Source: a virus. Taken from it: 64,000 nt of DNA. Location of the stretch: positions 7,522-71,521 of the IMG/VR virus record IMGVR_UViG_3300031857_000111, one strand, 5' to 3'. The first letter of the stretch is position 1, and every line of letters starts with the position of its first letter. This document shows positions 1 through 64,000 of this stretch, piece after piece. Both the position numbers and the translations under genes were made by a program. The notes beneath the pieces were generated by a model. That model saw nothing but the letters and a program-made list of their open reading frames with translations, was not told the DNA's origin and ran no database searches.

Positions 1-2
1 GC

Positions 3-1580
3 GGTAATAAGTTCTTTACAACGGGGGTGGATAAACAACTTGATTTTGTCATCCGCAGAGTGAAAAGCGCCGTTGACGGTATTAACTCGGTCTGTGATGG
101 AGGGGTTTTTGCGGGGGTGAATAAGTTTGAACCCCATACCTCTCAACACACTATGGTTGGTGTTGCCTCCTGCGCTGGTGTGCTGCTGATTACCGGAAGC
201 GTCGGGGTAAATGATGAGGTTGCGACCCGCAAAGCGGTCCCGAAGCAAGTCTGCATACCGCTGAATAGTGGCGTTAGGCATAAGAATTTCGTCAATCGCG
301 CATAGGCACTCATCACCGTCACCGTTAATGAATTTGACCATGAGCACGCCGCTCATCGGTGAGCGGTTAAAGTCGAGGCCCAAGTGTAGGTTGCACTTAC
401 CGTCGTCGTCAACGTAGGAGACAACGTGTTTGCTTCGTTGGAATGGCTGATAGACTTTACCCGTGGGGCTTTCCCATGAATTGAAATTGTTGATCCCCGA
501 CTGGACAAGATACGAGCGGTCATGCGAATCGACGTGCATGTTCCACACTTCATCGTGACCACTTTCTTTGCACGATACGACGAATACTTTTAGAGTTTTA
601 CGCTCCGCATCCCAACGCTCCGCAAGCCAATCAGGGAATAGCGGGAAAGATTTGCTGCATCGGATGGATACTTTCGGGGCGAGCAAGCTCGTGATCCGCG
701 AAGTCTTCATACCGAACTGACGCCCGATTTCCGCGTCTGACGCTCCTTGATTACGAAGACGCAGTAGGGGTTCAATTTTCTTTTTCGCATCAAAAAGGTA
801 AGCCTTTAGGTATTCCGACCACAACCAAAACTTAGTTTGTTTTTCTTGGCAATAGAGGCACCCTACGTCTGAGAGAAAACGAACGATATTTTCTTTGTTC
901 GAGTCAATGAGCAAAAGCCAGCAAGTATTGCCTCTTCGGCTATACTTAGAGACTTCACTTTTAATCCCTAGATCGGATAACAAGGAGCGCATCTGACTAA
1001 AAAATGCGGAACCATCAACTCCCGGATGCTTCGTCATTTCTAGTTTAAGCGTTCGGCATCCGCGCTGATTAGCATTGCGCTTTAGCGCGGAAGGGCTGTC
1101 TTCACTTTTCGGGGCGCTACCTTCCGCACCCCATATTGCGGCCATAAAAGCGCGCTTAACTTCTAGGCTTTCATGGGACATAACCCAAGAGGGGACGCTA
1201 AACTCTTGCCCTACTTTTTTGCCAATGACAACCCCAGCCTCTAAGAGCTTTTCTGTCCCGCTACCGGCTGCCGTTACTATGTAGTTGGACGCATACCCTG
1301 TTTTTTTGTGTTCATAGGGTTCTCTCATTTTTGGGATGATGCCACAGTCGAGCAAGTGTTTCGCGATCTTGTTCATGTCAGGCAACCCTTTCCCATAAAA
1401 AAAAGATTGCATGTCAACGTATTCACTTCCGCTTCGGCGCTTACGAACGACTTTACGGGCGTGCCCGTCCCCCAAATTATACGCTACCAACGCCGCCAAC
1501 TTAGCCTCTCGGCTTTGTGGTTCCCAATACACGGGGGTTTTCTCAAGATACTTAGCTTCTTGAAGGTTAACTACAGCCAT
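3..1580 (-). CDS. terL: Terminase large subunit, C-terminal fragment: C-intein with LAGLIDADG endonuclease (367 aa) fused to the nuclease domain; runs off the left edge
   Basis: Hand translation from ATG 1580, open to the edge: MAVVNLQEAK...LAALVAYNLGDGH...AFMAAIWGAEGS...VWNMHVDSHDRSYLVQSGINNFN|SWESPTGKVYQPF...LGLDFNRSPMS...IYPDASG...NPSITDRVNTVN...LFIHPRCKELI. These are TerL RNase H-like motifs. The ORF is not in the supplied track. Confidence 0.9.
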   Translation of the reverse strand, partial: MAVVNLQEAKYLEKTPVYWEPQSREAKLAALVAYNLGDGHARKVVRKRRSGSEYVDMQSFFYGKGLPDMNKIAKHLLDCGIIPKMREPYEHKKTGYASNYIVTAAGSGTEKLLEAGVVIGKKVGQEFSVPSWVMSHESLEVKRAFMAAIWGAEGSAPKSEDSPSALKRNANQRGCRTLKLEMTKHPGVDGSAFFSQMRSLLSDLGIKSEVSKYSRRGNTCWLLLIDSNKENIVRFLSDVGCLYCQEKQTKFWLWSEYLKAYLFDAKKKIEPLLRLRNQGASDAEIGRQFGMKTSRITSLLAPKVSIRCSKSFPLFPDWLAERWDAERKTLKVFVVSCKESGHDEVWNMHVDSHDRSYLVQSGINNFNSWESPTGKVYQPFQRSKHVVSYVDDDGKCNLHLGLDFNRSPMSGVLMVKFINGDGDECLCAIDEILMPNATIQRYADLLRDRFAGRNLIIYPDASGNQQHTSAGGNTNHSVLRGMGFKLIHPRKNPSITDRVNTVNGAFHSADDKIKLFIHPRCKELIT

Positions 1581-1809
1581 ATTAAACACCCACTTTCATT
1601 TTATGCTTCACAGAGGCGCGGAAAGTTTCACCTGTCTCAAGCGTGATTAGAGCGATTTGCTTATACCCCGTCTTACCAACCGCTTTGACTTCTACGGGGA
1701 CAACATCGCCAGCGTCAGTAAGATGGCATACTTTATTCCCAACCTCAATCTCTGAAATTGGTTTGAAACCGCCGCCGAAAAGGGGAACCTTGGTGCAACT
1801 TAGGTGGCA
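480..1809 (-). mobile_element. Intein in TerL, interrupted by a stop/restart (N-intein 1809-1585, C-intein 1580-480)
   Basis: Cys1 after FAAEFEA, block A CHLSCTKV, block B LETGETFRASVKH, two LAGLIDADG motifs, terminal FN followed by Ser+1. Excision gives FAAEFEA-SWESPTGKVY, a normal TerL sequence. Confidence 0.88.
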
Positions 1810-2493
1810 CGCTTCAAACTCGGCCGCGAACGTATGTTTATCCATAGACTGTCGCGCTTCGTTGACTTCGGATTCAGGAACAATACCCGCCTTGGCCGTA
1901 GTGATCGTAAACCCATAAATTCCTTTTTTGCCCGGATCAAGACCTTGGCAGTAAAGTTCGTAATACCACTTAGACCCCGCGCTAACTTTCGGGGTGCCCA
2001 GGAACAGAGCGTCACCCTGTTGATCCGCGAGTGCCGGACGAACAATCTTAGACCACATCGCCTCGTCAATGTCGGCGGCTTCGTCAAACACCGCAAACGA
2101 AATCGAGAGGCCGCGAAGGCGGTCAGGCACTTCCGCACCGAACAGGCGGATCATCGTTCCTGTGCGCTTAAGCACCAACGACATATCCGTGCGGTTGATT
2201 TCGCTAATCACTTCAGGCGGGATCATGTCTAGCAACTGCCGCCACATGATTTGCTTGGCCATCTTCAGCGTAGGGGCGATATAGACAACAAGCCCCTTCT
2301 CAACGCTATTGGCCGCCCGGTAAAGCTCGTGCATACAAAGGAACGACTTACCCGAACGTCGCCCCGCCGACACCACGCGATAGCGGGCAGGATGTAGATA
2401 GACATGCGCCTGCCAAGGGAGAAGGCCAAGATTGGCGATTGCCCTATCCTTCTCCTCCGGTTCGGGCTGCCAATTCAGTTTATCAATCGACAT
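1582..2493 (-). CDS. terL: Terminase large subunit, N-terminal ATPase fragment plus 75-aa N-intein
   Basis: Walker A AGRRSGKS, YIAPT, LRGLS, Walker B VFDEAA, coupling motif LGTP. The ORF ends in intein blocks A/B then TAA. Confidence 0.92.
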   Translation of the reverse strand: MSIDKLNWQPEPEEKDRAIANLGLLPWQAHVYLHPARYRVVSAGRRSGKSFLCMHELYRAANSVEKGLVVYIAPTLKMAKQIMWRQLLDMIPPEVISEINRTDMSLVLKRTGTMIRLFGAEVPDRLRGLSISFAVFDEAADIDEAMWSKIVRPALADQQGDALFLGTPKVSAGSKWYYELYCQGLDPGKKGIYGFTITTAKAGIVPESEVNEARQSMDKHTFAAEFEACHLSCTKVPLFGGGFKPISEIEVGNKVCHLTDAGDVVPVEVKAVGKTGYKQIALITLETGETFRASVKHKMKVGV

Positions 2494-3191
2494 TAGACTT
2501 CGCCTTCGTCGTCATCCTCGCCCGCGTCAAGCTGGTCAAGGACCGCACGCTTCTTAACCAGAAGCGGCTTGACTGTATCCTTGTTCTTCATCAAAGGCGC
2601 GAGGTTGCGGTTGCGATGCTCTTCTTCATTGGCCCTGCCCACCGTGGTCGCCAACTGCCCAAGCGACTTGGTGAGACGATTGAGGTTAAGGCGCACCAAC
2701 TCTCGCTTACTATCGTCTTGTGACTCAATCTCTAGGTGCCCAATTTCGTTTTCCATAAGATCAGCAACCCGGTCAATGATGCTATCGAGACGCTTGGTGC
2801 GGGCACGGATTTTCTTCAACCGTTCGGCCACTTCAGCGGCAGCCGTCAGCACAACCTCATCTTGGATTTGGGAGTTGCCGCGAAGCATCCGTAAAGCCTG
2901 CCTAGGCGTCTCATCCCCGTTAAGCATCAAGGCCCTTGCCGCATCGGCTACGCGAGGTTCTAAGTTTCTAGTCCACTTGTAACGGGAAATGCGATTTGAG
3001 ATAGCTTGTGAGGTAATGCCCTTGGCTTCGGGGAGGGCAGCGATATCCTTCAGCGACCAACCAATTCTGTAATAGTATTCAAGGGTTTCCCAATCTGCAC
3101 CCGAGCGATAAGCGCGCGTCTTTTTCTTCTTCCGCGAGACTTTCATCCCCGGCTTGATCGGAACTACTTTTGCGGCGCTATCTTCGGACAT
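2493..3191 (-). CDS. terS: Terminase small subunit (N-terminal HTH)
   Basis: DWETLEYYYRIG.SLKDIA...GITSQAISNRISRYKWTR HTH, coiled coil, TAATG overlap with terL. Confidence 0.75.
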   Translation of the reverse strand: MSEDSAAKVVPIKPGMKVSRKKKKTRAYRSGADWETLEYYYRIGWSLKDIAALPEAKGITSQAISNRISRYKWTRNLEPRVADAARALMLNGDETPRQALRMLRGNSQIQDEVVLTAAAEVAERLKKIRARTKRLDSIIDRVADLMENEIGHLEIESQDDSKRELVRLNLNRLTKSLGQLATTVGRANEEEHRNRNLAPLMKNKDTVKPLLVKKRAVLDQLDAGEDDDEGEV

Positions 3192-3207
3192 ATAACAGTT
3201 TTCCTCA

Positions 3208-3256
3208 TTGACAATGTGTGACCTTGTGTATAAGAAACAAAATCCCCATAAATCAA
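3208..3256. promoter_or_regulatory. Candidate overlapping divergent sigma70-like promoters (portal / terS)
   Basis: + TTGACA-17-TAAGAA (3208-3236); - TTGATT-18-TATACA (3256-3227); located at a strand switch. Confidence 0.4.
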
Positions 3257-3330
3257 GGGGTGGCTATTGACTTTACCCATCGCACTCCACGATACACATT
3301 TGAAATACCTATCGTGGAGTGTATTGACAG

Positions 3331-4833
3331 ATGCCGGTAAACACGCCTTCAGAGTCCTATAAAGAACACGCCGACGATTGGCGGCTGATCCGCGATGTTA
3401 TCGAAGGCGCTAAAGCGGTTCGGGCGGGGGGTGACAAGTATCTCCCTAAGCTTACCGGCATGGACTATATGGAATATGCCGCCTACGCTAATCGGGCGCA
3501 GTTCTTTAACGCCACGGCCCGCACCGTCAATGGTCTTGTTGGGGCGGTATTCCGCCGCGAACCTAAAATCATTCTAGGCGACGCAAACGAGTCTCTTCGC
3601 CCTTTGCTTGACCGCTGCACAATTGACAACCAATCCTTCCTCTCCTTCTCCCGCCACATTTTCCGCGAAACCCTTTCTATGGGGCGAGTTGGCGCGCTTG
3701 TGGACGCCCCGGCCAATGGTGGCATCCCCTATTTCACGTCTTACCCGGCTGAAAGCATCACCAACTGGCGCGTAGTCAAGATGCCAGACGAGCGCGTGGT
3801 TGCCGATCAAGTCGTGCTTTGCGAATACCGTGCCGTGCCTGCCGCTGATGGTTTTGGTTCGGATGAAGAGAAATATTACCGCGTTCTTTTCCTTGATAAC
3901 GATGGGCGCTACGGGCAGCAAATTTATGTTGAACAAAAGTCTCTCGACGGGCGTTCTCAATACGCTTTGGTTGGCACAACCTACCCCTCTCTCCCCGGTG
4001 CGGGCGGTTTCTACAACGATATGCCTTTTGTGTGCTTCAATGCTCGCGGAACGGGATTGAAGATTGAGAAGTCGCCTATTCTCGATATTGCAGAACTTAA
4101 CAAGCTGCATTTCCAGCGTTCGGCGCAACTTGCTCACGGCCAATTTTATACCGCAACCCCGACCTATTGGGCTATGGCTCCGGTCAATAACGACGACGTA
4201 ACCTACCGCGTCGGCCCCAACACGGTTTGGCTTGTGGAGCAGCCCAACGGCTGCGGCATCCTTGAATACCGTGGCGAGGGCCTGAAATATCTTGAAAGTG
4301 CTTGCAACCAACTTGAACAGCAAATGTCCGGTCTAGGTGCTCGCCTCGTCAGTGATCGCAAGAACACGGCTGCCGAAGCCTCTGATGTGGCTGCGATGCG
4401 CGATAAGGGTGAGACTTCCCTTCTGCATGAGATTGTCTCGGCTATCGACACCGGCCTTACCGACCTTCTAAAGACTTGGGTGCGGTGGCAGGGCCGTAAT
4501 CCCAAGGACGTGTCCGTTCGTCTCAACCGCGACTTCGTTGGTGCTGCCATCGAATACCGGACTTGGTTGCAGCTTGATCGCGCACACGAGAAGGGCGATA
4601 TTGATGACGAGACTTACTATCAGGTTCTTTTTGAGGGCGAAATGTTGCCTGCATCGTTTACGCCCCAAGATATTCCTGAGTTGATTAAGAAGGCTGAAGC
4701 GAAGCGCGCCAAGATTAAGCGCGAAGAAGAAGCCGCCAAGATGCGCGAGATTGAAGCGAAGCGCGCAAAAACATCGTCGGATAGTAGTGGTGATAACAGC
4801 AACGACGATGACAAAGACGATAGCAACTCTTAA
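3331..4833 (+). CDS. Portal protein (DUF4055-like)
   Basis: YLPK...YAAYANRAQFFNATARTVNGLVG.VF, PILDIAELNKLHFQRSA, LGARL motifs; 500 aa; first gene of the head block. Confidence 0.85.
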   Translation: MPVNTPSESYKEHADDWRLIRDVIEGAKAVRAGGDKYLPKLTGMDYMEYAAYANRAQFFNATARTVNGLVGAVFRREPKIILGDANESLRPLLDRCTIDNQSFLSFSRHIFRETLSMGRVGALVDAPANGGIPYFTSYPAESITNWRVVKMPDERVVADQVVLCEYRAVPAADGFGSDEEKYYRVLFLDNDGRYGQQIYVEQKSLDGRSQYALVGTTYPSLPGAGGFYNDMPFVCFNARGTGLKIEKSPILDIAELNKLHFQRSAQLAHGQFYTATPTYWAMAPVNNDDVTYRVGPNTVWLVEQPNGCGILEYRGEGLKYLESACNQLEQQMSGLGARLVSDRKNTAAEASDVAAMRDKGETSLLHEIVSAIDTGLTDLLKTWVRWQGRNPKDVSVRLNRDFVGAAIEYRTWLQLDRAHEKGDIDDETYYQVLFEGEMLPASFTPQDIPELIKKAEAKRAKIKREEEAAKMREIEAKRAKTSSDSSGDNSNDDDKDDSNS

Positions 4834-4844
4834 GGAGCGTTTGT

Positions 4845-5690
4845 ATGTCTAAGAATGAAATGAAGCTAATCAATCCGCAGCTTCCTTTTTTGCCTATGAA
4901 TATCAAATACTCAGCCAGTTTGGGGCTGCCATTTCTTGAAGAGGGCAGTCTTTTCAAAAATAAAGGTGTGGTTGTGTGCGGCACCGCCCCTACGCTGGTT
5001 GAGCCCGCCACCATCCGCGAGATCAAGCGCCTTGCTGATGCTGGCTATGTAGTGTTCGCGGTCAAACAGGCTATTCGCTTGCTTAGCGAGCGCGGTGTGA
5101 AGGTGTCGTATAGTTTTGCTATGGACCCCGGCGAAAAGCAGATTAGGAAGACGCCAATCCAAGAAGGCGTTACCTACATCGTCGCTTCGTCTTGCCACCC
5201 AGCGATGTTCGATTATCTCCGCGCCAACAAGGCCGATATTCGGATTTTCCATTCGGCGTGCGGCGCTACCGAAAACGGTTTGGGCGAAATGGACTTGTAT
5301 GCCAAGTATTTCCCCGACCATAGCCAACCCGAGCATGTTGCGTGCGGTGGATATACTGTCGTCAATCGCGCGGTAGCAGCGGCGCAGTATATGGGCGCAA
5401 AGCGCATCTACATTGCCGGTGCCCCTTTTGGTTGGCGTGAAGGCGCAGAGTATTACGCCCCCGGTGTCAAGGAGCCGGCAGGCAATGCCTCTGGCCCGAC
5501 GCTATATGACAAGAAAATGGTGGACGGTAAGGGTTGGTATTCTAAAGCCGACCTTCTGCCTTCCGCTGCGTCACTTGCTCGCAAGGCCAAGCGCGAACCC
5601 AACCGCTTCTTTTTTATTGGTGATTCGCTCGCCGCTAGTCTTGCAAAACACCCCGAGCACTTTCTACAGAAGGTGACTGAGGTAAACTAG
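4845..5690 (+). CDS. Maf/DUF115 (MAF_flag10, MptE-like) family putative glycosyltransferase
   Basis: VVCGTAPTL, FAMDP, ASSCHP, GGYTVVNRAVAAAQYMGAKRIYIAG match the family pattern; the usual G-x-D reads GAP. Confidence 0.6.
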   Translation: MSKNEMKLINPQLPFLPMNIKYSASLGLPFLEEGSLFKNKGVVVCGTAPTLVEPATIREIKRLADAGYVVFAVKQAIRLLSERGVKVSYSFAMDPGEKQIRKTPIQEGVTYIVASSCHPAMFDYLRANKADIRIFHSACGATENGLGEMDLYAKYFPDHSQPEHVACGGYTVVNRAVAAAQYMGAKRIYIAGAPFGWREGAEYYAPGVKEPAGNASGPTLYDKKMVDGKGWYSKADLLPSAASLARKAKREPNRFFFIGDSLAASLAKHPEHFLQKVTEVN

Positions 5691-5760
5691 TTTTCGCGGG
5701 GCTGTGCCCTGCCCGAACCGCGACCCCGGTTAGTTGGTCGTTCCCTGTGGGAGATTTATT

Positions 5761-6561
5761 ATGCCTATCCGTTTTAATCGTGCTACTTTTGCCCCCGAAG
5801 ATGGTGCTGGCGGCGGTGCTTCCGGTGCCGATATCAACGCCATGATCGAGGCTGCTGTCGCTAAGGCGGTGTCGGGCCTTTCGGCCAAGAACCAAGAACT
5901 GCTTGATGAAGCGAAGCGCGCCAAGCAAACCGCTCGCGACCTTGAGAACAAGCTGCGTTCGCTTGGTGATGAAGGCGACATTGAGAAGGCCCGCGCGCTT
6001 ATGGAGCAGATGCAGGCCGATGCTGACCTTCGCATGATTGTCGAGGGAGGCAAGACGGCTTACGAAGAGGTCATCAATCGTCGCACCAAGTCGGTTGTGT
6101 CGCGCGTCGAGCAGGAAAAGATTGCTGCTGAAAACGCTGCCAAGGAAGCCGCTGCCCGCGCCGAGGCTATGCAGAACCGTTGGAAGCAGGAACGTCTTGC
6201 TACTGCGGTGAACACGGCTGTTGGTAAGGCCAAGGCCCTGCCTGAAGCGAGCGAATACATCTATATGAAGGCAGCGGCGCTGTTTGAGGTTGACGACGAA
6301 AAGGGCGAGCCTCGCCTTCGCGCCGATAAGGTCAACGATGTGATCGACCGTCAGGGCAACCCCCATACGCTTGATACGTTTGTTGATTCTCTGCGCGACA
6401 CCAATCCGTTTTTCTTCGGCGTGCCGTCTGGTGGTGGCGCGAATGGCGGAACGGGTCGTGGTGGTCGCAATGAGCCGGCGCGTATCAACGCTGCCGATAG
6501 CGCCGCCGTGAGCAACAACCTTGAGGCGATTGCTTCCGGCAAGGTGGTTCTCGCCAGTTAA
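5761..6561 (+). CDS. Capsid scaffolding protein
   Basis: Coiled coil, GLSAKNQELL, C-terminal PFFF..SGGG; lies between portal and capsid; GGAG SD before ATG 5761. Confidence 0.8.
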   Translation: MPIRFNRATFAPEDGAGGGASGADINAMIEAAVAKAVSGLSAKNQELLDEAKRAKQTARDLENKLRSLGDEGDIEKARALMEQMQADADLRMIVEGGKTAYEEVINRRTKSVVSRVEQEKIAAENAAKEAAARAEAMQNRWKQERLATAVNTAVGKAKALPEASEYIYMKAAALFEVDDEKGEPRLRADKVNDVIDRQGNPHTLDTFVDSLRDTNPFFFGVPSGGGANGGTGRGGRNEPARINAADSAAVSNNLEAIASGKVVLAS

Positions 6562-6572
6562 GTAGTCAAAAC

Positions 6573-6752
6573 ATACGCGAGTATCTTGACTTTGTGGAGT
6601 TTGTTCCAATAAAGATACTCGTGTATAGTTTTCATACCCCTGCGGGGTATTGGAAGCATCCCGCCGATGCTTGTGGCGTCAATGCGGACGTGGAAACATT
6701 TTGGTTTTCATCGGCGGGATTGCCGGTAAACCTTAACCCGTAGGAGGTTTCA
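6573..6752 (+). promoter_or_regulatory. Structured leader of the capsid gene (three stem-loops, embedded TTGACT, AGGAGG SD)
   Basis: Stems 6573-6587/6612-6626, 6634-6640/6644-6650, 6658-6669/6709-6720. Confidence 0.6.
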
Positions 6753-7889
6753 ATGCCTAATAGCCTTTCCAATCTTGTTCCGAAGCTGCTTGCGCGTGGC
6801 CTCCTGGCCCTCCGCGAGCAGGCCGTTATGCCCCGTCTCGTCAATGGCGACTTCGGCGGCATGGGTGCGATGCGCGGCACCACGATTGACGTGCCGGTGT
6901 CCAACACCTTCACGGCGACCGACGTGGCTCCGAGCGTGACGCCTAGCTCCGCGCAGGATAGCTCCCCGACGCTGGTGCAGATTCCGCTCGACCAGTGGAA
7001 GGAAGTGCCGTTCTTCATCACTGACAAGCAGCGTATGGAGATCGAGGCTTCCGAGTCGTTCATGCCTATGAACGTCTCTGAAGCCGTGCGCGCTCTGGCG
7101 AACTCGATGGACGGTCATATCCACTCTCAGTATGTGGACGTGTATGGTTACGTCGGCACCGCTGGCGCCACCCCGTTCTCGGCTACCGTTGCTGACGTTG
7201 TGAACGCCCGTAGCGTGCTCAACAAGCAGCTTGCTCCGATGGGCGAGCGTCGCATGGTCATCAATCCCGACGCCGAAGCCAATCTGCTTCAGGTGCCGGC
7301 GATGAGCGACCTTGAGCGCACGGGTGACGAAGCGGTGAAGATCGAGGGTCGCCTTGGTCGCAAGTTCGGGTTTGACTTCTTCCAGACCACGAACGTCCGC
7401 ACCCACACGGCAGGCACGGCGGCTTCCATCACGGTTGCCTCCACCACGGCTGCTGGCGCTACCTCGCTTGAACTGATCGGTTCGGTGGGTGGCACCCTGG
7501 TTGTTGGCGATATCTTCTCCATTGCTGGCAACACGCAGACCTACGTTGTGACCGCTCAGGCTACCCTGTCGGGCACCAAGGCTGCGGTGTCGATCCGTCC
7601 GGCGTTGGTGGCGATTGCTTCGTCTGGTGCGGACGTTGCCAAGCGCGCGACCCATGTGGTCAACCTCGCCTTCAACCGCGAGGCGTTCGCCTTCGTCAAT
7701 CGTCCGCTCGCGGGCGTGGGCAACGGCAACGAACTCGGCACCATGATTTCGCAGATGACGGACCCGGTTTCGGGCCTGACGATGCGTATGGAAGTGTCGC
7801 GTCAGAACAAGCAGGAGAGGTTTGCGATGGATGTGCTGTATGGCGCAAAGACTATCCGTCCGCAGTTTGCTACCCGCATCGCCGGCTAA
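6753..7889 (+). CDS. Major capsid protein (P22 coat/HK97 fold) with Thr/Ser/Ala-rich insertion domain
   Basis: GTTIDVPV, ALANSMD, LAFNREAFAFVNRPL, DVLYGAKTIRPQFA; strong SD; biased codon use. Confidence 0.9.
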   Translation: MPNSLSNLVPKLLARGLLALREQAVMPRLVNGDFGGMGAMRGTTIDVPVSNTFTATDVAPSVTPSSAQDSSPTLVQIPLDQWKEVPFFITDKQRMEIEASESFMPMNVSEAVRALANSMDGHIHSQYVDVYGYVGTAGATPFSATVADVVNARSVLNKQLAPMGERRMVINPDAEANLLQVPAMSDLERTGDEAVKIEGRLGRKFGFDFFQTTNVRTHTAGTAASITVASTTAAGATSLELIGSVGGTLVVGDIFSIAGNTQTYVVTAQATLSGTKAAVSIRPALVAIASSGADVAKRATHVVNLAFNREAFAFVNRPLAGVGNGNELGTMISQMTDPVSGLTMRMEVSRQNKQERFAMDVLYGAKTIRPQFATRIAG

Positions 7890-7914
7890 TCAGCCCAGGC
7901 GTTGCGCCTCTAAC

Positions 7915-7950
7915 ACCCCTAGGGCTTATGGCCCTAGGGGTTTTTCTTTT
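7915..7950 (+). terminator. Rho-independent terminator after the capsid gene
   Basis: CCCCTAGGGC-ttatg-GCCCTAGGGG followed by TTTTTCTTTT. Confidence 0.85.
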
Positions 7951-8023
7951 GGCTGCCCTGGATGGGGTCGAACCACCGTGACGAGGGCCAAAACCTCGCA
8001 TCCTACCGCTAGATGACAGGGCA
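7950..8023 (-). tRNA. tRNA-Gln(UUG)
   Basis: Cloverleaf; anticodon arm CGAGG-TTTTGGC-CCTCG; GGTTCGA; CCA end. Confidence 0.9.
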
Positions 8024-8027
8024 AAAG

Positions 8028-8104
8028 TGGCGGGCCTAGAGGGATTTGAACCCCCAACCTACGAACTAGAACTTCGATGCACTATCCAGTTGTGCTATAG
8101 GCCC
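8028..8104 (-). tRNA. tRNA-Arg(UCU)
   Basis: Acceptor GGGCCTA/TAGGCCC, A20, loop GT-TCT-AG, G73, CCA. Confidence 0.85.
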
Positions 8105-8106
8105 AT

Positions 8107-8180
8107 AGGACGCGGTGGGATTTGAACCCACAACCTTCCGCTTACAAGGCGGATGCACTAGCCGATTGTGCTACACGTCC
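8107..8180 (-). tRNA. tRNA-Thr(UGU), CCA not encoded
   Basis: Anticodon arm TCCGC-CTTGTAA-GCGGA; T-loop TTCAAAT. Confidence 0.88.
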
Positions 8181-8185
8181 GTAAT

Positions 8186-8260
8186 TGGTAGGCCCGGTGA
8201 GATTTGAACTCACGACCAAGAGATTAAAAGTCTCGTGCTCTACCTCTGAGCTACGGGCCT
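8186..8260 (-). tRNA. tRNA-Lys(UUU)
   Basis: AGGCCCG/CGGGCCT acceptor; loop CT-TTT-AA; ACCA. Confidence 0.9.
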
Positions 8261-8266
8261 ATGGTC

Positions 8267-8344
8267 TGGTGCGCGAGGTCAGATTCCAACTGACACTGGA
8301 AACGCTTTTAAGGCGTTCGCCTCTAGCATTTGGGCTACACGCGC
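8267..8344 (-). tRNA. tRNA-Leu(UAA), atypical (short variable region)
   Basis: Arm AACGC-CTTAAAA-GCGTT; T-loop TTGGAAT; T6.T67 mismatch; ACCA. Confidence 0.75.
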
Positions 8345-8349
8345 AAAAG

Positions 8350-8637
8350 TCACATACCTTCTTCTTCGTCATCCTCTGCGTCGGTAGTGAGATCACCACC
8401 AATCATCATATGCTCTGCAACCCGAAGCATGTAAACTGCTTCCGGCACAGAAGTTTCTTCCGTAATGGTAAGCCCTGTTTGGCTTTCCTTGTCAATGTAG
8501 ATAATGACAGCCTTCAAGGCCCCATCTTCTACTGCCCGTTCGGCCATAGCCATGACCTGAGAACGGGCGAGCACAACTTCTGACTTCTTACGCGCCAAGT
8601 GCTTTACTCCTGATAGGATCGGGGCTGCCAACCGCAA
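8350..8637 (-). CDS. Hypothetical protein (start uncertain)
   Basis: In-operon ORF with acidic C-terminus; AGGAG near 8610 suggests a start around 8598. Confidence 0.55.
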   Translation of the reverse strand: MRLAAPILSGVKHLARKKSEVVLARSQVMAMAERAVEDGALKAVIIYIDKESQTGLTITEETSVPEAVYMLRVAEHMMIGGDLTTDAEDDEEEGM

Positions 8638-8870
8638 AGGCGGGCGCCGGTTTCGTTATGGGCAAGAATATCGTAAGCCGTGCCGCGAGAAAGCGTGTCG
8701 TGCGGCGTGATAAAGATGGGCCGGGCGGCTACGCAAAAAGCGTTAGTTTCCCGATTTACTCCAACGGGCGCGCAACTGATCGCGAGGGTCGTCAGCGCCA
8801 TTAGTGACAGCCATTTCCACCGCAGCGCGTTCTTGCGAGATTTCAAGTAGCCGTTGAGTATTCTGTGCAT
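8604..8870 (-). CDS. Putative o-spanin lipoprotein (Rz1-like)
   Basis: Lipobox LAISC, two further Cys, ILAHNETG..LCGW; overlaps the i-spanin in another frame. Confidence 0.7.
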   Translation of the reverse strand: MHRILNGYLKSRKNALRWKWLSLMALTTLAISCAPVGVNRETNAFCVAARPIFITPHDTLSRGTAYDILAHNETGARLCGWQPRSYQE

Positions 8871-9006
8871 TCACTTCACTCCTACCTTCGGCGCGCTGTT
8901 GAGCCCGCATCCCGAAGAACGCAATAACCGCAACCGCAGCAAGTGTCAACCACTGAAAGACCTTGGAGGCGCGAAAAGCCTCCCAAGCCAATATGAGCAT
9001 AGGCAT
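8743..9006 (-). CDS. Putative i-spanin (Rz-like)
   Basis: N-terminal TM helix plus periplasmic helix; directly after the endolysin. Confidence 0.65.
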   Translation of the reverse strand: MPMLILAWEAFRASKVFQWLTLAAVAVIAFFGMRAQQRAEGRSEVNAQNTQRLLEISQERAAVEMAVTNGADDPRDQLRARWSKSGN

Positions 9007-9007
9007 C

Positions 9008-9649
9008 TTAATCCTTCCGTCGCTTGAGAACCACGAAGATCGCGATAGCCACCGCGCCGAGCACAAGGGCCACGCCCGTCCAGACAGGCAGGGCGCCGAT
9101 AGCCTGGATTGCGGGGGCAGCAGCGGTGGCGGCAGCGGCGACCGCCCCTACCTCAATGGCGCCCCGCCCGGTGCCCGTAGAAGCGGCCTGGGCGACCGTG
9201 GTGACAGGCTTGCGGATGCCTGCCATACGGAGGCCCTCGTCAATCACAGACGCCGCGTAGGGCTGCCCGCCGAGTTCGTGGCGGATGATTGCCTCCACCA
9301 ACGGACGCATATGCTCGTAGGTGTGGAGATTAATAGGATCATCCGGTTCAACACCAACAGCCTTGGCGACTGCCGTGACGTAGGCCGACGTGTTGTTCTC
9401 GACCGGAGGCGCCCAACGGTTGATGATGCCCCGGACGGTCTTGAGGCCATGTCGGTCAAAGTAGGTGGTGAGAAGGACGGCGCCTGCACGGATGCCGTAT
9501 TCATGCGTTTCAAATTCAGCGAAGCGTCGCTGGTTTTCGGGGAGCCAACGGTCCCCTAGGCCGACCTGCCCCGTCCAGGGGTTTCTGGGGTTGTAGTCGA
9601 TATTCATGGGCGACTTGTTGCGGTAGCCACGGGAGTTAGTCACTGACAC
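9008..9649 (-). CDS. Endolysin (lysozyme-like, RGxRNNNPGNI family) with C-terminal hydrophobic helices
   Basis: RGYRNKSPMNI, FAEFETHEYGIRA, IINRWAPPVENNTSAY, AIIRHE; C-terminal TM ending KRRKD. Confidence 0.8.
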   Translation of the reverse strand: MSVTNSRGYRNKSPMNIDYNPRNPWTGQVGLGDRWLPENQRRFAEFETHEYGIRAGAVLLTTYFDRHGLKTVRGIINRWAPPVENNTSAYVTAVAKAVGVEPDDPINLHTYEHMRPLVEAIIRHELGGQPYAASVIDEGLRMAGIRKPVTTVAQAASTGTGRGAIEVGAVAAAATAAAPAIQAIGALPVWTGVALVLGAVAIAIFVVLKRRKD

Positions 9650-9705
9650 GATTATCTCCTACAGAGAATAAGGGAACACAACCCTCCCGCCCCGCCCCTA
9701 TCGCC

Positions 9706-10347
9706 TCACGGCGATCGCGTTGCTTTGTTGAAAGCCATAGCCGCCACTCGGGGGCCGATGGTTTTCGCAAATTCGTCAGGTGAGGTATATGTGTTTTCGG
9801 CCTCAAAGTCAAAGGTGTAACCGTTAAGCGATCCTTCGCTTGCATGACCCTTACTACCGAACAACCGCTTCCACCAAGGCTTAGGTGGCTGCTCAATGCT
9901 TGGACGACGCACCCGCACCAGCAAACCGCCTGCGTTCTTGATTGCCTCATACTCATTGGGGAAACGCATATCGTCGCACACAACGGGTCGATCTTCTTCC
10001 CGCACCACAAACTGCTTTGTGATAAACGCCTTCACCCAAAAATCTTCGTCCATACACTTACGGCCCCATTCAGTGCCGAGTGTTTGCATAGTGTATCGCG
10101 GAGTGCGGCCCGCAAGGAGCATATTGGCTTCGTGCTTCTTAGCGCCCTCGATCAAATCGTGAATATCGTTCTCGGGCATTCCGATGCCGCTCAGATAGGC
10201 ACGAATCATAGTCTTGAGCGGATCGGCCATCTTGACCGTCTGAAAACCATATTCTTGCTCAAGAAACTTGGCAAGCGTGGACTTTCCGGCCTGTGGATAA
10301 GGGGCGTAGATACCAATAAGCGGCACGTTATCGACTAGGACTGTCAC
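9706..10347 (-). CDS. Deoxynucleoside monophosphate kinase
   Basis: QAGKST P-loop, MADPLK, TPRYTMQTLGTEWGR, DDMRFPNE, HASE. Confidence 0.9.
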   Translation of the reverse strand: MTVLVDNVPLIGIYAPYPQAGKSTLAKFLEQEYGFQTVKMADPLKTMIRAYLSGIGMPENDIHDLIEGAKKHEANMLLAGRTPRYTMQTLGTEWGRKCMDEDFWVKAFITKQFVVREEDRPVVCDDMRFPNEYEAIKNAGGLLVRVRRPSIEQPPKPWWKRLFGSKGHASEGSLNGYTFDFEAENTYTSPDEFAKTIGPRVAAMAFNKATRSP

Positions 10348-10592
10348 CGACGATTCCTTTCTTGTTCGGCGTTCAACACATATTGAAGTTGGGCATTTTC
10401 ATCAATTAGTCCGTTCACTGTATCGACAAGATCGCGCAGGTATTCTGCTTGCCACCCATCCAGAATCCAAGTTCGCCCTGTATGTTTGCAAGAAAATCTT
10501 GCGCTGTGTTTACCTGAGAGACTAATAAGGAGAAAATGCGGGGGCAGTATTCCCTTCCACCAATCAACGTCTTGCTCAAACTCGTCGTCCAC
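10344..10592 (-). CDS. Hypothetical protein
   Basis: GTG start after AAGGAG; coupled to both neighbours. Confidence 0.55.
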   Translation of the reverse strand: MDDEFEQDVDWWKGILPPHFLLISLSGKHSARFSCKHTGRTWILDGWQAEYLRDLVDTVNGLIDENAQLQYVLNAEQERNRR

Positions 10593-10593
10593 A

Positions 10594-11607
10594 TCAAATC
10601 TCCTTCTGCATCTTTGCCTTGACCCGCACACGCGGTTTTGCCGTAGCAATCGGCTCGCCCCGATACCACGCCACATTGGCATCGTCTACTTCCACCAACT
10701 CAGGCGGTTGTAGCACGCCGCCGCGCCATGTCAACACAACAAAGCCGGGACGGGCATAGGAAGGCGCGTCTTCGGCATACTCAAACGCCGGGTGCTGCCG
10801 GTAGGAGAGGAAGCCGCACTCCACCCCGTAGCGGCGCCCCTGATAGTCCTCTACGGGCGTGCAGGTAAGGGCGTGCGTGTGCCCCGTCACGATATGCACA
10901 CCAGCCGTCAGGGCGTTGTTACGGGCTGCCATGACGCCCTGACGGTGCTTGTGCTTAACGACTGTGTGCCCGCCTTGGATACCGCTGTTGATGTGCAGCG
11001 CCCAACCATGCGTCCACCCAGGGAAGTGATCGAAGAGGCGCAGTCCTGCCATGTCGCGGAACTGATAGGCGGCTTGCGCAAGGGTATAGTCAAAACGCCT
11101 ATCATGGTTTCCAACTGTCCAAAACTTCTGCGCGTTCGGGAGGCGGTAATCAAGAGACGCGATGAACTCCTTACACCCTTCAAGTTCCTGCGTCGCGTCA
11201 GGCTTGCGCTCCCACCCCAAAGGTGGATGCCGCCCCACATTGGCGCCGTCAAACAGGTCGCCGTTGAGGATGAAGATATCGGGTTCTGCACGCTCTAGGA
11301 AAATGTGCAGGGCGCTCTCGGCGGGCGTGATGCCATCGCCGGGCCACTTGTGGCGGTCGCTGGCAATGACCGCCACGCCGTCATAGAGGGATACCTCTAG
11401 GCGTTGCGGATATGCAAAAGATGACATATCGGGCGTGTGCTTGATAGACGGCAATTCATATCCGTCTGCTACCATGCGATCCCGGCGTGAATAGACGTTG
11501 CGCACGTCAATCCCGAGTGCTCGCGATACCCGTGCCGGTGAATTTCCGTTCTGCTTCCAAACCTCTACAAACTCTTCAGCACTTAGCGAGGAGAACGGGC
11601 GCATCAT
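10594..11607 (-). CDS. Calcineurin-like metallophosphoesterase with N-terminal HTH
   Basis: SDRH, NGDLFD, GNHD, TGHTH motifs. Confidence 0.85.
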   Translation of the reverse strand: MMRPFSSLSAEEFVEVWKQNGNSPARVSRALGIDVRNVYSRRDRMVADGYELPSIKHTPDMSSFAYPQRLEVSLYDGVAVIASDRHKWPGDGITPAESALHIFLERAEPDIFILNGDLFDGANVGRHPPLGWERKPDATQELEGCKEFIASLDYRLPNAQKFWTVGNHDRRFDYTLAQAAYQFRDMAGLRLFDHFPGWTHGWALHINSGIQGGHTVVKHKHRQGVMAARNNALTAGVHIVTGHTHALTCTPVEDYQGRRYGVECGFLSYRQHPAFEYAEDAPSYARPGFVVLTWRGGVLQPPELVEVDDANVAWYRGEPIATAKPRVRVKAKMQKEI

Positions 11608-11667
11608 GTTCCTTCCGAGGGGAAAACCTGTTGGTGTCTAGCGAGACAAGATAGCCTTGTCAACGAT

Positions 11668-12096
11668 TTATATGTCGTCGTCTAGGTCAAACTTGTTTGG
11701 CATGTCAGGCAAAGGAGCCCACCCCCTCTCAGGCGGTGTTGCGCGCGAGCGCGCCTCAAGCGTGTGCTGCAAAAGTTCGTGTGCCCAACGATACCATTTG
11801 TGGCCGCGAGTTTGAAGTTCTCTGATCTTGCTTTCGCAGCGCCGGATTTCCGCTTCGCACTCTGTCACCCGCGAACGCAAAGCCTCAATATCGGTTTGCA
11901 TCCGCGTAAGCTGCGCGAGGGTAAGGCGCTCTGCGGCTTCCTCAAGGGTTTCTTCGCGCTTTTCCTTTAGTTCATCTTGTTTAGTAGATCGTCCCAACCA
12001 CGCAACAAACGCCGTAGCCAACGCACCAAAGAGCGCGCTCCCTAGCGGGACGATGGCAGCGCCTATATCGACCCCCGACATTACACGACATGCCAA
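11668..12096 (-). CDS. Membrane-anchored coiled-coil protein (possible holin/antiholin)
   Basis: One N-terminal TM plus coiled coil; lies between tail and lysis genes. Confidence 0.5.
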   Translation of the reverse strand: MACRVMSGVDIGAAIVPLGSALFGALATAFVAWLGRSTKQDELKEKREETLEEAAERLTLAQLTRMQTDIEALRSRVTECEAEIRRCESKIRELQTRGHKWYRWAHELLQHTLEARSRATPPERGWAPLPDMPNKFDLDDDI

Positions 12097-12494
12097 TTAA
12101 ACGCACTGTTAAAAGTCGCCACGAGAGTTTGCATAGCCATTGCTCCGAAGAGGGCGCCACCCGGAGTGAAAAGCCCTGCGCTGAGAAAGAAACACAGGCT
12201 TATAGTAGATAGTGCGGCAAAAGAAAACAACCCTCCCACGATAGAAAGTGTCTTATGGCTCGCGCATAGCGTGTATGTGTAGAAGCACGCAATTAAGAAA
12301 AGCGCAATCGACCATTGTGTTTCGGTAGCTATATTAGCCATCATATCGTATGATTGGCTACGTTCAAAGACAGCCTCCGGTTGTATTAGAACAACCGACA
12401 CAAAGAAAAGAATGCTGATTGCGCAGATGCGGATAAACGACCAAGGGTGGCCAAGTAGACTTGTAACACCCACCAAGGATTTTTCTTTAATCAT
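12081..12494 (-). CDS. Multi-pass membrane protein (holin candidate)
   Basis: About four hydrophobic segments; follows the tail spike. Confidence 0.5.
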   Translation of the reverse strand: MIKEKSLVGVTSLLGHPWSFIRICAISILFFVSVVLIQPEAVFERSQSYDMMANIATETQWSIALFLIACFYTYTLCASHKTLSIVGGLFSFAALSTISLCFFLSAGLFTPGGALFGAMAMQTLVATFNSAFNWHVV

Positions 12495-12501
12495 TGCCTG
12501 A

Positions 12502-15500
12502 CTACCCTACGTTGGCGCCGATAGCGGGAATTTCCGCGTCTGTCACCGCGTAGTTAAGAAGCCGTAGTGATTGTATTTGGCCATAGAAAGGGGCCGAACC
12601 AGACGAGTTATTGCCGATACGGAAAATATTCATGTTAGCCGTGGGTCCACCTGTAACCGCCTGCACAGTCCCACCGTTTAGGCTTGCAGCGGCCCGCCCG
12701 GCACCGTCGATGGTCATAACAAGACGGAACAAGACGCCGGGCGTAATCGTGCCGAGCGACACAGAAGACGCAGCACCAGCAGTCACGCGATAGAGCGTAG
12801 CCGTGCTGGTAGAAGCATCGTTACGGATAAAGTAGCGGTTGTTAGCGGAGCCATCGTTGATTTCAAAGAAAGTCTGCGCATCCGCCGACGAAACCGAAGT
12901 AACGGGGATGACGAAAGAGCCCGCAATCGTGCAAGCGCCCGTGCTCGCAATCTCAAACACTTCGGTAGAGGCGAAGAAGGAATCCGCACTTCTGGTAGAA
13001 GGCATAAGGTTGCCGACAGCAGGAAGAACCGGCGTGGTTGCAAAAGGCCCCGCCTCAAGTTGTGGGGCGGCGATTTCGATGGCCGCGTTGACCACCACAC
13101 CGGAAGAGGCTGTCGCATACCGCACATTGACGGCAGCGAATGCAGCACTAGCAGGGGAAACCAACACACCCGAATACCTAGTTGCCGTAGCGGAAGCAGA
13201 AGTCAAAGAGACAAAATTCGTGGTCGTCCCAACGGCTGTCCCACCCGAGTCCAACCAATCAACCGCGAGCGCAAAGGCAGAAAGCCCTGCCGTGCTGCCG
13301 CTGACTAGGCGGAAAATACCCGACGCGGTGTATGTAGTGTTGGGGGAGACAACCGCGTTAGAGGATATGGTGTAGCGCACCGCCATCGCGGAAGTCGTTG
13401 ACGCGCCAGATGGTGTTATTACGACACTAGGCAAACCCACCATTACACTACTAGAATAGGTGCGTGAAATGCCCCCGCTAGTGCCTCTAAGGCTCCACCC
13501 GGTAGGGGTGCCGCCCGCTACAATGCCCTCACCACGGGGATTGTCGAGCAAATTGGTTTTGGCCCCTTCAAAAGTAAAGCGAGCCATCCGACTACGAAAA
13601 CGGGGGTCGTTGGCCCCGTATTCACGGTATGTAACGCCATCGGGACCGAGGACCACAGAAGTAGCAGAACTCGCTTGCGTCCGCGAGAAGTTAATGCGTG
13701 GGTCAATGTAGTTTGGAGCGATGATAGTGCCGGGAGCGGGCACACGAAGCGGCACCCATCCCGTAGTCGTCCCCGTGGTGCTAGAGCTACCGTATTGCTT
13801 ATAGTAAAGATGCCCGCCTTGGTCTGTGCGGTTTGCGATATCCCCTACGTTACCAGACACCACAGTTTCAGGTGAGCCCGTAACGACGCCATTGACGATA
13901 CCATTACCAACAAGCCCGGTTTCAGAGATAGCCGAGAAAAGGGTTTGCAAAGCGCGGGTGTGCGACACACCGCGAGGCGTCGATTTGGTGGAGCCGTTAC
14001 CTCCGTAGAAGCCGACGCGGTGCCCGCTACCGCCGACGATGCTATGTCCGTTAAACTCAAAGGCATTGGTAAGGCCGGGAGTGTTAAACGCGGTGAACGT
14101 GCCTTGCGTCCACGAACCAGGGAAGTCAGTAGAAGTCGTGGTTTGGAATTGGCAATCAATAATCGTGGCGTCAAGCGATGTACCCTGCTTACGAATGCCG
14201 TTCGCGCACTCGCGACCACGGAACCCTACGACGGTTCCGCGCTGCCCAAGAAGATACACAGCTTCAGCAACCGCGCCTTCTGCGGTGCATCCGATTATGC
14301 GGGTGTCGTCACCGTCGATATAGTAGCCCGAGTTGCAGAACTGTGCGTAACTTCCATCCACGAGAGCCGCTGTAGTGCTTGTCTGGACGTTAAAGCCGTC
14401 CCGAAGATTACGCGCGACGCAGTTAATGAACATGCTACCGGATTGGCTAGTGACAAATCCGATACCCGTAGAGGTATTGCCAATAGGCCCATATGCGCGG
14501 CAGTTGACAGCCGAAGGGTCGCGGCCACCCGTTTGCACGGTATAAGACGCAGACGAAAACCGAGCGGTAGAACCGTTATCGAAATTCAGAATTTCATTCG
14601 TGGTAAAAACACCATCCACGCCACGAAGCGTAACCGTGGCCGTAGAGGCATTGGTGCTGCCCGTGACAATGCCTGTGGCGCCGCTAGAAGCGCCAGTGAC
14701 AAAGGAGTTATTGATGATAGAACCAACCGCGCTTACGAACGTGAAATTGGCCTGTTCGTCCGGGCGGAACCGGAGGAACGGCATGTTAGACGCATATCCG
14801 GTCACGTTCGTAAGATAGAACGTGCTGTCCGAAATGCGGACACCGCCACGGGTATCAAATGCCGCCTTCGGATCAGCGGGATTGCCACGACGCCAATCAC
14901 TGATAAGCAGACGAGTGAACTGGTTACCGATATTGTTTGAGGTATTGTTCTTAACGTCGACACCATCGTTACCCGAACTAGTAACAGTGAGGTCTTCAAA
15001 CGTGTTGTATAGAAAGGTGCCTACCTGAAGCCCGAGACCATAACCTACGGTATCTTGGATCGTCACGCGGCTAATCCGGCAGCGCGTGAGTTCGGCACCA
15101 CGAATACCATGCACGTTAGAAGTCGTGCTCTGGTTCACGCGATTGCCATCGAGTTTAAGGTCCGAAATTACACAGTCCGTGCAACTCGCAAAGTTAAGGA
15201 TACCGACATTGGCCGAAGATGCAATAGTAAGCGTAGTGGTTTTGTCACTTGCGCCGCGAAGCGTGATGCCCGTTTTGTCTCGGAAATGAACTGCATAGCC
15301 AACCCCCAAGGGGTCTGTGCTTTCAAAGCGGTAGTTACCTTCTGGAATGTAGATGGTCTTTTCGCCCGAAGCCAGCGCGCGGCGAAGAGAGGGGGCGTAG
15401 TCTGTTCCATCTGCGGAATCATAATAGTCGAGCATAGACACGCCAAAGGTGCCGATAACATCTTCACGAAGCGTAGACGCTTGGTTGGAAATAGCCTCAA

Positions 15501-15588
15501 AAATGCGCGGAAAATTAGTGGGATAAGTAAACGGCGTAAAATCCGTATCCCTGAAAACCTCCCCATCAATGCTAACGGACCACGCCAT
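12502..15588 (-). CDS. Tail spike / receptor-binding protein: beta-helix (pectate lyase-like) plus C-terminal CBM/LamG-like module
   Basis: DGTDYAPSLRRAL..G.KTIYIPEGNY beta-helix cap, LKLDGNR rungs, C-terminal PQLEAGPFAT...RIGN...GQIQSLRL. Confidence 0.8.
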   Translation of the reverse strand: MAWSVSIDGEVFRDTDFTPFTYPTNFPRIFEAISNQASTLREDVIGTFGVSMLDYYDSADGTDYAPSLRRALASGEKTIYIPEGNYRFESTDPLGVGYAVHFRDKTGITLRGASDKTTTLTIASSANVGILNFASCTDCVISDLKLDGNRVNQSTTSNVHGIRGAELTRCRISRVTIQDTVGYGLGLQVGTFLYNTFEDLTVTSSGNDGVDVKNNTSNNIGNQFTRLLISDWRRGNPADPKAAFDTRGGVRISDSTFYLTNVTGYASNMPFLRFRPDEQANFTFVSAVGSIINNSFVTGASSGATGIVTGSTNASTATVTLRGVDGVFTTNEILNFDNGSTARFSSASYTVQTGGRDPSAVNCRAYGPIGNTSTGIGFVTSQSGSMFINCVARNLRDGFNVQTSTTAALVDGSYAQFCNSGYYIDGDDTRIIGCTAEGAVAEAVYLLGQRGTVVGFRGRECANGIRKQGTSLDATIIDCQFQTTTSTDFPGSWTQGTFTAFNTPGLTNAFEFNGHSIVGGSGHRVGFYGGNGSTKSTPRGVSHTRALQTLFSAISETGLVGNGIVNGVVTGSPETVVSGNVGDIANRTDQGGHLYYKQYGSSSTTGTTTGWVPLRVPAPGTIIAPNYIDPRINFSRTQASSATSVVLGPDGVTYREYGANDPRFRSRMARFTFEGAKTNLLDNPRGEGIVAGGTPTGWSLRGTSGGISRTYSSSVMVGLPSVVITPSGASTTSAMAVRYTISSNAVVSPNTTYTASGIFRLVSGSTAGLSAFALAVDWLDSGGTAVGTTTNFVSLTSASATATRYSGVLVSPASAAFAAVNVRYATASSGVVVNAAIEIAAPQLEAGPFATTPVLPAVGNLMPSTRSADSFFASTEVFEIASTGACTIAGSFVIPVTSVSSADAQTFFEINDGSANNRYFIRNDASTSTATLYRVTAGAASSVSLGTITPGVLFRLVMTIDGAGRAAASLNGGTVQAVTGGPTANMNIFRIGNNSSGSAPFYGQIQSLRLLNYAVTDAEIPAIGANVG

Positions 15589-16445
15589 TAGGTCAACTCC
15601 TCAAGGGTGATTTCCACCGAATACCGCTCAAAGCTAGACTCATTAATAACAGAAGTATCCACCAAAGCACAATACATGACCCGCTGTTGCGCCATAGACG
15701 AGGGATCATCAATATCGTGCATATACATGACTTCTTTGCCTTTACCTAAGCGTTGCCATTGCCCGATGAATCCCCAGGCTTCATTTACTGTGGCAAACTC
15801 AAGCGAGAATGTTGCTTGTCTGTAGATAGGAAGGTTTTGCGTAAACCGTCGCCCGTAGGGTGTTCTGCGGACAATTGAGGGGTCAACGTATTGCCACGTT
15901 GCACCGTAGTTCATGTTGATCTCGGGTTGCCAATATGGCCCCGCAAGAAAACGCCCGATCTCGATAAACCCATCAGGATTAGAGCGGTCAGTGATGTAAA
16001 CAAACAGGTATCTGCCCGCGACGGCATCCGTCATGGTGTGCCGGATTACCGGAGGCGAAACCTCATCTTCGCTAGTGCCTTCCCAGCCAAAACCACCCCA
16101 CGGATCGGCGCCCCACACCACAGTCGGTGTCCAGGCAGCGATGGGTCCGCTAGTATATTCACGAGCCGTGGTCACGTCTGTCGTGCTGTTAGTCACTACA
16201 AACTCGACCGTAGCCGAACTTGTCAAATTATGGCCAACAATGAAGAAGCAATTGAAATAGCGAGTCGCTGTAGTGCCTGTGTCCACGCTAAATTGCGTGC
16301 TAGTAGTGGAAGCGTTGGTGGTGCGGGCCTTCTCTTCTTGATCTTGAGTGCGAATGTTGGCAAGCGGAAGTGCAGCCGTCCAAGACCCGCCGCTTAGCGC
16401 CCCTCGGTCGCTCTCAATATGTCGAAGAATTGCGAGGTTGCCCAC
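15588..16445 (-). CDS. Minor tail protein (tail tip complex)
   Basis: GHNLTS, NPDGFIEIGRFLAG..WQPEINMNYG; position in the tail module. Confidence 0.7.
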   Translation of the reverse strand: MGNLAILRHIESDRGALSGGSWTAALPLANIRTQDQEEKARTTNASTTSTQFSVDTGTTATRYFNCFFIVGHNLTSSATVEFVVTNSTTDVTTAREYTSGPIAAWTPTVVWGADPWGGFGWEGTSEDEVSPPVIRHTMTDAVAGRYLFVYITDRSNPDGFIEIGRFLAGPYWQPEINMNYGATWQYVDPSIVRRTPYGRRFTQNLPIYRQATFSLEFATVNEAWGFIGQWQRLGKGKEVMYMHDIDDPSSMAQQRVMYCALVDTSVINESSFERYSVEITLEELT

Positions 16446-16451
16446 CTACTA

Positions 16452-19400
16452 TTACCCCCAAACTGTAAAGGTGACGGCGCGAGAGATAGGTTCGCGAGAT
16501 ACGCGAAGCACACGGAAGTTCTTGCCACTAGTAAGTCCGAAGCGCGGATAGGTGATGTTTACAGTGCAGCCGGGGGTAATATCAAGATTGTCCCCATAAA
16601 GCTCGATATCAAAAGACTGACGCATGGGGCCAAACAGCGCACCGCGCCTCTCAGCCTCAGACACCGCTGGCGTCTCGTAGACAAAAAGACTTTCAAGTAC
16701 TTCATCACGCCAAGTCCGCGCCTCTGTTTGAGTAGAGGCATAGGTATAAATAACAGGGAAGAACGGTGCAGTAAGCGAACGCTTGCTTACGTCTGTGACG
16801 GAACCCGAACATTCATCTTCGCCCAAGGGGCGCCACCGCTTCCCCCAATTTACGGTTTGCTTGTTGAGACGTAGATCGGCGGGACGCGGGGTGATGGTGA
16901 AAATGTCTCTCGCCACCACTATCGCATCGGCAGGATATTTCTCGACTACAGATATGATTTCGGCACTAGTAACCGTATAGGGAAGCACCTTAAACGATTC
17001 CACATCACCAAAAAGCGACTCGCCCCCGGTAGCGTTGTGGCCCACGCGAAGATGCTGCAATCCCGTAATCGCAGTTCCGGTTGCGGATTTTACTTCGCCA
17101 CCTTCAACGTAAGAAATGATGTTGCCTGTGCCATCTATGGTCACGCCCCAAGTGAAAAACGAATTGGCTGTATGCGTGCTGGTCGCGCTTGCCGTAGTGG
17201 TTGAAGCGGCCTGAGTTCTACTTACGGTAAGGTTGGCCCCGCCCGCGCTGTTCTGAAAGCGGTAACGGTTATTCTCAGTTCCGTCATCCAGTTGGAAGAT
17301 AACTTGGTTAATACCAGAAGGCGCGTTCTGTGGGATGCGCGAGCGACCAAGGATCGTGCAAACGCCTGTGCTGCTGATACCAAACTTGGAAAGCGGAGCG
17401 GTCACTATATCCGCCCCCCGAGTGCTTTCCCCCGTTGATACCGCCGATGCGGGTAAGATCGGGGTTGATGCAAAAGAACCAAGTTCAAGTTGGGGCCAAG
17501 AAATGCGTAGGGTTACGTCAGTGGCTACGGCAGAAGTTACTAAACCCAGCGCGACCTGAAAACTAACCGCTGATACCGTCGTAGTAGATACAGTGCGAGT
17601 TTGTGTGACTCGTGCGAATGCGCTAGACAGAGTGAAATTTACGTCCGACGTTACTAGCGCCGTACCGGCACCGTTACGCTCAACGATACGGTTTCGAGCG
17701 ACTGAGACATTCGTGAGCGTCCCACCCACCAGTCGTGCGAATATCGAACTCGTCCACTGTTGATTTGCCGAAGCGGGAGCGTCAAGATTTCCACCAAACT
17801 GCAAAGTCCAAGTAAGCCCCGTAGGGGAACCAGCAGCACGAACATCAACAAAGGTTCTGCCCTCTTCCACACCCACGGAAGCGACCGAAGTGGACAAACC
17901 CGCCGCGTTCGTCACAACCCAACCAGTAGGCATCGTCCCAGGACTACCCACAACAGCGTTTAGTGCGCGCGGGTTTGCTATCTCATTAGTCCGCTGCCCC
18001 TCGATCCGAAGAGTCGCGTCACTCCCATAGAACCGCGCCGTGTTGGCTGCATACTCCACCCAGGTAGAGCCGTTGCTGGCAAGCGCGGTCGCCGTCAAAC
18101 TAGAAGTCTGCGTTCGCGTCAGGCTGAAGGAAGGTCCAAGGGTATTGGGCTCAATGTTGGTTTTACCCGGCGTATCAAATCGCTGGACACGGAATTTGCC
18201 CGTCTCTACGTCGAAACTCCACCAAGCGCCGACGCTATTGGCGATATCCGTAAGCGCGTCGGCAACCTTCCGTTCGTCGCCGGCAGGCGTAAAGTATTGA
18301 AGAGCGGCACCTTGGATAGAGTTGAGCGCGGCGATATCGGCAGTTTCTATTTGCGCCGAAGTAAACCCACCGGGACGCGTCAACACCCAATCAAGCATAT
18401 CCCCCGCGCGTGCAGGAAAGCGAAAGCACGTCATGCCTTCAAATGTGCCGCTAAAATTGGTCGAGACAGCAACACCTATGGTCGCGGCGGTAGACGCTGC
18501 TTGGAAAGGGTGGGTGCCCGCCTTGCCGAGAATTTGGAATACATCTACCCCGTCAACACGCATGGCGACGTTACCAGCAGCGGTAGAGCAAGTGACACCA
18601 AACACATACCAATCACCGGCTGTGGTGGACACGGTTTGCAAAAGCGTGCCCGCCGTTCCTGCCGTCTTGCGGACGTTGCCCGTAACGGCGGATGCGGTCC
18701 ATTCGCCCGTAGAACCCGTGGTCGTCCACCCCGTCAAGCCACTATCAAAGCTGCCGTTGGTTAGGAAGTCCGTGCCGTATCGCATTCCCACAAAGTCAAC
18801 AGTAAGAGGACCATCGGCGGGAGCCGCGAGGCGAAATAGGCCGAGCGTATCACACGTCGCGTAGTCGGCAGGAGTGATAGCCGCCGCGACCAAAGCAGAA
18901 TAACTTGTCGTGTTGCCGCCTCTTGAAAGAAGCACACCGCGATCCCGCAATGCAATCACGCCGCCGACAATACCGGCGAGGTCATCGGTATATGCGTAGA
19001 CGTTGTTAACCTCGTCAATAAGGTGAGGTTCAACCTGAAGGCACACGCCCAGCCCACGGGGCTTAGTTACGTCAGTCCAGTCTGCTGTGCCTTCCTCACT
19101 ACCAGTGCCAGCAAAGCTATCCGTTTGGAAAGGGATAACCGTAAGATCACGCTTATCCACAATATCAATTTCAACTTCATCACCAACCGTCAGGCTACGA
19201 ATGACGCATTGTGCTACTAGGTCGAAATCAGAAAATACCGGATCAACAACATCGGTGTAATATACATCAATGTCGTGACCATCCCAGCAAACGGACACGA
19301 ACGTATCGAGTTCACCATCTTCGTTAGCGAGTGTGATCTTGCCAAATGAAGTCTGCGCGGCACCCGTGAGTGAGACGTTGTTGAAGATTTCTTGCGTGAA

Positions 19401-19547
19401 CCCAGGTGGGGTGACAATCCGACGATCCCAATAGGTTACAGGCAACGGGTCGGCCAAGACTGTGCGAAAGCCAATGTCGCTAAAGTAATACGAAACAGTG
19501 CTTGAGAGGGTAACGTCGTACCCCTCCATGCGGATAAGCCATGCCAT
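16452..19547 (-). CDS. Tail tip/hub protein with inserted carbohydrate-binding-like domains
   Basis: Follows the tape measure gene; GKITLANEDGELD, KPRGLGVC, RFGL..GKNFRV; internal ~400-aa module shared with the tail spike. Confidence 0.75.
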   Translation of the reverse strand: MAWLIRMEGYDVTLSSTVSYYFSDIGFRTVLADPLPVTYWDRRIVTPPGFTQEIFNNVSLTGAAQTSFGKITLANEDGELDTFVSVCWDGHDIDVYYTDVVDPVFSDFDLVAQCVIRSLTVGDEVEIDIVDKRDLTVIPFQTDSFAGTGSEEGTADWTDVTKPRGLGVCLQVEPHLIDEVNNVYAYTDDLAGIVGGVIALRDRGVLLSRGGNTTSYSALVAAAITPADYATCDTLGLFRLAAPADGPLTVDFVGMRYGTDFLTNGSFDSGLTGWTTTGSTGEWTASAVTGNVRKTAGTAGTLLQTVSTTAGDWYVFGVTCSTAAGNVAMRVDGVDVFQILGKAGTHPFQAASTAATIGVAVSTNFSGTFEGMTCFRFPARAGDMLDWVLTRPGGFTSAQIETADIAALNSIQGAALQYFTPAGDERKVADALTDIANSVGAWWSFDVETGKFRVQRFDTPGKTNIEPNTLGPSFSLTRTQTSSLTATALASNGSTWVEYAANTARFYGSDATLRIEGQRTNEIANPRALNAVVGSPGTMPTGWVVTNAAGLSTSVASVGVEEGRTFVDVRAAGSPTGLTWTLQFGGNLDAPASANQQWTSSIFARLVGGTLTNVSVARNRIVERNGAGTALVTSDVNFTLSSAFARVTQTRTVSTTTVSAVSFQVALGLVTSAVATDVTLRISWPQLELGSFASTPILPASAVSTGESTRGADIVTAPLSKFGISSTGVCTILGRSRIPQNAPSGINQVIFQLDDGTENNRYRFQNSAGGANLTVSRTQAASTTTASATSTHTANSFFTWGVTIDGTGNIISYVEGGEVKSATGTAITGLQHLRVGHNATGGESLFGDVESFKVLPYTVTSAEIISVVEKYPADAIVVARDIFTITPRPADLRLNKQTVNWGKRWRPLGEDECSGSVTDVSKRSLTAPFFPVIYTYASTQTEARTWRDEVLESLFVYETPAVSEAERRGALFGPMRQSFDIELYGDNLDITPGCTVNITYPRFGLTSGKNFRVLRVSREPISRAVTFTVWG

Positions 19548-22500
19548 TAGGCCCGCGCCCCCACCCGCTCACGAGGCGCTTGCGTGACCATGCGGCGATT
19601 GCTGTCAGCCGTATCTTCAGTGGCTTCGGCGGTGCGCAAAGTGGTTTTCACGAGTTCCTTCTTCATGCTTGCGACTTCTTGACGGAGAGCAATGTTGTCT
19701 TCACGAAGGCCACGGATTTCGGCAACAACAGCTTGCATATTGCCGCCGCCCATCGCCACGCCAAGGTCGCCGTTTGACATGCGACGGAGAGGGACAATGG
19801 CTTCGCGACCTGCTTCCCCAAACATCGCCATAGAGGCGATGTGCGGCTCAGAAACCACGTCGGGGATACCACCCTTGGCAAACTTGGTGATGCTCAGTTC
19901 ACCAAGCGTGGATTGAATATAGTCGCGAACAGCCTTCCATTGGAAGCTACTGGCGAAGTTGTCGCGTGCAGCGTTAAGCAGCGTCTCCGCACGGCCCGTA
20001 AGGCCCTCAAGCGCGCCCCTATCGCCGCCGCGTGCGGCAGCAAGGTCACGGTCATAGAATTGGCGTGCAGAGGCAAGCCGGTCAGGCGCCGAGTAGCCAC
20101 CAAGGTCGGAAGTGCGAAGCCCCTCAAGGAAGTCTTTAATGTTGTTTTGGAGGTCGCTAAACACGCGCTTGGTTTCGCGGTCTATAAGGTTGCCATAGTT
20201 CTCAACAAACGGGGCAATTTGTTCGGCGGTATAACCCATTTGCTCAAGATCTTGGGTCAGCGCCTTAATCTGTTGCGCGCGATTGATAGACGCTTCAAGT
20301 TCGTCAGCCATAGCGTCCTTACCTTCAAGGCGCCAGCCGCGAATCTTGATCTCATCACTAATGGTCTGAAGACGAAGCTGCCGTTCGCTATACATAAGGT
20401 CGATTTGCTTCTTGCGTTCGGCAGCGATTTCCGCTTCACCGAACCCAAGACGCTGCGCTTGCCTCGTGTATTCATCGAAGTTAGCGTTGAGTTGCTTCAT
20501 CGCGTCGTTAAATTCGCTCGACGGCTTGCCGATGTTATCGAGAACATCGGAGAGCGCCGTAGCTTCTTGGACGACAGCGACTAGGTTATCAAAGCTGCTG
20601 ATCTCAACTGTGTTGAGGGCAGTCTGCACACGCGAATTATTGCTGGACAGACGGCGGAATGCTCCGCTCTTGGCAAATGCCTCTTCAAGAGAACGGGGGC
20701 CTGTGCTTTCGCCACCGCCGACAGAGCCGAAGCCAAACTGGTCTTGCGCCTTAAAGTCCTTACCGTTAAACCACAGCCCAAGGCTCTGTAGGGTTTGGTT
20801 AATCTGGTCGGCCTGTTGGCGCGTCTGCTGTGCGATTTCGCTAGTGTCAAACCCCTTGCCAGCCGCGCCATCGAATCGCAGCATACCACGCTCGTCAAGC
20901 TGCACCCAAGCGTCGCCGCCAGAGAAACCCTTCTTGGGACCGATAAGACCACCAAGAAGACCGCCGCCCGCGCCACCGATCAAACCGGCTGCCAACAGGC
21001 CGACAGGACCACCGAACGCTGCGGCCAGCCCCACGCCAGCCAAAGCGCCTGCTCCCGAGCCAATCATGCTGTTGGTCTTGCGGGCGGGGCTATTGCCAGC
21101 AACCATACCACCCAGGAGGCTGCCAAGCGCGAACCCGCCGCCGACGCCGCCAAGGGCGCCCATGAGCGTAGTGCCCCCAAACAGGCTACCAGCGGACGCC
21201 GCGCCGGGCATGGATACCCCGCCAGCCGTCGCGATAGAGGCGGGTGCGCCGCTGCTGAAAATGCTGGGGAACGCGGACGCGCCCCAAGAGTTAATGCTTG
21301 CACCAATGCCGCTAAAACCACCCCCCGGCAGAAGGTTAGAAAGGCCGCTCAGTTGCCCGATAGAGCCAAGGAAGCCCATCCCGCCACCACCCCCGCCGCC
21401 ACCGCCCCCAGCGGCGTCTACGAGCCCCCCAAGCGTCGCACGGGTGCCTCCGAAGATGCCATTGAGGATTGGGTTGACGACAGCCATGCGCAGAGCCGTT
21501 TGCGCCACCGACGACATGACCGCACGAGCAATGTCACCAAATCGAATGCTGCTAATCTCACCCTTGGCGAAGGCTTCGGTAATAGCGTCGCCAATCGTTT
21601 CAAATGCACGTTCGCCAGAGCGGGCAAGTTCATCCCACGAATTGCGAACTTGCTCAGTGCGGCTTCGGGCAACGCCGAGAGCGCGGATAGACACTTCAAG
21701 TTCGGGCGTAAACGCGGCGCCGTATTGCTGACGTGCGCGAAGCAAAGCAATTTCGATTTCACGCTGTTCGACAGTCGCGGTGACAAGTTCGCGCTCACGT
21801 TCAAGGACGGCAATTTCGTCGTTGTTCTGCGCGGTTTGTCGGCCAGCGGCCAACAGACGTTCCGATCTCTCAACACGACCGAGGACACGAACAAATTTTT
21901 CCAGAGCGACGGCGTGTTCTTGTGTTCCGGGGATGGCATACTTGGTTGCTTCTGCGTATGCGCGGACGCTCAGTTCCGCTTGGCGACCAGCTTCTGAGGA
22001 TTGAAAATACCCATCCGCAATGCGGTTATTATCCGCAATGGTCCTTTCATTTTGCGACAGAACTTCTTCCATTTCTCTCGCGAGGCGACGCAAGGTGAGT
22101 TCTTGAACACGCAGCAAATCATTTTCAATGTTAACTTGCTGTCCTGCGTTACGGGCCGCGTCGCGAAGCCGGTCTTGGGCGTCAGCAACCTCTCGGGTAG
22201 CGCCAGCGGCTACGGGCGAACGGTTAGCGACGCGCTCAAGGTCATCAAGAAACTCTTTGACCGCGTTTTGGGCGCCCCTGCCTCCCCGGTCGTTATTGGC
22301 GCCAGGAACCGCAGGCGCATTCGGGGGCGGAAGGGGGATAGTATCGTTGGGGTTTGGTAAGGGCGCGTCGCCCGCATACCCCCGCATAGTCGCTATTTGC
22401 GAAGCAAGCGCGGCTACTTCCGTTCGCAAAGTGACGGCGGTTACAATCGCGGTGTTAAAATCGCCGTTAACGGAGGCTTTAGACAACTCTTCCGCAAGCG

Positions 22501-24733
22501 CGGCAACACTCGGAACTAGATCGCGAATATTCTCGGGGAGGCCATTGGGGCCGCCGAATTGTTCGCGCAGTTGCCTTGCTGCATCTTCTGCCGTGGTGAG
22601 CCCATTAATGACAGCACGGATCGGGGCCAACACGGACTGTAGGTTATCCAATCGAGATTGCGTAGCAGCAATCGCCTCCGGGTTCGGGCGGAAAGCCTCT
22701 TGTTGCGAACGCAAACCTCTCTGCAACATGCTATCCGCACCGGAGAGATTTCTAAAACTTGGAGACATCGCGCCATAAAGCTGCGGAAGTGCAGCTTCCG
22801 CCTCGCGAAGCCGGCTTCTAGCGATGTTGGCTTGCGCTTCCATAATGACAAGCGACGACTGTGCTGCTTTGCGAGCCGCGACTTCAAACGAATCCCCGAG
22901 CCGCGTATACACCGTAATAAGTTTGTCGGTTTCGGTAGCAGCCGATCCAGTGATCGCAAAACCCCGTTCAAGGATAGTTTGGAAGTTTTCGCTTTCTTGC
23001 TTAACTTTATCGACAGCGCGAGACGTGTCTGCCGCAGAGGAGCGGAAACGATCCATCGCACGGCCCGCAACGTCCGTGCTGCTCCCCACCAAAACCGCCC
23101 CCGCAGAAACGGCAAGAAACCCGGCATGAATAAGTCGAAGTTGTGGGATAAACGCTGCAAATGACACCAACAAGCGAACAATAGCGAGGGAAGACAACGC
23201 AATAATTGCGGCAGCAAAAGTGTTTATGTGGGTTGCGGCAACTTCAAAAGCCGTGCCTAGTGCGTCAACAACTCCGCTTTCACGGGCAAACTCAAGCAGC
23301 CGCCGAAGATTTTCCGTAGCGATAATTACCGCATTAGAGAATCCAGATTCCCCGAGTTCTGCCGTCGTGCGGGAAAATTCGGTCCCCAACCTACCAAACG
23401 ACGCCGCCATAGTATTAGACGTGCGGGACAGTGTTTCCGCGCCACCAGACATAATATTGATTTGCCGGATAAACTCTTCGGCATATCGAGCAACGTCTAG
23501 CGTGCCCTCTTCAAACCGCTTATTAAGATCAACTTGCGCACCATCAACTTCGTTAACGGCTCGTTGAAGGGCAGCCATCGCAATAGGTAGTCGGTCGCCC
23601 ATCTGGTTACGAATTTCTTCAGCCATGAACTTGCCCTTAGACATGGACTGTTCAAGAGCACGCATAATACCCATCGTATCCGCAGAGCTAAGACCAAAGT
23701 TACGAGACGCCTCTGAAAGCTGAGTAAAGGCGTCACGAGTTTGTTCGGTCGTAAATCCAGCCCCTTGCATAGCAAGCGAAAGACGAGCAAACGAATTACC
23801 TACTTCACCAACAGAGAAGCCGATGCGGTTTGCCTCGTTAAAGAGGAAGTTAAGATCAGATGCGAATTGCCCCGCGCTACCCGACACTGTACGAAGGGTA
23901 TTCGTGAATCGCTCAAACTCCATAATGCTTTGCGTGATTTCACGCAGAGCAAGGGTGCCAACTAGAGCTTGAAGTGCTGCATTAGTCGAAAACACAAGTC
24001 GGCCAAAACCGCCCATACTAGAATTGGCAGCGCCGAAGGCAGCGGCAGTCGTGCGAGCGTTGTCGTTAAGTGTGCGCAGCAGGCCGCCTTGACGCGCGAT
24101 CTCACCGCTCGCGGTTTGCGTGGACCGTGTGAATACACCATGCGCGCGAGTCGCTTCGACAGAACCGACGCCGAATTGGCGAATGACGGCTTGGTATTGG
24201 GTTAAATCTTTCCGGGCTTGAGAGATTACTTGTGATGCTTCATATGTTGGGAGTTGACGATTAGCCCGGCCTTGGATGCCCGTAAACCGCGATTGAGAGT
24301 TCTGTAGTGCGCGTTCCAAGGCGATTTGACGATTGACGAATTGCCGATGTTCTTGCTCTTCTTTCTTTTGATTTCTAAGCCGCTGTCTTTGCACCAATTC
24401 ATATGCCCGCGCTTGTTCTTTCGTCGCGCGTTCTACATCACGAGTCTGATCGGTGAGCGATTTTTGTCGCATCCGCGCCATGCGAACGATAGCCTGAATT
24501 TCGGCACGCTCTTGATTGAAAAGTAGTTGACGTTGCTGCTTTGCAACCTTTTCCGCATTACGCAACTCACGCTCTTGCGCGCTTATCCGCTTCTTACCGC
24601 CATCTTCCGCAGCCTTAGTCTGACGCTTCTCGACCGAATCTGCCTTGGCCACAAGGCCGTCAAGGGCCTGCATCGCGCCCTTTACGGACGCGATGTTGAC
24701 CTTGATTTCAAGATTGGCGATTGAGTCGGACAC
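19547..24733 (-). CDS. Tape measure protein
   Basis: 1728 aa, helical and Ala/Gly-rich; ALEQSMSKGKFMAEEIRNQMGDRLP; C-terminal FAKGG...GEAGREAIVPL. Confidence 0.92.
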   Translation of the reverse strand: MSDSIANLEIKVNIASVKGAMQALDGLVAKADSVEKRQTKAAEDGGKKRISAQERELRNAEKVAKQQRQLLFNQERAEIQAIVRMARMRQKSLTDQTRDVERATKEQARAYELVQRQRLRNQKKEEQEHRQFVNRQIALERALQNSQSRFTGIQGRANRQLPTYEASQVISQARKDLTQYQAVIRQFGVGSVEATRAHGVFTRSTQTASGEIARQGGLLRTLNDNARTTAAAFGAANSSMGGFGRLVFSTNAALQALVGTLALREITQSIMEFERFTNTLRTVSGSAGQFASDLNFLFNEANRIGFSVGEVGNSFARLSLAMQGAGFTTEQTRDAFTQLSEASRNFGLSSADTMGIMRALEQSMSKGKFMAEEIRNQMGDRLPIAMAALQRAVNEVDGAQVDLNKRFEEGTLDVARYAEEFIRQINIMSGGAETLSRTSNTMAASFGRLGTEFSRTTAELGESGFSNAVIIATENLRRLLEFARESGVVDALGTAFEVAATHINTFAAAIIALSSLAIVRLLVSFAAFIPQLRLIHAGFLAVSAGAVLVGSSTDVAGRAMDRFRSSAADTSRAVDKVKQESENFQTILERGFAITGSAATETDKLITVYTRLGDSFEVAARKAAQSSLVIMEAQANIARSRLREAEAALPQLYGAMSPSFRNLSGADSMLQRGLRSQQEAFRPNPEAIAATQSRLDNLQSVLAPIRAVINGLTTAEDAARQLREQFGGPNGLPENIRDLVPSVAALAEELSKASVNGDFNTAIVTAVTLRTEVAALASQIATMRGYAGDAPLPNPNDTIPLPPPNAPAVPGANNDRGGRGAQNAVKEFLDDLERVANRSPVAAGATREVADAQDRLRDAARNAGQQVNIENDLLRVQELTLRRLAREMEEVLSQNERTIADNNRIADGYFQSSEAGRQAELSVRAYAEATKYAIPGTQEHAVALEKFVRVLGRVERSERLLAAGRQTAQNNDEIAVLERERELVTATVEQREIEIALLRARQQYGAAFTPELEVSIRALGVARSRTEQVRNSWDELARSGERAFETIGDAITEAFAKGEISSIRFGDIARAVMSSVAQTALRMAVVNPILNGIFGGTRATLGGLVDAAGGGGGGGGGGMGFLGSIGQLSGLSNLLPGGGFSGIGASINSWGASAFPSIFSSGAPASIATAGGVSMPGAASAGSLFGGTTLMGALGGVGGGFALGSLLGGMVAGNSPARKTNSMIGSGAGALAGVGLAAAFGGPVGLLAAGLIGGAGGGLLGGLIGPKKGFSGGDAWVQLDERGMLRFDGAAGKGFDTSEIAQQTRQQADQINQTLQSLGLWFNGKDFKAQDQFGFGSVGGGESTGPRSLEEAFAKSGAFRRLSSNNSRVQTALNTVEISSFDNLVAVVQEATALSDVLDNIGKPSSEFNDAMKQLNANFDEYTRQAQRLGFGEAEIAAERKKQIDLMYSERQLRLQTISDEIKIRGWRLEGKDAMADELEASINRAQQIKALTQDLEQMGYTAEQIAPFVENYGNLIDRETKRVFSDLQNNIKDFLEGLRTSDLGGYSAPDRLASARQFYDRDLAAARGGDRGALEGLTGRAETLLNAARDNFASSFQWKAVRDYIQSTLGELSITKFAKGGIPDVVSEPHIASMAMFGEAGREAIVPLRRMSNGDLGVAMGGGNMQAVVAEIRGLREDNIALRQEVASMKKELVKTTLRTAEATEDTADSNRRMVTQAPRERVGARA

Positions 24734-24735
24734 GC

Positions 24736-25213
24736 CTATCTCCTAGCCGGGGCCTTACGGGGCGGCGCCGATGCCTGTTGCGGGAGATTTGCTGGCTTGC
24801 TGGTGGCTTTAGCCGCCTTTGCAAGATTTGACTGTGCCGTAAGATATGCACCGTCAATAATCGTTATACCGTCAACCTCATACGAAAGCAATACTCGGCG
24901 GGTGAGCCGAATATAGGCATCAATTTCGCTGTATGAAATTGGGTTAGAACCAAACCCGCTAGACCCGCGTTGTGCGTGAAGATCACCAAACACTTTCCAA
25001 GTGTCTGTGTATTCTTCAGGAAAGTCAGGAAGTGTTAACTTCCCCTCAATCTCTACACGCTTGGCTTCCCACGTCGGGCCTTTGCGATTAGCGATTTGGT
25101 CTAGGGCACGATTGAGACTATCCGCCTCGCTCGTGCCGTCTTCTTTCTTAAGATGCAGAGCGAAGTATCGCTCTGCATATTGCTTTAGAAGGTCTTGACC
25201 TTCCTCAAGAAAA
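24736..25213 (-). CDS. Tail assembly chaperone, GT extension (DUF1799-like), probably reached by frameshift
   Basis: WKVFGDLHAQRGSSGFGSNPISYSEIDAY; no Met after the overlap; +1 frame relative to the upstream chaperone. Confidence 0.7.
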
Positions 25214-25612
25214 CGTAGCCGGGTCGTCAAGCGCCTCGCTAACCTGATCGCGAATCCAAGCGAAACGCAGGTCGGTATAAAGCGTGCGAGCGTTCTCGGG
25301 CGTAAACGGAACGTCCAGCTTCGACCCGTCATTGGGGTTAACGAGATACCACCCCTTAGTCGCGGCCACGAACGTCTCAGCACGCTCTGCCTCAAGTTCA
25401 TCCGCCGTCATGGTCGCGCGGCCACGGGCCTTCAGGCGCTTGTTGATCGCGGCCTTCTGCACCTTCTGCACTTCGGGGCTGGTCAGGGGCAGGAGGTCGA
25501 TATGCGCCTCCTTGCCTTCCGCATCGCGGATCGGCTGGCGGGTCTTCGGATGGAGGATAGGCACGAGCACAGAAGCGGTGTTGTCAACCGCGAGGGCATC
25601 AAAAGCAGACAT
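25205..25612 (-). CDS. Tail assembly chaperone (G)
   Basis: ILHP.T, ATKGW, PFTPENARTLY..WIRDQV; lies between tail tube and tape measure genes. Confidence 0.8.
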   Translation of the reverse strand: MSAFDALAVDNTASVLVPILHPKTRQPIRDAEGKEAHIDLLPLTSPEVQKVQKAAINKRLKARGRATMTADELEAERAETFVAATKGWYLVNPNDGSKLDVPFTPENARTLYTDLRFAWIRDQVSEALDDPATFS

Positions 25613-25697
25613 TCAGGATTTCTCCGAGAGGTTGTGTTCAAGTCCGCAATAGCGCGGGTGTAGGATACCTATTCGATTGCGTTGGCAAATGCAATAC

Positions 25698-25736
25698 AAA
25701 AAATGCGACGCGGGCACATTTCTATGCCCGCGTCGC
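25698..25736 (-). terminator. Terminator after the tail tube gene
   Basis: 12-bp stem GCGACGCGGGCA/TGCCCGCGTCGC with a T-run on the minus strand. Confidence 0.8.
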
Positions 25737-25745
25737 TGCTAGTGG

Positions 25746-26945
25746 TTAGGTGTTGCTGCGCTGGATCACGATGGACGAAGTGCCCTGCGCGGTGTTAGCC
25801 GCGAGCGGCTTCAGCGCAATGAACGGCATCGTCACCGTAATCCCGGTGTCGGGGCTGTCGTCAATAGCACCGCCCGTGTACTTGATGCGCGGCAGCGTAA
25901 CCTGAATGAACGCCGTGCTCGACGTGAGGCTCGACACGTCCTGAAGGCGAAGGATCAGAGACGACTCGGTTTCGTTGACGAACTTGTTATGGGCAGTCGC
26001 GTCAACGAACAGCACGCTAATCGTGCCCGTAACGTCAACGTAGCGGCCCCACAGCATGTCAACATAAGTCTCGCGACCCACCGTCTGCGGCCCGGCCATG
26101 TTGTTGTTGATGGTGATTTCAGCCGAAGTCACCACGCCGAGGACCGAACCACCTTCATACAGTTCACCATTCACGGCGGCGAACGGCGTGGTCTGCACCT
26201 GAGCCGTGTAAGTCGAAGCGACCGTGCTACCAGCAAAGCCCGTGCCGTCCTGGCCCATAACCGAGAAGGTAATGCCGACCATGCCGGAAGCCGGCACGTT
26301 AATCGTCATCTGGTTAAAGCGAATACCACGGAACTGCTGATACAGGGTCTTGTCGGTCAGCCAACGCTCGATGGTGAAGGAGCGGTAGGTATTTCCAACC
26401 GACACCTTGCGGCCAAAGGTGGCGATGACGCACGAGCCAGTAACCGTGGTGCCGATGGTGCCCGGCTCAACCTCAATCGTGCTCACGCCAACCGACAGCG
26501 CCGTGAACAGGCGGTCATGCAGGCCGGCAACGGCGGGCGTACCAGTCACAGCAAATACATCGCCAACGCGGAAACCATTGGTGGGGAAGTTAGCCGAAGT
26601 CACGGTAAAGCGGCTAGTGCCGCTGTTGGCGACAACCGACGTGAAGTTGGACGAAGCGCCAGCGGCCCAGGTGCCACCCATGATCGCTTCGATAAAAGCA
26701 TCCCACGACTGCGCGGAAAGTTCGCCCGTAATGTCGCCCGTCACCGAACGATAGCCGTGGCGCACGTCCTGACGCATACGGTCGGAGCGGCGCTCTTCGG
26801 ACTGGTAAGTTTCCTTTTCGAGATTCAGGTTGAAAGCAACGTCGCGGATAGACTGGAAAGCCGTGCTAACCGGGGTCGTGCCGAACGTCGATTCCGCAAG
26901 GAAGCCAATATCGACCAACGAACCAACAGCAATCGTGCCACTCAT
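25746..26945 (-). CDS. Major tail tube protein with inserted Ig-like/Thr-rich domain
   Basis: ESTFGTTP, SEERRSDR, GDITGEL, SFTIERW, DVTGTISVLF, TLPRIKYT. Confidence 0.85.
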   Translation of the reverse strand: MSGTIAVGSLVDIGFLAESTFGTTPVSTAFQSIRDVAFNLNLEKETYQSEERRSDRMRQDVRHGYRSVTGDITGELSAQSWDAFIEAIMGGTWAAGASSNFTSVVANSGTSRFTVTSANFPTNGFRVGDVFAVTGTPAVAGLHDRLFTALSVGVSTIEVEPGTIGTTVTGSCVIATFGRKVSVGNTYRSFTIERWLTDKTLYQQFRGIRFNQMTINVPASGMVGITFSVMGQDGTGFAGSTVASTYTAQVQTTPFAAVNGELYEGGSVLGVVTSAEITINNNMAGPQTVGRETYVDMLWGRYVDVTGTISVLFVDATAHNKFVNETESSLILRLQDVSSLTSSTAFIQVTLPRIKYTGGAIDDSPDTGITVTMPFIALKPLAANTAQGTSSIVIQRSNT

Positions 26946-27032
26946 TGTGCGTCTCCATGCCAAAAAGCAGCGAGCGACCGCCGCAGATTACAAAACTACA
27001 ACTAGTCTAGTAATCGAGACGCACTAAGAAAG

Positions 27033-27443
27033 TCAAGACGCGGCAGGGATATACGCAAAGTAGGGCACAATTACGCGGGATCGCCAGAATGGGCCTTCGC
27101 GCTGCCCTGTAGCCTCACTAGGGGTCTGTTCAATGTGTGCGACCGTGGTGGAAGCGGTTAGGCGCAACCCCCGATAAAAATGTGCTTTAATACTTTTCAC
27201 CAAAGCATCTGCCGCAGCCGTGCCTTGATTCTGCGGAACGTAAATATCAATCTGATATTCACCGGATTCAAAATCCAAGGCGCTTCTGTGGTTAGCGGCT
27301 GCTCGCGTGCGTGCGGGAAGAAAAGACACGCGAACGTGCGACCTATCGGCAGGGGGCGTAAAGGAGACGTTCTCCCAAGCGATAGGGAGGGTCGCGTCAA
27401 GTTCCGAGAGTTTCTTGTTGAGGATATTGCGGATCACGGTCAT
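27033..27443 (-). CDS. Tail terminator-like protein
   Basis: IAWENVSFTPP, GEYQIDIYVP..G, HFYRG. Confidence 0.75.
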   Translation of the reverse strand: MTVIRNILNKKLSELDATLPIAWENVSFTPPADRSHVRVSFLPARTRAAANHRSALDFESGEYQIDIYVPQNQGTAAADALVKSIKAHFYRGLRLTASTTVAHIEQTPSEATGQREGPFWRSRVIVPYFAYIPAAS

Positions 27444-27940
27444 GCGCGGATACTCCTTGCTTCAAAGACTGCATCCTTAACATATTGCTTCCAACTCTTT
27501 GTGTGAATGCGGACCATACCTTGCGGCGCCTGCCAGCTAAAACCTTCGGCAGTCGTTTTGATCGGCTCACGGAAATCATACCCGCCGAATTCAAGCAGCC
27601 CGATATAGGGCGCGCTGTTGGCTAGGTAAATAGCGTCGTGATTGCGTGGCCGGTATGACTTATAGACAGCCCAAGCCTTGCGGGTAGTAGCTTGACCATC
27701 GCGGTCTAGCGCACTCATGGCGCGGGGCACGTTAAGACCCGCTACCCAACTACCGCGCGCCTGCCCCACACTATTCGGATCATACCAAACAGGAAATTCC
27801 CCGCCGGGGCCTACTTCAGAATCAACCGGGGTCTTAAAAATGATGTCTTCAGTCAAGTAACCGACAGAATTTTGGACAACAACATTCAGTCGCTTCTCAA
27901 CCAAGTTGACAAACTTCTGCACATCGTCCTTGAACGTCAT
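27440..27940 (-). CDS. HK97 gp10-like tail completion protein
   Basis: TPVD...GQARGSW, IYLANSAPYI..LEFG, SWQAPQGMVR. Confidence 0.8.
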   Translation of the reverse strand: MTFKDDVQKFVNLVEKRLNVVVQNSVGYLTEDIIFKTPVDSEVGPGGEFPVWYDPNSVGQARGSWVAGLNVPRAMSALDRDGQATTRKAWAVYKSYRPRNHDAIYLANSAPYIGLLEFGGYDFREPIKTTAEGFSWQAPQGMVRIHTKSWKQYVKDAVFEARSIRA

Positions 27941-28311
27941 TTCTTTGCCAAGATACGATACATAACTACTGTGCCGCTTTTTGGAATTGGGAACACTTGC
28001 GTAATCTGCAATCCGGTGGAAGCCGTAGTCGGGGTTTTGATGGACATACCGGGGAGAGGGGCGAAAACGATACCGCGAGCCGCAAGATAGATTTCCGTAT
28101 CTTCGGTCCCCACCATTTCACCACGGTCGAAAGCATCGCCGCGAGAAAACGCTTTGCCGAGAATGTCCTGCGTTTCGGTGCTCGCCGTCACCGTGCCTGT
28201 CTCGGGGTCGAAAGTGGTGTTGGCGCTTCGCGTAATGCGAAACGCCTCCCCGTAGCGAGTGAGCATATTGAAAACAGTATTGTCGCGGATATTGGTATAG
28301 AAGGCGCTCAC
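27937..28311 (-). CDS. Head closure / head-tail joining protein
   Basis: YGEAFRITR...FDPETG; position after the adaptor. Confidence 0.7.
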   Translation of the reverse strand: MSAFYTNIRDNTVFNMLTRYGEAFRITRSANTTFDPETGTVTASTETQDILGKAFSRGDAFDRGEMVGTEDTEIYLAARGIVFAPLPGMSIKTPTTASTGLQITQVFPIPKSGTVVMYRILAKK

Positions 28312-28796
28312 GTCCGCACCACCTTGCCCGCGCGCATGGGAGAGACGATGTTGCGAAGAATAAGTTCAACATCGCGGAAGACAGTCACAACAGGCGCGTA
28401 GTTGGCATACTTGACGCGGATAGGACCAACCTCTTCCTCAATCGCCGCGCTGTTGCGGGTGATATCGGGGTTGAGGTCGCTGTTAATGGCACGGATAGCC
28501 AACGCGCTAACCGCATCTTTCAGTTCCTTCGGGATTTCGTTTTGGTAGATAGACCAGCCGTCTTGGCGTTCTGCAAAAGACCGAGGCCATTGAAGGGCTT
28601 GGGCTTCTGAATACTTAACACCAACCCAACGTCCAAAGTATGCGCCCTCGATGTAGCGCATAGCCTGCATGATGTGGCCTTCGGTCAAGCCGGTAGCCGA
28701 AAGGCCATAGAGCGAAGCATACGCCGTGACTTCCGCCGTAGAGACGTAGGTTTGCGCGTCGGCCTTAGCCGTGCCATCCTCAACGATAAGTGCCAC
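28308..28796 (-). CDS. Head-tail adaptor (DnaT-like phage family)
   Basis: MALIVEDGT...A.TYVS, QALQWPR, IPKELKDA, VGPIRVKY. Confidence 0.8.
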   Translation of the reverse strand: MALIVEDGTAKADAQTYVSTAEVTAYASLYGLSATGLTEGHIMQAMRYIEGAYFGRWVGVKYSEAQALQWPRSFAERQDGWSIYQNEIPKELKDAVSALAIRAINSDLNPDITRNSAAIEEEVGPIRVKYANYAPVVTVFRDVELILRNIVSPMRAGKVVRT

Positions 28797-28842
28797 GCCT
28801 TAACTCCCTATTGCGAGAGGGGAAAGGCTTTCTATAACACGA

Positions 28843-29559
28843 TTAGGCTTGACTTTCTAGGTATGCCTTATGCTCGGCCAACCATACGGCGTCGGCTTCC
28901 TCACCATTGGTGCCGCCAAGCCAAGGGCCACCCAAGGTGAAGTGAGCAATCTTAGCCGTGTCAATGTCATACCCATGCTCACCGACAAGGCAGTTCCATT
29001 CCTTCGGCAAGTCGCCAATTTCGTGATCCTGAAGCCAGAAGAAGCGATGAAGGTCGCGGCCCGGCACCGAATTGACTACTTCGGTCGTAAGCGCGGCATT
29101 GCTCGGGTGATCGCAGTTGAACAACATAACCGACGACCAATTCTTGCGGTTGTAGAGCGTCTGTGCTTGCGAATCCATCTTCAACCCATCGCGCGGCTTG
29201 TAGTTGTGCTTGACGCACATAACCGCATATTGAGGGTCGGCAAGATCAAACAAATTCTTCACATCATCCAAGAACAGCACGTCGCAATCTGCGAATAAAG
29301 CCCAACCTTGTTCCTGAATGATTGGGGTAAGGAAGCGCGAAATCGCAAACTCCGTCGATTGGGGCGCCTCAGAGATCACGTCCCACATCTGGCCCTGCTG
29401 ATAAACCACGGTGCGCCAAAGCAACCCCAACTCGGATAGGTGCCGCGCTTCAAGCGGTGTCACTTGCACGTCTTCGCTCGCCCGCGCCAAAAGGCTGTGC
29501 TCGGCAACCTTGAAAGCAATATCTTCCCGTGGATCATAACCGAGATAGACGTTAAGCAT
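28843..29559 (-). CDS. Glycosyltransferase, GT8/CDI-like
   Basis: GYDPRE, STEFAISRFLTP, GWALFADCD (DxD), AVMCVKHNY, KMD..Q..Y.RKNWSSVMLFNC.HP, HFTLGGPW. Confidence 0.85.
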   Translation of the reverse strand: MLNVYLGYDPREDIAFKVAEHSLLARASEDVQVTPLEARHLSELGLLWRTVVYQQGQMWDVISEAPQSTEFAISRFLTPIIQEQGWALFADCDVLFLDDVKNLFDLADPQYAVMCVKHNYKPRDGLKMDSQAQTLYNRKNWSSVMLFNCDHPSNAALTTEVVNSVPGRDLHRFFWLQDHEIGDLPKEWNCLVGEHGYDIDTAKIAHFTLGGPWLGGTNGEEADAVWLAEHKAYLESQA

Positions 29560-29562
29560 GTG

Positions 29563-30279
29563 TCACTCCCAAATCAAAATGAAATCATCCACTACGCGGT
29601 GAACAGGCTTCGCGCCCCAACCCATGAGAATCTTGATCGCCTCATACTGTTCCCAGCCGTAGAAGTCGTGCGGCTTCTGCTCGATACAGATGATCGGCTT
29701 GTGGCGGCGGATGGTGTTCTCGGCCCCACGAAGAACGGCGGGCTCATACCCTTCCACGTCAATCTTGATCGCGTCGATACTGCGATCAAGACCAAACTCA
29801 TTCGCCAGATACCCGTCAAGCGTCACGGCTTGTGCGGGCAAATGAGCCGCGCCGGCAATCTTTTCGCCTGACAGCGGAGCAACGTGGGTGTGGCCTGAAT
29901 TGTCGCGCTCAAACGAAATCTCGACAGGGCCTTCAAAATCGGAAAGCGCGACCTTGTGCAGAACCACGTTGCGGCAGGGTTTAGTGGGGTGGTTGAGCAC
30001 ATTGAGGCCAAAGCATTCCTGCATTACCTCAGTGGGCTCAAACGCCTCCACACGCTTGAATAGTCGGCTAAGGTGCATAGACCAAAGACCGACATGTGCC
30101 CCCACGTCAATGACCGTATCACGTCGGTCGGAAGGCACAAAGTTCATAAACTCCGCGAGCGTCTGAAGCTGATAACTGCCAACTCCGCTTTGCGACTTAG
30201 CCGCAGTTCGCTCGATCACCGGGATCAAATGTGTTTCGTCATTCGGCAACCAAATGCCGGCTACTTGCTTCACCATCAC
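29563..30279 (-). CDS. FkbM family methyltransferase
   Basis: VIDVGAHVGLWS, AFEP, TLD, IKIDVEGYEPAVLRGA..TI...KP.I.IE. Confidence 0.9.
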   Translation of the reverse strand: MMVKQVAGIWLPNDETHLIPVIERTAAKSQSGVGSYQLQTLAEFMNFVPSDRRDTVIDVGAHVGLWSMHLSRLFKRVEAFEPTEVMQECFGLNVLNHPTKPCRNVVLHKVALSDFEGPVEISFERDNSGHTHVAPLSGEKIAGAAHLPAQAVTLDGYLANEFGLDRSIDAIKIDVEGYEPAVLRGAENTIRRHKPIICIEQKPHDFYGWEQYEAIKILMGWGAKPVHRVVDDFILIWE

Positions 30280-31064
30280 TCTGCGGCCTTTACAATATCG
30301 GATTCATACGAAGCGCCGTTCTGCTTACGGGCGCCCTTAAGATGGTCAACGTAAGCAAACCATTCGCTATTCACGATGGGGTGCTGTGTGCCGTGCGATA
30401 CGTCATCCCCAAGGTTGCGGACCCGCAAGAAGCCGTCTCGCGTAGCACCAGCAAGCATCACGTCGAGAACGTGGCAATCCGTCCAGGCGGGAAGGGCGAA
30501 CACCTGATCGTGGAGATATGCTTCCCACATGAGGCGGATGAATACGCGAACATTTTCTTCGCTAATACGGAAAGCGATGATGCCGCCCTCCATATGGTTA
30601 TCCTTGCGCGGGAAATGCCCGACATGCGACCAAGACGGGAATTGCTGCTCAAAAAACTCAAGGGTGAACGGCTGCTTGAACACCGTATCGCCGTCAAGCC
30701 AAAGCAGGACTTCGGGGGAAATGTCTGCCGAGTCGTTTACAATCTGCAAAGCGGCTGCAATAGACGCAGGCTTGTGGCTGAAGCGAACCGCGTCCATGCG
30801 ATAATCATATGTCTGCCCCAACTGCCCATGACAGATGGGAGACTGGTGGCGGCGCTCAAACTCAAGCTGGCTAGGCATGGCCTTGTCCAGCGCGTAGTAA
30901 GCGACGCGCGGACTGTGGTTTGATACGTCTTCAAGAATCTTATCGCTGAAAACAAAAAGACCGAAGTTCTCGTCGGTGTTAGCGAGGAAACTATCGACCA
31001 TCTTGCGACCATAGAGTTCGTAGCCGCCCTGGCTAAAGGACGTTACAGCAAGCACCTTGGGCAT
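30276..31064 (-). CDS. Putative GT-A fold glycosyltransferase
   Basis: VTSFS..GYELYG, DAVRFSHK, LLWLDGD (DxD), WTDCHVLD, DHLKG.RK. Confidence 0.65.
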   Translation of the reverse strand: MPKVLAVTSFSQGGYELYGRKMVDSFLANTDENFGLFVFSDKILEDVSNHSPRVAYYALDKAMPSQLEFERRHQSPICHGQLGQTYDYRMDAVRFSHKPASIAAALQIVNDSADISPEVLLWLDGDTVFKQPFTLEFFEQQFPSWSHVGHFPRKDNHMEGGIIAFRISEENVRVFIRLMWEAYLHDQVFALPAWTDCHVLDVMLAGATRDGFLRVRNLGDDVSHGTQHPIVNSEWFAYVDHLKGARKQNGASYESDIVKAAE

Positions 31065-31074
31065 AAGTATCTCC

Positions 31075-31278
31075 TTAGATAGTAGTGGAATCTTCGGTTT
31101 CGACGTGCCTATCGCGAATAGCGGCGCTCAGACGCCCGCGCACAGACTTAATCTCGTCGGGCAGCGCACGCACCGAAGCGCGCACCCGATTGACCTGACC
31201 AAGCATCTTGATGTGGTCGCCCGCAATGGCCAAAAGATCGTTGAGTGCGTCGGCGTCAACAGTAACTCGCGTTGTCAT
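31075..31278 (-). CDS. Hypothetical protein
   Basis: TAATG-coupled ORF in the operon. Confidence 0.5.
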   Translation of the reverse strand: MTTRVTVDADALNDLLAIAGDHIKMLGQVNRVRASVRALPDEIKSVRGRLSAAIRDRHVETEDSTTI

Positions 31279-31715
31279 TACAGAACTTCCTGGGTTTGCT
31301 TCTTAGCCGAAGGCGGTCGGCCGCGCATCTTGACGGTCTGAGTGCCGCCAATAGTGGGCACTTCGCGCGTCACAGAAGGTGGCTCAGGCGGGGCGACAAC
31401 AGCCGTAGCCGTCGTGTGCTCGGGCTCGACTACAGGCGCGGCAGGGGCGTTCGTGACCGTGGTGATTGCGCGATCTTCATAGGCGCGCTGCGCGTCCTTG
31501 GAAGCAGGCGACCGGGGGTTATGCTCGCGGATGCGCTCGATTTCCTCTTGCTGCTTGGCAAACACCACTTCAGCATCCGTAGCGTTGCCGCCTCGCATAG
31601 AGATAATCGTCCAGTCATCCCACGCGCCGAGATTGGCTGCGTAGACAGTTTGATTCACGATGCGGGTCGCGCCTGTGCGCTTGTTCCGCAGCTTGACGGT
31701 AGGGAGAACGCTCAC
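31278..31715 (-). CDS. Hypothetical protein, possibly virion-associated
   Basis: LPTVKLRN..TG..RIVN start, Pro/Thr-rich linker, RGRPP tail. Confidence 0.5.
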   Translation of the reverse strand: MSVLPTVKLRNKRTGATRIVNQTVYAANLGAWDDWTIISMRGGNATDAEVVFAKQQEEIERIREHNPRSPASKDAQRAYEDRAITTVTNAPAAPVVEPEHTTATAVVAPPEPPSVTREVPTIGGTQTVKMRGRPPSAKKQTQEVL

Positions 31716-31963
31716 TTCTTCTTACCGCCCTTCTTAGTGCCCTTCATGTAGGCATTGCGGACGGCTTCGCTCGGGATATAGGCTTGGGCCACTACACGAT
31801 CCTCCTCATGGCGGTGCATCAGAATGATGCGCTTGGCGTAGGCGAAATCTCGCGCCTCGCTAACGGTGAAGGGCGCGTCAGGAAACGTCACCCACATAGG
31901 CAAATCCGAGTAGCGCACTCGGTAGCCAATGTCAACCCACTTATCGCGCGGAATGTAATTCAT
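31712..31963 (-). CDS. Hypothetical protein
   Basis: 4-nt overlaps with both neighbours. Confidence 0.55.
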   Translation of the reverse strand: MNYIPRDKWVDIGYRVRYSDLPMWVTFPDAPFTVSEARDFAYAKRIILMHRHEEDRVVAQAYIPSEAVRNAYMKGTKKGGKKK

Positions 31964-32271
31964 ATTTCAAAATCTCCTATCGTGCTTGAAGCATTGGTTA
32001 ACTTCTCCCGGCAGCGGTCGCACATTCGGTTGTGCGGCCCGTCACTCTCAAATGGGGTAGTGCAAGTAATGCACTTGCGAACGGCTTTGGGCAGAACAGC
32101 AAGCCCAAAGCCATCATCATCCCACTTGTTCTGGACCTTATCTACTTCCTTACCAAGCGCCTTGGCAATAGCAGAAATAGAAAAACCTACGCGCTTCCAT
32201 TCACGAGCCTGTGATAGATCGCGCTCAGTCCAGAACCCCACGTCGGGCGGCGGCTTCTTATGCCGCGCCAT
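31960..32271 (-). CDS. GcrA-like HTH plus CxxC-CxxC zinc finger regulator
   Basis: WTERDL...W...GFSISAIAKALG; RKCITC..PFES.G..NRMC..C. Confidence 0.55.
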   Translation of the reverse strand: MARHKKPPPDVGFWTERDLSQAREWKRVGFSISAIAKALGKEVDKVQNKWDDDGFGLAVLPKAVRKCITCTTPFESDGPHNRMCDRCREKLTNASSTIGDFEI

Positions 32272-32277
32272 TAAAAG

Positions 32278-33102
32278 CTACTCGGCGGCGAGAATATACC
32301 TGTGGTCATGCACGGGATATGGGTCATAGAAGGCGGGTGTGTCAACCAAAATCGTATCATTTTTGGGAGTCTGTGCGCTTTTATTGTCAAACGCCTTCAC
32401 CCAGGCAGCGCACAACTTGCTGCGTACAACGTCTTCATTGCCGAAGTTGCAGATGGAGGCGGGGATGCCGTGCTTGCTCACCATCTTCATAAGAGTATTA
32501 AGGCCGCTATTCTTGATATCCGCCTGTTGCGGATCGCCAGACACGATACAGCGGCAATCGCCAAGCCGGGTGACAAATAGCTTAAGCTGCTCGATAGAGC
32601 AATTTTGTGCTTCATCCAGCAACACGATTGCGCCTTCGTGGAAGGTGCGTCCCCGCACCATCTGAAAAGGCGCAAACTCGATAGCGCCGGTCTTGAGCCA
32701 ATCAGCAGTCTTGACCTTGCCGATAAGGCGCTCGATTACGTCCATGATAGGTAGCGCCCAAGGGCCAAACTTTTCGGCAAGATTGCCGGGGAGATAGCCA
32801 AGGCTTTCAGACTTGTCAGAACTCACCATCGGGCGGGTAATGATGATCTTGTCGGCCTTCTTGTCCAAGACCTGTTGCACCGCCCAATGCACCGCAACAT
32901 AGGTCTTGCCAGTGCCGGCGGGGCCAATGCCAAACACTTGTGCGAAGTTATTGAGAGAGTGCAAGTAATGCCGCTGCGCCGCATTACGGGGCACAAGAGG
33001 CGGGATAGAAATTAGTGGCGGCGCTTTTTGTTTTTGATCTGTTAGCTTGATGGCTTTCCGGGCTTGACGTTTCGCTGTCTTGGAAGCTCGGATAGCGGCC
33101 AT
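32278..33102 (-). CDS. phoH: PhoH family ATPase
   Basis: GPAGTGKT, IITRP, LGYLPG, RGRTF, LLDEAQN, GDPQQAD, DVVRS. Confidence 0.93.
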   Translation of the reverse strand: MAAIRASKTAKRQARKAIKLTDQKQKAPPLISIPPLVPRNAAQRHYLHSLNNFAQVFGIGPAGTGKTYVAVHWAVQQVLDKKADKIIITRPMVSSDKSESLGYLPGNLAEKFGPWALPIMDVIERLIGKVKTADWLKTGAIEFAPFQMVRGRTFHEGAIVLLDEAQNCSIEQLKLFVTRLGDCRCIVSGDPQQADIKNSGLNTLMKMVSKHGIPASICNFGNEDVVRSKLCAAWVKAFDNKSAQTPKNDTILVDTPAFYDPYPVHDHRYILAAE

Positions 33103-33174
33103 ACAAATACTCCAAAGGTGTCAGGAGGAAGTGAACGTAGATAGATGTATCACTCGGTTGGGGTGGTTTTCAAC

Positions 33175-33783
33175 TTAGGGGCGTAGGGCGCCAATCTCCA
33201 ATACCAACTTCTTGCGAATCGCTCGCATCCAATCAGACCAACTATTAGCCTCAACCACAAAACCGTCGCTTGTGACAAGGTAATCGCGTGCCCATTGCGC
33301 CGGATCGTCATGCCCTGCTTGAGTCATAACGGTTACAGCATTAATCGTAACACCAAGTTCATGCGCGCGGTCGCGCATATGTTCGGGGCGTTCACCAAAA
33401 TTGCTTTGCCCGTCTGTCGCCACGTCGATAATCACGCGCTCACAACCTAGGCGTTCGGTGTCCGCTTCAATAGTCCGCAGCACGAGGTCAATAGCATCCC
33501 CGGTTGCCGTCCATTGCGGAACGCGGTCGCGCTCTACTGCGGAAACGAGATTTGCCGCCGCAGCGATATCGCGTTGTGAACGTAGCACTGTCCAATCAAT
33601 CTCGGCTCGTGGCTGATCCTCGATCACCACGAGGCGAATAGCAAGCCCTTCTGTAGCGGCTTGGTTGACCACAGAGGGCTCGCTAAGGGCTGCGGCGTGC
33701 GCCTCGGCCATACGCTTAAAAACTTCGGGAGGGACGCTACCGCTACCGTCAAGCAAAAGGGCGAGGCACACGCCGATAGACAT
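33175..33783 (-). CDS. DUF1194 / vWA-like protein
   Basis: MIDAS-like DGSGS, TATGDAI, RVIIDVATDG..N, GVTINA, AIRKKLVLEI. Confidence 0.8.
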   Translation of the reverse strand: MSIGVCLALLLDGSGSVPPEVFKRMAEAHAAALSEPSVVNQAATEGLAIRLVVIEDQPRAEIDWTVLRSQRDIAAAANLVSAVERDRVPQWTATGDAIDLVLRTIEADTERLGCERVIIDVATDGQSNFGERPEHMRDRAHELGVTINAVTVMTQAGHDDPAQWARDYLVTSDGFVVEANSWSDWMRAIRKKLVLEIGALRP

Positions 33784-34052
33784 TACAGGATACCCACGGC
33801 CTGAAGGTAAAGATCGCGAAGGGCGCGCTGCTCTTCGCGGTCAGCCTCGTCCATAGCGCGCTCCTTGATGACCTGTCGGATCACCTTGGGATCAAAGCCC
33901 GCACCTTTGGCTTCAGCGAAAATATCGCTGATGTCGCTAGACAGCGCCTTCTTCTCTTCATTGAGACGTTCAATACGCTCGATGATGGACATGAGGCGGT
34001 CGGCGGCAATACCGCCGACTTCGGCAGCAGAGTTATGGCCGATGGTGGACAT
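33783..34052 (-). CDS. gapR: GapR/DUF2312 nucleoid-associated protein
   Basis: AADRLMSIIERIERLNEEKKALSSDISDIFAEAKGAGFDPKVIRQVI; AGGAG SD before ATG 34052. Confidence 0.9.
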   Translation of the reverse strand: MSTIGHNSAAEVGGIAADRLMSIIERIERLNEEKKALSSDISDIFAEAKGAGFDPKVIRQVIKERAMDEADREEQRALRDLYLQAVGIL

Positions 34053-34074
34053 TACACAGTCTCCTTGTTGGTGG

Positions 34075-34197
34075 TTAATAAAGAAAAAGCAAAACGAGGC
34101 CAAGCCAAGCATATCCGCCAGCGCCGAGATACAAGGCGCCTAGGATAAGCACAACGGTCAAAGTCGCGATAGCGACGTTAGAGAGGTTATTTGGCAT
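34075..34197 (-). CDS. Small membrane protein (40 aa)
   Basis: Hand translation MPNNLSNVAIATLTVVLILGALYLGAGGYAWLGLVLLFLY; TGATG coupling. Confidence 0.55.
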   Translation of the reverse strand: MPNNLSNVAIATLTVVLILGALYLGAGGYAWLGLVLLFLY

Positions 34198-34454
34198 CAA
34201 TCATCCTTTTCTTCGTGTGGGTCAGGCAAACCTGCCGCCTGCCGAATTGCGCGGGCGCAAGAGGCGCAAGCAAATCGTTCGGCAAAGCTGCTCATGGGTT
34301 GGCCAGCGGCGTAGCGCGGATCACGGAAAATTTTAATCTGCTTTTCGCAGATACGCGCGGCTTGTTCAAAAATCTGTTGCTCGGGGGTCATTAAAACGAT
34401 TCCCCCAAATGGGGGTGGCTTTGATCGGACTCGTTTTGTAGGTGTCCAATACAA
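34197..34454 (-). CDS. Hypothetical protein (start probably near 34391)
   Basis: In-operon ORF; EQAARICE...CARAIR. Confidence 0.5.
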   Translation of the reverse strand: MYWTPTKRVRSKPPPFGGIVLMTPEQQIFEQAARICEKQIKIFRDPRYAAGQPMSSFAERFACASCARAIRQAAGLPDPHEEKDD

Positions 34455-34813
34455 AGATCAATGTAGCGGGCAATCCTAGGCGCGCGGGTAGGCAACTCTG
34501 AGAGTCCGGTGCCAAGACCGTCTTCGGGGATCACTACGTCCTTGCCGAAAAGCAGCCACGCCTCGCAAACCCAAAATGGATATTCGATGGCGTCCAGCAC
34601 CTTCTCCCAATCACTATCCGAGAAAAACGCCTTGTCGCCCATATGCGGGGACCACTTGGTAGGCACCCCGAGTGCGTTGGGCTCGCCGCGCATTTCGGCG
34701 GCTTGCCCACCAAAACCGCTGCGCTGCATGTTATCCCCGAACAGGTAGATGGTGTTGGGGAAGTTGTCTCGCACGTCCTTGCGAGTGATAAACTTCTGTC
34801 GGATGAGAGGCAT
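34391..34813 (-). CDS. Conserved phage protein (YLFGDN...GGQA family)
   Basis: IYLFGDN..R.G.GGQA..MRGEPNA.GVPTK, IP.DGLGTGL. Confidence 0.65.
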   Translation of the reverse strand: MPLIRQKFITRKDVRDNFPNTIYLFGDNMQRSGFGGQAAEMRGEPNALGVPTKWSPHMGDKAFFSDSDWEKVLDAIEYPFWVCEAWLLFGKDVVIPEDGLGTGLSELPTRAPRIARYIDLCIGHLQNESDQSHPHLGESF

Positions 34814-34873
34814 AAGGTTCCTTTCGTGTTGGTGGTGTGGGGCCTTGGTATAGGACCGATGGGGGTGTGTCAA

Positions 34874-36910
34874 CTACTTTTTATAGCGGAAATTGCGCCA
34901 GCCTTCTGCCTTAATAGGGAGGCCGGGAGCCCACTTAGGCACTCGGGCTACGATACGTTCAAACTCCTCGACGCTACCCAGGTGCGCGAGGATTTCCGCG
35001 ATAAGTTCATCATGCACCGTCAGAAGAACGTCGTAGCCGTATTCTTCAGCGCGGAACATGGCTTCAACCATTACGTCCCGCGCTACCGCTTGGGTCGCAT
35101 TCTCGGCAAGAATACCTGGGGTAAGAGTAGCATCTTCCCACTTGCGCGTAAGGGTGTTTTGCGCCTTGATTACTACGCTATCTTTTTGCTCGCCCCAAGG
35201 GGTTGTTGTTCGCTCGATACGGGCGTTTGGGTAATTAAGGACGCGCCCCGATGGCAGCCGCATACGCAAATTGCCGTCGCGCATCTTAAACTTTAGATGA
35301 CCTAGTGTAATCGTGGAATTAGGATTACGAACGGCGCGGATCGCTGCTTTCTCGATGTTCCACCAGAACGACGAGATTTTGGAGTAGGTAGAGCGATAGA
35401 GTTTAACGATGCGTGCCGCCTCTTCGTCAGAGACAACGATATTTTCTTTCGTGCAAGACACCTTAAACTTACTTGCACCCATCTGAAAGCCTAGGCCGAG
35501 AACACATAATTTCCCTAGCTGTCTAGCTTTTGGATCAACTTTCTTATCAATCTTGCGACCGTAAATCTTAGAAGCAAAATCGACATAAATATCTGCTTCA
35601 TTAATGAAGCCCTCAAGCAAGTCATTCTGCCCCGCCAACCAAGCGAGAACGCGAACCTCGATTTGCGAGAAGTCTGCGGCGTAAAGCACTTTGCCTTCCG
35701 CCGCTGTGACCATACTACGAATTGTATCGGCAACGATGACGAAGGGTGGGCCGAATACCAAGTCGATTTCATCGTCATCCCCTTTAAGAATATACGGAAT
35801 AACGTCTTCGGGTTCGATATAGATAGGAGCCTTTGGATTGCCTAAGATTTCTGGCTTCGGGAGGTTCTGCAACTGCACGCCACGTCCCGAGAACCGTCCC
35901 GTGGTCGCACCGTGATAAAGCAGGTTGCCGTGGATGCGCCCGTGCTCATCCGCTTGCTCAAGTATCTTTTTCAGCTTGGCCGTGCTTGACTTGCCACCAA
36001 CCTGACGGGCGTAAAGGACTTGGCGCACGTCATGGGGCAAGTCCTTCATCGCCAATTCTGCGGCGACGTTCTGCTTGTCCAATGACAGCATCGTAATGCC
36101 GCGACTAGCGCACCACTCAATAATCTTGTCGCGCTGGTTAAGCGACGTTACCGCACCTTTGGTGATGCGGGCAACCTGCTTCTCTAATTTGGCGGATGCC
36201 TTCTCGATGATCTTGATAGCTGCCTTGACCGCCTTGAGGTCAACGCTAATGCCACGATCATTGATACGCTGGTCAAGCAGGTATACCTCGCGCTCTTCAG
36301 GCGAGAGAGGATAAAGGTGCTTCTCGGCAAGGCGTTCTGTCTCTACATCGTTGATGCAGTATGCGTAAAGACCTTCAAGCCGCTCATTGAATTTGGCGAC
36401 TTGCTTATCCTTGGTTTCTTGCTTCTTGCCCGTAATTTCAAGCGTGTCCCACCACCTAACGCCATCTTCGTCAACGGCGCGGGGCTTGGACATTTTGAGC
36501 ATAAGGCGGCTGCCCGCCATGTCCTTCTGGATAGGCAGCTTCAGGGCAGCCCCGAGCCCGTCCAGTGACCTAGGGAGGGCCATAGCGGCTGCCATAGCCG
36601 CCGTGCAATACCATTGCTCTAGCGCCACCGGAGGACAGCCGTAGCGGGGTGTGGTGATGTATTGGGTAATCAGCCGTTCAAACTGCGCGTTGTGTGCGTA
36701 GATCGGGTAACCGTTCTTGATGTGCTCCGCGATTTCTTGCGGAAAAGGAAAGTCGGGCGTCCAAAGCCGAACAGGATCATCTCCGAAGGCATAGGCCATA
36801 CAGAGAATGTCTGTCGTCGGGCTTTGGGCATAGCGATAGGCCCCGCACTTGGTAAGGTCAACTGCGGATTTGGTTTCGTAGTCTAGGTGGAGGATTGGCG
36901 TGTCAGTCAT
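34874..36910 (-). CDS. polA: DNA polymerase family A with 3'-5' exonuclease
   Basis: LDYET, AHNAQFER, YCINDV, TGRFSG..VQLQN, ADFSQIEVR, ENATQAVARD, TVHDE. Confidence 0.95.
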   Translation of the reverse strand: MTDTPILHLDYETKSAVDLTKCGAYRYAQSPTTDILCMAYAFGDDPVRLWTPDFPFPQEIAEHIKNGYPIYAHNAQFERLITQYITTPRYGCPPVALEQWYCTAAMAAAMALPRSLDGLGAALKLPIQKDMAGSRLMLKMSKPRAVDEDGVRWWDTLEITGKKQETKDKQVAKFNERLEGLYAYCINDVETERLAEKHLYPLSPEEREVYLLDQRINDRGISVDLKAVKAAIKIIEKASAKLEKQVARITKGAVTSLNQRDKIIEWCASRGITMLSLDKQNVAAELAMKDLPHDVRQVLYARQVGGKSSTAKLKKILEQADEHGRIHGNLLYHGATTGRFSGRGVQLQNLPKPEILGNPKAPIYIEPEDVIPYILKGDDDEIDLVFGPPFVIVADTIRSMVTAAEGKVLYAADFSQIEVRVLAWLAGQNDLLEGFINEADIYVDFASKIYGRKIDKKVDPKARQLGKLCVLGLGFQMGASKFKVSCTKENIVVSDEEAARIVKLYRSTYSKISSFWWNIEKAAIRAVRNPNSTITLGHLKFKMRDGNLRMRLPSGRVLNYPNARIERTTTPWGEQKDSVVIKAQNTLTRKWEDATLTPGILAENATQAVARDVMVEAMFRAEEYGYDVLLTVHDELIAEILAHLGSVEEFERIVARVPKWAPGLPIKAEGWRNFRYKK

Positions 36911-36930
36911 GTCGCTCCGATACAAAACAG

Positions 36931-36962
36931 AAAAGGGCGCGGCGCTCGTAGTCGCCGCGCCC
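36931..36962 (-). terminator. Terminator after the SSB gene
   Basis: GGGCGCGGCG/CGCCGCGCCC stem with TTTT on the minus strand. Confidence 0.75.
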
Positions 36963-36996
36963 CCTACTTCTAACCCCTCATAAACGGGACAAAAGG

Positions 36997-37572
36997 TTAG
37001 AAGATATCGCTCGCGTCGCCTTCGCTGACGTTCTTGCCGCCCGCGTCCTCAAAATCATCCTCGGCACGCGAAGCGCCGCCGCCAGAACCAAGGCGCTCGC
37101 CATCGTCAAGGAACTGGACGTTGTTGAGGCCGAACGAAACGCCACGGTTGCCGTTGTTATCGTAACCGTAGGCGTTAAGCGAGGCTCGCACATAACAGCC
37201 GGGATAAACCTTATCCTCGTCCGTAATCTGCGGGAAGGCGCCATTCACCTTGTTGCGGTCCACAACCTTCGGCTGCTTCTTCGCGGACACGGTAATGAAC
37301 ACGCAACCGTCGTCAAACCCGGCCACGTCTTCCTTCTCGGAAGCGTCGCGGAAAGGGTTACGCAGGTTCTTGGGCGGCTTGTCGCCAAACTTTGCTTTGA
37401 GGGCAGTCTTGGCGGCTTCCTTCATCTTGGCATACTCGGGCGTCGCCTGAGCTTCCTTGTCGAAAATCAGAACCGCCGAAAACTTCGGGGTCTGACCATT
37501 GAAGCCCCGTGCCTCAAACAGCGCCGGGAAAGCGAGTCGAGCCTTGGGGGTAGTCACCTTGGTTTCGCTCAT
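36997..37572 (-). CDS. Single-stranded DNA-binding protein (DUF2815)
   Basis: RLAFPALF, PFRD, VYPGCYVRA, GNRGVSFGLNNVQF..DGERLG, acidic tail ending DIF. Confidence 0.9.
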   Translation of the reverse strand: MSETKVTTPKARLAFPALFEARGFNGQTPKFSAVLIFDKEAQATPEYAKMKEAAKTALKAKFGDKPPKNLRNPFRDASEKEDVAGFDDGCVFITVSAKKQPKVVDRNKVNGAFPQITDEDKVYPGCYVRASLNAYGYDNNGNRGVSFGLNNVQFLDDGERLGSGGGASRAEDDFEDAGGKNVSEGDASDIF

Positions 37573-37593
37573 TGCGAACAATCTCCATACGGA

Positions 37594-37661
37594 GCCGGGT
37601 TAACGCATTCCCCCGCGAGAAGCGCCATAGCCCGGCCATAAGTATTAGGGTGCGGGGGAAT
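37594..37661 (-). promoter_or_regulatory. Predicted RNA pseudoknot in the SSB 5' leader
   Basis: Crossed stems 37652-37661/37607-37616 (10 bp) and 37628-37636/37594-37602 (6 bp plus extension), just upstream of the GGAG SD. Confidence 0.6.
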
Positions 37662-37663
37662 CT

Positions 37664-38902
37664 TTATTCAAAATTGCGATCTTGAAACCCATCGGCTTCA
37701 AGCGCGTCAATATCATCAAACTCATCGCCCGTCAACGACAAAACAACAGCCGGGCGCTTGTCAGACAAGGGCGCGATGGTGTTGCCAGTCGAGACAGCAT
37801 TAATAAGCGGGGCGAGACGATCCTTGATCGCCTTCTTCTTACCCAACTTCTCTTCCGCCTGTGCCGGTGATAGCAACTTGCGGACGTAGATATCATCTTC
37901 ATCCAGGCCCATCTGTTCAAGCAGGCCGACAGCTTGCTCTTCGTCGTTCCACTTCCGAGTTGCCCGTTTGGCGACCAACTTAAAGCCTGGGATTACGCCA
38001 CCGCTTTCAAGGCGGGAAGCGGCGTAAGCCTGCACCGAGTTGACCCACCCCTTAAACACATCTGCCTTCTTCAGAATGTCGGCAATCTGCGTATCGGTAA
38101 GTGTCTCGGGAGCGGGTGGGCTAAATCCGTCGTCAAACTCACTCTGCGCGGCTGCTAGGGCCTGTTGGTGCAAGAGAGGGCACTTGGCTTGGGCAGGGCA
38201 GAAACGGCACCAGTCGCCTTCCTGAAGCGGCGCGCTAGGGTCTAGCGTGCGATGAGCATAACCCATAAGGTCTTCAGCCCACTCGGAACGCAGCGTATAG
38301 GCGTCGATAGTGAAAGTGCGAACGGGACCATCGGCATGTCGGTATCGGGGCTGCACAATCACCATACGCACAACACGGGGTAGATAGCCGTGCTTCTCCA
38401 TTTCTAGCATAGCGCCAAGGGCGTAGTAGGAAAGCTGCGGAGAGTTCTCCACCTTGACCGACACACCCGCGCCATACTTGAGGTCCATGACAGTAAGAAC
38501 CTTGTCCTTGGCGTCCCAAACCACAGCGTCGGCGGTGCCAAACATCGGAACAGGCGGATTGAGCGGCGCAAGCGAAAACCGTTGCTCGATAAATAGTTCA
38601 TTGCCTTCGGCAGCTTCGTTTACCGCATCAACGTAAATCTGCACGGCTTCGGCCATATCTTCGTCAACCGTAAAACCTTCAATCTCTTCGTCAAGAAAGG
38701 AGATTGTGGGCTTCTTGGTAGCAAGACAGCGTTCGGCCAATTCGTGCGCCGCCGTGCCCTCGCGGGCGAAGTCGGAGGAAGTGTTAGGCATCCCCTCAGA
38801 CATGCGGACGGAGCCGGGGCAGTTGATCCAGCGGCTTGCGCTACTCGCGCCCAAAGTAGCATGGGCGCGAGTGTTATGGGCGACGAGGGAAGTGTTAGTC
38901 AT
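37664..38902 (-). CDS. DUF2800 Cas4-like PD-(D/E)XK exonuclease
   Basis: HATLGASSASRWINCPGS, EGTAAHELAE, FGTAD, DLKYG, QLSYYALG, CRFCPA..CP. Confidence 0.9.
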   Translation of the reverse strand: MTNTSLVAHNTRAHATLGASSASRWINCPGSVRMSEGMPNTSSDFAREGTAAHELAERCLATKKPTISFLDEEIEGFTVDEDMAEAVQIYVDAVNEAAEGNELFIEQRFSLAPLNPPVPMFGTADAVVWDAKDKVLTVMDLKYGAGVSVKVENSPQLSYYALGAMLEMEKHGYLPRVVRMVIVQPRYRHADGPVRTFTIDAYTLRSEWAEDLMGYAHRTLDPSAPLQEGDWCRFCPAQAKCPLLHQQALAAAQSEFDDGFSPPAPETLTDTQIADILKKADVFKGWVNSVQAYAASRLESGGVIPGFKLVAKRATRKWNDEEQAVGLLEQMGLDEDDIYVRKLLSPAQAEEKLGKKKAIKDRLAPLINAVSTGNTIAPLSDKRPAVVLSLTGDEFDDIDALEADGFQDRNFE

Positions 38903-39497
38903 TAAACGAAATCACATACTTGTGGAGTTCTTCCACGCCGCAATCGGAAATGCGAACGCGCCCCGTCACTTCCTTGATGCGCTCACGCGCGGCATCAACA
39001 CCGCCATCGCTCATGTGCTTGCTGGCGAGTTGCAGCGCGCGCTCCTTCGCAGCGCCGGGATTTGCCTTAAACCACTCAAGCGAATCGGTGTCTTCGGGAG
39101 CGGGCGGGCCTTCCTCTTCGGGCTCAGGCTCAGGCGCGCTCTCGATGACTTCCTCGACGGGAAGGACGGCTTCGGGCTCAACGGCGGGCGGCGCTTCAAC
39201 CTCTTCGGCGTTCTTGCGCGGACGACCACGCTTCTTCTTTTCACCATCGGCAGCCGTGCTTGCGGGCGTAAGAAGAGCATCTGCCTTCTCGGCAAGCGCG
39301 ACATTGTTTTCCGAAACGCGATCAACCGCTTCGTTAAACGCCGTAGTGAACTCAGGCGAAAGGGTCGAAAGACCTTCCGTTCCAACAAGTTCCTCTGACC
39401 ATCCGCTATCCAGCTTATCAATGGCGTCTAGCGCCATAAGCCGGATATTCTCAGCGGCGTTAAGAACGATCTCAACGATTGCGGTATTGCGATCCAT
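38895..39497 (-). CDS. Hypothetical acidic protein with AT-hook-like KRGRPRK
   Basis: Typical position upstream of DUF2800; low-complexity linker. Confidence 0.6.
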   Translation of the reverse strand: MDRNTAIVEIVLNAAENIRLMALDAIDKLDSGWSEELVGTEGLSTLSPEFTTAFNEAVDRVSENNVALAEKADALLTPASTAADGEKKKRGRPRKNAEEVEAPPAVEPEAVLPVEEVIESAPEPEPEEEGPPAPEDTDSLEWFKANPGAAKERALQLASKHMSDGGVDAARERIKEVTGRVRISDCGVEELHKYVISFND

Positions 39498-39506
39498 GTT
39501 TGTCTC

Positions 39507-41969
39507 CTAAATCATAATCTGCGAAATAGACTCAGTTTTGCGTTTGATAACGCGGGTGATATCCTCGTCAATGCTACCCGCCAAGGTAATGAACCTAGCG
39601 AGCACAGAGTCGCTCTTTTGCCCCATCCGGTGCGCCCTGGCCGCAGCCTGGACGTTCTCGGCAGGTATCCAAGACGGCTCCATGATTAGCACATTGCTTG
39701 AGGCTGTCAAGGTAATTGCTGAGTTGGCGGCGGTAATTTGGCCGATAAAAATGAGCGTGTCTTCGTCGTTTTGGAAGTCATCAATCGCCTTCTGCCGCTG
39801 CGGCTTGCTCGTGTCTCCCGTCACCACAACAGGCTTATACGCCTTGAGGGCTTCCGCGAGTTGGGCGATGACTTCCTTGTGATAGGCGAATAGGATGATC
39901 TTGCCTTGGTTGGTTGCCTCCATTTCACTTTCGATAAACTCTACAACGGGGGCGACCTTCGCCAACCCCACAATGCGGCGCATGGTGGCGAGGGCAGTTG
40001 CGTTGTTTTGGGACAGTAGCGTGTCCGCGAGCAAAGCATCCTTCTCAAAATGCTTTGCCGAAGCTGCCGCAAGCACCGCCTGGATTTGCTTAACCTTCGG
40101 GTCTTTCTCAGCATCCTTGATTTGCTTGGCGGCACCTTTGGGGGGTTCAAGCACCACCGTTCCCCATTGCAGAGGCGGCAGTTCGGTCAGCACGTCTTCC
40201 TTGCGGCGTCGAATATACCACCCCTTCAAGCGTTCCTTTAATTCAGGGATATTCTTGTTACCCCGGATACGCTCAACCGTTCGCATACCGAAGTGCATAA
40301 CGTCCACTTGGCAGAACCGATGGATGAATTGAGCATAGGTGAGGCGCCCGTTTTCTGTTTCAAGCCGCTTGGGCGCAAGGGCTCTTAAGTGGGTATAGAA
40401 CTCCCCGGAGTTGTTGGGATTGGGGGTGCCGGTGAGCAAGATAACGCTGTTGACGTTAGAGATAATTCCACCTTGACCGTTAAGCCGTTCGCCGTAAAGT
40501 GCTTTTGTCCGCAGAGCCGTTCGGTTCTTAAAACAATGCGCTTCATCAACAATAAGCAAGTCAAACTCGGGGGCGTTAAGGATTGCTTCCTTAACGTGCT
40601 TGTTAGAGAGCATGTCGTGACTAACAATCACCACGTCGGCGGTATTGGGGATTGGCGACTTGATGGTTTGCTGGACATGGATCGTGCGGGACAGAAGGCC
40701 AAATGTCTCAAACTCGCGCGACCAGTTGATGCGGGCGATGGCGGGACAAGCGACAAGGATGCGGTGGAAACTAAGCCTGTCGCCTGTGCGAATAGCCTGA
40801 ATTGTGTTGTGCGTAACAATGTAGTCGTCAGTAACATACAACCTATCATCGGCGCTTACGCTAATACACACCGCTTCTTCTTCTCCACATGGTATAATCT
40901 CGGATATGTATTTCCGAGGCTTATACTTTGTGTTTGCCCTAAACTTCTTGCTTTTGCGACTAACAAAAAATGGGTTATACCCCTCTGGCATATTTAGCGT
41001 GGTGCAGTAGTGATTCTTTCCGGACGCGCTAATCTTTTGACTTTGGCGGGTTGTGCCACCCAAAGACCGAACAATCTCTACCACCCCATCGACAAGGGCT
41101 TTAGAATTAGACGTGAACTGCATAGTCGGTTCATCGTTGATATATCCATCCGTGTCCATTAGACCCCTAAGTAAATCGAGCCGCTGGCGAACGGAACCGC
41201 GCAAGTATATCTCGGGGATAAATTTATCGTCCGAACCTTTGCCGCGAAGCCCGAGTTGCCTAATAGCATGAGTCAAATGCCCTCCTTTTGAACTATTTCG
41301 ATATGTAAAATAATAGGTTGTTGCTTTGCTACTCTCTCGATGATGCTCTCGGTAAAAAACACCGCAAGTGTTCCTCCTTTTGACTTCTTCGATGATTTCG
41401 GAATCCATAGTTGTAATGCCGGTGCCGCCATACTTGATGCTTCCGTCCCCGAGAATTACACCGAGAACGTAAGGGTCAATCGGCAAGGGTTTTTCCGTGA
41501 ACAGGATAGGTTTCACTTGTGGCACAAAATACTTCGGCGCCCCAACGTATTCTACTGACTTAAATCGAATGTCGTCAGAAATCTCGGAAAGGCCCATAAC
41601 AAAGAAACCATTTCCACGGGCGTGTCTTACCTGCGTATTAACCAGCCACAAGTGTTCCGCGCAGCATTTAGTCTCTGTTTTATCGTTAAAAACAACACGA
41701 TAAATTGGTTTCTTCCCTTGAGGAAAAACACCAGTGACTTGCGTCAATTCTCCGTTTTGACCAAAGATATAATCCCCGACTTTCAGGCTACCTATATTAA
41801 CCCACCCCCCGTCCGTCAAAACTTTGCTATCGAGCGGCTGTGCTTTCCCAAGCCCCGGCTCGTCAAAATTGGCGGGGTGGTTTTCAAGAGTGATTTGTTG
41901 GGAGAGAAAGTCCACGCCTTCGATTTGGTAGGTGCGGAGTCCTTTTTGCCAATCAACCGTTTTGTTCAT
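39507..41969 (-). CDS. SNF2/DEAH-box helicase with intein
   Basis: DEPGLGK|T, IVDEAH, LTGTP..N, IRRRKEDVL.ELPP, QAAARAHRMGQ. Confidence 0.92.
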   Translation of the reverse strand: MNKTVDWQKGLRTYQIEGVDFLSQQITLENHPANFDEPGLGKAQPLDSKVLTDGGWVNIGSLKVGDYIFGQNGELTQVTGVFPQGKKPIYRVVFNDKTETKCCAEHLWLVNTQVRHARGNGFFVMGLSEISDDIRFKSVEYVGAPKYFVPQVKPILFTEKPLPIDPYVLGVILGDGSIKYGGTGITTMDSEIIEEVKRRNTCGVFYREHHRESSKATTYYFTYRNSSKGGHLTHAIRQLGLRGKGSDDKFIPEIYLRGSVRQRLDLLRGLMDTDGYINDEPTMQFTSNSKALVDGVVEIVRSLGGTTRQSQKISASGKNHYCTTLNMPEGYNPFFVSRKSKKFRANTKYKPRKYISEIIPCGEEEAVCISVSADDRLYVTDDYIVTHNTIQAIRTGDRLSFHRILVACPAIARINWSREFETFGLLSRTIHVQQTIKSPIPNTADVVIVSHDMLSNKHVKEAILNAPEFDLLIVDEAHCFKNRTALRTKALYGERLNGQGGIISNVNSVILLTGTPNPNNSGEFYTHLRALAPKRLETENGRLTYAQFIHRFCQVDVMHFGMRTVERIRGNKNIPELKERLKGWYIRRRKEDVLTELPPLQWGTVVLEPPKGAAKQIKDAEKDPKVKQIQAVLAAASAKHFEKDALLADTLLSQNNATALATMRRIVGLAKVAPVVEFIESEMEATNQGKIILFAYHKEVIAQLAEALKAYKPVVVTGDTSKPQRQKAIDDFQNDEDTLIFIGQITAANSAITLTASSNVLIMEPSWIPAENVQAAARAHRMGQKSDSVLARFITLAGSIDEDITRVIKRKTESISQIMI
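40806..41843 (-). mobile_element. Class 3 intein (346 aa) with LAGLIDADG endonuclease in the helicase Walker A
   Basis: Ala1 (AQPLDSKV), EHLW, LGVILGDG, LRGLMDTDG, AVCISV, VTHN|T. Confidence 0.92.
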
Positions 41970-42657
41970 ACAGCACTTCCATACTCACGCCACTACGACC
42001 CGACCCGTGTGTGGCTTTCTGCGCTAAAAAAGGCTTAAAATCCAACCAATCGGCGCCTTCGTTTTCACACACCAGCACTTGCCCGTTCCTAGATTTACAC
42101 CACTCTCCAAGATGTTGGAAATCTATATTTGTTGAAGAGCATCGGTAGTCTTTACCCGCCTTTTGGTAAGGTGGATCGACAAACCACGTTGCGTTGTGGA
42201 ACGAACATACATCGACATATGGTCTGTGGTAACATTTCCAGTGGCGTATCCCTTCAACTTGAGACGCAATGCGGTTACGGATTACTTCTCCCCAAAAACT
42301 GTTAGTGTGGGTGCCTTTTCGCATCCACGCGGACGGCGTTTTACATGGTTGGGCAGCACCCTTATTAAGCCAAAACCCGATCAACCACTTTGCCTCTTGC
42401 GGGACTTTGAGAGCATCTACCCCTTCTGACACATCAAGGGGTAGGTTACTAATCTCGGGGGCAGGAGTCCTAATAAGGTAATCCCACACCCCGATAACTT
42501 TTTCGTCTAAATCATACAAGAACACGTTGCGCGCGCTGTGTCTGACGGAGTACCCCGCACTCCCCGCGAATGGTTCTACGATGATATTGTGGCCGGGCAA
42601 AGGGTATCTTGGCGCAGAGCGCCACTTACCTCCGAAATATGTAAAAAACGGTTTCAT
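41953..42657 (-). CDS. DNA adenine methyltransferase (D12/Dam-like)
   Basis: FTYFGGKW, VEPFAGSA, FVDPPY. Confidence 0.85.
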   Translation of the reverse strand: MKPFFTYFGGKWRSAPRYPLPGHNIIVEPFAGSAGYSVRHSARNVFLYDLDEKVIGVWDYLIRTPAPEISNLPLDVSEGVDALKVPQEAKWLIGFWLNKGAAQPCKTPSAWMRKGTHTNSFWGEVIRNRIASQVEGIRHWKCYHRPYVDVCSFHNATWFVDPPYQKAGKDYRCSSTNIDFQHLGEWCKSRNGQVLVCENEGADWLDFKPFLAQKATHGSGRSGVSMEVLYEQNG

Positions 42658-43127
42658 CGAGTCGCCCCATACAACGCAATCAAGGCTGCCTCCGCGCGAC
42701 CATCATCCTTAACCCGCTTAAACGAGTCTGCCCATTCAGGAAAGCGCGCCATAGCGGCTAGACGCGCCCCACCCTTGTCAGCGGGGACGCCCATCGCCTT
42801 CTTCCATGTCGCGGGGTGAACAGTCGTGAGAGGCAGGTCAAGACCAGCCGCAATGCCGTGGATGATACCGACGCCAAAGCCAAAACTGAAGGCCCCCACA
42901 GCGCCCTCGCTTGGCCTTGGGCCTACGTTCTCAACGATGATGTGCGAGGCAGGATGGGTTTTGAGTAGATTAACAAGAAGGGCGGGCGCGATCTTGCGCC
43001 TTTCCTTCTTGTTGATCGTGACCGTGACTGTAGGCATGTCGAAAATGTTTAGGATTTTTTGGGTTTCTTGGTTTAGGAAAACGATGGCGCCGGATAGGCC
43101 GGGGTCAATGCCGATGATGTGGGTCAT
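42654..43127 (-). CDS. RuvC-like Holliday junction resolvase
   Basis: IIGIDPG.SGA, IVE, FSFG...G, P.TWKK, DGRAEAALIA. Confidence 0.88.
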   Translation of the reverse strand: MTHIIGIDPGLSGAIVFLNQETQKILNIFDMPTVTVTINKKERRKIAPALLVNLLKTHPASHIIVENVGPRPSEGAVGAFSFGFGVGIIHGIAAGLDLPLTTVHPATWKKAMGVPADKGGARLAAMARFPEWADSFKRVKDDGRAEAALIALYGATR

Positions 43128-43948
43128 TCTGAGGGTGTGTCCTTTTTAGGAGGCGGGTTTTTAGGAATCCAATCGTTGGGGTGTTTGTCGCCTTTAGAGC
43201 AATTACAGGACGCGCACAAGAGTTGAATGTTATGGGGTTCGTTTGAACCTCCTAATTTAAGGGGAAGTATGTGGTCGATATGGTATGTTACTTCTTTCAA
43301 GTCCGCGCTACAACCTAGGCACAAATGGTCTTGCTCTTGCAACATGCGAAATATGTCTTCCGAGCAGAATTTACCTTTAGCGTTGCGTTTCCGAGCACGA
43401 TACGAAGCGTTTAATGCACGTTTAGCCTCTGGTTTATCTTTTCGGTATTGTTTGGCCCTGCGTGAAATCGCTTCTCGGTGCCTTTCGTATAGACGCCTAT
43501 TTTGCTCCCTAAAAAGAGAAGGAAAATCTTTACGCCTTTGTCGCTCTCGTTCAAGGATACTTTCTTTTTTCTCATTATATCTTCTGGATGACTTTTGCAT
43601 AATGTGTTCTCTATTACGAAGGTAATACTCTGCTTTCTTTGCTTTCAGCACATCTGAGTTTTCTTTATGGTATCGGCGTTTGTCGGCCAAAACTCTTTCT
43701 TTATTAGCGTTTGCATATTCACGAACGCGGGCACAAATTTGATCTCTGTTTTTTGCGTATCCTTGTGCCGCGCGTTCACTTGAGCATTGCGCGCAAAAGT
43801 TTGATTTGACATACCTGTCAGAAAGGTGGCCGTGCGAGCACGGGTGTCCGTTAAAAAACCGAACGTCCCCGTCCTCACGCGCTTGTTCCCTCGTTTTAAC
43901 GACCTCGCACGTCAAATAGTTTTTAGGTTTTTGGCTAGAAGGCGTCAT
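43124..43948 (-). CDS. HNH endonuclease with N-terminal Zn motif and charged linker
   Basis: FFNGHPCSHGH..RYV...CAQC; CLGC...HIDHILPL..GGSN..NIQLLCASCNCSKG; AT-rich; overlaps the nrdB stop. Confidence 0.88.
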   Translation of the reverse strand: MTPSSQKPKNYLTCEVVKTREQAREDGDVRFFNGHPCSHGHLSDRYVKSNFCAQCSSERAAQGYAKNRDQICARVREYANANKERVLADKRRYHKENSDVLKAKKAEYYLRNREHIMQKSSRRYNEKKESILERERQRRKDFPSLFREQNRRLYERHREAISRRAKQYRKDKPEAKRALNASYRARKRNAKGKFCSEDIFRMLQEQDHLCLGCSADLKEVTYHIDHILPLKLGGSNEPHNIQLLCASCNCSKGDKHPNDWIPKNPPPKKDTPSE

Positions 43949-44894
43949 TCCAATTACCACGAGTCGCGGCGCGAGAATACTCGGTAGCGCGCGTCTCAAA
44001 AAACGATTCGTGTGCGACGTTATTAAGCAACTCATCCAACCACGGAAGGGGGTTCTTCTTTACGCCATAGATAGGCGCGAACCCAAGTTGAAGCAAGCGA
44101 CGATCCGCGATGTAGCGAACGTATGCTTTAATTTCTTCTGCCGTGAGGCCCTGCACTGGACCCATTTCAAACGCAAGGTCGATAAACGCATCCTCGTGTT
44201 CAACGGTAGTGCGGCAAATCTCGATGATCTCTTGACGAAGCGAATCATCAAGAAGGCCGGGGTTTTCCTCACAAAGCGTGTGGAACAGTCGGATCATAGA
44301 CAAGCAATGGAGCGTTTCATCGCGGACAGACCAAGCGATAATCTGCCCGACCCCCTTCATCTTTCCGAACCGCTGAAAGCTAATCAAGATCGAAAAGCTA
44401 CTAAAGAGCGCCAACCCCTCGGTAAAAGCGCCAAACGCGGCGAGCGTTTTAGCAATTTCGCGAGTATCGTTGGCGTTGAATGATTTGAAGAAATCCGCTT
44501 TTGCACGCATTTCAGCGTATTGAAGGAAGGCCGTGTATTCAGTTTCCGGCATCCCCAAAGTGTCGATTAGGTGGCTATAACTATGAACGTGGTTGGCTTC
44601 GCTTGCCGTAAACGCGGCCAGCATCATGCAAATCTCGACGGGGCGGAATACCGGCATGTAGTGGAGCATGTAGTTAGACGCCACTTCAATGTCACCTTGC
44701 GTAAAGAACCGCAAAATCTGAGTGAGAAGGTTCTTTTCGGCAGGCGTGAGGTTCTTCTGCCAATCCTTCACGTCATCAGCCATCGGCACTTCTTCAGGCA
44801 ACCAATGGATGCGCTGCTGTTGCTGATAAGCCTCAAAAGCCCATTCGTAACGAAAAGGCTTGTACCCCACAGAGGGTGTCATCAAATTGCTCAT
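43935..44894 (-). CDS. nrdB: Ribonucleotide reductase class Ia beta subunit
   Basis: HWLPEEVPM..D, FFTQGD, EANHVHSY, EGLALFSSF, RDETLH, FFE.RATEY. Confidence 0.95.
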   Translation of the reverse strand: MSNLMTPSVGYKPFRYEWAFEAYQQQQRIHWLPEEVPMADDVKDWQKNLTPAEKNLLTQILRFFTQGDIEVASNYMLHYMPVFRPVEICMMLAAFTASEANHVHSYSHLIDTLGMPETEYTAFLQYAEMRAKADFFKSFNANDTREIAKTLAAFGAFTEGLALFSSFSILISFQRFGKMKGVGQIIAWSVRDETLHCLSMIRLFHTLCEENPGLLDDSLRQEIIEICRTTVEHEDAFIDLAFEMGPVQGLTAEEIKAYVRYIADRRLLQLGFAPIYGVKKNPLPWLDELLNNVAHESFFETRATEYSRAATRGNWNDAF

Positions 44895-44897
44895 AGG

Positions 44898-45002
44898 TTA
44901 ATCCTTCCACCCATCGAGGTTTGCGAAGGCCATGCCAATCGCGATAAGGACGGCGATAGCACCGCCCCAAGAGACGAGGGTAAAGAGAGTATCAACGGAC
45001 AT
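44898..45002 (-). CDS. Small membrane peptide (34 aa)
   Basis: Hand translation MSVDTLFTLVSWGGAIAVLIAIGMAFANLDGWKD; TAATG coupling. Confidence 0.5.
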   Translation of the reverse strand: MSVDTLFTLVSWGGAIAVLIAIGMAFANLDGWKD

Positions 45003-45313
45003 TACCAAACGCCTTTCATCTGTTCGATGCCGCGCGCATATCCTGTTTCGCGCCCAGAGTTAAATCCTTCTGACTGCCCAAGACGGCGACCTTCGTTAAA
45101 GCCGCGCTGAAATCCTGCAACGTCGCCTTCTTCATACTTTAGGTCAGCAAGCCGAGTAATGAATCGCGCCAAAAGTCGTGCCTTGAGCGGATGCGCGTCG
45201 GGGTAAAAATTACTAACTAGGTTAGTTACTTGCTGCTGTTCGTCCGCAGTAAGGTGAGAAAATTCGTCAGTCATCGTGGCGTTCATAGTTGATCTCCCTT
45301 TCCTTGTCTGCAC
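45002..45313 (-). CDS. Hypothetical protein (GxxxG repeats)
   Basis: In-operon ORF. Confidence 0.55.
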   Translation of the reverse strand: MQTRKGRSTMNATMTDEFSHLTADEQQQVTNLVSNFYPDAHPLKARLLARFITRLADLKYEEGDVAGFQRGFNEGRRLGQSEGFNSGRETGYARGIEQMKGVW

Positions 45314-45566
45314 GACCTGCTTGATAGCCTTCTTCGTAAACCGTATCCCACTTCAGTTGGCCCAATTCGCCTTCAAAGCCCTCCATGTAAGCATCTTCGC
45401 ATTCACGGGCCAAAAGATTGCCAATCTCAACCGCGAGGCTGGCGCGCTCGTCCATATTGAGTTTGTAAGTCTCCCGAATAATTAGCATCTCAATTTCAGC
45501 CAAGTCAGGTTTGTAATTGTAGCGACCCATAAACGTTCTCCTTTCCATTACTGACAAGCAAGGCAT
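45267..45566 (-). CDS. Hypothetical protein
   Basis: In-operon ORF between nrdA and nrdB. Confidence 0.5.
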   Translation of the reverse strand: MPCLSVMERRTFMGRYNYKPDLAEIEMLIIRETYKLNMDERASLAVEIGNLLARECEDAYMEGFEGELGQLKWDTVYEEGYQAGRADKEREINYERHDD

Positions 45567-47377
45567 TCGTCATACTTCTTCTCGCCTGCCCCGTCAACAG
45601 GCTTCTGCGCGATCTTCTCGCTAACAGTCTCGGCACGCTGCACGGACAGGCTACGGCAGTAGTAGAGGCCCTTTACACCCTTCTTCCATGCCATCATGTG
45701 AACCGCGTTAATGTCCTTCTTATGGGCATCTGCCGCGAAGAACAAATTGAGGCTTTGGCCCTGGTCGATAAAGGGCGTGCGGTCGGCAGCGTGCTCAATC
45801 AACCAACGCTGATCCAACTCAATCGCGGTCTTGAACACGTCACGCTCTTGGTCAGTCAGGAAGTCAAGGTGCTGCACGCTACCTTTGCGCGCCCCAATGT
45901 CCACCCACGTCTCTTGGTCGTCCCGGCCATACTTGGCAAGCACGGCCTTAAGGTGAGGGTTGCGCACAACATGGCTGCCTGAGAGGGTCTTCTGGACGTA
46001 GCTGTTAGCCGCAGAAGGCTCAATGCCGGGGCTCGCACCACCGCAGATAATGGAGATAGACGCGGTAGGGGCTACAGCCGTCTTGTTGGCGAACCGCTCC
46101 ATAATGCCAGCGTCAGCCGCGTCGGGGCACGGCCCCTTCTCGTGAGCAAGGGCAACGCTTGCCTCGTCTACCTTGGCCTTGATGTGCTTGAACATCTTGA
46201 GGTTCCACGACTTCGCAATGGCGCTCTCAAAAGGCACACCCATCTTCTGAAGGAAGCTATGGAAGCCCATGACGCCAAGACCCACGCTGCGCTCACGCAT
46301 GGCGCTGTAGCGGGCGCGCGACATGCTGTCGGGGGCGCGGTCGATAAAGTCCTGCATCACGTTATCAAGGAAGCGCATAACGTCTTCAATGAACGTGGGG
46401 TGCAGCGACCAATCAAGGAAATAGTCGAGGTTAAGGGACGAGAGGCAGCACACGTTAGTCCGGTGATTGCCAAATTGATCCGTTCCTGTAACGAGAGTCA
46501 CTTCGCAGCACAAGTTACTGGTTTTGACTTCAAGATTGTTCTTCTTATACGTCTCGGGCGCAAGATTGTTAACCGTGTCAATGAACAGAATATACGGCTC
46601 GCCAGTCTCAATACGCGCGGTAAGCAACTTGATCCAAAGGTCACGCGCGCTCACGCTCTTCTGCACAGACCCATCGCGCGGGCTGACAAGGTTCCACCCC
46701 TGATCGTTCTCAACAGCACGCATGAAGGCGTCTGTAACCACAACCCCGTGGTGCAGATTGAGGCTGCGGCGATTGGGGTCGCCACCAGTCGGGCGGCGCA
46801 TGTCGATAAATTCTTCGATTTCAGGGTGGTCAATACGAAGATAAGTCGCCGCGCTACCACGACGAAGATTCCCCTGCGCCACCGCAAGGGTTTGGCTGTC
46901 CATCATCTTAACAAACGGCATGATGCCGCTGGTTTCACCAACAAGGCCCACCTTCTCCCCGATACTGCGGACATTAGACCAGTCGGTGCCGATGCCGCCG
47001 CCACGAGCGGCAAGCCAGAAATTCTCGCGGAAAGTAGCGTCAATCCCCTCAAGTGAATCAGGAACCTCGTTCAAATAACAACTGATGGGCAGCCCGCGCG
47101 TCGTCCCGCCATTCGCCAACACAGGCGTAGCAGGCATGAACCAAAGCAGGCTCATATATGTATAAAGCCGCTGCGCGTGATCGGCGTTGTCGGCATAGGC
47201 GCACGCAACACGCGCGAAAAGGTCTTGGTAGGATTCACCCGGCAACAGGTAGCGGTCCTTTAGGGTTTCCTTGCCAAAATGCGTCAGAAGTTCATCGCGG
47301 CTGCGGTCAATGGTGATAGCAAAACGCAGAGCGGCGCAAGCAGGCGCGGACGCGCCAGCATCGGTGTTGGAAAGCAT
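45548..47377 (-). CDS. nrdA: Ribonucleotide reductase class Ia alpha subunit
   Basis: ATPVLAN, PISCY, GGGIG, SNLCCE, VCCLSS, APTASIS, C-terminal CLACQ. Confidence 0.95.
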   Translation of the reverse strand: MLSNTDAGASAPACAALRFAITIDRSRDELLTHFGKETLKDRYLLPGESYQDLFARVACAYADNADHAQRLYTYMSLLWFMPATPVLANGGTTRGLPISCYLNEVPDSLEGIDATFRENFWLAARGGGIGTDWSNVRSIGEKVGLVGETSGIMPFVKMMDSQTLAVAQGNLRRGSAATYLRIDHPEIEEFIDMRRPTGGDPNRRSLNLHHGVVVTDAFMRAVENDQGWNLVSPRDGSVQKSVSARDLWIKLLTARIETGEPYILFIDTVNNLAPETYKKNNLEVKTSNLCCEVTLVTGTDQFGNHRTNVCCLSSLNLDYFLDWSLHPTFIEDVMRFLDNVMQDFIDRAPDSMSRARYSAMRERSVGLGVMGFHSFLQKMGVPFESAIAKSWNLKMFKHIKAKVDEASVALAHEKGPCPDAADAGIMERFANKTAVAPTASISIICGGASPGIEPSAANSYVQKTLSGSHVVRNPHLKAVLAKYGRDDQETWVDIGARKGSVQHLDFLTDQERDVFKTAIELDQRWLIEHAADRTPFIDQGQSLNLFFAADAHKKDINAVHMMAWKKGVKGLYYCRSLSVQRAETVSEKIAQKPVDGAGEKKYDECLACQ

Positions 47378-47465
47378 TTTTGGTGGTTCCTAGAAAGGGG
47401 TGGAGAAGTTGCGGGTCGGCGGTTATATATTAGAGCGGCATGGTGAGCAAGGGCTTGACAGCGAT

Positions 47466-47783
47466 TTAGTCATAGTCCGTGGGGTCATTGCGTAGCGGAC
47501 CTTTACGCATGTCATAAGCGTGATCTCTTGTAATACGAAAGCATTCGCTTTCGCTCACGATATGGTCGGGGAAAAAACTTTTAGCGTAATATCCCGACTC
47601 GTGCCACCCACAATCCGCACACACGAAGTAAGGCGGCATATTGCCCATATGCTTCATGGGCATGTATGGAGCAACGCAAATGTCTTCGTGCTTGCACGTC
47701 GCTTGGACTTCGGCAACTGCTTGGTCTAGCGCGGCTTGAGCGGCCTTGAGGCGATTAACTGCTTTTTCTATTTTCTTGTGCAT
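47466..47783 (-). CDS. Hypothetical protein (C-H..CxxC)
   Basis: ORF with GGA SD in the gene series. Confidence 0.55.
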   Translation of the reverse strand: MHKKIEKAVNRLKAAQAALDQAVAEVQATCKHEDICVAPYMPMKHMGNMPPYFVCADCGWHESGYYAKSFFPDHIVSESECFRITRDHAYDMRKGPLRNDPTDYD

Positions 47784-47792
47784 GTGTTTTCC

Positions 47793-48122
47793 TTAAATCG
47801 GATCGACGCTCTTACTCACCTTACCAAGCGACGACTGATACCTTTCATACCCTTCAATCGCACCTTGCATAAATCGCACGGTATCTCGTTCAATAGGCGC
47901 ACCCATTTCATGCAGATTGAGACAAGTTTTATACGTCTCAATCGTCAACCGTGCTGCATCCGCAATGCCAGCCGTATATGCGCCCGTAACGGCCTCGCGC
48001 AGATACAGGATTTCCCGATACAGGGCTGCAATATCGTCCTTGGGGATAAGGACAATATGCGGGCCTTGTTCCGCGAGGGCGGCGTATTCTTCAAGTTTGT
48101 CGTTTGAAAGCATGTTAATCAT
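47793..48122 (-). CDS. Hypothetical protein
   Basis: ATGA-coupled ORF. Confidence 0.55.
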   Translation of the reverse strand: MINMLSNDKLEEYAALAEQGPHIVLIPKDDIAALYREILYLREAVTGAYTAGIADAARLTIETYKTCLNLHEMGAPIERDTVRFMQGAIEGYERYQSSLGKVSKSVDPI

Positions 48123-48418
48123 GCCTCATCCTCCTGCCCGTCAATCCCCTGCCGATACTTGGCAATAACGCCTTCAGCGGCTTGGCTGATAGCAATGGCG
48201 GCGCACAGCAAAGCGCGGCGTTGGGGTTCGTCAATCTCCTTAGAGTTGCGAGCGATTTCCTGCAAACACTTAATCGAGTCGATTGCGCCTGCGATGTAGG
48301 CTTCGTGAAAAACTTGGTTCATTTCGGCTGTGACCTCACTGATGATCGTAATTTGGTCAATCGGGCCGAGTTTGTGGATGGGGTGGTTGGTAGGGAAGTC
48401 GCTGAGTGCGCTGTTCAA
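48119..48418 (-). CDS. Hypothetical protein
   Basis: AGGAG SD; coupled to the next gene. Confidence 0.55.
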   Translation of the reverse strand: MNSALSDFPTNHPIHKLGPIDQITIISEVTAEMNQVFHEAYIAGAIDSIKCLQEIARNSKEIDEPQRRALLCAAIAISQAAEGVIAKYRQGIDGQEDEA

Positions 48419-48430
48419 TGTCTGGTTCTC

Positions 48431-49915
48431 CTAAATGCGAATGTGAAGGGTGTCTGCGGCGCGGGATACGGCGACGTAACATGCGGCCTGTCTATCATCA
48501 GCATCACGGATCGTCAATAGATTTGGCCAATCGACGAAGCACGCTTGGTAGGTGGAGCCTTGAGCCTTGTGTGCCGTGGATGCGTGTTCATAGAGAAGCA
48601 CCGCGAATTGCTGCTTCCAACCAAAGTAGTCCTTGGCCCACACGAGGCCCTTAAGCGACGCCCAAGACCCCTTCACGGGCTTGAAGCCGTCTAGGGTAGG
48701 GCGCACCCAATTTGACTTGTAAGAGGCATTAGCGACGATCCAGGCGATCTCATCCTCATTGAAATAGTCAGACAGCCCAGCCTCGCTAATCTCCCCAATG
48801 TCGTCACGCGAAATCGCCTCAAGCCGCTTAGTGAACATGCGGGTGTTCTTGAGCACATCTTCTAGCATTGGCTTCAGGTTATTAACGTATTCGTCGTAGG
48901 TGAGAGCCTTAGCGTCAAACTCCAAAGCCGTCTCGGGGTTACGCAGGCGCAGCATAGTTGAGTGGACGTAACCTTCGGCAAAGGCATTGCCATCTTCGCA
49001 ACGGATGCCGCTATCAAGCACAACCAACTGGTCGTTGTTGTCAGCTACCTTGACGCTTTCCCACTTACCACCGTAGTTCTTGCGAACAAAAAACGGTTGC
49101 TCTGTCAGAATGACCGTTTCGTTCGGCATGAATGGCTTTAGCTTGTCGCCGTAAATGGCTTTGCGCTTCAGATGGTTCAATTCGGCAACGCGCTTGTTGG
49201 TGTAGGCGACAGCGACAGCACCTTCAGTAGCGACAAAGGCTTCCTCAAACTTCTTGCTGTCGTTGTAGATAAAGACGTTCTGGTTATCTACGGCATCAAG
49301 ATCAATGTCGCCGGTAACGCGGACAGACTTCGATACCGCGACAATGCCTTTTGACCCGGAACGCATGACCTCTGCCAGCTTGAAGCGGACAGGCACCTTC
49401 TCCATTGCGTCTTGGATAGAAGCATCCTTGACTGGACGCAACTGTGCAAAATCACCAGAGAAAATGACTTGCGAATTATTACGCTTAACAACCTTTTGGA
49501 TTGCCTTAGCATCGGTGATACCAACCATGCTGACTTCATCAACGATGAGCAAGGTGTCGGGCTCAAGAGCGCCAGAGTCGCTACGCAGCCATTGTGGATT
49601 GCCCTCGTCGTCAGGGTCATCCGTAGTGGACGGGGCCTTGCCGATAAGGGCGGATACTGTGGTCGCGTTGACGCTAATGCCGTAGCGGGCAAGAGCGTTC
49701 ACCAAGACCTTTTTCGCTTTATGTGTCGGAGTAGCAACGACAACCTTGCGGTCTGGATTGGTTTCCTGCAACGCCTTAATGACAGCGGCTACTGTGAAAG
49801 TCTTACCGCTTCCGGCAGGCCCTTCCAAAAGGGCGAACATATGTTCGCGCGTCTGCGCGAACTCGATCAGACCTTCAATCGCTTGAGTTTGAAGGGGGTT
49901 GGGTTGAGGGGTCAA
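48431..49915 (-). CDS. Dda/RecD-like SF1B helicase
   Basis: GPAGSGKT, TPTHKA, IVDEVSMV, GDFAQL.PV, TAHKAQGSTY, YVAVSRA. Confidence 0.9.
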   Translation of the reverse strand: MTPQPNPLQTQAIEGLIEFAQTREHMFALLEGPAGSGKTFTVAAVIKALQETNPDRKVVVATPTHKAKKVLVNALARYGISVNATTVSALIGKAPSTTDDPDDEGNPQWLRSDSGALEPDTLLIVDEVSMVGITDAKAIQKVVKRNNSQVIFSGDFAQLRPVKDASIQDAMEKVPVRFKLAEVMRSGSKGIVAVSKSVRVTGDIDLDAVDNQNVFIYNDSKKFEEAFVATEGAVAVAYTNKRVAELNHLKRKAIYGDKLKPFMPNETVILTEQPFFVRKNYGGKWESVKVADNNDQLVVLDSGIRCEDGNAFAEGYVHSTMLRLRNPETALEFDAKALTYDEYVNNLKPMLEDVLKNTRMFTKRLEAISRDDIGEISEAGLSDYFNEDEIAWIVANASYKSNWVRPTLDGFKPVKGSWASLKGLVWAKDYFGWKQQFAVLLYEHASTAHKAQGSTYQACFVDWPNLLTIRDADDRQAACYVAVSRAADTLHIRI

Positions 49916-49935
49916 TGTGGGGTTCCTTTTCCATA

Positions 49936-50394
49936 TTAAACATCGTGCTTGCCCGCCACGGGGCGGTCAGGCTGATCCTGATAGGCGCCGTCATAGCCCG
50001 CTTCTAGCGGCGCGTCAAGCACATGAAAAATGACTTGGGCGATAGGTTGACCTGCCTTGAGATACAGCGTCTCATACCCACGGTTGGCAAGTTCCAAGGT
50101 TAAGAAGCCCGACCAATTCGGCTCCGCAACGGTGTTGAACACGCTAAGCCCCCGCCGTGCGAGGCTAGATTTATCATGCACAATCGCTACACAATCAATC
50201 GGCATATTGAACTTCTCTACCGTGCTTGCAAGCGAAAACGCGCCGGGGAGGAGCGTAATATCCTGCTTGAGCCGCACGTCATAGCCTGCATAGCTTGAGC
50301 CATAAGTCATGCCCGTAGGCTCATGCACGGTCCGCACAGTCGCGGGGCTAAAGATGCCCCGCGCCAAAATCTGCCTGCCAGTGAGGACAGTCAT
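49936..50394 (-). CDS. dcd: dCTP deaminase / trimeric dUTPase family
   Basis: GYDVRL, DKSSLARRGL, EPNWSGFLTLEL, IAQVIF, Y.G.YQDQ. Confidence 0.88.
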   Translation of the reverse strand: MTVLTGRQILARGIFSPATVRTVHEPTGMTYGSSYAGYDVRLKQDITLLPGAFSLASTVEKFNMPIDCVAIVHDKSSLARRGLSVFNTVAEPNWSGFLTLELANRGYETLYLKAGQPIAQVIFHVLDAPLEAGYDGAYQDQPDRPVAGKHDV

Positions 50395-50636
50395 TAACCA
50401 CCAGCCTCCGTAATCTTAACTGCAACCACATCAAGCGCCCGACTATAAAGTGTGGTAAGCCTGCTAAACTCGCGGTCGTGCTCGCGCAATGAGGCAATTT
50501 CGCTGTTGCTGAAAAGCGCGAACTGCGATTCATCAATCAGCGAAAGCGCGGCCTTGGTCGCCGCATGGAGCGCGGCGGCTGTCGAGTAACCGGCCGTAAG
50601 ATCGTTTTCCAAAAGCCATAAATCTTCCAAAGTCAT
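50394..50636 (-). CDS. Hypothetical protein
   Basis: AGGAG SD; TAATG coupling. Confidence 0.55.
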   Translation of the reverse strand: MTLEDLWLLENDLTAGYSTAAALHAATKAALSLIDESQFALFSNSEIASLREHDREFSRLTTLYSRALDVVAVKITEAGG

Positions 50637-50651
50637 GTGCCTATCTCCTTG

Positions 50652-51644
50652 TTAAACCCGATGCCGCTTCATGTCTGCGGACACCATTTCCTCAATCAGA
50701 TTATCAATGTTTGCTTCTGGCACCCAACCGAGCCGCGCCTTCGCTTTACTTGCATCCCCAAGAAGATGATGCACTTCGGCAGGACGCATCAACTCAACGC
50801 TGTCGTGCTTAACATACTGCCTCCAATCAAGTCCAACACAATCGAACGCCTTGGCTGCGAAATCCATAACAGAAATCGACTTGCCAGTGGCAATCACATA
50901 GTCGCTAGGTTCATCCCTCTGTAGCATCATCCACATCGCACGGACGTAATCGCGTGCGTGGCCCCAATCGCGGGTGGCATGGATATTGCCGAGAGGCAGA
51001 TGCATTGCCTTACCTGTAGCGATCTTTGCTACCCCGTCCGTGATCTTACGGGTAACAAACTCAATACCACGAAGGGGAGATTCGTGGTTAAATAGAATGC
51101 CGCAACTTGCGTGCATGTCAAACGATTCTCGGTAGTTAATCGTCATCTGATGTGCATAAACCTTGGACACGCCGTAGGGGCTGCGCGGGTAGAAAGGCGT
51201 GTTTTCATTTTGGGCGTGCGCGAACACCTTACCAAACATTTCAGAAGACGAGGCTTGATAGAAGCGTGACGAGGGAGAGGCCATGCGCAACGCCTCAAGC
51301 ATGTTGTGGGCACCAATCGCCGTCACATCGGCCGTGAGAAGCGGCTGTGACCAGCTAAGACCGACAAACGACTGTGCGGCTAGGTTATACACTTCGTCGG
51401 GCTGCAATGCCTCTAGCACCCGCACCAAGCCCGTGAGGTCGGTAATGTCACCTTCTACGAGGTTCACGCGGTCGGTGATTTGCAGGTAGTCGAGGCGCCA
51501 AAGCGGAGCGTTGCTAGACGAACGCCGAGTGAGGCCGAAGACCTGATACCCCTTCGTCAGAAGAAATTGGGCGAGGTAAGCACCATCTTGGCCGGTGATG
51601 CCGGTGATAAGGGCGCGCTTATTCAATTTAGCCTCCATACCCAT
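50652..51644 (-). CDS. gmd: GDP-mannose 4,6-dehydratase
   Basis: ALITGITGQDGAYLA, YNLAAQSFV, YQASSSEMFG, PRSPYGVSK, FNHESPLRG.EFVTRKI, RDWGHA.DYV. Confidence 0.95.
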   Translation of the reverse strand: MGMEAKLNKRALITGITGQDGAYLAQFLLTKGYQVFGLTRRSSSNAPLWRLDYLQITDRVNLVEGDITDLTGLVRVLEALQPDEVYNLAAQSFVGLSWSQPLLTADVTAIGAHNMLEALRMASPSSRFYQASSSEMFGKVFAHAQNENTPFYPRSPYGVSKVYAHQMTINYRESFDMHASCGILFNHESPLRGIEFVTRKITDGVAKIATGKAMHLPLGNIHATRDWGHARDYVRAMWMMLQRDEPSDYVIATGKSISVMDFAAKAFDCVGLDWRQYVKHDSVELMRPAEVHHLLGDASKAKARLGWVPEANIDNLIEEMVSADMKRHRV

Positions 51645-51945
51645 AAGACTCGTTTACCTTAAGTCTATAGGCAACGTGGTGTCCATCTGCGATCAGGAAT
51701 ACGATAGACCATTCTTCGGTGCAAGTTTTGGATGCCTCGATTGAGTAGGTTGGTCCGTAAAGCATTCTTACGTCAGGACGGGTTGCCCAATGCTCGGGGA
51801 GAATGGGTATTTTGCGAATGGGAGTGGTTTTCATTGCGGCTGTTCCTTGTTTGATTTGATGGGGGTTTTCCAGTAAAGGGTGGTTTTCTGATTGCTCACT
51901 TTGCGAACCTCCTGGCAGACGGGACGCCGAAAGCGTCGCCCACAT
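51628..51945 (-). CDS. Hypothetical protein (start probably near 51834)
   Basis: In-operon ORF. Confidence 0.4.
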   Translation of the reverse strand: MWATLSASRLPGGSQSEQSENHPLLENPHQIKQGTAAMKTTPIRKIPILPEHWATRPDVRMLYGPTYSIEASKTCTEEWSIVFLIADGHHVAYRLKVNESYGYGG

Positions 51946-52228
51946 CCTCGATGACGCATTGACGGGTCAGCACCTCCGGGATCGCCATCACGGATGCCTG
52001 CACGCCGTTGGACGTGATGCCGGGCTGATGAGAGACGTTCTCAACCTCGATCAGGCTTTCAGTCCATCGCCCGTCTGCACGCTGCCCGCCAAGGCACACC
52101 GCCAACACGCGCCAGCGGTGAACCACATGGGGAAAAATCGGGCATTGCCAGCGCAGCACATCGCCGGGGCTAAGCTGGTGGTGCGGGATGGGCGCGGTCG
52201 TATTCGGACTAGTTGTCACAGTTTCCAC
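51896..52228 (-). CDS. Hypothetical protein
   Basis: GC-rich ORF in the gene series. Confidence 0.5.
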   Translation of the reverse strand: METVTTSPNTTAPIPHHQLSPGDVLRWQCPIFPHVVHRWRVLAVCLGGQRADGRWTESLIEVENVSHQPGITSNGVQASVMAIPEVLTRQCVIEDVGDAFGVPSARRFAK

Positions 52229-52458
52229 CCTCTCAATTCGTGCAGAGCGCGCACCATGCCGGCCACGTCGCCCGCCGCCATAGCGCGAGCCGCCGCGTCG
52301 AGATCAAACCGCATCGAGCCCAGCGCCCATACGCCAGCCGGCCCGATGGCTGCGTATGCGGGCATGATCTCATCACGCACCCGCGCCATCGCGCGGGGCA
52401 GTGCGTCACCCACCGTCTCGGTGGTTTTCTGGACACCGCTATTCTCTGTCACACACAT
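52216..52458 (-). CDS. Hypothetical protein
   Basis: TVGDALPRAMARVRDE..PAY..IGPAG...A.GDV..M; AGGAG SD. Confidence 0.6.
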   Translation of the reverse strand: MCVTENSGVQKTTETVGDALPRAMARVRDEIMPAYAAIGPAGVWALGSMRFDLDAAARAMAAGDVAGMVRALHELRGWKL

Positions 52459-52462
52459 TCTC

Positions 52463-52750
52463 CTATCCTGTCAAATCGTTAAAGCGCCTACGCAAAATCT
52501 CAATGCCGCTACTCAACTGGTGAGCGTGGCCGTCTTCAATTCCGCCCAACAGCGTTCCTACTTCGCCATTAGGCTCAACAATCACCAACGCTATAGCCCT
52601 TACGTCGCGTGTCCGCAAGACATTTTTAGCGTTGGCGATTGCTGCCAAGGTATCGCGCCCAGGCCCGGTGGGCATGAGGCGCAGATTACCTTTGTTGCGC
52701 CGTTTAGGCGACAACGCGCACCACCGGGGCGGTAGGGTCGGAAGGCTCAT
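52463..52750 (-). CDS. Hypothetical protein
   Basis: In-operon ORF. Confidence 0.5.
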   Translation of the reverse strand: MSLPTLPPRWCALSPKRRNKGNLRLMPTGPGRDTLAAIANAKNVLRTRDVRAIALVIVEPNGEVGTLLGGIEDGHAHQLSSGIEILRRRFNDLTG

Positions 52751-53006
52751 CTACCATGAGGGGCACCACGTCCTGCAACCACTCAAGAAGAGCGTTGGCT
52801 TGGCGTGTGTTTAGGTAAAACATGGAGTAATCATCGCCGCTTTCGCGGAAATAGATACGGTTTGGCGTATCGTGTTCGCTGTTGAACATAATGTCGAGGT
52901 CGCCAAAGTCATCCAATGAGACCATCCGCAGCGTGTGCGCGCGAGGCTTAGGGGGCTTGGCAGCGGCCGTAGTCGTGGGGGTAGCAGGCTTCTTCTTAGC
53001 GGTCAT
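52704..53006 (-). CDS. Hypothetical protein
   Basis: AAGGAG SD. Confidence 0.5.
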   Translation of the reverse strand: MTAKKKPATPTTTAAAKPPKPRAHTLRMVSLDDFGDLDIMFNSEHDTPNRIYFRESGDDYSMFYLNTRQANALLEWLQDVVPLMVDEPSDPTAPVVRVVA

Positions 53007-53032
53007 GGGTATTCTCCTTGTTGCAAGAACGG

Positions 53033-53356
53033 TTAAAGGTGCTTCTCGATGAGGTTAGCGATTTGGTTGAAGTCTGCGTCGGAAAAATCATTCCAACTGG
53101 ACAGTGCTCGTCCCTCTACGACAGGATCATAGTCGTCCAAACCAACATCACAAGATACCATATAGGACAAACACCCGTCTTTTGGCCGCGACCCAACGTA
53201 ATCGCTGCCCCACGCATACCCGTTTTCTTTGATGTAAAGGTCGGTCAGCACGCCAAGGCAACAGAAAGCATCGCCGTCCGTAAGCTGATGCTTACCCTGC
53301 TTATACTCCCCTGACCGAAGAGCCTCGACCCACTTACGCTTCCATTCTGCGTCCAT
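53033..53356 (-). CDS. Conserved phage hypothetical protein
   Basis: KWVEALRSGEYKQG..L...FCCLGVL...ND...F.QIA.LIE. Confidence 0.65.
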   Translation of the reverse strand: MDAEWKRKWVEALRSGEYKQGKHQLTDGDAFCCLGVLTDLYIKENGYAWGSDYVGSRPKDGCLSYMVSCDVGLDDYDPVVEGRALSSWNDFSDADFNQIANLIEKHL

Positions 53357-53390
53357 ATCTCATGTCTCCTTCTGTGCGCTGTTTTTCGCC

Positions 53391-53440
53391 TTGACACCAA
53401 GGCGCGGTGGGTTCATACAGGGTCGGCGCGATGGGCGCAA
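53391..53440. promoter_or_regulatory. Candidate overlapping divergent sigma70-like promoters at the early-region strand switch
   Basis: + TTGACA-17-CATACA; - TTGCGC-17-TATGAA; AGGAG SDs on both sides. Confidence 0.5.
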
Positions 53441-53462
53441 GTGGAAAATTAGGAGAAAAGAT

Positions 53463-53807
53463 ATGGGTTGGCAGATTAAGTGCCTCGTGAATGGGTTGGT
53501 TATACCTATCAACACCGCGCAGGAGATCGAAGAACGAGCCAAAAAGGAAAAGTGGCCCGTCGATTATGAACCCGTAAATTGGTATCGGGGGCAGGCATAT
53601 TTGCGCTTTGATTCCGACCGCCAAGAGCACATGGACTTTCTGTGGCAGACTGACATTCAGAAGTTTCTGCTTAAGGGTGGTTGCCGGGGGCAAGTGTGCT
53701 TCGGCTCGCTTGATGGCGACAACAGTGGCGAGTTTTGGGGCTATTCTTTTACGGATGGCGGCGTAAAGAATATGGTTGGGTGCCTTGAGTGGGACGAGGA
53801 AGAATAA
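53463..53807 (+). CDS. Hypothetical protein
   Basis: AGGAG SD; first rightward gene. Confidence 0.6.
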   Translation: MGWQIKCLVNGLVIPINTAQEIEERAKKEKWPVDYEPVNWYRGQAYLRFDSDRQEHMDFLWQTDIQKFLLKGGCRGQVCFGSLDGDNSGEFWGYSFTDGGVKNMVGCLEWDEEE

Positions 53808-53808
53808 G

Positions 53809-54009
53809 ATGGCACGGTATCGAGTGAAACATGCGGGGCCGTTTGTGTATGTAGTGGAGAGAGCAAGGGTCATAGAGAGGGCTTTTGGCCCCGTCACACA
53901 TTGGGAGGATATTTTTACCGCCGCTTCTCAAGAAGCCGCTGTAAACTATGCTAATATGTTGATAGCTGCGGAAAACTTTAAGCCCAGCATTGTTTGGGAG
54001 TCTGAGTGA
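53809..54009 (+). CDS. Hypothetical protein
   Basis: Tightly packed ORF. Confidence 0.55.
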   Translation: MARYRVKHAGPFVYVVERARVIERAFGPVTHWEDIFTAASQEAAVNYANMLIAAENFKPSIVWESE

Positions 54010-54010
54010 T

Positions 54011-54478
54011 ATGGCACTTAACATCACCTTTTCCTATTGGAACCACGACCCGCAGAAGTGGTTGCCGTTTGTCCGCAACCATATCGAGCCAGAAGCGGTT
54101 TACGTTGCTGACCTCGCCCTTCAGGCCAAGGACGGTCTGTGGTCAAACCCCTACAGCGTCTTCTACACTCCCTCGCCACGAAACGGCATTCATCAAAACC
54201 GCTACTTCGGGCTGCGTTTTAACCCACACCAGAACGAATATACTATCGCCAACGCCGATACCGTCGCCTACGACACCCGTTGGATGGCCATTCAAGTCAT
54301 GGAAACGGGAGAGATTATCTTCTCTCAGTGGCGACGTGACTTTAAGCAGGCAAAGACAGCGGACGTGTTTGTTGATGGTGGGCAAGATTACTTCAGGCGC
54401 GGTGGTAATTTTGATGGGTGCCAGCCGGTGTGCTTGAAGATTGTTGATGGGGTGTTTGAAATTGACACAGAAAGTTGA
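54011..54478 (+). CDS. Conserved phage hypothetical protein
   Basis: IIFSQWRRDF...VFVDGGQDYFRRGG. Confidence 0.6.
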   Translation: MALNITFSYWNHDPQKWLPFVRNHIEPEAVYVADLALQAKDGLWSNPYSVFYTPSPRNGIHQNRYFGLRFNPHQNEYTIANADTVAYDTRWMAIQVMETGEIIFSQWRRDFKQAKTADVFVDGGQDYFRRGGNFDGCQPVCLKIVDGVFEIDTES

Positions 54479-54529
54479 TTTCGTGCGCAGCGCGCTAGAA
54501 GCTGGTGTGCCTGTTGAGAATGTTCTTCT

Positions 54530-54844
54530 TTGGGGCGCCGTCAAATACGGATGGGCCGCAATGCAGATCGACGGTGGATATTGGTTAGTTTTCAAACGGA
54601 AGGAGAATGGTTGATGGCTGATCGAGAAGTTTGCGACGGCTGCGGGCGTAGTTTTCTCTATATGTCTTTTAATCGAGACACGGCTGCTGCCAGTTATTGC
54701 CCGCTCTGCATTGACAAGGAGCGGCATTTTGAGGATCGCATATCTGGCCGCAAGTGGAAAGCTGAAGCCCTCGCACCGATTGAAAAGCAAAATAACAAAT
54801 CGTTTTCTGCTGAAGAATGGCTGGGGTTTGGCCATGAGCACTAA
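54530..54844 (+). CDS. Hypothetical zinc-ribbon protein (start probably near 54614)
   Basis: CDGC...CPLC. Confidence 0.45.
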   Translation: MGRRQIRMGRNADRRWILVSFQTEGEWLMADREVCDGCGRSFLYMSFNRDTAAASYCPLCIDKERHFEDRISGRKWKAEALAPIEKQNNKSFSAEEWLGFGHEH

Positions 54845-55112
54845 GCAGCTTCGCAAAATGATTAAGAGAATGGGCGCTTATGGTGCTGAAGCCGAAAAAG
54901 AACTTGAAGATTTGCTCAAAAAGTGCGAAGAAGCGGACTATAGCCACGGCATACTGTTAGAGGCTATGAAATATGCTATTGGTCCGGTTAATCGGCGCGG
55001 AGACGACGTAGTTACTTGGCTGAAAGACTGGATGGAGGGGGATGAAGACACAATGCGCGAACTTTGCGATTGGATGCAAAGCGACATTTTTAAGGGAGGA
55101 AAGATTGTATGA
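54711..55112 (+). CDS. Hypothetical protein (start probably near 54834)
   Basis: In-operon ORF. Confidence 0.45.
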   Translation: MTRSGILRIAYLAASGKLKPSHRLKSKITNRFLLKNGWGLAMSTKQLRKMIKRMGAYGAEAEKELEDLLKKCEEADYSHGILLEAMKYAIGPVNRRGDDVVTWLKDWMEGDEDTMRELCDWMQSDIFKGGKIV

Positions 55113-55516
55113 GCAATTCTTGGCCTAATCCTGAGAAGCCTGGGGTGCCACTTAATCCTGAGAAAAATGGATGGCATTGGCTAAAAGAGAGCGGCGACGA
55201 TCCTGCGCCGTATTACTGGTGCCCCGGCTTTAATAACTGGCACCTTCGCGGCGGCGACGATTATGGTGGTGGTTGGCAGACTCCAGAGTTTACGTCAGGG
55301 TATTATTCTTACGTCGGCCCTTGCCTAACGCCCGCCAAAATTGATGCCCTTGTAGAACTCTCTATTAAAGTAGGCAAACAGAACGCCTACGAACGCGCCG
55401 CCGCGATTGCTAGGGGTGCGCCGAATAACATGCCTTTTGAAATAGAAAGGCTTGTTTCAGCTTGCGAGTGGGTTGCTAAAGAGATTAAGAAGGAGATTAT
55501 GAACAATGACCGATAA
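55109..55516 (+). CDS. Paralogue 1 of the WPxPExPGVPLNPEKxGWHW family
   Basis: Shared N-terminus, YVGPCLTPA, ends KEIMNNDR. Confidence 0.7.
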   Translation: MSNSWPNPEKPGVPLNPEKNGWHWLKESGDDPAPYYWCPGFNNWHLRGGDDYGGGWQTPEFTSGYYSYVGPCLTPAKIDALVELSIKVGKQNAYERAAAIARGAPNNMPFEIERLVSACEWVAKEIKKEIMNNDR

Positions 55517-55905
55517 CTCTTGGCCTGACCCCGAACTTCCCGGCGTCCCGCTTAATCCCGAGAAGGATGGGTGGCATTGGGTTGGTGGCGAACCTATTTT
55601 TTGGCAGTCAGACGGCGAACAGTGGCTCGTATACGATTGTTATTTTCAATGGAAAGAATGTGGGCATAAGGAGTATCTTGGCCCATGCCTAACGCCAGCC
55701 GAAGTTTTTGAGTTTGCTTCTAGCGTCGCTATGCGTGAGCGTGAGCGGTGTGCCCAAATTGCTTCGATTTTTGGGCAGGGTAAGGCTGGAATTGAAGCAT
55801 CTAAGATTATTGAAAAGGAGATTATGAACAATGACCGATAACTCTTGGCCCGACCCCGAACGCCCCGGCGTCCCACTTAATCCCGAGAAGGATGGGTGGC
55901 ATTGG
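55490..55905 (+). repeat. 91-bp direct repeat pair (55490-55580, 55815-55905; 4 mismatches)
   Basis: AAGGAGATTATGAACAATGACCGATAACTCTTGGCC...GATGGGTGGCATTGG; diverged third copy near 55118-55180. Confidence 0.92.
55506..55841 (+). CDS. Paralogue 2 of the same family
   Basis: Shared N-terminus, YLGPCLTPA, ends KEIMNNDR. Confidence 0.7.
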   Translation: MTDNSWPDPELPGVPLNPEKDGWHWVGGEPIFWQSDGEQWLVYDCYFQWKECGHKEYLGPCLTPAEVFEFASSVAMRERERCAQIASIFGQGKAGIEASKIIEKEIMNNDR

Positions 55906-56169
55906 CTGCGCAAGAATAACGGAACTATTGGTGTATGCGAGTGGCGTGGCAATGGCTGGTGGGTTTCGCCTCCTGGCTTTGAGGGTTGTACTTCACCAAA
56001 AACAACCGACCCCGTGCGCTCGGCGCTCGACACCCTATGGGCAGACCTGCCCTACCTGATGGGGCGCGCGTCCCTGGAAGGCCACGCAGTCGGGCAGGCG
56101 CTCGCACAGGAATGGCGGGCGAAGATCGACGCCGCCATCAAGGAGGCGGCTGATGGCAAGCAAGTCTGA
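55831..56169 (+). CDS. Paralogue 3 (chimeric C-terminus)
   Basis: Shared N-terminus, then an unrelated GC-rich segment. Confidence 0.65.
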   Translation: MTDNSWPDPERPGVPLNPEKDGWHWLRKNNGTIGVCEWRGNGWWVSPPGFEGCTSPKTTDPVRSALDTLWADLPYLMGRASLEGHAVGQALAQEWRAKIDAAIKEAADGKQV

Positions 56170-56437
56170 AACCACGGCAAATTGGAACTCGTATGTCGGG
56201 CCGTGCCCGTCGCCTGTCGAACTGCAAAACCTAAAGGCGCTGGCGATTGAGGCTGCCGAAGATATTGAAGCCCACATTGGCGCCGAATATGGCACTCCGA
56301 CCCACCCCGCTCTTAAACGTCGCTACGAGCGTGATATGGACATTGTTTATCGCTTGCGCGCGGCGGCTGGGTGGAGTAGGGAGAAGCGCGCTGCGGCTTT
56401 GGGCGATTTGGCAAAACAAGATGGAGAATTGCTGTGA
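56153..56437 (+). CDS. Hypothetical protein carrying the YVGPCxSP motif of the paralogue family
   Basis: AGGAGG SD; NWNSYVGPCPSP. Confidence 0.6.
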   Translation: MASKSETTANWNSYVGPCPSPVELQNLKALAIEAAEDIEAHIGAEYGTPTHPALKRRYERDMDIVYRLRAAAGWSREKRAAALGDLAKQDGELL

Positions 56438-56590
56438 CTGAAAAACTAATCCCACTTGACGACGTTCTAGCGATTTTGGATTCGCTTGCTGGTGCGCCGG
56501 ATGGTTACTACTATGCAAAACGTATCGAGCAAATTATGGGTTGGGAAGCGGCGATCCGACGCGCTCGTGGGAAGGTGGAGGAATTGGTAG

Positions 56591-56917
56591 ATGGGTGACA
56601 ATTCTATACAGCCTGATTGGTGGGGGAACGGCATTCCCATGCAGCAAGCCCCAAAGAGCGTGCCAATTTTGGCTTACTGCGAACATCTGGCAGACCCTTA
56701 CGTTGATCCGCACGATGATCGTCGCCTTACGGTTTACGGCGCTCATTGCGAAGACTTAGCCCGTGCGAAAGATGGTTTCCATATCGTTGAGTGGGGTGGT
56801 TCTTATGTGGATGAGGATTGCTCTATTCCCGATTGGTGGTTTGTAGCGGGTTCTGATTTTGAAACCGTGGCTAACCCGATTATGTGGTGGCCTTTGCCTG
56901 AAAGGAATGTGACATGA
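56591..56917 (+). CDS. Hypothetical protein (DUF551-like)
   Basis: PMQQAPK..PIL...NPIMWWPLPE. Confidence 0.55.
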   Translation: MGDNSIQPDWWGNGIPMQQAPKSVPILAYCEHLADPYVDPHDDRRLTVYGAHCEDLARAKDGFHIVEWGGSYVDEDCSIPDWWFVAGSDFETVANPIMWWPLPERNVT

Positions 56918-57174
56918 GCGACATGCGACAATACCCGATCATCTGGCACGCCGAGAGGCAGCCGCCTGAAGACGAGCGGGAGCGGCTTGAGAAAGTAATT
57001 TATGAAGAACTTGGGGAGAGAACGCCGATCAATCTTGTTTTTCATCTTCATATACCAGACGACATAACCATGCCTTTTGTAATTATATGCGGTGGGAAAG
57101 ACGATAACGCGTTCCACTGTAAGTATATCCACGATCCCTATAACTATTGCGACGCAACAGAAAAGGGGTGGTGA
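56914..57174 (+). CDS. Hypothetical protein
   Basis: ATGA coupling. Confidence 0.5.
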   Translation: MSDMRQYPIIWHAERQPPEDERERLEKVIYEELGERTPINLVFHLHIPDDITMPFVIICGGKDDNAFHCKYIHDPYNYCDATEKGW

Positions 57175-57473
57175 AGATGCGTAAAAGACACCCAACAGAG
57201 CCGGGGCGTCATATAATCGACCCCCCAGCCTCGCGCAACATGAGTCTGAAAGAACGGGCATTTCAGATGTGGGCTGTTCACCCGAAAGACCTAGATGAAA
57301 TGGGTTTGACGCGGGAACAGTTTTTTCTGGCCCATCTTAAGCAGGTCCGTAACCAAGCCATTTACATTGCAGAACACGCCTGCCTTGTAGAGCCTGATGG
57401 TGGAGAGCCTGACGAAAAAGAGACTGAGGTTTGCGAGCGCGTGGCTGCGCGCATACGGGAGCATATCCGGTAG
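57147..57473 (+). CDS. Hypothetical protein
   Basis: In-operon ORF. Confidence 0.5.
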   Translation: MRRNRKGVVKMRKRHPTEPGRHIIDPPASRNMSLKERAFQMWAVHPKDLDEMGLTREQFFLAHLKQVRNQAIYIAEHACLVEPDGGEPDEKETEVCERVAARIREHIR

Positions 57474-57909
57474 GGCTTATCTGCCGCCTCGATCTAAACC
57501 CAAACCCAATAAGGAGAACAACGTGGCCTTGATTACCGAATTTAAGAACGGCTCTCTGACGTATCGCCGGTACGCTTTTGATAGTTATGAAGAACTGGCA
57601 GATTCCGGCTTAGGCGCCGAAGATGAGATAGACTGGATGCTCGGGAGCGAAGGATCAGAAGAAATATGTCTTTTTAGCAACAGATGCTATCCGAAGAAAG
57701 ACAATTACGATATTGACGTTTTTACGGAAGTACGTCGATTTTGGAAACCTGAAGTCAAAGGCGGTAAATGGTTTGCAGAAATTATCGAAATACATAGGTC
57801 TTGGGATTCCAGTGGCAACGATGTTTTTACGGACGAACAAAGTCGTAAAATGTATAGGCGTGTCTTATCGTGTTCCCCAGTTGCGGAAGACGATTTTGAT
57901 ATCCCCTAA
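57397..57909 (+). CDS. Hypothetical protein (start probably the GTG near 57523)
   Basis: TAAGGAG SD before GTG. Confidence 0.5.
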   Translation: MVESLTKKRLRFASAWLRAYGSISGRAYLPPRSKPKPNKENNVALITEFKNGSLTYRRYAFDSYEELADSGLGAEDEIDWMLGSEGSEEICLFSNRCYPKKDNYDIDVFTEVRRFWKPEVKGGKWFAEIIEIHRSWDSSGNDVFTDEQSRKMYRRVLSCSPVAEDDFDIP

Positions 57910-57994
57910 GCAATTCTCAACCCTTTGACACTTGCCATAGGGCGTGGTAGAGGATGCTCTATCACGCCCTAAACTTGTTCACAAAAGGACGATT

Positions 57995-60900
57995 ATGACC
58001 TCCAATATCACGATTTTGTCCGTAGAGTCCCCACCGCAGCGCAAAACCTTCTTTCTCGATGCCAACGGCGTTCTTAAGAAGCGTAAGCCAGATTTCCCTC
58101 TATATTCAACAAAGCGAGAACGTGAAGTGTCTTGCCTTGGGGGTCTTTTTAACATCATCAAGACTGAAGCAGAGAGCGGTTGCGCAGTCATCCTGCGCGG
58201 CCAATACCTTCCTGACGCTGAAATCGACGCCCTAGAGGCAAATCGGCGTAAGAAAGTGGCCGAATTGGGCGAAAAGACCCCCGATTCTATTAAGAAAGCG
58301 TTTGTTGAGAAGCGTCTTGACAATAATCGCTACTACCTGCGCCGCAACTCACTTATCGTGGATGCGCCTTGCCCCTGGGTTTGCTTTGACTTCGATGATT
58401 TCAGGCCGGCAGGCGTTACGGAGGCGCGTTTTGATGTGGCGAACCCGCGTTCTTGGGTGGACGCGGCTATTGAACAAGAACTTGGACCTGATTTTGTTGG
58501 TGTTGACTACATTTTGCAACTTTCTTCGTCCGCTGGTCTGCCTAAGTCGAAGGATATTCGCTGCCATGTTTGGTTTTGGCTTGATCGTGGATTGGACGGG
58601 TTTGATTGGAAGGCGTGGTATGCTGCGCGGACGGAAGTTCTTGGGCGTCCCCCCAAGATCGACAAAGGCATGTTTCAGGCATCTCGCGTTCACTACATCG
58701 CACCACCTTTGTTCACTAGAGGCGCGTTTGATCCGGTTTTGGACTGTTTTGCCGAACGCATCACCTATTGTGAAGGCATCTTCTCTGACCGTGTGACTTT
58801 TAGCGATTGGTCTGGCATTGTTACCACGGCCGAAGAGGCCCGCGCCAAGGCTGCCTCGCGTAAGGTAGATGTGCTTGATGGCGACGACGCGGAGGCTGCC
58901 CGTGAGGCTTGGGAGCGCCCTGGCGTTGTCGGTGCCTTCAACCGTGCCTACCCCATGAGCGCGGTCATCAATACCTTCTTGTCACCATACTATAAGATTG
59001 ACTCTGAAGATGGCCGGGTGACGTGGTTGCGCTCGCCTTCAGGGTCAGTTGGGTCTTGCCGGATTGTGGCTGGCAACACCCGCATGTTCAACACGTCATC
59101 CTCTGACCCGCTTGAGGGGTATGTTGGCTCTGCCTTCGACCACATCGAGGCGTTGCTGTTTGATGGTGACTACCACGAGGCTGCACGGTGGGCACTTGAA
59201 CAGCCGGGCGTGCAAGAGGAAATGGATAAGGCGCTCAACTCAGAATTTGATGAGTGGGTCGAACCGCCGAAAGTTGCAGAAATCGAATTGCCGGTCGAGG
59301 GTGACGAAGCGGTTGTTAAGAAAGTCACGACCGCCGAAGACGTTGCGGCCGAATATCCGATGCCTAGCCGCATCAATGGTAAGGAAGTTGGCTACAAGTC
59401 AGAAGATGGGGATTGGTGGTTCGGGCTGTATGAAGATGACGAAGACGATGAAGATGAAGGTGGGGTAGGAAAGAAAGGTAAGAAGAAAAAGAAGGGGGGT
59501 GGTAAGAAAGGCGGCTTCCGGCGCCTGTGGTCGCCCATCACGGTCATTGGGTATATGTGTGATAACCGTTCCGATGACTTGACTGTTGAGATCAAGGTGA
59601 TGGGGCCTAACGGCCAGCCGCAACACCTTTCGTGGCAGCGCGGGATGCTTTCCCGACGCAAGGAAGTAGAACAACAACTTCTTAACAAGGGTTGGCGCGC
59701 AAAACCGCGTGAAATGGCACATTTTCTCGACTACCTCCAAGATGACGGTGGTGAGCCGATCCGCACGGTTGGTCGCGGGTGGGAAACCGTGCCTGGGGGG
59801 CGCGTGTTTACCGCACCTACGGGTGAAGTCTTGGGCGCTCCTGAAGGCGCCGCTATTCGCCTCAAGCCTGGGTTGGGTATGCGCCCGGAAGTAGTTACGA
59901 AGGGCACTCTTGAAGGGTGGAAAGAGGCGCTAGAAACCCATCTTGCGGGAGAGATGGTGTCCTTGTGGGCTTTGGGTGTAGCGGCTGGATTCTGTGGCCC
60001 GCTCGTTCAAGTCTCGGATTTTGCCACGCCGGCTTTGTGGATTTCAGGCGCATCGCGCTCAGGTAAGTCGCTTTCTCTGAGGTTGGCAGTAAGTGCATGG
60101 GCCAATCCTTTCACAGATACGGACGACAAAAGCCGGTTTAAGGACCAAGAATGCCTTTTCAGGACCATGAATGCCACTTCCAATTCGCTTGAGATTGTGT
60201 CGGCCCTGGCCAACGGGACGGTGCTCGCGCTTGACGAATCAGGAAGTAAGTCTGAGAAGGAACAAAAAGACCTCGCTACGTTCATTTACAATCTGGTGAG
60301 TGGTAAGGGCAAAGAGCGCATGACCCAGGACGCATCGGCGCTTCGCGCGTCCTTTACTTGGGAAGCCTTTGCCATCTGCACGGCAGAGCACAGCCCCCAA
60401 CACATCGTCCGGGCAGCCAAAGGAGCCCCGCTGCCTCAAGGCACGCTCAGCCGTATGCTTCCCATCCATATTCCAGAACTCAAAAATGAGTCTGAGACTG
60501 CGGCACGGGGGAGGGCGTTCCACGACGCTTTGAAAGAACATCACGGTCTTGCTGGCGTGGCCTTCGTGCGATCTTTGGTGGAGAAGGGGTACACCAAGAA
60601 GCATCTCCTTGACCGCCACCACGCGGTTCGCAAGGAACTGCTTTCGCTTGTCCCTCGCGAAACCGCTGTCATCAGCACCGCAGTAGGCACATTCGCCTTG
60701 CTGCGTCTCGCGGGTGATCTTGCGCGTGAGTTTGATATTATTGGCCCTGTCGCGCACGCCGCCATCGTAGACGGCGTGGCCGAGCGATGGCATATCTTCA
60801 ACCAAGGGGAGGCGGGTAAGACGCTTGGCGAAGATGCCATCGAACGCATTGATGAGTGGGTTGCCGCGCACTGGGCCAATTTCGTTAAGCGAGGCGAAGA

Positions 60901-61183
60901 GGAACGTGTAGGTTATGCCGGTGCTCAAGGGTGGGCTGAAAAGCAAGAAGGGGATACTTGGGTGGTGTATCTCTCGGCCGAAAAATTGGTAGAAGCGTCG
61001 GGCGGGGCGCACGAAGCTAAGCGGTTGGGTAACATGCTACGCGCGGCAGGGCGCATCGCCAAGAAGGACAATGGGCGCGCGGGGTGTAAAGTGGGTTGGG
61101 CGGCGGGTCGCCCGAGAGCATATGCCATCACCATCGAAGCCCCGGACGAGGGCAGTTCGACGGAGGTGGCGGACATTTTTTAG
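57995..61183 (+). CDS. Primase-helicase: N-terminal primase-like domain, DUF927 and P-loop helicase
   Basis: CFDFDD and CHVWFWLD (primase-like), GVVGAFNRAY, GTLEGWK, GASRSGKS, LALDES, SGKGKERM. Confidence 0.8.
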   Translation: MTSNITILSVESPPQRKTFFLDANGVLKKRKPDFPLYSTKREREVSCLGGLFNIIKTEAESGCAVILRGQYLPDAEIDALEANRRKKVAELGEKTPDSIKKAFVEKRLDNNRYYLRRNSLIVDAPCPWVCFDFDDFRPAGVTEARFDVANPRSWVDAAIEQELGPDFVGVDYILQLSSSAGLPKSKDIRCHVWFWLDRGLDGFDWKAWYAARTEVLGRPPKIDKGMFQASRVHYIAPPLFTRGAFDPVLDCFAERITYCEGIFSDRVTFSDWSGIVTTAEEARAKAASRKVDVLDGDDAEAAREAWERPGVVGAFNRAYPMSAVINTFLSPYYKIDSEDGRVTWLRSPSGSVGSCRIVAGNTRMFNTSSSDPLEGYVGSAFDHIEALLFDGDYHEAARWALEQPGVQEEMDKALNSEFDEWVEPPKVAEIELPVEGDEAVVKKVTTAEDVAAEYPMPSRINGKEVGYKSEDGDWWFGLYEDDEDDEDEGGVGKKGKKKKKGGGKKGGFRRLWSPITVIGYMCDNRSDDLTVEIKVMGPNGQPQHLSWQRGMLSRRKEVEQQLLNKGWRAKPREMAHFLDYLQDDGGEPIRTVGRGWETVPGGRVFTAPTGEVLGAPEGAAIRLKPGLGMRPEVVTKGTLEGWKEALETHLAGEMVSLWALGVAAGFCGPLVQVSDFATPALWISGASRSGKSLSLRLAVSAWANPFTDTDDKSRFKDQECLFRTMNATSNSLEIVSALANGTVLALDESGSKSEKEQKDLATFIYNLVSGKGKERMTQDASALRASFTWEAFAICTAEHSPQHIVRAAKGAPLPQGTLSRMLPIHIPELKNESETAARGRAFHDALKEHHGLAGVAFVRSLVEKGYTKKHLLDRHHAVRKELLSLVPRETAVISTAVGTFALLRLAGDLAREFDIIGPVAHAAIVDGVAERWHIFNQGEAGKTLGEDAIERIDEWVAAHWANFVKRGEEERVGYAGAQGWAEKQEGDTWVVYLSAEKLVEASGGAHEAKRLGNMLRAAGRIAKKDNGRAGCKVGWAAGRPRAYAITIEAPDEGSSTEVADIF

Positions 61184-61208
61184 GCTATAAAAGGGTGAAA
61201 AGGCTTTT

Positions 61209-61240
61209 AGCGGCGAAGGTAAATCCTTCGCCGCTTTTTT
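61209..61240 (+). terminator. Terminator after the primase gene
   Basis: AGCGGCGAAGG-taaat-CCTTCGCCGCT followed by TTTTT. Confidence 0.85.
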
Positions 61241-61299
61241 ATTGCCATTTTGGTTGGGTTATGGCGCTTAAAAGTGCGAATTGTTAATTCGTTTGCTGA

Positions 61300-61800
61300 T
61301 TTTTAAGCGTAATTTTGTTGCGTGAAAAAATGCAAAAACGATTTAATATTTTACCGGCGGCAAACACGTTGGGTTTGTGTAACGGCCGGTTTAGGAGAGC
61401 AAAGAATATTTTAATTTACCAGGGCCTTTGTTTACGCAATAAAATTACGCGAGTTACGTTTTTAGGTAGTTTCTTGCCCCACTGGACCCGTTCCCGCCCC
61501 GCAACGGTGCCCCACAAAAACGGCGGTTTTCCGCCATTTGCCCCACTGTCCCCACTGTCCCCACAGTTTTAAGCACACCCACTATATCTATGTGATTTAG
61601 ACGCACCTACAAATACCCGCGCCATAGAGTGATACCGCCCCCACCCTCTATCTATCTATCTATAGCTATAGATAGATAGATTCAGTGGGGCAGTGGGGCA
61701 AATGGCGGTTTTCCGCCACTTTTTTGTGCCCCACTGAATTTTGGCAGTGGGGCAGTGTGGGGCAGATGGCGGAAAACCGCCATTTTTTGTGGGGCAGAAG
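61300..61800. repeat. Putative replication origin: AT-rich tract, about 11 CCCCAC iterons, nested inverted repeats, 32-bp palindrome
   Basis: IR 61307-61326/61431-61450; IR ~61508-61556/61745-61796; perfect palindrome 61650-61681; longest non-coding gap, directly after the primase gene. Confidence 0.75.
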
Positions 61801-61850
61801 GTTTTGCGTCTTTGAAGGGCTTGAAAACGGCCTCTTAACCCATCTACTCC

Positions 61851-62495
61851 ATGCGGATGAAGTCCATCCTAATTCTGGATACCGAGACTACGGGGTTGGT
61901 TGATCGCAACCTCGCCCCCGAGCACCCCGCACAACCCGATGTGGTGCAGTTCGCGGCCATGCTCTGCACGTCCAGTGGGGAGGGCGGCTACCACGTCCGT
62001 CAGGCGGTGTCGGTCATCACCCAGCCGCCGCTCAAGCCGGTCCACCCCAAGGCCCGTGCGGTGCATGGTATTGGTCCTGACGAGATCGCCCGCTTCGGGG
62101 TTCCGTATGCAGACATGCTAGGGGTGTTCGGGGGCATGGTGGATCGGTGCGACGTTATCGTTGCTTTCAACCTGAGTTTCGACGCCTTGGTGCTGCGGAC
62201 AGCGTGGCACCGGGGTGGCTTGGGTGACCTCCGGGACCGTCTGCTAGGCAAGCGAGCCTTCTGCGCTATGAAGGCGTCCACGCCCCTCTGTAGGCTGCTA
62301 GGCCCCCGTGCGCGCCACGCTACCGATTGGAAGTGGCCCACGCTTGGGGAGGCGACCGAGTTCTTCTTCGGGGAGAATTTGGTAGGTGCGCATGACGCGC
62401 TTGTGGACGTGGCAGCGTGTGCGCGTATCTACTTTGAACTTGAGCGCCGAAAGGCGTTGACACCCGGCGCGAGTGGCGCTACAGAGGGGGCATAA
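61851..62495 (+). CDS. DEDDh 3'-5' exonuclease (DnaQ-like)
   Basis: LDTETTGL, VHGI, AFNLSFD, CAMK, KWPTL.E, AHDALVDV. Confidence 0.9.
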   Translation: MRMKSILILDTETTGLVDRNLAPEHPAQPDVVQFAAMLCTSSGEGGYHVRQAVSVITQPPLKPVHPKARAVHGIGPDEIARFGVPYADMLGVFGGMVDRCDVIVAFNLSFDALVLRTAWHRGGLGDLRDRLLGKRAFCAMKASTPLCRLLGPRARHATDWKWPTLGEATEFFFGENLVGAHDALVDVAACARIYFELERRKALTPGASGATEGA

Positions 62496-62512
62496 ATACT
62501 CCTCACCAACTG

Positions 62513-62553
62513 ACCCCTACGCTGACCCTCGCGGCGTAGGGGTTTTCTTTTTT
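62513..62553 (+). terminator. Terminator
   Basis: ACCCCTACGC...GCGTAGGGGT followed by a T-run. Confidence 0.8.
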
Positions 62554-62557
62554 AGGC

Positions 62558-62977
62558 TTGACAAGAAGTAATCCAGCCTTTAATCCCATACTCGACTTCA
62601 ACCTTATCCATCAGGAAATTTTTATGAGCACGACTATCCACAATAACGACTTCGTTCCTCCCCTCACTGTTGCTGAAGCGCGTGACCGTCTAGCCGAGAT
62701 CAATACGGCGATTGACAGCATCGCGGACCAAATCAAGATTCGTGAGTTGGAAAACGCCCTAGACCCCGAGTGGCTGAAGCGCGCTACCTACAGCCGCAAG
62801 TTCAAGGTGCTTGAGGCCCGCAAGCTGGATAACTGGATTGCGAATATCGAAGACGACCGCAAGGGCTACAGGACGCTCAACGATGCCATCATTGACGTGA
62901 TCCGCGATGAGTTCACCCCCGAGGAATGGGACGGGATTGTGGAAGAGGCGCGTGCGGCTGTGGGCGGTGTCACATAG
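62558..62977 (+). CDS. Hypothetical coiled-coil protein (start probably the ATG near 62624)
   Basis: DPEWLKRA..RK; flanked by a TTGACA and a terminator. Confidence 0.6.
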   Translation: MTRSNPAFNPILDFNLIHQEIFMSTTIHNNDFVPPLTVAEARDRLAEINTAIDSIADQIKIRELENALDPEWLKRATYSRKFKVLEARKLDNWIANIEDDRKGYRTLNDAIIDVIRDEFTPEEWDGIVEEARAAVGGVT

Positions 62978-63003
62978 CCGCGCCAAACACGTCAGGAACA
63001 CAT

Positions 63004-63031
63004 AGCCAAGGCATTGCGCCTTGGCTTTTTT
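63004..63031 (+). terminator. Terminator
   Basis: AGCCAAGGC-attgc-GCCTTGGCT followed by TTTTT. Confidence 0.8.
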
Positions 63032-63051
63032 GCTTTTTAGGGGATTGAGTT

Positions 63052-63813
63052 ATGTCATGTGATGCCAAAGAGTGTCAGGATGTAGCAAGGCCGCTGATTA
63101 GCCGTGCGGAGGCTAAAGCAGCGGGGTTGAAGCGTTACTTTACGGGGGTGCCTTGTAGCAAGGGGCATGTTGCGGAGAGGTTTGTGAGTGAGCGGAACTG
63201 TCATGAATGTCTTTTGGAAAGGGGTCGCCGTTACCGCGATGAAAACCCGGAGAAGGCGAAGGAAAGGGATCGGCGTTGGCGCGAAGAGAACGCCGAGAAG
63301 GAGAAGGAACGTAGGCGCCGTTACCGCGAAGAAAACCCGGAGAAAGCATACAAGCACCGTTACTACGAAGAAAATCTGGAGAAGGAGAAGCAACGCAGGC
63401 GCCGTTACCGCGAAGAAAATCTGGAGAAGGTGAAGGAAAAGGATCGGCGTTGGCGCGAAAAGAACACTGAGAAGGTGAAGGAAAATAGTCGCCGCCGCCG
63501 CGCCAAAAAGAAAGGCGCAGATGGCCATTACACCGTGGCCGATTGCCGTCGCATCTACGCCGAGCAAGAAGGTATTTGCCTGGGCTGTAAGAAGCCTTTT
63601 CCTTTTGAACAGATGACCGCAGATCACATTGTTGCTTTGGTTAATGGGGGGTCAAATTGGCCGAGCAACATTCAGATGCTTTGTAAATCTTGCAATTCTA
63701 GTAAGGGGACGAAAGACGACGAGACCTTTAAGTTTTTGCGAGACCTTCAAATGCTTCGGGCTGAGTTGCGCGGCCCACTCCGCTGCGAAGCTGTTTCCGA
63801 AAACGATGAATAG
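63052..63813 (+). CDS. HNH endonuclease with N-terminal Zn motif and 15-aa charged repeats
   Basis: RYFTGVPCSKGH..RFV..CHEC; CLGC...DHIVAL..GGSN..NIQMLCKSCNSSKG. Confidence 0.88.
   Translation: MSCDAKECQDVARPLISRAEAKAAGLKRYFTGVPCSKGHVAERFVSERNCHECLLERGRRYRDENPEKAKERDRRWREENAEKEKERRRRYREENPEKAYKHRYYEENLEKEKQRRRRYREENLEKVKEKDRRWREKNTEKVKENSRRRRAKKKGADGHYTVADCRRIYAEQEGICLGCKKPFPFEQMTADHIVALVNGGSNWPSNIQMLCKSCNSSKGTKDDETFKFLRDLQMLRAELRGPLRCEAVSENDE
63226..63490 (+). repeat. About six 45-nt tandem repeats encoding RR(Y/W)REENxEKxKExx
   Basis: CGCCGTTACCGCGA and CGGCGTTGGCGCGAA units recur. Confidence 0.85.
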
Positions 63814-64000
63814 GTCTGAAATTTTTTGGGGGCAGGGTGTTTTGCTTTTCAGACGTGTCCGCACATTTCCAAAGGCTCTATAGCAAGCAAGTGGGAGTAG
63901 GGCCGATCGTATACGATACGACGTATACCATCATGGGTCCCCGCCGCATCCATAAGCCAAGCCTTATTTTTCCATAATGCTGATTAGCGGCACAAGCGCG

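Follow-up and report, generated by a model that had tools for sequence, protein, structure and literature searches.

A large terminase gene divided within its intein in an uncultured freshwater phage: a probable split intein with the homing endonuclease on its C-terminal fragment

How is a large terminase made when its gene is interrupted, within an intein, by a stop codon and a new start? The question is raised by an uncultured freshwater phage in which TerL, the DNA-packaging enzyme, is encoded by two adjacent genes on the minus strand. The initial annotation of the window, by which we mean the whole 64,000-nucleotide stretch of DNA that was analyzed, read terL as two ORFs joined by GTT TAA T ATG, the first consisting of the ATPase and 75 residues of intein and the second of 367 residues of intein and the nuclease. 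The minus-strand ORFs and their translations bear out this description, and the interval 480-1809 that it proposed coincides exactly with the intein. From sequence comparison and structural modeling we consider it probable that the locus encodes a natural trans-splicing split intein that carries its endonuclease on the C-fragment.

Results

Organization of the terL locus

The junction between the two ORFs reads GGT GTT TAA T ATG on the minus strand, and the features around it are as follows, all on that strand.

2493-1582: ORF1, including the TAA stop; 303 residues, comprising the ATPase domain and 75 residues of intein
1810-2493: TerL N-extein, ATPase domain; ORF1 residues 1-228, C-terminus ...FAAEFEA
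1585-1809: IntN, 75 residues; ORF1 residues 229-303, from Cys1 (CHLSC) through block B (...FRASVKHKM) to the end KVGV, finishing ...ASVKHKMKVGV
1578-1584: the break; TAA at 1584-1582, spacer T at 1581 and ATG at 1580-1578, with ORF2 in the +1 frame
1515-1580: ORF2 residues 1-22; strands of the HINT splicing fold between the break and the endonuclease
651-1514: LAGLIDADG homing endonuclease domain; ORF2 residues about 23-310
1464-1499: LAGLIDADG motif 1, LAALVAYNLGDG
1116-1148: LAGLIDADG motif 2, FMAAIWGAEGS
702-764: weak helix-turn-helix in the endonuclease domain (HTH_68, E 0.024 only)
480-650: intein blocks F and G; ORF2 residues 311-367, ending ...VDSHDRSYLVQSGINNFN
1-479: TerL C-extein, nuclease domain, starting SWESPTGKVY; a further 160 bases lie outside the window (L001:1341-1500)

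Counted from its ATG, ORF2 has 579 residues, of which the first 367 are intein, ending ...GINNFN; the TerL nuclease domain comes next, opening with SWESPTGKVY.... This ORF runs past the start of the window, and its remainder was taken from the same virus record (L001). The N-extein matches the Pfam family Terminase_6N (E 9.7e-6, 25.8 bits, cut-off 22) and is 70-81% identical to the intein-less TerL of 24 IMG/VR loci, and the C-extein is 74-82% identical to intein-less relatives. A distant C-half, P0005, is listed with Pfam PF17289, which we take to be the Terminase_6C family.

Splicing residues and the intein-less site

The residues that a class 1 intein requires at its two junctions are present, with C229 of ORF1 at position 1, and with N367 of ORF2 followed by S368 at position +1. 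C229, S294 and H297 are invariant in 13 N parts, split and contiguous, while in six split forms C1, H69 of block B and K72-V73 do not vary. Of 12 split C-halves, 90% or more keep N367 and S368, and the block F sequence VDSHDRSYL is also conserved among them. Block B, a TxxH-type motif in the usual naming of intein blocks, reads S-V-K-H here, with Ser instead of Thr, and its His is invariant in 13 rows. IntN aligns to the IntN of both split and contiguous relatives, its score against the Pfam Hint profile (17.8 bits, E 0.0027) being under the cut-off of 29.7, and ORF2 gave no match to the Pfam Intein_splicing profile.

Joining the exteins had been said to give a canonical FAAEFEA-SWESPTGKVY, and this is the junction found uninterrupted, as EF(E/L)A-S(W/F)ESPTGKVY, in 23 of the 24 close IMG/VR relatives that are without the intein, the remaining locus stopping short of the site. 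Between the window and the diverged locus L078, dN is 0.07-0.15 over the splicing blocks and exteins, and these comparisons point to strong purifying selection on both halves.

The endonuclease domain

The endonuclease had been described as apparently intact, and it still looks so: the frame is open, none of 12 split C-halves departs from the acidic residues of the two LAGLIDADG helices (D38 and E153), and the model of the C-half, with pLDDT >90 across most of residues 20-330, predicts with confidence a fold like those of I-DmoI and PI-PfuI. ORF2 scores 28.7 bits against Pfam LAGLIDADG_3 (cut-off 22.5), and Foldseek places the model with PI-PfuI (1dq3) at E 2.8e-8 and with I-DmoI at a TM of 0.70-0.76 on the target, whereas a sequence search of the PDB with the C-half profile returned only a designed helix-turn-helix repeat. 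The solved analogues of an intein of this kind are PI-PfuI and PI-SceI.

The domain has changed much more than the splicing parts: between the window and L078 only 84 of 199 aligned residues of the endonuclease core are identical, compared with 48 of 57 and 65 of 75 in the splicing parts, and the dN of 0.61, with dS saturated, implies that the constraint on the endonuclease is weaker. L078 is also without the helix-turn-helix segment, and motif 1 of another split form, L101, has GNG instead of GDG.

Modeled association of the two fragments

The break falls in the turn that follows block B, with IntN ending about four residues (KVGV) past the block, and the endonuclease domain begins some 22 residues further on. 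The first 22 residues of ORF2 align with the stretch that follows block B in contiguous relatives, and in the modeled complex residues 3-7, 9, 12, 15-17, 19-20 and 22 of the C-half contact IntN, as do ORF2 residues 326-366; when the C-half is folded alone, residues 340-378 are at a pLDDT of about 30. The position claimed in the initial annotation, just after block B with the endonuclease still attached, thus holds, with the addition that in the model about 22 residues of the splicing fold precede the endonuclease. The complex scores 0.83, compared with 0.00 for the best of three controls; 58 of 80 solved complexes attained that mark, as did 2 of 110 mismatched pairs. At least 94% of the contacts are common to its runs, and the partner pLDDT is at least 82. 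A model that resembles solved inteins, or reproduces them, would however be expected to pass.

These results suggest how TerL might be made. ORF1 and ORF2 would be co-transcribed, and ORF2 would initiate independently at the ATG one base past the ORF1 stop, by translational coupling aided by a moderate Shine-Dalgarno-like stretch. The predicted anti-Shine-Dalgarno duplex upstream of this ATG is -6.0 kcal/mol, a value equalled or bettered at 8.65% of 2000 random positions and at 24% of 66 long-ORF starts. The 75-residue IntN would dock with the first ~22 residues of the C-fragment and with blocks F and G to complete the splicing fold, in which Cys1, the block B His, Asn367 and Ser+1 would ligate the exteins in trans to give a TerL of 440 residues (228 + 212). 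The freed intein would then consist of two chains, with the whole monomeric double-LAGLIDADG nuclease staying on the C-fragment, and since the DNA of the element is unbroken from end to end, homing would in principle remain open to it. We infer, then, that initiation at ORF2 is independent and that the fragments associate and splice in trans, and that the nuclease is active and homes.

An alternative is that the halves form a two-subunit terminase, made separately and left unspliced, in which the intein pieces tether the subunits or nothing does. The ATPase and nuclease of TerL are separate domains with the break between them, the predicted association of the intein halves could by itself hold the domains together, and there is a precedent, reported in PMC3045599, in a ribonucleotide reductase (RNR) that is fragmented by a mobile element and whose parts come together through interaction domains, with no splicing step. 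Tethering alone, however, would not call for the splicing residues (Cys1, the His of block B, the terminal Asn and the +1 Ser/Cys), which all split forms retain across deep divergence, and we regard an unspliced enzyme as unlikely.

The break in relatives

A search for homologues of both ORFs had been proposed as a check on the stop/ATG break; it has now been run, and the break is conserved in diverged relatives on both sides. On the C side, 9 of the 48 full-length representative matches (50%-identity library) have the same start point, with M at the aligned position, as does P0005. On the N side, 36 of the 38 fetched matches end 1-12 residues past block B. The tails between block B and the stop are unrelated among relatives, and the N-halves of close variants have KVGV, KVGA or KVGN before the same stop. 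In DNA the two-ORF form occurs in seven lineages (the window, L078, L079, L083, L087, L098 and L101); the junction of L078 reads GGT AAT TAA A ATG, and two further loci, L095 and L096, have a junction identical to that of L087. One of the seven, L098, is a prophage in the isolate genome of Chelativorans composti JCM 17863, and the record P0165, a protein named by NCBI as from Methylocaldum szegediense and lying on a 2.65-Mb contig, agrees by eye with the N-half of L079. No split form lacks a start codon (ATG or GTG) at the break, which is where gene callers begin 12 diverged C-halves. The initial annotation had allowed that all close homologues might be contiguous, which is not so: split forms recur, and contiguous ones coexist with them (P0018, P0019, P0195, L080, L084 and L085).

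The reach of these searches differed. GenBank phages gave no match by DNA, nor by protein for the C part of the intein; viral_contigs gave no relative when the window's own intein C part or a two-row alignment served as query, though broader alignments found some; and the one scan of metagenome_contigs returned L078 as its sole relative. Two matches in genome_contigs, L099 and L100, are Woesearchaeota MAGs with 26-27% identity over part of the nuclease.

ORF2 lies in the +1 frame at all seven of the DNA-level junctions, for which shared ancestry is the sole explanation that we offer. The regularity would also fit a programmed +1 frameshift near the end of ORF1, yielding a contiguous TerL-intein precursor that splices in cis as an ordinary intein. 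In the window and L078 a G-rich, Shine-Dalgarno-like stretch stands right before the last sense codon and stop, an arrangement that loosely resembles the prfB +1 site, and L087 and L079 read in the +1 frame right after K(F)KV give KV-TV..., as in the contiguous P0018 (KVTVDG). Yet the junctions share no slippery site, the seven last sense codons being GTT, AAT, GTC, TCA, GGC, GCC and TGT, none of which re-pairs well in +1 when judged by general codon-anticodon rules, and the last residue before the stop varies among V, A and N even in close variants. In place of the conserved shift-prone codon beside a slow codon that characterizes +1 frameshifting, the codons differ and the stop falls anywhere from 1 to 12 codons past block B after unrelated tails, while a start codon stands at the break in every split form, from which the 12 diverged C-halves are called. 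The junction also has no homopolymer runs that could permit transcriptional slippage. A frameshift is therefore, in our judgment, very unlikely.

Evidence against a sequencing or assembly error

The initial annotation had warned that deleting one nucleotide would fuse the frames, and this is correct: the ORF2 frame is open just five codons 5' of the ATG, so that the loss of a single base would join it to ORF1. The virus record is moreover a metagenome assembly, 84% complete by CheckV. The exact ORF1 sequence was nevertheless found on 15 contigs and the exact 579-residue ORF2 on 17 (JGI, Logan, ENA and NCBI), and all sampled words are present in 10 DNA runs. Two DNA contigs (X1 and X4), which are possibly the source samples, show 0 differences from positions 1-2600 of the window and no indel at the break, and two contigs from RNA libraries of two runs (X11, covering 1058-1631, and X12, covering 1559-1750) cross the junction without a gap, which is not proof of transcription. 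Many assemblies, made in different years and drawn from several sources, are identical here, as are the RNA-library contigs; the junction has no long homopolymer; relatives of 30-88% identity, isolate genomes among them, have the same break; and both halves are under strong purifying selection. A mistake of sequencing or assembly is on these grounds scarcely credible, and so is a decaying element whose terL was lately inactivated. The worry of a sequence error is refuted, since the break recurs in independent assemblies and, on both the N and C sides, in relatives down to ~30% identity, and the stop/ATG break is genuine. Numerous phages and prophages that are only distantly related have it in common, and it seems to represent a form of natural split intein that has not been described before.

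Phylogeny of split and contiguous forms

The tree has 61 rows, made up of the 48 representative matches, P0005, P0009 and 11 locus translations. Its input was 161 stored sequences, from which nine duplicates of the window lineage were removed before phmmer, and a match was required to cover the query from <=30 to >=340 and to span <450 residues; P0052, which is split and partly aligned, was left out. The split state changes seven times on this tree, at least two of the changes being forced by well-supported branches, and a single clade of split forms is rejected by an AU test (p 0.00165) that was run after the tree was seen. The test is post hoc, and it could be led astray if inteins have swapped their nuclease domains; for these reasons we do not present recurrent origin as demonstrated. 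The break may have more than one origin: the codons of the conserved K-F-K-V (AAG GTN) would supply a ribosome-binding site of their own, so that a viable restart would come naturally at this turn.

Discussion

Comparison with known split inteins and fractured genes

The probable split intein of the window resembles cyanobacterial DnaE, gp41-1, NrdJ-1 and IMPDH-1 in consisting of two polypeptides, each an extein half with an intein fragment, that are expected to trans-splice, and, like the canonical split inteins described in the available text of PMC2677866, it is found in phages and in an essential DNA enzyme. The accessible portions of PMC2677866, PMC10189870 and PMC6801210 regard canonical natural split inteins as mini-inteins, and those of PMC2677866 give them an IntN of 88-105 residues and an IntC of 33-54, with a nuclease on neither fragment and a break between N4 and C2, which is the endonuclease insertion site; typical lengths across the three papers are about 100 residues for IntN and 35-40 for IntC. 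In the window, unlike the DnaE/gp41-1 type, the IntN has 75 residues, the break comes before N4, and the IntC of 367 residues includes the whole LAGLIDADG, with ~22 residues of the splicing fold and a 288-residue LAGLIDADG domain following the break.

A second group, the atypical split inteins, has an IntN of 15-37 residues in the portions of PMC2677866, PMC10189870 and PMC6801210 that were available, with figures of 15 residues for IntN and 168 for IntC in PMC10189870, and is broken ahead of block B; PMC2677866 (Dassa et al. 2009) gives 122 residues for the C part of its fractured terminase. The window shares with that terminase, with AceL-TerL/GOS-TerL and with PolB16 OarG a non-canonical break displaced N-terminal-ward and a long C-fragment, some of these also being in TerL. 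The fragments of AceL-TerL and GOS-TerL reportedly lie within 15-37 residues for IntN and about 100-168 for IntC. The IntC of this whole group is without a nuclease, whereas in the window the nuclease is kept and the break follows block B, so that the 75-residue IntN includes both blocks A and B. The initial annotation had held that the break fits neither the canonical nor the short-IntN pattern, and set against what is accessible of the same three papers this stands.

The third comparison is with 'fractured genes', in which, as the available text of Dassa et al. 2009 (PMC2677866) has it, a free-standing GIY-YIG or Vsr-like nuclease gene lies between the halves; the same text says that LAGLIDADG and HNH nucleases 'could fracture genes', yet reports none observed. 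In both arrangements the halves and the homing nuclease occupy one locus, so that the element is contiguous in DNA and could be mobile. Unlike a fractured gene, however, the window has its LAGLIDADG fused in frame within the C-fragment, inside ORF2, and the stop and ATG are one base apart.

Homologous LAGLIDADG inteins that are contiguous also interrupt TerL at this site, with ~33-37% IntC identity, the same insertion point, EF(x)-C...N-S/C, and the same order of domains. They differ in being one ORF, where the window has a stop and restart in the turn after block B. Our search of the full-text literature, in which subscription journals are sparsely covered, returned no account of a naturally split intein in which one of the fragments retains an endonuclease domain.

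Implications

A broader reading, which we put forward tentatively, as possible but short of likely, is that the window belongs to a widespread class of mobile split inteins with a post-block-B break and an active LAGLIDADG on the C-fragment, which trans-splice and home as one DNA unit. In the usual order of events the nuclease decays, a mini-intein results, and the mini-intein is split; if such a class is real, splitting would come before nuclease loss, the opposite of that order. A family split after block B with its nuclease aboard would make splitting and the loss of mobility separable steps of intein evolution, and the intein of the window would be an observed form between contiguous nuclease-bearing inteins and fractured genes. 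For protein engineering it would offer a naturally evolved new split position, with an IntN of about 75 residues. As copies occur in prophages of cultured strains (C. composti JCM 17863 and the M. szegediense record), the proposal is directly testable. In annotation, terminase genes of about 300 and 580 residues that are called 'truncated' may be functional halves.

Organization of the terL locus

The virus record is 71,521 bases long, of which the window represents bases 7522-71521, and the gene for the large terminase, terL, is present on the minus strand of the window as two ORFs:

ORF1, 2493-1582, minus strand: 303 aa; TerL ATPase (Pfam Terminase_6N) through ...FAAEFEA, then 75 intein residues
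ORF2, start at 1580 and extending past the window start, minus strand: 579 aa from ATG, the end being taken from the same virus record (L001) since the ORF crosses the window start

The intein portion of ORF1 starts CHLSC and has the final residues ...FRASVKHKMKVGV, and the DNA at the junction reads GGT GTT TAA T ATG, with ORF2 in the +1 frame relative to ORF1 and only five open codons upstream of its ATG. ORF2 comprises 367 intein residues that end GINNFN and match Pfam LAGLIDADG_3 above the cut-off, followed by SWESPTGKVY... and the nuclease domain. The span of 480-1809 in the initial annotation coincides exactly with the intein. In 24 of 24 IMG/VR loci with a TerL N-extein 70-81% identical the insert is absent, and 23 of these have the uninterrupted junction EF(E/L)A-S(W/F)ESPTGKVY, the remaining locus stopping short of the site. 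Because the intein-less junctions read straight through, excision of the 442 residues would yield a standard TerL, and by this comparison the insert is an intein at a normal TerL site. The start of terL is overlapped by the stop of a 232-aa ORF (window 2493-3191, minus strand), which lacks a Pfam match and is probably the small terminase, judged by position, and a divergent 500-aa ORF (window 3331-4833, plus strand) contains DUF4055 and is portal-like by position.

The break is genuine and is conserved in relatives

The concern that the stop/ATG might be a sequence error was dispelled by many identical assemblies, by gap-free contigs from RNA libraries and by retention of the break in diverged relatives, and the two-ORF observation is confirmed. 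An identical 303-aa ORF1 occurs on 15 contigs and an identical 579-aa ORF2 on 17 (sources JGI, Logan, ENA and NCBI), all sampled words of window 1100-2100 are present in ten DNA runs, and contigs of two DNA runs, which may be the source samples, have zero differences across window 1-2600. Contigs of two RNA libraries (1058-1631 and 1559-1750) span the junction without gaps, which by the tool's own warning is no proof of transcription, and a long homopolymer is absent from the junction.

The homologue search found the stop/start break conserved well beyond the window phage on both the N and the C side. Close variants of the N-half terminate at this very point too, after KVGV, KVGA or KVGN, and in the split relative L078 the junction is GGT AAT TAA A ATG, with an N-extein 86% identical to that of the window and a nuclease core matching at just 84 of 199 aligned residues. 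A profile of six N-fragment sequences retrieved 42 proteins from the 90%-clustered database (two being the window's own lineage and two weak matches in unrelated proteins); 36 of the 38 that were fetched terminate 1-12 residues past the block B motif, and two are contiguous. When the 370-aa C part was searched exhaustively with HMMER against representatives clustered at 50% identity, there were 264 matches, 48 with end-to-end query coverage. Nine of these 48 start with Met at ORF2's own alignment position, and the others are either TerL-inteins in contiguous form or copies of this intein in a different setting. Further split forms are the C-halves P0005 and P0052. Two ORFs are seen in DNA for the window, L078, L079, L083, L087, L101 and L098, the last of which is a contig from the sequenced isolate Chelativorans composti JCM 17863, and L095 and L096, from other samples, have the same junction as L087. 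Protein P0165, which by eye resembles the L079 N-half, is named by NCBI "terminase large subunit domain-containing protein" (Methylocaldum szegediense, 2.65-Mb contig).

Position of the break and conservation of the parts

Through the break region, the contiguous relatives L085 and P0018 read HKMRIGGRVLCLIDCAYLEKAPVYF and HKFKVTVDGIGSQVELEDAEWVEQAPVFFNP, respectively, and the window reads HKMKVGV-stop, then MAVVNLQEAKYLEKTPVYWEP; from this alignment the cut sits in the turn directly after block B, with essentially zero residues lost. Approximately 22 splicing-fold residues on the C-fragment precede the first LAGLIDADG helix, and the break is therefore neither at the canonical endonuclease insertion site nor near the N-terminus. 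In a two-chain model the N-fragment is contacted by C-half residues 3-22, 256-264 and 326-366, and these contacts, with the alignment, bear out the earlier claim of a break just after block B that fits neither known pattern. This model scored 0.83, compared with 0.00 for the best of three controls, against a mark that 58 of 80 solved complexes attained, as did 2 of 110 mismatched pairs, counts that hold only roughly because the alignments were custom-made; the runs had at least 94% contact agreement and a partner pLDDT of at least 82. As solved inteins exist, the pass indicates likeness, not binding. When the C-half was modeled alone from an alignment of 12 C-halves, pLDDT was >90 for the nuclease and ~30 for blocks F and G (340-378), and the closest solved folds to the nuclease are PI-PfuI (1dq3, E 2.8e-8) and I-DmoI.

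Residues C229, S294 and H297 of ORF1 are invariant in 13 N parts, and in 12 C-halves N367 and S368 of ORF2 are conserved in at least 90%, with the LAGLIDADG acidic residues D38 and E153 invariant. In the split relative L101 (2720-2900), LAGLIDADG motif 1 is GYLTGNGS, and its nuclease may be inactive because Asn replaces the acidic residue. Identity between window and L078 is 79-87% in the splicing blocks and exteins, with dN of 0.07-0.15 and dS of 1.1-1.7 or saturated; the nuclease core, with pN 0.42 versus pS 0.91, is constrained, but far less so. The core alignment (window 651-1514, L078:1030-1900) contains 30 gap positions, and a helix-turn-helix segment is missing in L078 (25 gap positions). 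The divergence of the core suggests that it either evolves fast or has been exchanged as a module.

Passages in PMC2677866 place the break of all natural split inteins known at that time at the endonuclease insertion region, bar a single terminase whose C part is 122 aa long, and describe the nucleases of fractured genes as free-standing GIY-YIG or Vsr-like genes. A typical split is given in a section of PMC10189870 as an IntN of ~100 aa and an IntC of 35-40 aa, a short IntN being atypical, and a passage of PMC6801210 terms natural split inteins split mini-inteins. According to an excerpt of bioRxiv 10.1101/2025.01.02.630785, split inteins can arise when a degrading nuclease acquires a stop codon, and phage Zeenon is named there as having one split intein. 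Nothing in the main texts covered by our literature search describes a natural split intein that bears a nuclease.

In a 61-row tree of C parts, split forms (15 rows) are scattered among contiguous ones, the split state requiring seven changes, at least two of them forced by well-supported branches. One group of six split rows (L079, L087, L083, P0014, P0015 and P0017) adjoins the contiguous P0016, P0018, P0026 and L080. A single clade of split forms was rejected by the AU test (p 0.00165), which was run after the tree was viewed and could be misled by nuclease-domain exchange.

How TerL might be produced

The conserved break and conserved splicing residues support the initial reading of terL as a nuclease-bearing split intein, and the most likely course is a separate start of ORF2 with trans-splicing: ORF1 and ORF2 would be co-transcribed, ORF2 would be initiated on its own, and the intein fragments would dock and trans-splice to give a TerL of 440 aa. 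An ATG or GTG is found at the break in every split form seen in DNA. The predicted anti-SD pairing upstream of the ORF2 ATG is -6.0 kcal/mol; of 2000 positions drawn at random 8.65% equal or exceed this value, as do 24% of 66 starts of long ORFs. In the L079/L083/L087/L098 group, the ORF2-type start is preceded, at a distance of 4-11 bases, by conserved AAG GTN codons, which may serve as a ribosome-binding site.

The main rival is a programmed +1 frameshift joining the two ORFs, ranked so because each of the seven junctions (window 1578-1590, L078:955-970, L079, L083, L087, L098 and L101) has the C-half ORF in the +1 frame. However, the last sense codon differs across them (GTT, AAT, GTC, TCA, GGC, GCC and TGT), the tails of 1-12 aa past K(F/M)KV are unrelated, and nucleotide runs permitting slippage are absent. 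The shared frame, despite differing stops, tails and start codons, would be accounted for if a few ancestral one-base insertions had been inherited. A two-subunit terminase that works without splicing leaves the conservation of the splicing residues unaccounted for. Decay of terL, like sequencing error, is excluded by recurrence in assemblies and conservation of the break.

Other inteins and relatives

The same record also encodes, immediately before the window begins (L001:1-1344, plus strand), a flavin-dependent thymidylate synthase (Pfam Thy1) with an intein inserted in it; this intein has NUMOD4 and HNH_3 endonuclease motifs and ends ...VVHN|S. Together with a putative class 3 intein of the SNF2 helicase (window 40806-41843), the terL and Thy1 inteins would bring the phage to three inteins of different kinds. 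In L083 (802-4733, plus strand) TerL comes as three pieces: there is a further break in a second intein, located near the ATPase ...FIG|C site, directly ahead of that intein's first LAGLIDADG motif (TTG/ATG MNNDIAYFLGLW), with the nuclease again C-terminal to the break. This TerL middle piece is represented by five database clusters of 441-449 aa (P0168, P0175, P0183, P0184 and P0196), and in P0016 both TerL inteins are contiguous. Proteins P0033 (463 aa) and P0037 (298 aa) are nuclease-domain relatives without the C-terminal splicing blocks, in place of which P0033 ends in Cys-rich repeats, and they may be free-standing nuclease derivatives. The TerL N-halves of P0166 (727 aa) and of P0185 and P0188 (298 and 294 aa) are near-identical by eye, with the upstream intein in P0166 only, a pattern suggestive of polymorphism by gain or loss.
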